DNA of 13,620 bases from Oligoflexus sp. (GTDB lineage Bacteria > Bdellovibrionota_B > Oligoflexia > Oligoflexales > Oligoflexaceae). A model generated the notes under the pieces. That model worked only from the letters and a program-made list of their open reading frames with translations, was not told where the DNA came from and ran no database searches. A program made the position numbers and the translations under genes. The stretch lies in assembly GCA_041736305.1 (NCBI GenBank), contig JBGSTX010000037.1, forward strand, positions 1 through 13,620. Reading direction: 5' to 3'. Positions 1-13,620 of this stretch are shown here, piece after piece. Within the stretch, counting starts at the first letter, position 1, and each line of letters begins with the position of its first letter.

Positions 1-1
1 C

Positions 2-148
2 GATGAGTTGGCCCTCGCAGAGAAAAAATTCCAGCGTCATGGTCCCGACATAGGCAAGCTGGTTCATAAGCTTTTCCATGAGAGACCTGGTCTCTGCACT
101 GAGCTTTTCGCCTAGCGACCAGGGCTGACTGCTGTGGAGAACGAGCTC
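2..148 (-). pseudogene. purK: Fragment of PurK-like ATP-grasp enzyme (N5-CAIR synthase); runs off the left edge and lacks its 5' part
   Basis: Not in the ORF track. My minus-strand translation reads ELVLHSSQPWSLGEKLSAETRSLMEKLMNQLAYVGTMTLEFFLCEGQLI. This matches the PurK/ATP-grasp segment L.YVG...[VL]EFF...G.L that precedes NE.APR. An in-frame stop at 158-160 lies upstream. Confidence 0.65.
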
Positions 149-149
149 G

Positions 150-677
150 GTGAATTTTCATGCCTGCGCGATTCGCGAGGTGAGTCCGCAGGAAATCGAG
201 GCCTACGACTGGGCTGTGGATTTAATGTCCCCGGCCTGGGATGCGAAGCATGTCGAAGAAAAAGTGATGGCCCAAAACAGTCGGCCGGTCTGTGACGTAC
301 TCATGGACCAGGACATCTTCGCAGGTCTTGGGAATATTATTAAGAATGAGGTGCTGTTCATTCTGAAACTGCATCCTGATACCCCGGTCTCGGCCCTGAC
401 TTCGTCCATGCGTCGGCAGCTGGTGCGGGAGTCGCGGGAGTACTCCCTGCGTTTCTATGCCTGGAAAAAAGCCGGCGAGCTGAAAAAGCATTGGAAAATC
501 TTTCGTAAACAAAAGTGTGCGGACTGCGGTCGTCCCCTGGTGAAAGAGGAGACCGGGAAGAGCCAGCGCGTGAGCTATTACTGTCGCGTTTGTCAGCCGC
601 TGACCGCTGTGTCTGCCCGATCATTGAGGGGAAGCTATGGGAACCGATCGGCTCATGAAGCCAGCGCTGGAGTATGA
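150..677 (+). pseudogene. nei: Fpg/Nei family DNA glycosylase, C-terminal part only (H2TH domain and zinc finger); N-terminal catalytic domain missing
   Basis: H2TH motif LMDQDIFAGLGNIIKNEVLF and a CADC...CRVCQ zinc finger. No N-terminal PE catalytic motif. In-frame stop at 126-128. Confidence 0.8.
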
Positions 678-939
678 AGAAATTTAACCCCGAGGGCACA
701 GTACCCCGGAGCTATAAAGATCTATCGTTCTTTCTTGTGTGCCTGATCTATACATATTAGCACTTATCTTGCTCAATGTCAGTGTATGCAGTTTGGATTT
801 GGTTAGTGACTCAAGTTTAGACAGTGTTGCATGTCTGGACGGACGAAGAGGTGCAGTCACCCAAAAATATAAGAGAAATTAGTGGCATGCTTCCAGCATG
901 CCTCTGGGGGTCCATGGATATCGGAGACGCAGCTTGAGC

Positions 940-1305
940 ATGATACAAGCCTATATGCGAGCCATTTTTCGTCTCATCCTGCTAGGATGGGTCGCTCTGA
1001 ATCTCGTTATGGCTTCTGTTCCTCGCTGTGATATGGTCCTGGCGGCTGTCCACAAGTCAGTCACGGCCTCTAACGAACATGATCACTGTGCACCCCAGAA
1101 AACCGGCAAAGGTCCCATCCTGCATGATCATCGCATCTGCGCCTGTGTCCTGGCCAAGCTGGTGTTCGGCCGCACAAGCGAGATCCGTCGTGATCCTATT
1201 GTAACTCGTCAGCCACAAGCTCTATCTGTCATTGAGTTCACCTATCAATTTGCTGTCATCCAACATACAGCAAGCATTGAAACTCCTCCCCCGCGCGCCG
1301 TTTAA
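940..1305 (+). CDS. Small Cys/His leader protein with C-terminal PPPR (paralog 1; candidate DUF2946/CruR-like uORF)
   Basis: Hydrophobic N-terminus, then NLVMASVPRCD, EHDHC, ICAC and IETPPPRAV*. Motifs are shared with three other ORFs in the window. Start could be 940 or 955. Confidence 0.75.
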   Translation: MIQAYMRAIFRLILLGWVALNLVMASVPRCDMVLAAVHKSVTASNEHDHCAPQKTGKGPILHDHRICACVLAKLVFGRTSEIRRDPIVTRQPQALSVIEFTYQFAVIQHTASIETPPPRAV

Positions 1306-1424
1306 TTCATCCCCATTCAACTTATGCGTTTTGAACGAGCAGAATGCTTCTGCGTTCCGGCGTGAACGGCAAATGTTTGCCATTCCGCAACGGAGAGGGA
1401 TGTATGTGCGCAAAGGAGAAACTC

Positions 1425-2108
1425 ATGCAAACACGTCGCAGTCTTTTCATGAAGGCTGGAAATGTACTGGCCGCGCTTACGGTTTATCAGGTGCTGCCGA
1501 AGGAAGCCTTTCGAGTCGGTGAGACAGCCTATGGTGCAGTGAAGACCTTTTCAGATATTCGTGTTCGCTGCATCGGTACGGTTCAGCCTATGCTGGCCAG
1601 TGATCTGATCAAAGGTGTGGCCTTTACCGGAAAAGTCGATGAGGGTGGCCACTCTCATACCTACACGGTATCTCCCGAGCAAATCGCTCAGATCAATGCC
1701 GGTCAGGTCGTGACACTGCGTTCAAGTCAAGGAACAGACGGCAGTGGTCCCCACACTGTGACCATCGATCCCACCCAGCTGCTTCCTGGTGGCAGTTCCA
1801 TTCAGGTGTTTCAATCAGAAAATGGCAATATGGTTGCCTTGCGCTTGGGCAAGGGGGCGCAGCCCTATCTTTATGTGGAGGGAGCGGAAGGCTTGGATCC
1901 TGAGACAGTGAAAGTCTGTATTGGTTTGGCCGCCAGTTGCCAGGCCGAAGGATCCTTCAGCAAGATGGAGCTGATCTCCGAGATCAAGGATCGACAGATC
2001 TTTGGATCGGTTCAGCGCCTTGAGGTGCAAGGGGAAAGTTTGGTCCATGTCTGGGCTACGACTCAGTCCGGTGCCCAGACCAAGGTTGTAGCCAAGATCA
2101 GCAAGTGA
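1425..2108 (+). CDS. Tat-exported protein with paired His-hairpin motifs, putative metal-binding
   Basis: AGGAG SD at 1414-1418 before ATG 1425. Twin-arginine signal MQTRRSLFMK plus a hydrophobic stretch. Internal GGHSHTYTV and GPHTVTI motifs. Confidence 0.75.
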   Translation: MQTRRSLFMKAGNVLAALTVYQVLPKEAFRVGETAYGAVKTFSDIRVRCIGTVQPMLASDLIKGVAFTGKVDEGGHSHTYTVSPEQIAQINAGQVVTLRSSQGTDGSGPHTVTIDPTQLLPGGSSIQVFQSENGNMVALRLGKGAQPYLYVEGAEGLDPETVKVCIGLAASCQAEGSFSKMELISEIKDRQIFGSVQRLEVQGESLVHVWATTQSGAQTKVVAKISK

Positions 2109-2131
2109 TGCCAACACGAAAGGATCATTCT

Positions 2132-2431
2132 ATGAAAAGCTTGATAAGCATGGTTGTCGTCCTGTTTGTTGGCGCGTCCTGTGCCAAGGCACCCAGCAAA
2201 CCCCTTGATACAGGGAGAGTTCAGCAATCCACTGCACCTGTGAGTGCAAATGCCCAGAATGAGCATGCTGATCACGAGCATGAGTTGAATGAAATGAATG
2301 CCGAAGCAGAAGCCCCTGCTGGCTCTGTTCGAGCAGAAGACCTTGAGCTACTCAAAACGTGGCCCAAGGCTCAGTATGTAGGCAATGAACAGCTCCAGCT
2401 GAGCTTTCTGCCTAACGTTCCTTTGAACTGA
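2132..2431 (+). CDS. Small His-rich lipoprotein of unknown function (possibly C-terminally truncated)
   Basis: AAAGGA SD, signal MKSLISMVVVLFVGASC ending in a lipobox-type Cys, and an EHADHEHE tract. Confidence 0.65.
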   Translation: MKSLISMVVVLFVGASCAKAPSKPLDTGRVQQSTAPVSANAQNEHADHEHELNEMNAEAEAPAGSVRAEDLELLKTWPKAQYVGNEQLQLSFLPNVPLN

Positions 2432-2461
2432 ATCTGCTTTAGAAACTTTTGTCGAACTATG

Positions 2462-2491
2462 GAGCATGCTTCCCTCGGAAGCATGCTCTTT
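2462..2491. terminator. Intrinsic terminator-like hairpin between convergent operons
   Basis: Perfect 12-bp stem GAGCATGCTTCC-ctc-GGAAGCATGCTC followed by TTT on the plus strand. It lies between the stops at 2431 (+) and 2505 (-). Confidence 0.7.
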
Positions 2492-2504
2492 CTCGTCTCC
2501 GCTA

Positions 2505-2858
2505 TCAGGCCTTTTTCACCCAGGCCGTACACCAGCCTTTGGACTGCACACAGCCTGTGGCAATCATGGTACACTTGCCGACGTCTTTTCCGTTTGGCGT
2601 GAATAGCTGACAGTTTTGACAGCTTTGATCCTTGCCTTCAACGCCCATTTTTGCCGGGCGATTGGCGGCCTTGGTGGCGTCCGGAACGTACTTGATGGCC
2701 GTCGCCACGGGATCATTCTCTGGGACTGGTTTGCAGGGAACTTCCTCTGCAGCCAGCGCTGGCATGGAGGCCAGCAAGGAGGCCAAGGGAAGACCCGCGG
2801 CGGATAGAGCCAAGAGCTGACGGCGGGACATGGAAAATCTGTGGTTCTGCTTAGGCAT
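2505..2858 (-). CDS. hip: High-potential iron-sulfur protein (HiPIP), Tat-exported
   Basis: SRRQLL Tat signal, DPVATAIKYVPDA, and the HiPIP [4Fe-4S] pattern CQNCQLF...C...GWCTAW. GGAG SD before ATG 2858. Confidence 0.92.
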   Translation of the reverse strand: MPKQNHRFSMSRRQLLALSAAGLPLASLLASMPALAAEEVPCKPVPENDPVATAIKYVPDATKAANRPAKMGVEGKDQSCQNCQLFTPNGKDVGKCTMIATGCVQSKGWCTAWVKKA

Positions 2859-2915
2859 GATCGTTCTCCAAAAAAGTTGGTGAGGCAAACGCTCAGGCCA
2901 AGCGTTCACCTTATG

Positions 2916-4247
2916 TCAAAAACCTGTCCCCTGAGACAGGTCTGAGGGACTGGAGCTATGCAGTGTGAGAAGAAAGCTGAGCAGATCACTCAGCTCCTGA
3001 TCCGTGATGGTAAACCCAGGTTTGACCAGGGCATCCACATAGGGATTCTGACCCGCAGGGGTAGTCGCGGCGCGGCCACCCGCTGCATAATGACGAATGA
3101 CAGCTTCCAAAGTCGGCAAGGATCCATCGTGTCCGTAGGGTCCGGTCTTCCCTACAAAACGCAACGCGGGCACACGAAATTGTCCCATCAACTCCGGCCT
3201 CTTTTCCAATTGGGCAGGAGTCGCAAAGCCCTCATTGCGACTGGGATAGGCACCGTGACCATCCACATTGTATAGACCGGTATTATGAAAGCTTTGCCTT
3301 TGAAAGTAGCGCCCATTCCTCACGTATTGATAGGAATTGCTCAGCATGATTCCTGAGTGGCAGCGGCTGCAGTTCAAAGTTTCACCGGAAGCGAGTGGAG
3401 CCAGACCAAAGAATAGTCGAGCTCCCTTATCTTCCGAGCTTGAAAAACTTTCCATTCCCTGCAAAAAGCGATCAAAACGCGTGTCAAAAGAAATGAGGCT
3501 TCGTTCATAGGCCGCCAGGGCCGCAGTTAAGTGATTATAGTCAATTCGCCCCTTGGCGAAGTCCTCAGGATAGGACAGCTGAAATACTCGCTGGAAGAGT
3601 TCACGGTAAGCCGGGTCGCTCTCCAAGATCCGCTGGAGCGTTTCCTGCTCACGGCCGCGAAGACCCATCTCCACCGGGTCGTCGCCAAAGAGTGGGATGC
3701 GAGCCTGCATTTCCAGGATCGGAAACACAGGATTGGCCCATGTGAGAGTGGAGTAGTAGGCGACATTCAAAAGAGTGGGACTGCTGCGAGGCGTATCCGC
3801 TCCATCCACGCCTTTCGAAGTGGCGAGGCCATCTGTGAAAGCACGATCGGACTGATGGCAGCTGGAGCAGCTGATATTTCCTGGTGCCTGATGCACCGCC
3901 GAGTACGATAGGTTCGTGTCGTTGAAAAGACGGCGGCCAAGCTCGATGATGTCTTCATTCAGAAACGTATCCCGAGTCAAAGGCGGGTCGAGGCGCTTGT
4001 TCTGAAGCCGGCCCAAAGGAAGATAAGGCTCGGGGTAAGCTCGAGGAATCCTATCGGCGAGCCATATCTTGTATGCGTCGTGTAAGGCCAGAGTCTCTGT
4101 ATCCAGATCTTCCGTATAAGCACTTTCCGCCTCATCGACCTGAAACTTCTGCCAGAGAGAGGCGGCCAGTGAGCCCTGCCGCTCATCTGCTGAGCAAGCC
4201 CCAAAGGTGAGTGGCAAAAGTGCGATGATGAAGCGGAATGCTTTCAT
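2916..4247 (-). CDS. mbnH: Di-heme cytochrome c peroxidase/MauG superfamily, MbnH-like lipoprotein (copy 2)
   Basis: Two CxxCH motifs (CSSCH, CSRCH), LGRRLF, TWANP, FHNTGLYN, FRVPALR, HDGS..TL..VI.HYAAGG, lipoprotein-type signal (TFGAC). Directly downstream of an MbnP-like gene. Confidence 0.85.
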   Translation of the reverse strand: MKAFRFIIALLPLTFGACSADERQGSLAASLWQKFQVDEAESAYTEDLDTETLALHDAYKIWLADRIPRAYPEPYLPLGRLQNKRLDPPLTRDTFLNEDIIELGRRLFNDTNLSYSAVHQAPGNISCSSCHQSDRAFTDGLATSKGVDGADTPRSSPTLLNVAYYSTLTWANPVFPILEMQARIPLFGDDPVEMGLRGREQETLQRILESDPAYRELFQRVFQLSYPEDFAKGRIDYNHLTAALAAYERSLISFDTRFDRFLQGMESFSSSEDKGARLFFGLAPLASGETLNCSRCHSGIMLSNSYQYVRNGRYFQRQSFHNTGLYNVDGHGAYPSRNEGFATPAQLEKRPELMGQFRVPALRFVGKTGPYGHDGSLPTLEAVIRHYAAGGRAATTPAGQNPYVDALVKPGFTITDQELSDLLSFLLTLHSSSPSDLSQGTGF

Positions 4248-4256
4248 AAAAACCTC

Positions 4257-5204
4257 TTATGGAGCCCAGGAAAACAGGCTTTGCTCGTAAGGTGCCTTGG
4301 CATTGGCTACTTCCAGACCCAGGGCCTTGAAGGCGAATGCGCAGTTGGGGGCGTTTTCCGTCATGACCTTATTGCTGTTGTTGCAGGCGCTTTCCAAGGA
4401 GTTGACAAAGCTTGTGGCATCGACGGGAAACAGCCGGCTGAGGTCCATCTGCACTGTGACTTTGGAGGCATCGGCATCCTGCAGGTGCTGAATGGGAATG
4501 CTGATCTGGCGTTTATTGGCGCTGGTCAGAGCGTTCAGCATCTTCTTGCTTGTGCCGCTGTGCATTTCGATCTGAATATCAGCTGGGAAATGCTGCCACA
4601 TCCAACCCATATCGCTGGGGGCAAGGGCGGCCGGAACCTGAGTCAGGGCTTCATCCATAGGCGCATAGGGGAGTCCGAGCTGAAAGCGGATTTCCTTGTA
4701 AACGCCCTGCTGCAGAAGTCCTGTAATCTCCGACTTCAGCTTTTTCGTGGCATCAGAAGACGCGCAGGAACTTTCCAGGAAGTTCAGCAGCGAGATGCCA
4801 TTGCCTGCGGCATCCACATACTGCAGGTTGCTGCTGTTATCGGCGACGTCGAGTTCAATGCGCTGCTCTTTGCCTTGATCATCGACCAAGGTCAGATTCG
4901 ACACGAAAAGACGCAGGTCGGTAAAGATCTGACCACTTTGCAGCGAGGCGGCTGTTTTATCGGTGCAGACCAGCTCATCCGCTCCCACCTTGGCCTTGAA
5001 TTGAACGGCCACCTTTGAGGATTGGGTTCGATCCAGAACCGGAGGGGCAGGCACAGGTTCGGCTACTGGCAGAGTTACAGGCGCCGGCGCGGGCGCTGGG
5101 ACGGTGGAAGCATCTGCCGTCCGCGTCTGATCTACAGACTTTGAGGACTGCGAGCCGCATTGAACGACGAAGGGAAGCAGAACCGGAACCAAAAATCTTT
5201 TCAT
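4257..5204 (-). CDS. Divergent MbnP-like WxW copper-binding lipoprotein (copy 2)
   Basis: Signal ending in Cys, Pro/Ala-rich linker, F.AKVG...L.C, DLRLFVSNLTL, RFQLGLP and MGWMWQ (WxW). Collinear with the 7614..8504 protein and adjacent to mbnH. Confidence 0.7.
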   Translation of the reverse strand: MKRFLVPVLLPFVVQCGSQSSKSVDQTRTADASTVPAPAPAPVTLPVAEPVPAPPVLDRTQSSKVAVQFKAKVGADELVCTDKTAASLQSGQIFTDLRLFVSNLTLVDDQGKEQRIELDVADNSSNLQYVDAAGNGISLLNFLESSCASSDATKKLKSEITGLLQQGVYKEIRFQLGLPYAPMDEALTQVPAALAPSDMGWMWQHFPADIQIEMHSGTSKKMLNALTSANKRQISIPIQHLQDADASKVTVQMDLSRLFPVDATSFVNSLESACNNSNKVMTENAPNCAFAFKALGLEVANAKAPYEQSLFSWAP

Positions 5205-5213
5205 GAGAACTCC

Positions 5214-6422
5214 TTATTCCATAACCGCAGTGGGAGAATCCGAGCTGATCCGGTAGGACCAGACGAATCCCACAACACCCATATCTTTCTTGCGACCGCT
5301 GGTAAAATCGCGAAGCCATTCGCCGCGCAGTTTCAATTCCGGATTCCATTGCCAATTATAGGCCGCACTGATGCGATAAGGATCCTTATCACCTATGAGA
5401 TTGGCAGCAGTGGCAAGAGCTGTCGCCGCCGCTCCTGAGAGTTCGTTTTCAAAAAGTAGGCGCTCGTAGCGGATGGCGGCCAGCTGCGTATCGGTTTTGA
5501 AGTAAGCGCTGGCCCAGTGAGCTCGGGCCTTACTTTCAAGCGGCGATAGACGGGTGGCATCACGCAATTCTCCTTCGCTTCGGCTCAATTGCATTTCCCC
5601 TTCGGCCCCGAATGTTATCTGTTCTCCGAATTCCAGACTGGCATGAAGGCCCTGCACCTGGGTGCGACCTGAGAACCAGTAGACGGGAATGGTGCTGGTA
5701 TCGAGTCCATGATTGTGCTCAGCACTGTAGCGATTGTCTTTCCGCCTGTCCGCTTCACCCTGATAATGAAAGAGCCCAAAGCTCCAGCCCAAGCCGGCGG
5801 TCCGCATACTGTGCCGGAGGTAGACATCGAAGGCTCCTTTGGCAGCATCCTTACGTTCTGCAGGAAAGCTGTCGCCTTGCCAGACTTCCAGACCCGTTTC
5901 CAGACCGAGATCTTTCAAGGACGCTCGCGCCCTAAGGCCCATATCGTTATACTGCCGCCCCCAGAACGCGTCATAGACCAGAGGGCTGTCTGAGAATGGC
6001 GTTTGACTGGGATGGGGGCTGTTGTATGGGGTCATGACCGAACTCATGCGGCCGAACTCCAGAACACCTGCGGCTCCGAGCCTCTGACCGACCAGGGCAT
6101 GTTCCAGCTCCAGGCCGTCGGCACCTGTATGCTGGCCGATCTTGATCAAAGCATAAGATGAATTCTGGCCCACGGATCCGCTCAGCATAGCCTCGTCCAG
6201 GTGAAAACCGCGCGGCATGGGCAAGGCCTCACCGCCCATAAGGAAACCAGGAATGATCCAACGTTCGGAGCTCTTGACTCTTGCTAAAGATCTGTAGCTC
6301 CCAGCCACTGTGCTTTGGGCTGACCAACCGTCAGGTATGCCCAGGGTCGCTTCTTCTTCATGAGCCGAAGCCAGGCTGCTGACTACGAGAAGGGGTAAGG
6401 CGCGAAGCGCTATGCGTTGCAA
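5214..6422 (-). CDS. Outer-membrane beta-barrel porin/receptor without a plug domain, His-containing (putative metal channel)
   Basis: Sec signal ending ASA, then HEEE. Alternating amphipathic strands (YNWQWN, LRGEW, VGFVWSY) and an EHNHG loop. At about 400 aa it is too short for a canonical TonB-dependent transporter. Confidence 0.7.
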   Translation of the reverse strand: MQRIALRALPLLVVSSLASAHEEEATLGIPDGWSAQSTVAGSYRSLARVKSSERWIIPGFLMGGEALPMPRGFHLDEAMLSGSVGQNSSYALIKIGQHTGADGLELEHALVGQRLGAAGVLEFGRMSSVMTPYNSPHPSQTPFSDSPLVYDAFWGRQYNDMGLRARASLKDLGLETGLEVWQGDSFPAERKDAAKGAFDVYLRHSMRTAGLGWSFGLFHYQGEADRRKDNRYSAEHNHGLDTSTIPVYWFSGRTQVQGLHASLEFGEQITFGAEGEMQLSRSEGELRDATRLSPLESKARAHWASAYFKTDTQLAAIRYERLLFENELSGAAATALATAANLIGDKDPYRISAAYNWQWNPELKLRGEWLRDFTSGRKKDMGVVGFVWSYRISSDSPTAVME

Positions 6423-6433
6423 AGTCCTGTTCC

Positions 6434-7600
6434 TTATGGTTGACGCCAGGGATCAGCAAAGCGGGGATTGCTGATGAAATCCTGATCAGTAAAACTTTCC
6501 AAAAATTCGATGAGGTCATTTTTTTCAGCTGCATCGAGTGTGAAGCCTGTGACGAATCCGTCCTTAAATGGATTTTTCCGTCCGTCCCCACTCAGGGGAC
6601 CACTGGTGATATGACGTCCGCCCGCAGCATAGAAATCGAGGACCTCGCTGAGCGTGGCAATGCTGCCGTCATGCATGTAGGGGGCTGTCACTGCAATATT
6701 GCGTAAGGAGACAGCGCGGAACTTCCCCATATCGCTGCTTTTGCCGCTTATTTCGAAGATCCCACGATTGCGACTGGGGTAATCGCCCTGGCCGTTGATA
6801 TTGAAAAGACCGGTGTTGTGAAAGGGTCTTTCGATAAAACTTGTCGTGCGATCGAAGTTCGAGTCCGTAAGATTGTAGCTGCCGTGGCAGTGAAAGCATT
6901 CCATGCGTTCGCTGAAGAAAAGTTGGCGACCTCGCTGGGCGCCGGCGGAGAGGGCAGCAGGTTCACCCCGCTGAAAGCGATCGAATGGGCTATTGAAGCT
7001 GGTAAGGCCGCGAACGAAGACAGCCAGCGCGTCCACGATTTGATCGCGAGTATAAAGTTCATTTGCGTCAGGGAACGCAGCTGCGAAAAGTTCCTGATAG
7101 CGAGGGTCGCTGCGCAGCTGATCCTGAACGCGCGGAAAGCTGCTCTCGGTGAGGCCTTGTTCAATCGGATTCTCGCCAAAAAGAGGCAAAAGAATCTGCT
7201 GCTCGAGTTGCCTCAGGTTGGGATTGGCCCAGGTCAATGTCGGAACGTAAGCCACGTTCACAAGGGACATTGAACTGCGCGGATGACTTTCCCCAGTCGA
7301 CCCCAGGGCCAGCGCGCGTCCGTCGGTAAAGGCCTTATCCTGCTGATGGCAGGATGCGCAGCTTTGTGTTTCGTTCCCGGAGAGGCGTTTTTCGTAAAAC
7401 AGATGGCGTCCGAGTTCAAAGCGTGACTCGGTCATGGGCTTGTCAGGGGGAATGAAGGGCAAGGGGACATTGTCAGGGATATTCCAGGCAAAGGTTTCCG
7501 CACTGGTATCCTCCTGGCTTTGAAAACGCGTTTCACTCTGATCCTGGCATGCCGGGCTCAGCATCAGGGTGAAGGCGATAAATTGCAGGGTGAAACGCAT
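6434..7600 (-). CDS. mbnH: MbnH-like di-heme enzyme (cytochrome c peroxidase/MauG superfamily), lipoprotein (copy 1)
   Basis: Start reassigned to ATG 7600 (GAAAGG SD; MRFTLQF...SPAC signal). CASCH and CFHCH, LGRHLFYEKRLSGNETQSC, TWANP, FHNTGL, PYMHDGS, FYAAGG. Confidence 0.92.
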   Translation of the reverse strand: MRFTLQFIAFTLMLSPACQDQSETRFQSQEDTSAETFAWNIPDNVPLPFIPPDKPMTESRFELGRHLFYEKRLSGNETQSCASCHQQDKAFTDGRALALGSTGESHPRSSMSLVNVAYVPTLTWANPNLRQLEQQILLPLFGENPIEQGLTESSFPRVQDQLRSDPRYQELFAAAFPDANELYTRDQIVDALAVFVRGLTSFNSPFDRFQRGEPAALSAGAQRGRQLFFSERMECFHCHGSYNLTDSNFDRTTSFIERPFHNTGLFNINGQGDYPSRNRGIFEISGKSSDMGKFRAVSLRNIAVTAPYMHDGSIATLSEVLDFYAAGGRHITSGPLSGDGRKNPFKDGFVTGFTLDAAEKNDLIEFLESFTDQDFISNPRFADPWRQP

Positions 7601-7613
7601 GGCAGACGACCTT

Positions 7614-8504
7614 TCATTCCACGAAAAATACGCTCTGAGATTGACCATTGGCAGGCTGCCCCGTTGTGAGATCCAGCCCGAGCTTTTTGAAAAATTCGGA
7701 ACACTCGCTATCGGCTTTCTCGGACATGCAGCCTGGTGTGTCTTTAACATCGGAAGCCAAATCAAGTCCTTCCACGAGTTTTGCAAAGTCAAACACTATG
7801 GTGTCACGCTGAGGTTCGAAGTTATCCAGTTCCACATAGGGACGATTATCACGGGCACAGCTCACAGTTTGACCCAGTTCGGCTTCCCCACTACAATGGG
7901 TGCTGCCGAGGTGAAAATTATAAACCGTGGCGGAAAAATCGGGGTCGGACGGTCGGGTGATGCCGCCTTCAGGCGCAATATCCAGGCGCATGAATTTGTA
8001 GCCACCTTGCCAGGACCAATAGAGGCTCGGTGTGTTCAAAGGCCCCTGGGCCTGGGCTATATCGATATGATTCATATCGGGAGGAACGCCGATACGAAAG
8101 CGCAGGCCTTGGATAGCCGCTCGACTGCTGATGGTTCCGCTCGCTTCGGTATGCGTGGACTTGACTTCACCTTCGCAGTTGTCCGCACGATCCTGAAAGT
8201 CGACGAGCGCCAGCCTTGTATTTTGCCATTCATTGCTGTCGAAACTCAGACTCTCGCTTTGTCCATCGGCTGTTATCACTTCAACGTCGCTGACGAAGAA
8301 GCGAAAATCCTTCAAACGTGCGGTAGACTTGGAAAGGCCAAGATCGGCCAGCCGAGCGTCACAGTTTATAGCTGTGCTGCCTGCCCGGGCGGCGAACGAT
8401 AGCCGCAGGCTCTGGGCTGTGATTGTCTTGCTGCTGTCTCCTCCACAGCTGACCGCTCCGGCGAGAAGGCAAGGCGCAAGGAAAATGCTGGCCGATGTTC
8501 GCAT
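7614..8504 (-). CDS. mbnP: MbnP family copper-binding lipoprotein (copy 1)
   Basis: Lipobox AVSC, DFRFFVSDV, WQ....ALVDF, GLRFRIGVP..MNH, PLN...YWSWQGGYKFMRLD (WxW), FHLGSTHC, GCMS. Directly upstream of mbnH. Confidence 0.9.
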   Translation of the reverse strand: MRTSASIFLAPCLLAGAVSCGGDSSKTITAQSLRLSFAARAGSTAINCDARLADLGLSKSTARLKDFRFFVSDVEVITADGQSESLSFDSNEWQNTRLALVDFQDRADNCEGEVKSTHTEASGTISSRAAIQGLRFRIGVPPDMNHIDIAQAQGPLNTPSLYWSWQGGYKFMRLDIAPEGGITRPSDPDFSATVYNFHLGSTHCSGEAELGQTVSCARDNRPYVELDNFEPQRDTIVFDFAKLVEGLDLASDVKDTPGCMSEKADSECSEFFKKLGLDLTTGQPANGQSQSVFFVE

Positions 8505-8515
8505 GGATAGTCTCC

Positions 8516-9167
8516 TTAGATTTCCGACGCACTGAGTTTAAGATTCTTCTGCTCGGCTACGATTTTTTGCAGATCGGCCGCCAGCAGTCCAGGGGCCAAA
8601 GGCGGATCATAGACGGCTCGCCATTGACCCGCGGGGTCGACCAGGAAAATTTTGGGGGAATGAGCCATCATGTAAATGTCCACGTTATGAGGGTCCTGCT
8701 GCTCTTTGGCAAAGCCAACGTGGAAGCCGGAGGCGAAAGCCTTGACCTGATCGACTGTCCCTGTCACGCCGCGGATCGCAGGGTGATAATTGCGAACGAA
8801 GTCCGCAAGCTTGCTGGGCTCATCGTGCTCGGGATCGACGGTGATCATGACGAACTGAAGCGCGCTGAGATCGCTGGGCGTGAGGCGGGCCATCTCGCTT
8901 TTGAAGTAGCCCATCACCATGGGGCAGACTGTGGTGCAGCGGGTAAATCCGAAGAAGACCAGGGACCATTTCCCTTGCCATGACTCCTTGGTGAAAGGCT
9001 GCCCGTTGGCATCCGTAAGGGCAAAGTCGGGGAGCTTTCTTTTGAGCCTTGCCCAGTTCCTCGCCTTTGATATCCAGACGCTCGACCTGTGGCTCGAGCC
9101 GTTGGATGATAGAGAATATGACGACGAGACTGAAGACAAGTATAAATGGCCACTTCAATTGCTTCAT
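8516..9167 (-). pseudogene. sco: SCO/SenC copper chaperone split by a single-base frameshift near 9036-9043 (or a sequence error)
   Basis: The N-terminal membrane anchor MKQLKWPFILVFSLVVIFSII...KAQK (ATG 9167, AAGGT SD) is in one frame. LPDFALTD...GFTRCTTVCP (CxxxC)...TVDPEHD...MAHS is in the +1 frame. Confidence 0.85.
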
Positions 9168-9284
9168 TATGCAACCTTATTCGAAGGTATGGACAGAGGA
9201 TCGCCCACGACTGCTTATACGTCGATGGACATGAGATGCACCCAAGCCTATGGATTCTGTTTATGGAAAAAAATGAGGAGGCGT

Positions 9285-9656
9285 TCAGACTCGAGGCGGG
9301 GGAGCTTCGACTTCAAGAATGTTGCTGGCCATGACCGTGAGTGAGGGAAAGACGAGGACCCGCTCCGACGTCGGTACGAAGCGATAGTCGCGTTCCGTGA
9401 CGACGTCCGGAAGAGTAAAGACGAGGCAGCTGAGGAGATGGCATTGGCAGAGACCGGCTTCCATCAACTGGGCACCTTTGTCAGCTGGCTTTGACGCAGA
9501 CTGATGGCAGGACATCTCCACTTTGGCAAGCTTGTCTGGCGTATCTTGCAGGCTGCTCCAGACCTCTTTCACAAAGCCACAACGGGGGACCGATGCCAGC
9601 ATGAGGTTTCCGCTCAGCAGGAAAATGCCAAGAAAGAGCATTAGTTTTCTGAACAT
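9285..9656 (-). CDS. Small Cys leader protein with C-terminal PPPR (paralog 2), first gene of the sco-mbnPH operon
   Basis: MFRKLMLFLGIFLLSGNLMLASVPRCG, MSCH, LCQC and VEAPPPRV*. Start could be 9656 or 9668. Confidence 0.8.
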   Translation of the reverse strand: MFRKLMLFLGIFLLSGNLMLASVPRCGFVKEVWSSLQDTPDKLAKVEMSCHQSASKPADKGAQLMEAGLCQCHLLSCLVFTLPDVVTERDYRFVPTSERVLVFPSLTVMASNILEVEAPPPRV

Positions 9657-9700
9657 AGTTCTCAACACGGATACCGAGTCCTCTCGTGGCTAACGGCGTG

Positions 9701-9729
9701 AGGCTAGCAAAACATTTTAGAGTTTACAA
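9701..9729 (-). promoter_or_regulatory. Candidate sigma70-type promoter for the leftward operon
   Basis: Minus strand reads TTGTAA-17 nt-TAGCCT with TG-n immediately before the -10 (extended -10). Confidence 0.45.
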
Positions 9730-9751
9730 GACGCTTACTTCGATCACATCA

Positions 9752-9780
9752 TTGTATCAGCGCACGAGTTCTGCTAAGCT
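9752..9780 (+). promoter_or_regulatory. Candidate sigma70-type promoter for the rightward operon
   Basis: TTGTAT-17 nt-TAAGCT with TG-n extended -10; mirrors the leftward candidate. Confidence 0.5.
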
Positions 9781-9842
9781 CCGAGCGTTTACTTCAGGAG
9801 TCGACGATTTTGTTTTTGCTTTCGTGCAGCCATGTCAAAACT

Positions 9843-10133
9843 ATGAGCAGTCGTATGGGATTACTGCTGCTGGCCTGCAATCTTTTTGTCTGCTCCATTC
9901 CCCGCTGTGATTTTCTGCGCGCACTTGTGCAGGATACCAAGGACACGTTGCTTGCTGATCAAGATGACCAGAATTCGATGCATCACTGCCATGAGAGTCC
10001 CACATCGGACTCGCGAGATGCGACGCAGCTCAGCGAGCCCAGGCTCTGCAAATGCGAGCTTCTGAGTTTCGTAAGCACTTTGCCACCGGGACCTATACGA
10101 TGTGCAAATTCTGTGAGGTCTTGCGCTCTTTGA
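9843..10133 (+). CDS. Leader-family paralog 3, lacking the PPPR tail (possibly truncated)
   Basis: NLFVCSIPRCD, MHHCH and LCKCELLS align with the other paralogs. The ORF stops 25 aa after CxC, and the alternative frames give no PPPR tail at the expected distance. Confidence 0.7.
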   Translation: MSSRMGLLLLACNLFVCSIPRCDFLRALVQDTKDTLLADQDDQNSMHHCHESPTSDSRDATQLSEPRLCKCELLSFVSTLPPGPIRCANSVRSCAL

Positions 10134-10510
10134 ATATTTTGCTGCGAGTCGAACATTATTTTAATCGCCTGGCCATCCTTGTGTTGGTCATAAACATCTG
10201 CGTGGTATCCATCCCACGCTGTGATAGCGTCTTCGCAAGTCTTAAACATCAGCTCCTTCATGAGGATGGTCGCACGGCTCTGGATTGCGGCCAGGCTGTT
10301 TCCCCGATTCACAAGGGGGAGACTATTCAGAATGCTTCGCTCTGCCGCTGCTCTATTTTGAAGTTTCTATATTTTACCGATAGCGCACTCAGGATGGATC
10401 GCTTTATCGTCTTCGATAGGCGCTTGCTTCTGCTCATTGAATTCATCGAACCTTTGCGCCTTCTGTCGCAGACCATTCAGCCTGACCCGCCTCCTCCACG
10501 ACAGATATAG
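10130..10510 (+). CDS. Small Cys leader protein with C-terminal PPPR (paralog 4)
   Basis: INICVVSIPRCD, LDC, LCRC and PDPPPPRQI*. Start uncertain: TTG 10130 overlaps the paralog 3 stop (TTGA) and has GAGGT upstream; ATG 10100 is an alternative. Confidence 0.75.
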   Translation: MNILLRVEHYFNRLAILVLVINICVVSIPRCDSVFASLKHQLLHEDGRTALDCGQAVSPIHKGETIQNASLCRCSILKFLYFTDSALRMDRFIVFDRRLLLLIEFIEPLRLLSQTIQPDPPPPRQI

Positions 10511-10611
10511 ACGGACCGACGTTTCACCATGAGTCCTGATGCGCAAAAGTCAGATGAGGGCCTCCTTGCGCCCGCTTGTTCCTACATTCTGTCAAGAAAG
10601 GTAAACTGCTC

Positions 10612-11997
10612 GTGGATTTTCCAATCTTCCACTTGGATTTTCTGAACAATAGATTCCTGATAGGCATTATCGCTGTCCTCCATGTTCTCATCAATCATCC
10701 GCTGGCTGTTGGGGGTATTCCTCTGGTTGCGCTTTTGGAATGGAAAGGCACCAAAGCTCCTGAAGGCCAATCGAAACTCTGGGACGATCTGGCTTTTCGC
10801 ATCCTCTTCGTCTTCTTCATTGTGACCACAACGGTTGGGGCCATGACGGGGGTGGGGATTTGGCTGTCGGCCTCGCTGGTGAATCCCACCGCCATTGGAA
10901 GTCTGATCCGGGTATTTTTCTGGGCCTGGTTTGTCGAGTGGATAGTTTTCGTAACCGAGGTGGTCCTGATTCTCTATTACTTTCTTTCATGGCACAAACG
11001 ATCCCAGGATAAGCGCAAACATGTCCGCCTCGGATTCATACTGGCCTTCGCTTCCTGGGTTACGATGGCTATTATCACGGCCATACTCGCTTTCATGATG
11101 GATCCTGGAAACTGGCAGACAGATCGCTCCCTTTTACAAGGATTCCTGAATCCTTTGTATCTGCCTCAGCTGCTCTTCCGCACACCTTTGGCTATGGTCA
11201 TGGGCGGAGCTGCGGGTTTGTTTCTTTTGCCATTTTTCACCAAAGGCAAGGAGCAGCTCCGGCAACAGGCTGGACGTACCATTGGGAAGTGGATGCTGGC
11301 CTGGTTGCCTGTGCTCGGGGCTGCCAGCGTCTGGTATTACCTGGCTGTACCTGATGCCATGAAGGCTAATCTTTCGGTTGCCAACACAACGCAGGAGTTC
11401 ACGAATTGGTATGAAGGTTTGGTTTATTTGATGATTACGGCGATTGCTGTGGTGACGGCAGTGGCGTCTGCGGCTTCCCTGGGGCGCCTCAAATCCAGCA
11501 GTTTCTTGAGCATGGTGCCCTTTGTGATCCTGCTCATGCTTTTGAGTCACTTTGAGCGCGTTCGTGAGTTCATAAGGAAACCCTATGCGATTGGACAGTA
11601 TCTTTATTCCAACGGTCTGAGGGCCGCTGACTATCCTCTTTTCAAGCAGGATGGTCTTTTAAAGCATGCTGCCTATTCAAGTATCAAAGAGATTACGGCT
11701 GACAATCGTCTGCAGGCCGGCCGCGAAATCTTTGTCATCGCCTGCTCGCGCTGCCATACTCTGAACGGCATCAATAATGTTCGCAATAACCTTCTGAAAA
11801 TGTATGGAGAGCCACCCTATTTCGTCGAGAATCTGCGCAAGTTCATGGGTGTCATGCACACGGCCCGAGGCTATATGCCTCCATTTCCAGGCAATGAATC
11901 GGACGCCGACGCTTTAGCTCGTTACCTGATTTATGTCAGCGAGAATGAAGATGTCATTCCTGGATCTCAGACCACCGGCTTGCGACTTACACGCTGA
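10612..11997 (+). CDS. Cytochrome bd oxidase subunit I (CydA)-like membrane protein fused to a C-terminal cytochrome c
   Basis: GTG 10612 after an AAGAAAGG SD. Multiple TM helices with CydA-like segments IAVLHVLI, VGAMTGVGIW, VEWIVFVTE, FMMDPG, FLNP and REFIRKPYAI. CSRCH heme motif and a YMPPF Met ligand candidate. Confidence 0.8.
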   Translation: MDFPIFHLDFLNNRFLIGIIAVLHVLINHPLAVGGIPLVALLEWKGTKAPEGQSKLWDDLAFRILFVFFIVTTTVGAMTGVGIWLSASLVNPTAIGSLIRVFFWAWFVEWIVFVTEVVLILYYFLSWHKRSQDKRKHVRLGFILAFASWVTMAIITAILAFMMDPGNWQTDRSLLQGFLNPLYLPQLLFRTPLAMVMGGAAGLFLLPFFTKGKEQLRQQAGRTIGKWMLAWLPVLGAASVWYYLAVPDAMKANLSVANTTQEFTNWYEGLVYLMITAIAVVTAVASAASLGRLKSSSFLSMVPFVILLMLLSHFERVREFIRKPYAIGQYLYSNGLRAADYPLFKQDGLLKHAAYSSIKEITADNRLQAGREIFVIACSRCHTLNGINNVRNNLLKMYGEPPYFVENLRKFMGVMHTARGYMPPFPGNESDADALARYLIYVSENEDVIPGSQTTGLRLTR

Positions 11998-12008
11998 AAG
12001 GAAAAGCC

Positions 12009-13325
12009 ATGTCAACTCCTGCGAACGGGCCCATGCCCCATGATATCCCTTTGCCTTTGCCTGCTCCCGAATGGCTATTGGTATCGCTATTGGTCTTCTC
12101 TTTTCTGGTTCACTTGCTTTTCGTCAATCTGATGGTGGGAGGGTCGCTCCTGACCCTTGCTTTTGAGTGGGTCGGATTGAAACGCAAAGATTTTGATAAA
12201 CTGGCTCATGAGATCGCCCGCACCGTAACGGTTAACAAGAGTCTGGCTGTGGTTATGGGTGTGGCTCCTTTGCTGCTGATCAATACACTCTATACAGTTT
12301 ATTTCTATACAGCGAATGCCCTTACCGGTCTTGCATGGATCATGATCGTTCCCCTGGTCGCGACAGCCTTTCTACTGACCTATCTCCACAAGTACAGTTG
12401 GGAAAGACTCAGCGAGCATAAGCTGCTGCACCTGGCGATCGCCGTTGCTGCCTCGCTTATTTTTCTGTCCATACCCCTTGTGTTTCTGGTGAATATCAAC
12501 CTGATGCTGTTTCCGGATCGATGGCGGGATGTTGAAGGCTTTGTGAGTGCACTGATGCTGCCGAATGTCTGGCCGCGGTATCTGCATTTTCTGTCTGCCT
12601 GCTTTGCCGTGACTTCACTCTTTCTTGTGTTTTACTTCAGGCGTGCTAGCTATCCTTGGGATTCAAATTTCAAGGATCTGCGGCGCAGCGAGGCTCTTAG
12701 GATTTTCTACAGCATCACTTTGATCAGCAGCTGTGCTCAGTTCATCATCGGCCCCATGGTCTTCGTCACACTTCCGGCTCAGGGCGTCTCATGGACTATG
12801 AATGTGATTCTTGGTCTTGGGATAGTGTGTGCGCTTCCCGCCCTTTACTGGACCTGGCAGGAAATTGCGGACAGCAGCGAGCAGCGTGGTGAGCGGGCTG
12901 TGAAAATTGCTTTGATGCTGAGCCTGACCGTTATCTGCATGGTCTCGGCTCGGCACGTCTATCGTTCGAAATCTCTGAACGCACACCAACAGAAGATGGC
13001 GGAGCATACTGAAGCCTATGGACAGGCGGTGCTTGACGCGCAAAAAGCTGCCAGGCGCGAGAGCTTAAAGCAGGGCCAGGGCGATCCAGGAGAAAGGGTC
13101 TTCAAGAGCTACTGCACGGCCTGTCACGCTTATGGGAACCGATTGGTCGGTCCTCCTGTGACCGAAATACAAGCTTTGTATCAAGGTCGGCCTGAAGGCA
13201 TTGCTCAGTGGGCAAAAGCGCCGGGCAAGAAGCGAGCTGATTACCCACCCATGCCCGCAATTCCCATAAGTGAAAAAGAACTGCTGGAGGTGGGCGAATA
13301 TATGCTCAAGATGAAAGGCGACTGA
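12009..13325 (+). CDS. Second CydA-homologous membrane subunit fused to a C-terminal cytochrome c
   Basis: AAGGA SD. VHLLFVNLMVGG, VVMGVAPLL, PRYLHF, about 8 hydrophobic segments, then CTACH, VGPP and PPMP. Confidence 0.78.
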   Translation: MSTPANGPMPHDIPLPLPAPEWLLVSLLVFSFLVHLLFVNLMVGGSLLTLAFEWVGLKRKDFDKLAHEIARTVTVNKSLAVVMGVAPLLLINTLYTVYFYTANALTGLAWIMIVPLVATAFLLTYLHKYSWERLSEHKLLHLAIAVAASLIFLSIPLVFLVNINLMLFPDRWRDVEGFVSALMLPNVWPRYLHFLSACFAVTSLFLVFYFRRASYPWDSNFKDLRRSEALRIFYSITLISSCAQFIIGPMVFVTLPAQGVSWTMNVILGLGIVCALPALYWTWQEIADSSEQRGERAVKIALMLSLTVICMVSARHVYRSKSLNAHQQKMAEHTEAYGQAVLDAQKAARRESLKQGQGDPGERVFKSYCTACHAYGNRLVGPPVTEIQALYQGRPEGIAQWAKAPGKKRADYPPMPAIPISEKELLEVGEYMLKMKGD

Positions 13326-13396
13326 AGACCATGTTGCAGGGACGTGCTCTCTATCCAACACCCGTGCTGGGTCAGTAAATTAAAGGGCAAGTCCAG

Positions 13397-13433
13397 GCAC
13401 GAGGCCGCTCGGCTGTCGCGGGCGGCCTTGTGC
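13397..13433. terminator. GC-rich stem-loop downstream of the cytochrome pair
   Basis: 15-bp stem GCACGAGGCCGCTCG / CGGGCGGCCTTGTGC with two G-U pairs and a 7-nt loop. No clear U-tract. Confidence 0.45.
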
Positions 13434-13559
13434 TCTGAGCCTTTGAGAGCTTATTGAGGCATGCTTGCATCGGTTTTTTGTACGTCGTCGAGCAAACATC
13501 CCTAAAAAATTCTTGCAGATTATCCGACTAAGCTTCCATCAACGCATTGGAGGTTTATT

Positions 13560-13620
13560 ATGGATTTGTCTGTACTCAAGAAGAAGCTCAGTGTGTATCG
13601 AGACTCTGAAGGTAGCCTCA
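13560..13620 (+). CDS. 5' end of an ORF running off the window (MDLSVLKKKLSVYRDSEGSL...)
   Basis: Strong GGAGGT SD at 13549-13554, ATG at 13560, frame open to the edge. Confidence 0.65.
   Translation, partial: MDLSVLKKKLSVYRDSEGSL

Follow-up and report, generated by a model that had tools for sequence, protein, structure and literature searches.

The locus described here raises the question of why small proteins that have few residues in common should keep a cysteine motif and a C-terminal proline motif at one fixed distance, and what that distance may measure. It lies in a stretch of 13,620 nucleotides from Oligoflexus sp. (contig JBGSTX010000037.1), hereafter called the window, in which ORF translation gives four small paralogous ORFs, p1, p2, p3 and p4. 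A sequence-only reading of this DNA had proposed that the length of the segment between the two motifs, rather than its sequence, is under selection, as would be expected of a linker that spans the ribosome exit tunnel and part of the translocon and so places the cysteines outside while the ribosome is paused. The features of the four ORFs are the following (positions are those of the window):

940 to 1305, plus strand: p1, a leader-type protein of 121 aa; the ORF is open from 898, and ATG 940 is the start in database entry P0001
1021-1029, plus strand: PRC codons of p1
1087-1089, plus strand: middle Cys of p1
1138 to 1146, plus strand: CxC motif (CAC) of p1, residues 81-83 in ORF numbering from 898
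1147 to 1284, plus strand: 46-residue linker ("ruler") of p1
1285 to 1296, plus strand: PPPR of p1 (CCT CCC CCG CGC), residues 130-133, followed by A, V and TAA
9285 to 9668, minus strand: p2, 127 aa, GTG start
9441-9449, minus strand: CQC of p2, residues 74-76
9303-9440, minus strand: linker of p2
9291-9302, minus strand: PPPR of p2, residues 123-126, followed by V and TGA
9843 to 10133, plus strand: p3, a truncated paralog with helix, IPRC, HHCH and CKC; the ORF is open from 9810
10130 to 10510, plus strand: p4; the ORF is open from 10052, with TTG 10130 and ATG 10100 as candidate starts
10343-10351, plus strand: CRC of p4, residues 98-100 in ORF numbering
10352-10489, plus strand: linker of p4
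10490-10501, plus strand: PPPR of p4, part of PPPPR, the last PPPR being residues 147-150, followed by QI and TAG

From its N-terminus p1 consists of a hydrophobic helix, SVPRC, the middle Cys, CAC, the linker and PPPRAV before the stop; the segment 1138-1305, to which the sequence-only reading was attached, runs from the CAC codons through the stop codon of p1. The N-terminus is basic and is followed by the strongest hydrophobic 19-residue window of the protein, with a mean hydropathy of 2.0-2.1, which AlphaFold2 modelled in p1 and p2 as a helix at pLDDT >95; judged from hydropathy and structural model, it is a putative export or anchor helix. The length of p4 is 126-136 aa from TTG 10130 or ATG 10100 and reaches 152 aa only with the farthest ATG; TTG 10130 overlaps the stop codon of p3 (TTGA). 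The p3 protein ends 25 residues past CKC without a proline motif, and the same truncation is found in P0063, which is 68% identical to it, whereas P0057 and P0059, which are related to p3 and of full length, have EPPYPE as their C-terminal motif, with a distance of 49 from the last Cys to the last Pro. We read p3 as a putative decayed copy.

Spacing in the paralogs and across the family

Translation places 46 residues between CxC and PPPR in each of p1, p2 and p4, in agreement with the counts made by hand before, and p3, which has CKC and no PPPR, had rightly been left out of this claim. The upstream intervals drift, also as described, with 19/23/26/21 residues intervening between PRC and the middle Cys and 16/19/19/18 between the middle Cys and CxC in the four paralogs. 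Identity between the linkers is low, as had been stated, amounting in the pairwise comparisons to 5, 9 and 8 of the 46 positions (11-20%), while 21-26 of the 46 residues are of the same class. Three gap-free paralogs are weak evidence by themselves, and therefore the spacing was tested across the family.

A search profile (A2) was built from p1, P0002 (65% identical to p1), p2 and p4 and compared with 1.84 billion representative proteins, giving 64 matches at E ≤ 0.001. Four of them were dropped, namely P0037 (a repeat protein of 636 aa that matched falsely), the fragments P0065 and P0068, and P0063, which is truncated like p3. In the 60 kept matches the distance was counted from the second cysteine of the CxC motif up to the last Pro, defined as the Pro before R/K (before E in two cases), and was 49 in 49 proteins, 48 in 9 and 50 in 2. 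A plot of this distance across homologs had been put forward as a check of the claim, and in a set of 71 proteins, consisting of the 60 and of closer relatives from word-indexed searches (p1 and p4 included, P0005, a short-start copy of p2, dropped), the distance was 49 in 60, 48 in 9 and 50 in 2. Expressed as the gap between CxC and PPPR, it was 46 in 27, 45 in 7 and 47 in 1 of the 35 members that carry PPPR.

The adjoining upstream segment behaves differently, since the distance from the Cys of PRC to CxC takes 17 different values in 70 proteins, ranging from 34 to 59, with an SD of 4.15 versus 0.39 for the ruler (Levene p = 2.5e-12, a value that is only indicative because the sequences are related). 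A profile made from gap-free sequences could itself favour gap-free matches; yet P0056 and P0057, which match the profile only to about position 83, both have a distance of 49, and P0067, which matches it only to position 96, has a distance of 48. The length constraint on the Cys-to-Pro spacing is real and, as judged from these sequences, under selection.

The two motifs at the ends of the ruler are conserved as well. In the numbering of P0001 the columns P28, R29, C30, C50, C67, C69, P116 and P118 are invariant or nearly so, and both cysteines of CxC (C67 and C69) are invariant across the family, forming with PRC and the middle Cys, often in an SCH context, a four-cysteine cluster. All 71 measured members carry CxC, where DUF2946 proteins such as CruR have CXXC. 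The C-terminal motif is [E/D]-x-P-[P/Y]-P-[R/K] and lies 2-3 residues from the stop codon. If the last Pro is taken as position 0 in the 59 members analysed at a distance of 49, Pro stands at -2 and at 0 in 59/59 and R/K at +1 in 57/59, and position -1 is divided between P (28/59) and Y (28/59). Two or three residues follow the last Pro in 50 of 70 members. Among the 71 proteins the ends are PPP[RK] in 37, PYP[RK] in 27 and of other types in 7; RAPP, the end motif of DUF2946 and CruR, occurs in none of the 71. The PPYP[KR] end, carried by about half the family, is no polyproline run.

Family libraries gave no name to these proteins. Scans of p1-p4 against Pfam (E ≤ 10) and NCBIfam (E ≤ 0.01) found no match, and the Pfam model DUF2946 (PF11162) matched none of the four paralogs and none of 70 family members at E ≤ 10, the Pfam scan of the 70 members yielding only scattered chance matches at E ≥ 0.04. 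A word-indexed protein search with a 70-sequence profile returned 7 matches, none of them Pfam-labelled; tblastn of p2 against plasmids gave one chance-level match (E = 7), and an alignment of the p2 group found 0 loci in genome contigs. In the ESM Atlas the named clusters closest to p1 and p2 were CzcI, DUF2946 (12-25% of members) and DUF6660, with scores of 0.95-0.96; only 120-134 of 256 features were shared, whereas true members of a family typically share 170, so that these neighbours may serve as leads only. Homology to CruR or CutF is unproven, because DUF2946 matched none of the 70 members and NCBIfam none of p1-p4. A CxC-type family with PPPR or PPYPK ends is not mentioned in the portion of the CruR, CutF, DUF2946 and ApdA literature examined, which was found by names and not by motif strings.

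Linker conservation, predicted structure and alternative explanations

The proposal that length rather than sequence is selected in the linker held for its first half, the length being kept within ±1 in 71/71 proteins, and is overstated in its second, since conservation is seen at about a dozen positions of the linker. The most frequent residues, counted from the last Pro as position 0 among the 59 members, are the following:

-47: L, 43/59
-46: L, 35/59
-44: F, 35/59
-39: L, 31/59
-38: P, 28/59
-30: I, 26/59
-28: F, 36/59
-26: P, 28/59
-20: L, 30/59
-18: F, 48/59
-4: E/D, 50/59

It follows from these conserved positions that the part of the linker within tunnel range probably works through its sequence too. 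A linker that spans the membrane was considered and rejected, the best 19-residue hydropathy of the linkers being only 0.9-1.4 versus 2.0-2.1 for the N-terminal helix.

Three other explanations of the fixed length were weighed. The simplest holds that no selection on length is involved, the paralogs being gap-free through shared ancestry and indels being rare over 46 residues; three sequences, all paralogs of one locus, would be too few to exclude it, but across the family 60 of 71 proteins agree exactly in this length and none of the 71 departs from it by more than 1, at an identity to p1 of mostly 17-31% (at most 67%), while the adjoining segment of 34-59 residues has 17 different lengths, and we take this explanation to be extremely improbable. 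The fixed length could instead be a demand of the mature protein after export, which might have a compact fold or a binding surface, as a small beta-rich periplasmic copper chaperone would; its structure would then forbid insertions and deletions, and the proline end would be an interaction motif and not an arrest site. Such a reading would account for the dozen conserved positions and for the strand-like pattern of hydrophobic residues two positions apart (i and i+2; I-30/F-28 and L-20/F-18), the p1 model has a pLDDT of 67-87 over residues 81-121, and a chaperone role with a polyproline interaction motif was what the 2021 paper first proposed for CutF (PMC8456105). The two AlphaFold2 models, built from 70 and 72 sequences for p1 and p2, respectively, speak against it: p1 (mean pLDDT 73.7, pTM 0.31) was modelled with helices at residues 2-25 and 27-42 and with neither helix nor strand in residues 43-121, and p2 (mean pLDDT 69.8, pTM 0.28) with a helix at 2-42, a 5-residue helix at 110-114 and otherwise coil over 43-127. 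Hence no strand and at most one 5-residue helix is predicted after residue 42, and the structure prediction that had been suggested as a check gave no folded linker domain in either protein. A profile search of the PDB found no match (best E 1.8), the linker identity between the paralogs is 11-20%, and CutF is reported to be quickly degraded after export and undetectable in cells (PMC9973294). The models, which come from a shallow alignment, do not support a folded domain as the reason for the gap-free linker, although its C-terminal part, with a moderate pLDDT, may have some structure or a bound state, and we regard the compact-fold explanation as unlikely.

It could also be argued that what mainly fixes the ruler is an extended arrest peptide, with ~30 final residues held in exact tunnel register as in SecM and the hydrophobic LLxF element beside CxC having its own place at the tunnel exit or the translocon, the position of the cysteines then being a by-product. 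F-18 (48/59), L-20, F-28 (36/59), I-30 and E/D-4 are indeed within tunnel range of the last Pro, and L-47, L-46 and F-44 come directly after CxC. However, the poorly conserved stretch from -45 to -31, which also never changes by more than one residue, would be left unexplained, and in CruR the spacing itself matters (PMC9426467). We give this account a small chance of being right as it stands, and it is a refinement of the main explanation, in which the spacing positions the cysteines at the pause, rather than an alternative to it.

Neighbouring genes and spacers

The paralogs p1, p2 and p4 each head a gene row on their own strand, a putative operon, and this position is seen in this window alone. 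The rows and spacers are the following:

1306 to 1424, plus strand: spacer from p1 to the next gene, 119 nt, with AAGGAG 7 nt before ATG 1425
1425 to 2431, plus strand: two genes downstream of p1
9168 to 9284, minus strand: spacer from p2 to the SCO1 gene, 117 nt
2505 to 9167, minus strand: gene row behind p2, consisting of SCO1/SenC, MbnP, MbnH, a 402-aa protein, a second MbnP-MbnH pair and HiPIP
10576 to 13325, plus strand: genes downstream of p4, at 10576-11997 and 12009-13325

The first gene after p1 (1425 to 2108) encodes a product without a family match that starts with MQTRRSLF, which by our own reading looks like a Tat signal, and the second (2105-2431) a small His-rich protein. In the row behind p2 the 402-aa protein is without a family match, and the second MbnP-MbnH pair is more divergent than the first. 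Both genes after p4, which are separated from it by a spacer of ~65 nt, encode long hydrophobic, membrane-like proteins ending in a cytochrome c domain. The downstream genes look like copper-supply genes; like CruR, each of the three paralogs stands first before copper-related genes and is followed by a long spacer (p2 117, p1 119 and p4 ~65 nt).

The spacers showed little structure of their own, the three of them folding no better than shuffled sequence (z -0.80, +0.68 and -0.85). Behind p1 there was no significant structure (z -0.80) and the Shine-Dalgarno site was not sequestered in the predicted fold; behind p2 there was neither a significant fold (z +0.68) nor a terminator-like hairpin. 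Terminator-like sites numbered 15 in the window versus 13.2 in shuffled sequence, with none in the spacers behind p1, p2 and p4, the promoter scan stayed at background level, and no Rfam family reached its gathering score in the window. The p2 spacer is C-rich and G-poor directly after the stop (C/G 1.9 in the first 60 nt), and except directly after p2 the C/G enrichment after stop codons was weak.

A putative nascent-chain sensor and its known counterparts

The motifs, the ruler and its conservation across the family are observed here, as are the operon position and a linker for which no fold is predicted, and on this ground we think it probable that p1, p2 and p4 are nascent-chain copper sensors of the CruR/CutF kind; what we infer for them is that translation is arrested, that metal is bound, that the protein is exported, and in which direction regulation works. 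The ribosome would pause at the proline motif with the last ~30-35 residues, including F-18, L-20, F-28 and I-30, inside the exit tunnel, and CxC, 49-51 residues back from the peptidyl-transferase centre, would be just out of the ribosome at the pause, having entered the cytoplasm or, where SecYEG is docked, having passed into its channel in the direction of the periplasmic side. Copper binding or disulfides at the cysteines may then alter the tension or the conformation of the nascent chain, and this may alter the dwell time of the ribosome at the end of the leader ORF and so set the expression of the downstream genes. Since the spacers of p1 and p2 are long (117-119 nt), no masking hairpin is predicted and the downstream genes look like copper-supply genes, we favour a CruR-like route, in which the ribosome would protect from premature termination, over the hairpin-melting route of CutF. 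The earlier interpretation of this locus is thus partly supported, its core being already published for CruR and CutF.

A bolder proposal, which we offer tentatively and with the chances somewhat against it, is that the proteins with CxC and a PPPR or PPYP[KR] end make up a branch of nascent-chain copper sensors that has gone unrecognised and is missed by Pfam, in which the selected property would be the geometry of the paused ribosome, alone or together with a translocon, and not a fold, PPYP[KR] would be a new arrest motif, and three working copies with one decayed copy would give separate copper thresholds to the operons.

Among the Atlas leads, CzcI (PF28244) and DUF6660 (PF20365) resemble the window proteins in size, with 109-132 aa in the Atlas rows, but differ from them in that p1-p4 and the family members gave no Pfam match. 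In the Atlas the CzcI clusters carry names of cation efflux or transporter proteins. ApdA, ApdP and SecM share with the window family a C-terminal arrest site that contains proline, upstream residues that contact the tunnel, and an arrest released or kept by events on the chain outside the ribosome. In contrast, these proteins monitor the activity of Sec/YidC and not a metal and are described without a Cys cluster (PMC10951233); the motif is RAPP in ApdA and ApdP and RAGP in SecM (PMC10951233; PMC9426467).

CutF of Rhodobacter capsulatus (Öztürk et al.) is a protein of 118 aa with a Sec signal, a C69xxxC73 motif and two further cysteines (PMC8456105, PMC9973294). It ends in PEPEGPPPRL, and the PPP motif and EF-P are reported as required (PMC8456105; bioRxiv 10.1101/2025.02.05.636593). 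According to the published geometry, ~30 residues in the tunnel and ~17 across the membrane would bring the Cu motif into the SecY vestibule on the periplasmic side (PMC9973294), and the authors note a distance of 45 residues; in the read-out, a hairpin that covers the next ribosome-binding site melts. Copper is reported to prolong the stall in CutF and to relieve it in CruR (PMC9973294; bioRxiv 10.1101/2025.02.05.636593). The likeness to the window family comprises a Sec-type N-terminus, which has a putative counterpart here, four cysteines, the E-G-P-P-P-R-L end, which fits the [E/D]-x-P-P-P-R plus 1-2 residues of the window family, and the several paralogs per genome and SenC neighbours that have been reported for CutF. 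The lengths of p1 (121 aa), p2 (127 aa) and p4 (126-136 aa) are below the limit of 150 aa used for CutF-like proteins (Ozturk et al. 2023), and by the rule-based definition, under which 29 sequence clusters have been published, these three would class as 'CutF-like', the signal peptide being judged from hydropathy and model, whereas the truncated p3 lacks one of the features that the three share. On the other hand, CutF has CxxxC (C69, C73) with 43 and not 49 residues from C73 to P116 (PMC8456105), and its control of a detoxifying oxidase works by way of a short spacer, in which a hairpin covers the ribosome-binding site; no such hairpin is predicted here. Because the last Cys and the last Pro of CutF are 43 apart, the ruler is family-specific and not universal, and a universal ruler for the whole CutF-like class is thereby ruled out.

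The closest counterpart is CruR (Bp2923) of Bordetella pertussis, a DUF2946 protein of 145 aa whose gene opens an operon repressed by copper (Roy et al. mBio 2022, PMC9426467). It has CXXC at 90-93 and RAPP at 139-142 with 45 intervening residues, this spacing is kept within 1-2 residues in >2000 DUF2946 proteins, and an insertion of +5 strongly reduces copper control (PMC9426467). In the mechanism proposed by its authors, copper induces the chain to fold during translation, the force of this folding relieves the stalling, and Rho terminates transcription when the ribosome has left (PMC9426467); in vitro the arrested ribosome had P141 in its P site and P142 in its A site (EMBO J 2025, PMC12992588). 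The likeness includes the small first gene of a copper operon, the N-terminal export signal (putative in the window family), the Cys motif, the long spacer and the operon partners, among which the CruR survey lists Sco and MbnPH-like genes (PMC9426467), as well as the distance of 49 from the last Cys to the last Pro with 3 residues to the stop, the same as in p1 (PMC9426467); the window family keeps its own spacing at 48-50 in 71/71 proteins and at exactly 49 in 60, a variation as narrow as that described for CruR. The differences are the CXXC and RAPP of CruR versus the CxC and the PPPR or PPYP[KR] that we know here from sequence, the absence of a match of the Pfam DUF2946 model in all 70 members, and the Rho-dependent termination and copper-relieved arrest established for CruR, which would be putative in the window family. 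The ruler equals that of CruR (49, then 2-3 residues) despite differing Cys and end motifs and no detectable sequence match.

No new kind of mechanism is opened by these proteins, the design with a fixed spacing being known from CruR and CutF. Set apart by the Pfam profile and by the published motif descriptions, they are probably, as far as sequences can tell, a new family of a known kind of regulator. The strongly conserved ruler lends support to the view, already in print, that a nascent chain senses metal according to the place of its cysteines at the pause, and it widens this view to proteins that go unrecognised in current domain libraries and that adjoin MbnP/MbnH/Sco genes of putative copper supply. 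Together with the known systems, the family provides natural variants for finding out what the spacing measures, with CxC next to CXXC and CxxxC, PPPR next to PPYPK and RAPP, and a distance of 49 next to one of 43.

Genes downstream of the leader-type proteins

The small leader-type proteins p1, p2 and p4, which carry a CxC motif, a linker of 46 residues and a terminal PPPR, are each followed by a same-strand row of genes. Behind p1 (window 1425-2431, forward strand), the first gene encodes a product beginning MQTRRSLF, read here as a twin-arginine-like signal. The product of the second is small and contains a segment rich in His and Glu (NEHADHEHELNE). Searches of Pfam and NCBIfam gave no match for either protein. 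The region 10576-13325 (forward strand) encodes two adjoining proteins of 438-473 aa, long, hydrophobic and membrane-like, both ending in a C-terminal cytochrome c (CBB3-type) domain and otherwise matching no family; these are the apparent targets of p4.

The gene row headed by p2 contains two MbnP-MbnH pairs, at 2916-5204 and 6434-8504 (reverse strand), the downstream one being far more divergent (MbnP scores 86 bits where the cut-off is 140; MbnH, 303 bits where it is 363). The SCO1/SenC gene of this row (8516-9167, reverse strand) appears frameshifted: a plausible start with a membrane anchor and the PF02630 domain occupy different frames. Features of this row are:

5214-6422, reverse strand, 402-aa protein with no family match, between the two MbnP-MbnH pairs
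8820-9167, reverse strand, open reading frame with a plausible start and membrane anchor (ATG 9167, MKQLKWPFILVFSLVVIFSII...), in one frame
8516-9139, reverse strand, open reading frame with the SCO1 domain (PF02630), in a different frame from that of ATG 9167

The N-terminus belonging to the frame 8516-9139 itself has no hydrophobic segment. The switch between frames must lie near 9030-9060, a region with short runs of A and C; either an error in sequencing or a genuine disruption could account for it.

Variant and truncated family members

Of the 71 family members (alignment A5), 29 have a C-terminal PPYP with K, R or E after it; examples are P0011 and P0013, relatives of p4. Tyr here replaces the middle proline, and therefore no polyproline run is formed, while the prolines at -2 and 0 (the last proline being 0) and the basic residue that follows at +1 remain fixed. 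The truncated paralog p3 (9810-10133, forward strand) has no proline motif at all, and the same truncation was found in P0063, a relative from elsewhere that is 68% identical to it. The p3 stop TGA (10131-10133) overlaps a TTG (10130-10132) of the p4 frame, giving TTGA, a stop/start arrangement typical of translational coupling.

Two pairs of database relatives, P0009/P0011 and P0013/P0015, each join a p2-like to a p4-like protein. Within each pair the listed sizes of the longest source sequence agree (7303 and 48001 bases, respectively), which suggests that these paralogs are co-located in other genomes too.

The N-terminal helix and the first Cys

Hydrophobic N-terminal helices were located as follows:

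985-1029, forward strand, in p1
9581-9625, reverse strand, in p2
10175-10219, forward strand, in p4

Mid-way in the helix stands an Asn (N21 of P0001, the database entry for p1), invariant in the 16 closest relatives and the majority residue across the 70-member alignment. The helix is always closed by [S/T]-[I/V]-P-R-C, in which P and C are invariant and R nearly so. Cleavage by a signal peptidase immediately upstream of this motif, if it occurs, would leave the first Cys near the mature N-terminus, placed as reported for Cys5 of the copper-sensing leader peptide CutF.

Follow-up and report, generated by a model that had tools for sequence, protein, structure and literature searches.

Candidate CutF/CruR-like leader genes at the heads of three copper-related operons in Oligoflexus sp.

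CutF and CruR are the closest described counterparts of the genes analyzed here. CutF, encoded by cutFOG of R. capsulatus, is a 118-aa protein with a C69xxxC73 motif and the C-terminal tail P109EPEGPPPRL118, and is described as a characterized copper-sensing stalling leader. Replacement of PPP by PAP or deletion of the tail is reported to abolish copper control, with involvement of EF-P; action is described as cis-only, and the mature protein as undetectable. CutF-like proteins are defined operationally (Ozturk et al. 2023; see also Ozturk et al. 2021; bioRxiv 2025), by a length below 150 aa, a C-terminal proline motif, an N-terminal signal peptide and the genomic context, and by recovery from CutF in iterative profile searches (list D). 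In CruR of B. pertussis, 45 residues separate the Cys motif from the arrest motif, a distance that is conserved within 1–2 residues and functionally important, and the leader works without its signal peptide (Roy et al. 2022). CruR-type (DUF2946) leaders head Sco, MbnPH-like and AhpC_TSA operons and have a long intergenic region behind them.

The window, a 13,620-nucleotide stretch of DNA from Oligoflexus sp. (GCA_041736305.1, JBGSTX010000037.1:1-13620), contains four small genes, copies A to D, which by analogy look like a lineage-specific version of the CutF/CruR leaders and head three copper-related operons (Table 1). The four ORFs named in the preliminary description were all found at their coordinates, copy B being extendable to a GTG at 9668 that is preceded by GAGAGGA, with an ATG at 9656 in the same frame. 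As had been claimed, N-x4-S[VI]PRC[DG], a lone Cys and CxC are common to all four copies, and [ED]-x-PPPR followed by 1–2 residues and the stop is present in A, B and D and absent from C. Copy C matches only residues 11–106 of a 132-aa full-length relative (45% identity), and about 26 C-terminal residues are therefore missing. The TTG start of copy D overlaps the TGA of copy C, and this junction was seen again in a contig of run X2; RNA runs yielded no copy of the locus. A profile search of the window's own genome recovered six family copies (E-values 1.6e-58 to 1.1e-14); the likeness among them is far above chance. The N-termini consist of a basic n-region and about 18 hydrophobic residues (mean Kyte-Doolittle value 1.8–2.1), and a hydropathy scan found no second hydrophobic segment in the leader proteins.

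Table 1. Leader copies, gaps and downstream genes in the window (positions counted from its first nucleotide)
Feature	Position	Strand	Details
Leader copy A	940..1305	+	121 aa; N-terminal hydrophobic segment, SVPRC (Cys30), DHC (Cys50), CAC (Cys67/69), stop preceded by ETPPPRAV; family profile E 3.6e-43
PPPR codons, copy A	1285..1296	+	CCU CCC CCG CGC
Gap after A	1306..1424	+	119 nt, to ATG 1425
Unit A, downstream gene 1	1425-2108	+	227-aa protein, twin-arginine-like N-terminus, no family match
Unit A, downstream gene 2	2105-2431	+	108-aa His-rich lipoprotein-like ORF, no family match
Operon behind B (whole)	2505..9167	-	seven genes
HiPIP, operon B gene 7	2909-2505	-	
Second MbnH-like gene, operon B gene 6	4247-2916	-	
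Second MbnP, operon B gene 5	5204-4257	-	
402-aa protein, operon B gene 4	6422-5214	-	no family match
MbnH-like di-heme peroxidase, operon B gene 3	~7597-6434	-	
MbnP, operon B gene 2	8504-7614	-	
SCO1/SenC, operon B gene 1	9167-8516	-	frameshifted
Gap after B	9168..9284	-	117 nt, to ATG 9167; opens with ACGCCUCCUC, a block kept in relatives
PPPR codons, copy B	9291-9302	-	
Leader copy B	9285..9668	-	127 aa; SVPRC (Cys30), SCH (Cys54), CQC (Cys74/76), stop preceded by EAPPPRV; family profile E 1.6e-58
Leader copy C	9843..10133	+	96 aa, truncated; SIPRC, HCH, CKC kept; no proline motif; family profile E 1.1e-14
Leader copy D	10130..10510	+	126 aa; SIPRC, DCG, CRC, stop preceded by DPPPPRQI; family profile E 7.9e-39
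PPPPR codons, copy D	10487-10501	+	
Gap after D	10511..10611	+	101 nt, to GTG 10612; Shine-Dalgarno AAAGGU
Unit C/D, downstream genes	10612..13325	+	two polytopic membrane proteins, 461 and 438 aa; C-terminal cytochrome c domain each

A family copy had been placed at the head of each of the three transcription units, and 34 related loci support this arrangement: the leader is the first gene in them, and the nearest same-strand ORF of at least 100 aa upstream ends at least about 150 nt away, tandem leaders being the only exceptions. With downstream start codons set by homolog comparison, the complete copies are followed by 119, 117 and 101 nt, whereas the gaps inside the operons of the window measure 9–16 nt, so that the description of the gaps also held; among 32 leader-gene pairs, the gap has a median of 112 nt (range 42–264). 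The genes downstream of family members, which include SCO1 with MbnP and MbnH, HiPIP and cytochrome c proteins, are copper-related. The label "bd-type oxidase" finds no support in Pfam or NCBIfam, whose models match only the C-terminal cytochrome c domains of the membrane proteins behind copy D. In the same genome, a paralog (L005) stands first in an operon that encodes an MbnB/TglH/ChrH enzyme (259 bits). This neighbor, together with the small size, Cys content and signal-like N-terminus of the leaders, would suit exported precursors of a Cys-modified RiPP that are processed by MbnB-like enzymes. We consider such a role highly improbable: a separate 230-aa Cys-rich protein directly precedes the enzyme in that operon, the enzyme is confirmed at L005 only, the next gene in 24 of the 32 pairs is of a type other than this Cys-rich protein, and neither the proline tail nor its fixed spacing has a role in precursors of this kind.

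The family comprises 68 clusters among 1.84 billion representatives, occurs in 1–8 copies per genome and is essentially restricted to one family of Oligoflexales; no members were found in Proteobacteria as far as these were searched, and Pfam, NCBIfam and the PDB gave no match. All nine close homologs end in PPPR plus one residue. Among 73 aligned rows the tail motif is PPPR in 32, PPYPK in 18, PPPPR in 5, PPYPR in 5 and of another type in 13, and 1–2 residues follow its basic residue in 51. CxC is invariant, and between its second Cys and the first Pro of the tail the distance takes the values 46 or 47 in 71 of the 73 rows (range 46–49); the PRC-to-CxC distance spans 36 to 61, and 66 rows show 18 different values of it. 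The stretch from CxC to the prolines has conserved residues as well (F97, F107, ER.L.F), which could reflect a folded mature domain rather than a ruler alone. SCO1 lies downstream of both B (PPPR) and L031 (PPYPK), and a membrane-cytochrome gene downstream of D (PPPPR) and of L009 and L115 (PPYPK). Because PPPR and PPYPK thus precede the same gene types in different genomes, the distribution argues that the two variants would be functionally equivalent.

Set beside CutF by published motifs and positions, the family has much in common with it: the size (121–127 aa for the complete copies), a putative N-terminal export signal, a Cys copper motif in the mature part, an identical E-x-PPPR-x-stop tail, a place at the head of a copper operon with Tat- or Sec-exported downstream products and, in copy A, predicted masking of the Shine-Dalgarno sequence by the stall region. 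The two differ in the sensor (CxxxC in CutF, PRC...C-H...CxC here), in the Cys-to-Pro distance (41 from the published positions, against 46–47), in the gap, which is mostly under 100 nt according to the CutF-like paper and about 100–120 nt here, and in the targets, which are a multicopper oxidase for CutF and SCO1/MbnPH, HiPIP and membrane cytochromes for this family. All four copies are shorter than 150 aa (121, 127, 96 and 126 aa); the tails of A, B and D contain PPPR or PPPPR 1–2 residues from the end, truncated C has no such motif, and the gaps and downstream genes agree with the published context. In length, tail and context, A, B and D fall under the rule-based CutF-like definition. The main text of the CutF-like paper contains no mention of Oligoflexia, Bdellovibrionota or MbnP.

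CruR resembles the family in being a uORF of similar size that heads copper operons, including Sco and MbnPH-like ones, in its signal-like N-terminus, semi-conserved early Cys and Cys pair, in a fixed spacer of about 45 residues leading to a Pro-Pro motif 1–4 residues from the end, and in a long intergenic region and a 3′ C>G bubble. Measured against CruR, the family lacks CXXC and has the invariant CxC instead, ends in PPPR, PPPPR, PPYPK or PPYPR instead of RAPP, has a conserved Cys-to-arrest spacing (last Cys to first Pro 46–47 in all but two of the 73 rows; 48 in CruR when counted alike), and stands first in copper operons with a long intergenic region behind it. The same distance is 50–51 in all 33 DUF2946 proteins counted; among 36 SilD-like sequences, 21 have 48. 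SilD/CusD-type "copper resistance proteins" of Cupriavidus and Ralstonia, which are nodes of the CutF-like network, share the N-terminal hydrophobic segment with a Cys right after it, a Cys motif in the middle with an R-PPPR or APPPP run about 48 residues farther on, and a position upstream of metal genes; they differ in carrying 10–13 residues (LAILHCCFR) beyond the prolines in 29 of 36 sequences. The Sec/YidC monitors SecM, VemP, MifM and ApdA/ApdP are likewise exported or inserted nascent chains with a C-terminal arrest motif that act on the next gene in cis, but they sense translocation activity rather than metal, use RAGP, RAPP or other motifs, and have no Cys sensor motifs.

Comparison with DUF2946, proposed as a check in the preliminary description, was carried out by profile search and hhalign and revealed no detectable homology. 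The PF11162 profile found none of the four window copies at E ≤ 10 and none of 60 family members at E ≤ 1, and exceeded its cut-off in none of 131 genomes of the phylum; hhalign gave a probability of 0.16% against a DUF2946 alignment, a template of low diversity, and of 1.7% against the SilD-like set. The family might nevertheless be an extremely diverged branch of DUF2946/CruR, acting like CruR by cytoplasmic, signal-peptide-independent copper sensing and Rho-dependent termination. The colinear architecture points that way, running from a hydrophobic N-terminus whose Asn is invariant (Gln in SilD) through an early Cys and then a Cys pair to a spacer of about 46–50 residues and PP near the stop; so do the matching operon types, the long gaps, the C>G bubble and the best hhalign segment, which aligns the C-H..CxC region with C..CC. 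These profile scores, an arrest motif that is that of CutF and not RAPP, and the invariant S[VI]PRC closing the hydrophobic segment, which suggests that export matters, unlike in CruR, make this branch doubtful to us; it is a sub-case of the arrest-leader explanation and compatible with it. Equally speculative is the reading that metal-sensing arrest leaders arose independently a third time in this family, which has converged on the CutF/CruR solutions (a 46–47-residue ruler and PPPR-x-stop), has E-PPYPK as a second, interchangeable arrest motif, forms the main post-transcriptional copper regulon of one Oligoflexales family and uses some tandem leaders as two-input gates. If this were true, 6–8 copies per genome would head SCO1/MbnPH, HiPIP, bufferin-like RiPP, lipoprotein and membrane-cytochrome operons.

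These comparisons qualify what had been proposed initially. The proposed class, a Cys-based metal sensor, exported or nascent, that has a proline arrest motif at its C-terminus and acts in cis on copper genes, fits every testable feature; calling it a new system with "PPPR instead of RAPP" was an overstatement, because CutF has the same tail and is a characterized stalling leader, because A, B and D fall under the published CutF-like definition in length, tail and context, and because DUF2946/CruR leaders had already been reported before Sco/MbnPH-like operons with long intergenic regions. What is new, judging from sequence, is the family itself, with its own sensor motifs, PPYPK as a second putative arrest variant, a separate lineage and target operons that are partly distinct.

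By analogy, the likeliest role of A, B and D is that of cis-acting arrest leaders of the CutF/CruR kind, responsive to copper or another thiophilic metal; we regard this explanation as probable, and C would be a decayed copy. The sequences of these leaders show a signal-like or anchor segment at the N-terminus that ends in the invariant S[VI]PRC, C-H and CxC ligands, a rigid 46–47-residue spacer and PPPR (PPYPK in relatives) 1–2 codons before the stop. With the prolines in the peptidyl-transferase center, CxC would lie about one tunnel-plus-translocon length away, and metal bound to the emerged Cys/His ligands would alter the force on the nascent chain and make the pause longer or shorter. Control by copper could run in either direction, on or off. 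As a counterpoint, putative genes of acquisition and delivery (SCO1, MbnPH) stand behind family members, and so does a bufferin-like operon; a single regulatory logic for both is not obvious.

The least certain part of this model is the step from the stall to the downstream operon across a gap of about 110 nt. For A and the relatives of B, the ribosome could free a Shine-Dalgarno sequence that is predicted to pair with the Pro codons or the bases beyond the stop, CutF-style, a route that we propose tentatively. The fold of copy A (MFE -50.4 kcal/mol, z -2.83) was equaled in stability by 1 of 200 shuffles. Its predicted long-range helix has 5′ arms inside the PPPR-codon region (CUCC 1286-1289 and GCGCGC 1293-1298) and 3′ arms in the gap (GUGCGC 1406-1411 and the Shine-Dalgarno GGAG 1415-1418), which would pair the Shine-Dalgarno with the codons of P116-P117; the pairing probability with the stall site, 0.71, was reached by 2 of 25 shuffles. 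The pairing was not kept in L030, the ortholog of A (0.02). In four relatives of B, post-stop AUCGC..CCU is predicted to pair with AGG..GCGAU just before the AUG, the paired arms being invariant and the interior variable. The block ACGCCUCCUC would pair with the SCO1 Shine-Dalgarno region in relatives; such pairing is not predicted for B in the window, where pairing of the Shine-Dalgarno with the stall site scores 0.01. The gap after D has no significant predicted structure (z -0.07), and its Shine-Dalgarno is not predicted to pair with the stall site (0.02). Over the 32 loci of the family, mean masking was 0.32, against 0.25 in composition-preserving stall-site shuffles (Wilcoxon p 0.57), and only 6 loci exceeded at least 23 of 25 shuffles.

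That family-wide masking does not rise above its control would also suit copper chaperones or thiol-redox proteins that are stable, act in trans and are periplasmic or membrane-anchored; in them, the proline tail would serve protein interaction and the position at the operon head would be incidental. Conservation over all of the roughly 120 aa, four conserved Cys plus His and the hydrophobic positions kept from CxC to the prolines speak for such proteins, and CutF itself was first interpreted in this way, in the 2021 discussion. We nevertheless judge this role improbable: the leader without exception opens its unit, with a gap of about 110 nt behind it in otherwise tight operons, the Pro motif is fixed 1–2 codons from the stop, the ruler is constant while the rest tolerates indels, the tail is identical to that of CutF, reported as cis-only and undetectable as a mature protein, and copy C has lost exactly the tail and the gap.

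If the leaders arrest in cis, a paused ribosome could alternatively keep Rho off the C-rich leader 3′ end and the gap, in the manner of CruR; we favor this route for B and D and give it slightly less than an even chance. A search of the gaps for intrinsic terminators was negative, and Rho is encoded in the genome. In all 32 pairs C exceeded G in the last 150 nt of the leader, by 12.5%, compared with 2.5% in the 5′ part. This excess may simply follow from the residues that make up the C-terminal half (Pro, Leu, Ser, Thr and Phe), and a C-rich 3′ end would fit CruR-like Rho attenuation.

The four small ORFs A-D, which the preliminary description had grouped as paralogs sharing PRC, Cys and CxC motifs, were recovered as such. 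Each has a hydrophobic N-terminus ending in N-x4-S[VI]PRC[DG], a lone Cys beside His or Asp, and CxC. Since a family profile search matched six copies within the genome of the window (E-values 1.6e-58 to 1.1e-14), the resemblance of the copies is not due to chance. Copy C is a remnant: it lacks the proline tail and corresponds, at 45% identity, to residues 11-106 of a relative of 132 aa. The complete copies, as had also been described, are followed by long gaps of 119 nt (A), 117 nt (B) and 101 nt (D), compared with 9-16 nt between genes within the operons; the downstream starts that define these gaps were set by comparison with homologs. The assignment of the leader to the first position of its unit could be extended to 34 leader loci, where no closely preceding same-strand gene was observed, tandem leaders being the only exceptions. 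The median leader-to-gene gap was 112 nt (32 leader-gene pairs).

Positions of the features discussed (in the window, unless a locus is named)
Feature	Position	Strand	Description
Leader A	940-1305	+	tail ETPPPRAV
Predicted fold at A	1279-1428		
Long operon	2505-9167	-	
SCO1/SenC	8516-9167	-	two frames
Leader B	9285-9668	-	tail EAPPPRV
Leader C	9843-10133	+	without proline tail
C and D together	9843-10510		
Leader D	10130-10510	+	tail DPPPPRQI
Contig break in copy D	10419-10448		
Membrane-cytochrome pair	10612-13325		
Locus L005 (contig C159)	3-1884	-	leader tail EPPVPHPKFY
Locus L115 (metagenome relative)	1216-2284	-	leader tails EPPYPEA and EPPYPKAP

When 1.84 billion representative proteins were searched with the profile, only 68 were identified at E<=0.001, and the family motifs were present in all but one, a repetitive 999-aa protein. 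PPPR plus one residue formed the C-terminus in all nine close homologs (41-90% identity). Strong genome matches, 1-8 copies in each genome, were limited to a single taxonomic family, and were found in 15 of its 21 genomes plus the window's own; among the other genomes of the phylum, 3 of 109 had matches, all marginal (E 0.001-0.008). The closest named relatives of a neighboring gene belong to Oligoflexus, Pseudobacteriovorax and Oligoflexales MAGs, and a search of genome contigs for related loci with query A2 returned no confirmed relatives. Sequence searches of the family against Pfam, NCBIfam, PHROGs and PDB gave no meaningful match (0 hits in PHROGs and in the PDB profile search); the sole NCBIfam hit, CbrC, was at chance level (14.9 bits, cut-off 300). 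For annotation, the finding, if these are working leaders, supplies a name for a set of small "hypothetical" ORFs overlooked by Pfam and NCBIfam, and a way to test for them.

CutF of Rhodobacter capsulatus is described as a periplasmic copper sensor of 118 aa with a Sec signal, C69xxxC73 and the C-terminal sequence P109EPEGPPPRL118; according to this description, copper-enhanced stalling at PPP melts a stem-loop hiding the cutO ribosome-binding site, and control is abolished by PPP-to-PAP or by deletion of the tail (Ozturk et al.). For CruR (DUF2946) of Bordetella pertussis, the published account places CXXC at residues 90-93 and RAPP at 139-142, with 45 intervening residues that are kept within 1-2 and are functionally important, an intergenic region of 162 nt, and a Rho loading site that forms a C>G bubble, stalling being reported to block Rho (Roy et al. 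2022). CruR homologs are described as heading operons with Sco, PCuAC, YcnI, CopC, MbnPH-like and AhpC_TSA genes, RAPP/RGPP uORFs as widespread upstream of metal genes, and CruR arrest as demonstrated in vitro.

A new, analogous sensor family with PPPR instead of RAPP had been proposed for the window. The kind of system was identified correctly, but its newness cannot be maintained: CutF, known here from its published description, has PPPR as its tail motif, as do A, B and D, so that the supposed replacement is the motif of CutF itself. The published rules for CutF-like proteins (Ozturk et al. 2023) likewise fit A, B and D. The interpretation is right in kind and not new in kind; what is new here is a lineage-restricted sequence family that databases leave unnamed. 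It has distinct sensor motifs, a further tail variant, many copies per genome and leaders in tandem, and some of its target operons are new. The comparison with DUF2946 that had been suggested produced no meaningful Pfam match, and hhalign gave 0.16% for the family against 33 PF11162 proteins, a template of low diversity, and 1.7% for the family (60 sequences) against 40 SilD-like proteins, two relatives of which carry PF11162. The layout of the PF11162 and SilD-like proteins is colinear with that of the family (polar residue in the hydrophobic segment, early Cys, Cys pair, spacer, PP), and a link in sequence is not demonstrable.

The ruler, counted from the second Cys of CxC up to the tail's first Pro, was 46 or 47 residues long in 71 of 73 rows (range 46-49), a set that counts the window's own proteins twice (three rows). 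In contrast, the PRC-to-CxC distance took 18 different values, from 36 to 61. The same count as for the ruler is 48 in CruR, 50-51 in 33 PF11162-annotated proteins, mostly 48 in SilD-like proteins and 41 in CutF; across these five families, the Cys-to-proline distance is 41-51 in all but the SilD-like proteins, which have a mode of 48 and a range of 27-51. The basic residue of the tail was followed by 1-2 residues in 51 of the 73 rows. Of 80 rows, seven did not fit the motif expressions, namely copy C, two in which the residue before PRC differs, and four incomplete sequences (truncated or partial). Should the ORFs function as arrest leaders, the Cys-to-proline ruler would be the conserved essence of the mechanism, and the CutF/CruR principle, in which metal is sensed on the nascent chain one tunnel-plus-channel length from the proline stall, would not be bound to one protein family or to Proteobacteria.

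By analogy with these systems, a ribosome stall at the leader prolines seems reasonably likely, and its read-out would probably be CutF-like for A and CruR-like for B and D. The predicted fold at A was unusually stable (-50.4 kcal/mol; z -2.83; 1 of 200 shuffles as stable); a first fold, with the Pro codons left out, had z -1.25. In the predicted structure, CUCC in the P116-P117 codons pairs with the GGAG Shine-Dalgarno sequence and GCGCGC (P118-A120) with GUGCGC, and a ribosome paused on the prolines of A would cover both 5' arms. In four B-type relatives, the post-stop sequences AUCGC and CCU are predicted to pair with AGG and GCGAU, which immediately precede the SCO1 AUG; the two arms do not vary, the interior does, and a compensatory change is present in only one interior pair. 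Invariant pairs prove nothing about pairing. Structure in the gaps behind B-type leaders was not above shuffles, and when the gaps behind B, D and two paralogs were each folded as single sequences, their stability did not exceed that of shuffles (z +0.30, -0.07, -0.80 and -0.06). The pairing probability between the Shine-Dalgarno sequence and the stall region was at least 0.4 in 15 of 32 pairs and near zero for B and D of the window; family-wide, masking by the stall site averaged 0.32 and was not above that in composition-preserving shuffles of this region (0.25; p 0.57, 32 pairs). Promoter and terminator scans of the gaps gave nothing above shuffles and no terminator-like sites.

As at the CruR rut site, C exceeded G at the 3' end of the leaders, in the last 150 nt of all 32 (average +12.5% vs +2.5% in the 5' part), an excess that may be explained by amino-acid content. 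Rho is encoded in the window's genome. An EF-P domain, whose presence or absence bears on polyproline stalling, was not found in that genome (92.7% complete); because EF-P is present in 12 of 13 same-genus genomes, its absence is probably an assembly gap.

Locus L115 has a full-length C-type leader, then, 190-208 nt further on, a D-type leader, and 90 nt later the same membrane-cytochrome gene as in the window. Two full-length leaders here mean that the ancestral state was a tandem pair; in the window, the first of the pair lacks its tail and the spacer, with ~280 nt lost in all, and the C/D junction was identical in contigs from other runs of the same study. If the leaders are working arrest leaders, tandem copies suggest combinatorial control. 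Contigs from the probable source run are interrupted within copy D, where a minor path (depth 6 vs 22) splits off after a shared 30-mer; contigs of two other runs span this region with no differences.

The 32 downstream genes, classed by N-terminal similarity with only 17 representative proteins scanned against Pfam, comprised 11 lipoproteins of 160-183 aa (two with sub-threshold YtkA-like matches), eight Cys-rich lipoproteins with a cytochrome c domain, five SCO1, three membrane-cytochrome genes, two HiPIPs, two Tat-signal proteins and one second leader. Behind the Cys-rich lipoproteins, the next gene encodes an MbnB/TglH/ChrH enzyme in the one locus with a flank long enough to include it. 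The same downstream gene types occur behind PPPR and PPYPK leaders in different genomes, which amounts to a natural experiment on the proline contexts that allow metal gating. If working as arrest leaders, paralogous copies could govern an entire set of copper operons within a single genome.

A sixth paralog in the window's genome (L005) heads an operon with a 230-aa Cys-rich lipoprotein carrying a cytochrome c domain, followed by an MbnB/TglH/ChrH enzyme (259 bits); this is a bufferin-like RiPP operon under putative leader control. The long operon of the window contains two MbnP/MbnH pairs with a 402-aa protein lacking any family match between them, and ends with a HiPIP bearing a twin-arginine-like signal. 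Its SCO1/SenC gene is split over two frames at an A-rich run (~9040-9060): the N-terminal anchor starts at ATG 9167, and the SCO1 domain lies in the frame of 9139. In four relatives, SCO1 occupies a single frame. Since two further runs of the same study yielded low-depth contigs without differences in this region, the split probably reflects a genuine frameshift, or programmed slippage, and not a mistake of assembly.

The "bd-type oxidase" assigned to the unit behind D was not supported, as these genes had no PF01654 match at E<=10. They encode a pair of polytopic membrane proteins, each with a C-terminal cytochrome c domain; for the membrane part, neither Pfam nor NCBIfam offers a name. Relatives of the pair (loci L034-L113) number 221, in Bacteroidota, methanotrophs, Alphaproteobacteria and others. 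In three Cyclobacteriaceae MAGs and one Cytophagales MAG (L075, L079, L082 and L087), unrelated small ORFs lie in front of the pair, begin with a hydrophobic segment and end in HPP plus 1-3 residues, those of L075 and L082 also containing CxxxC; these HPP-ending ORFs may be another leader family.
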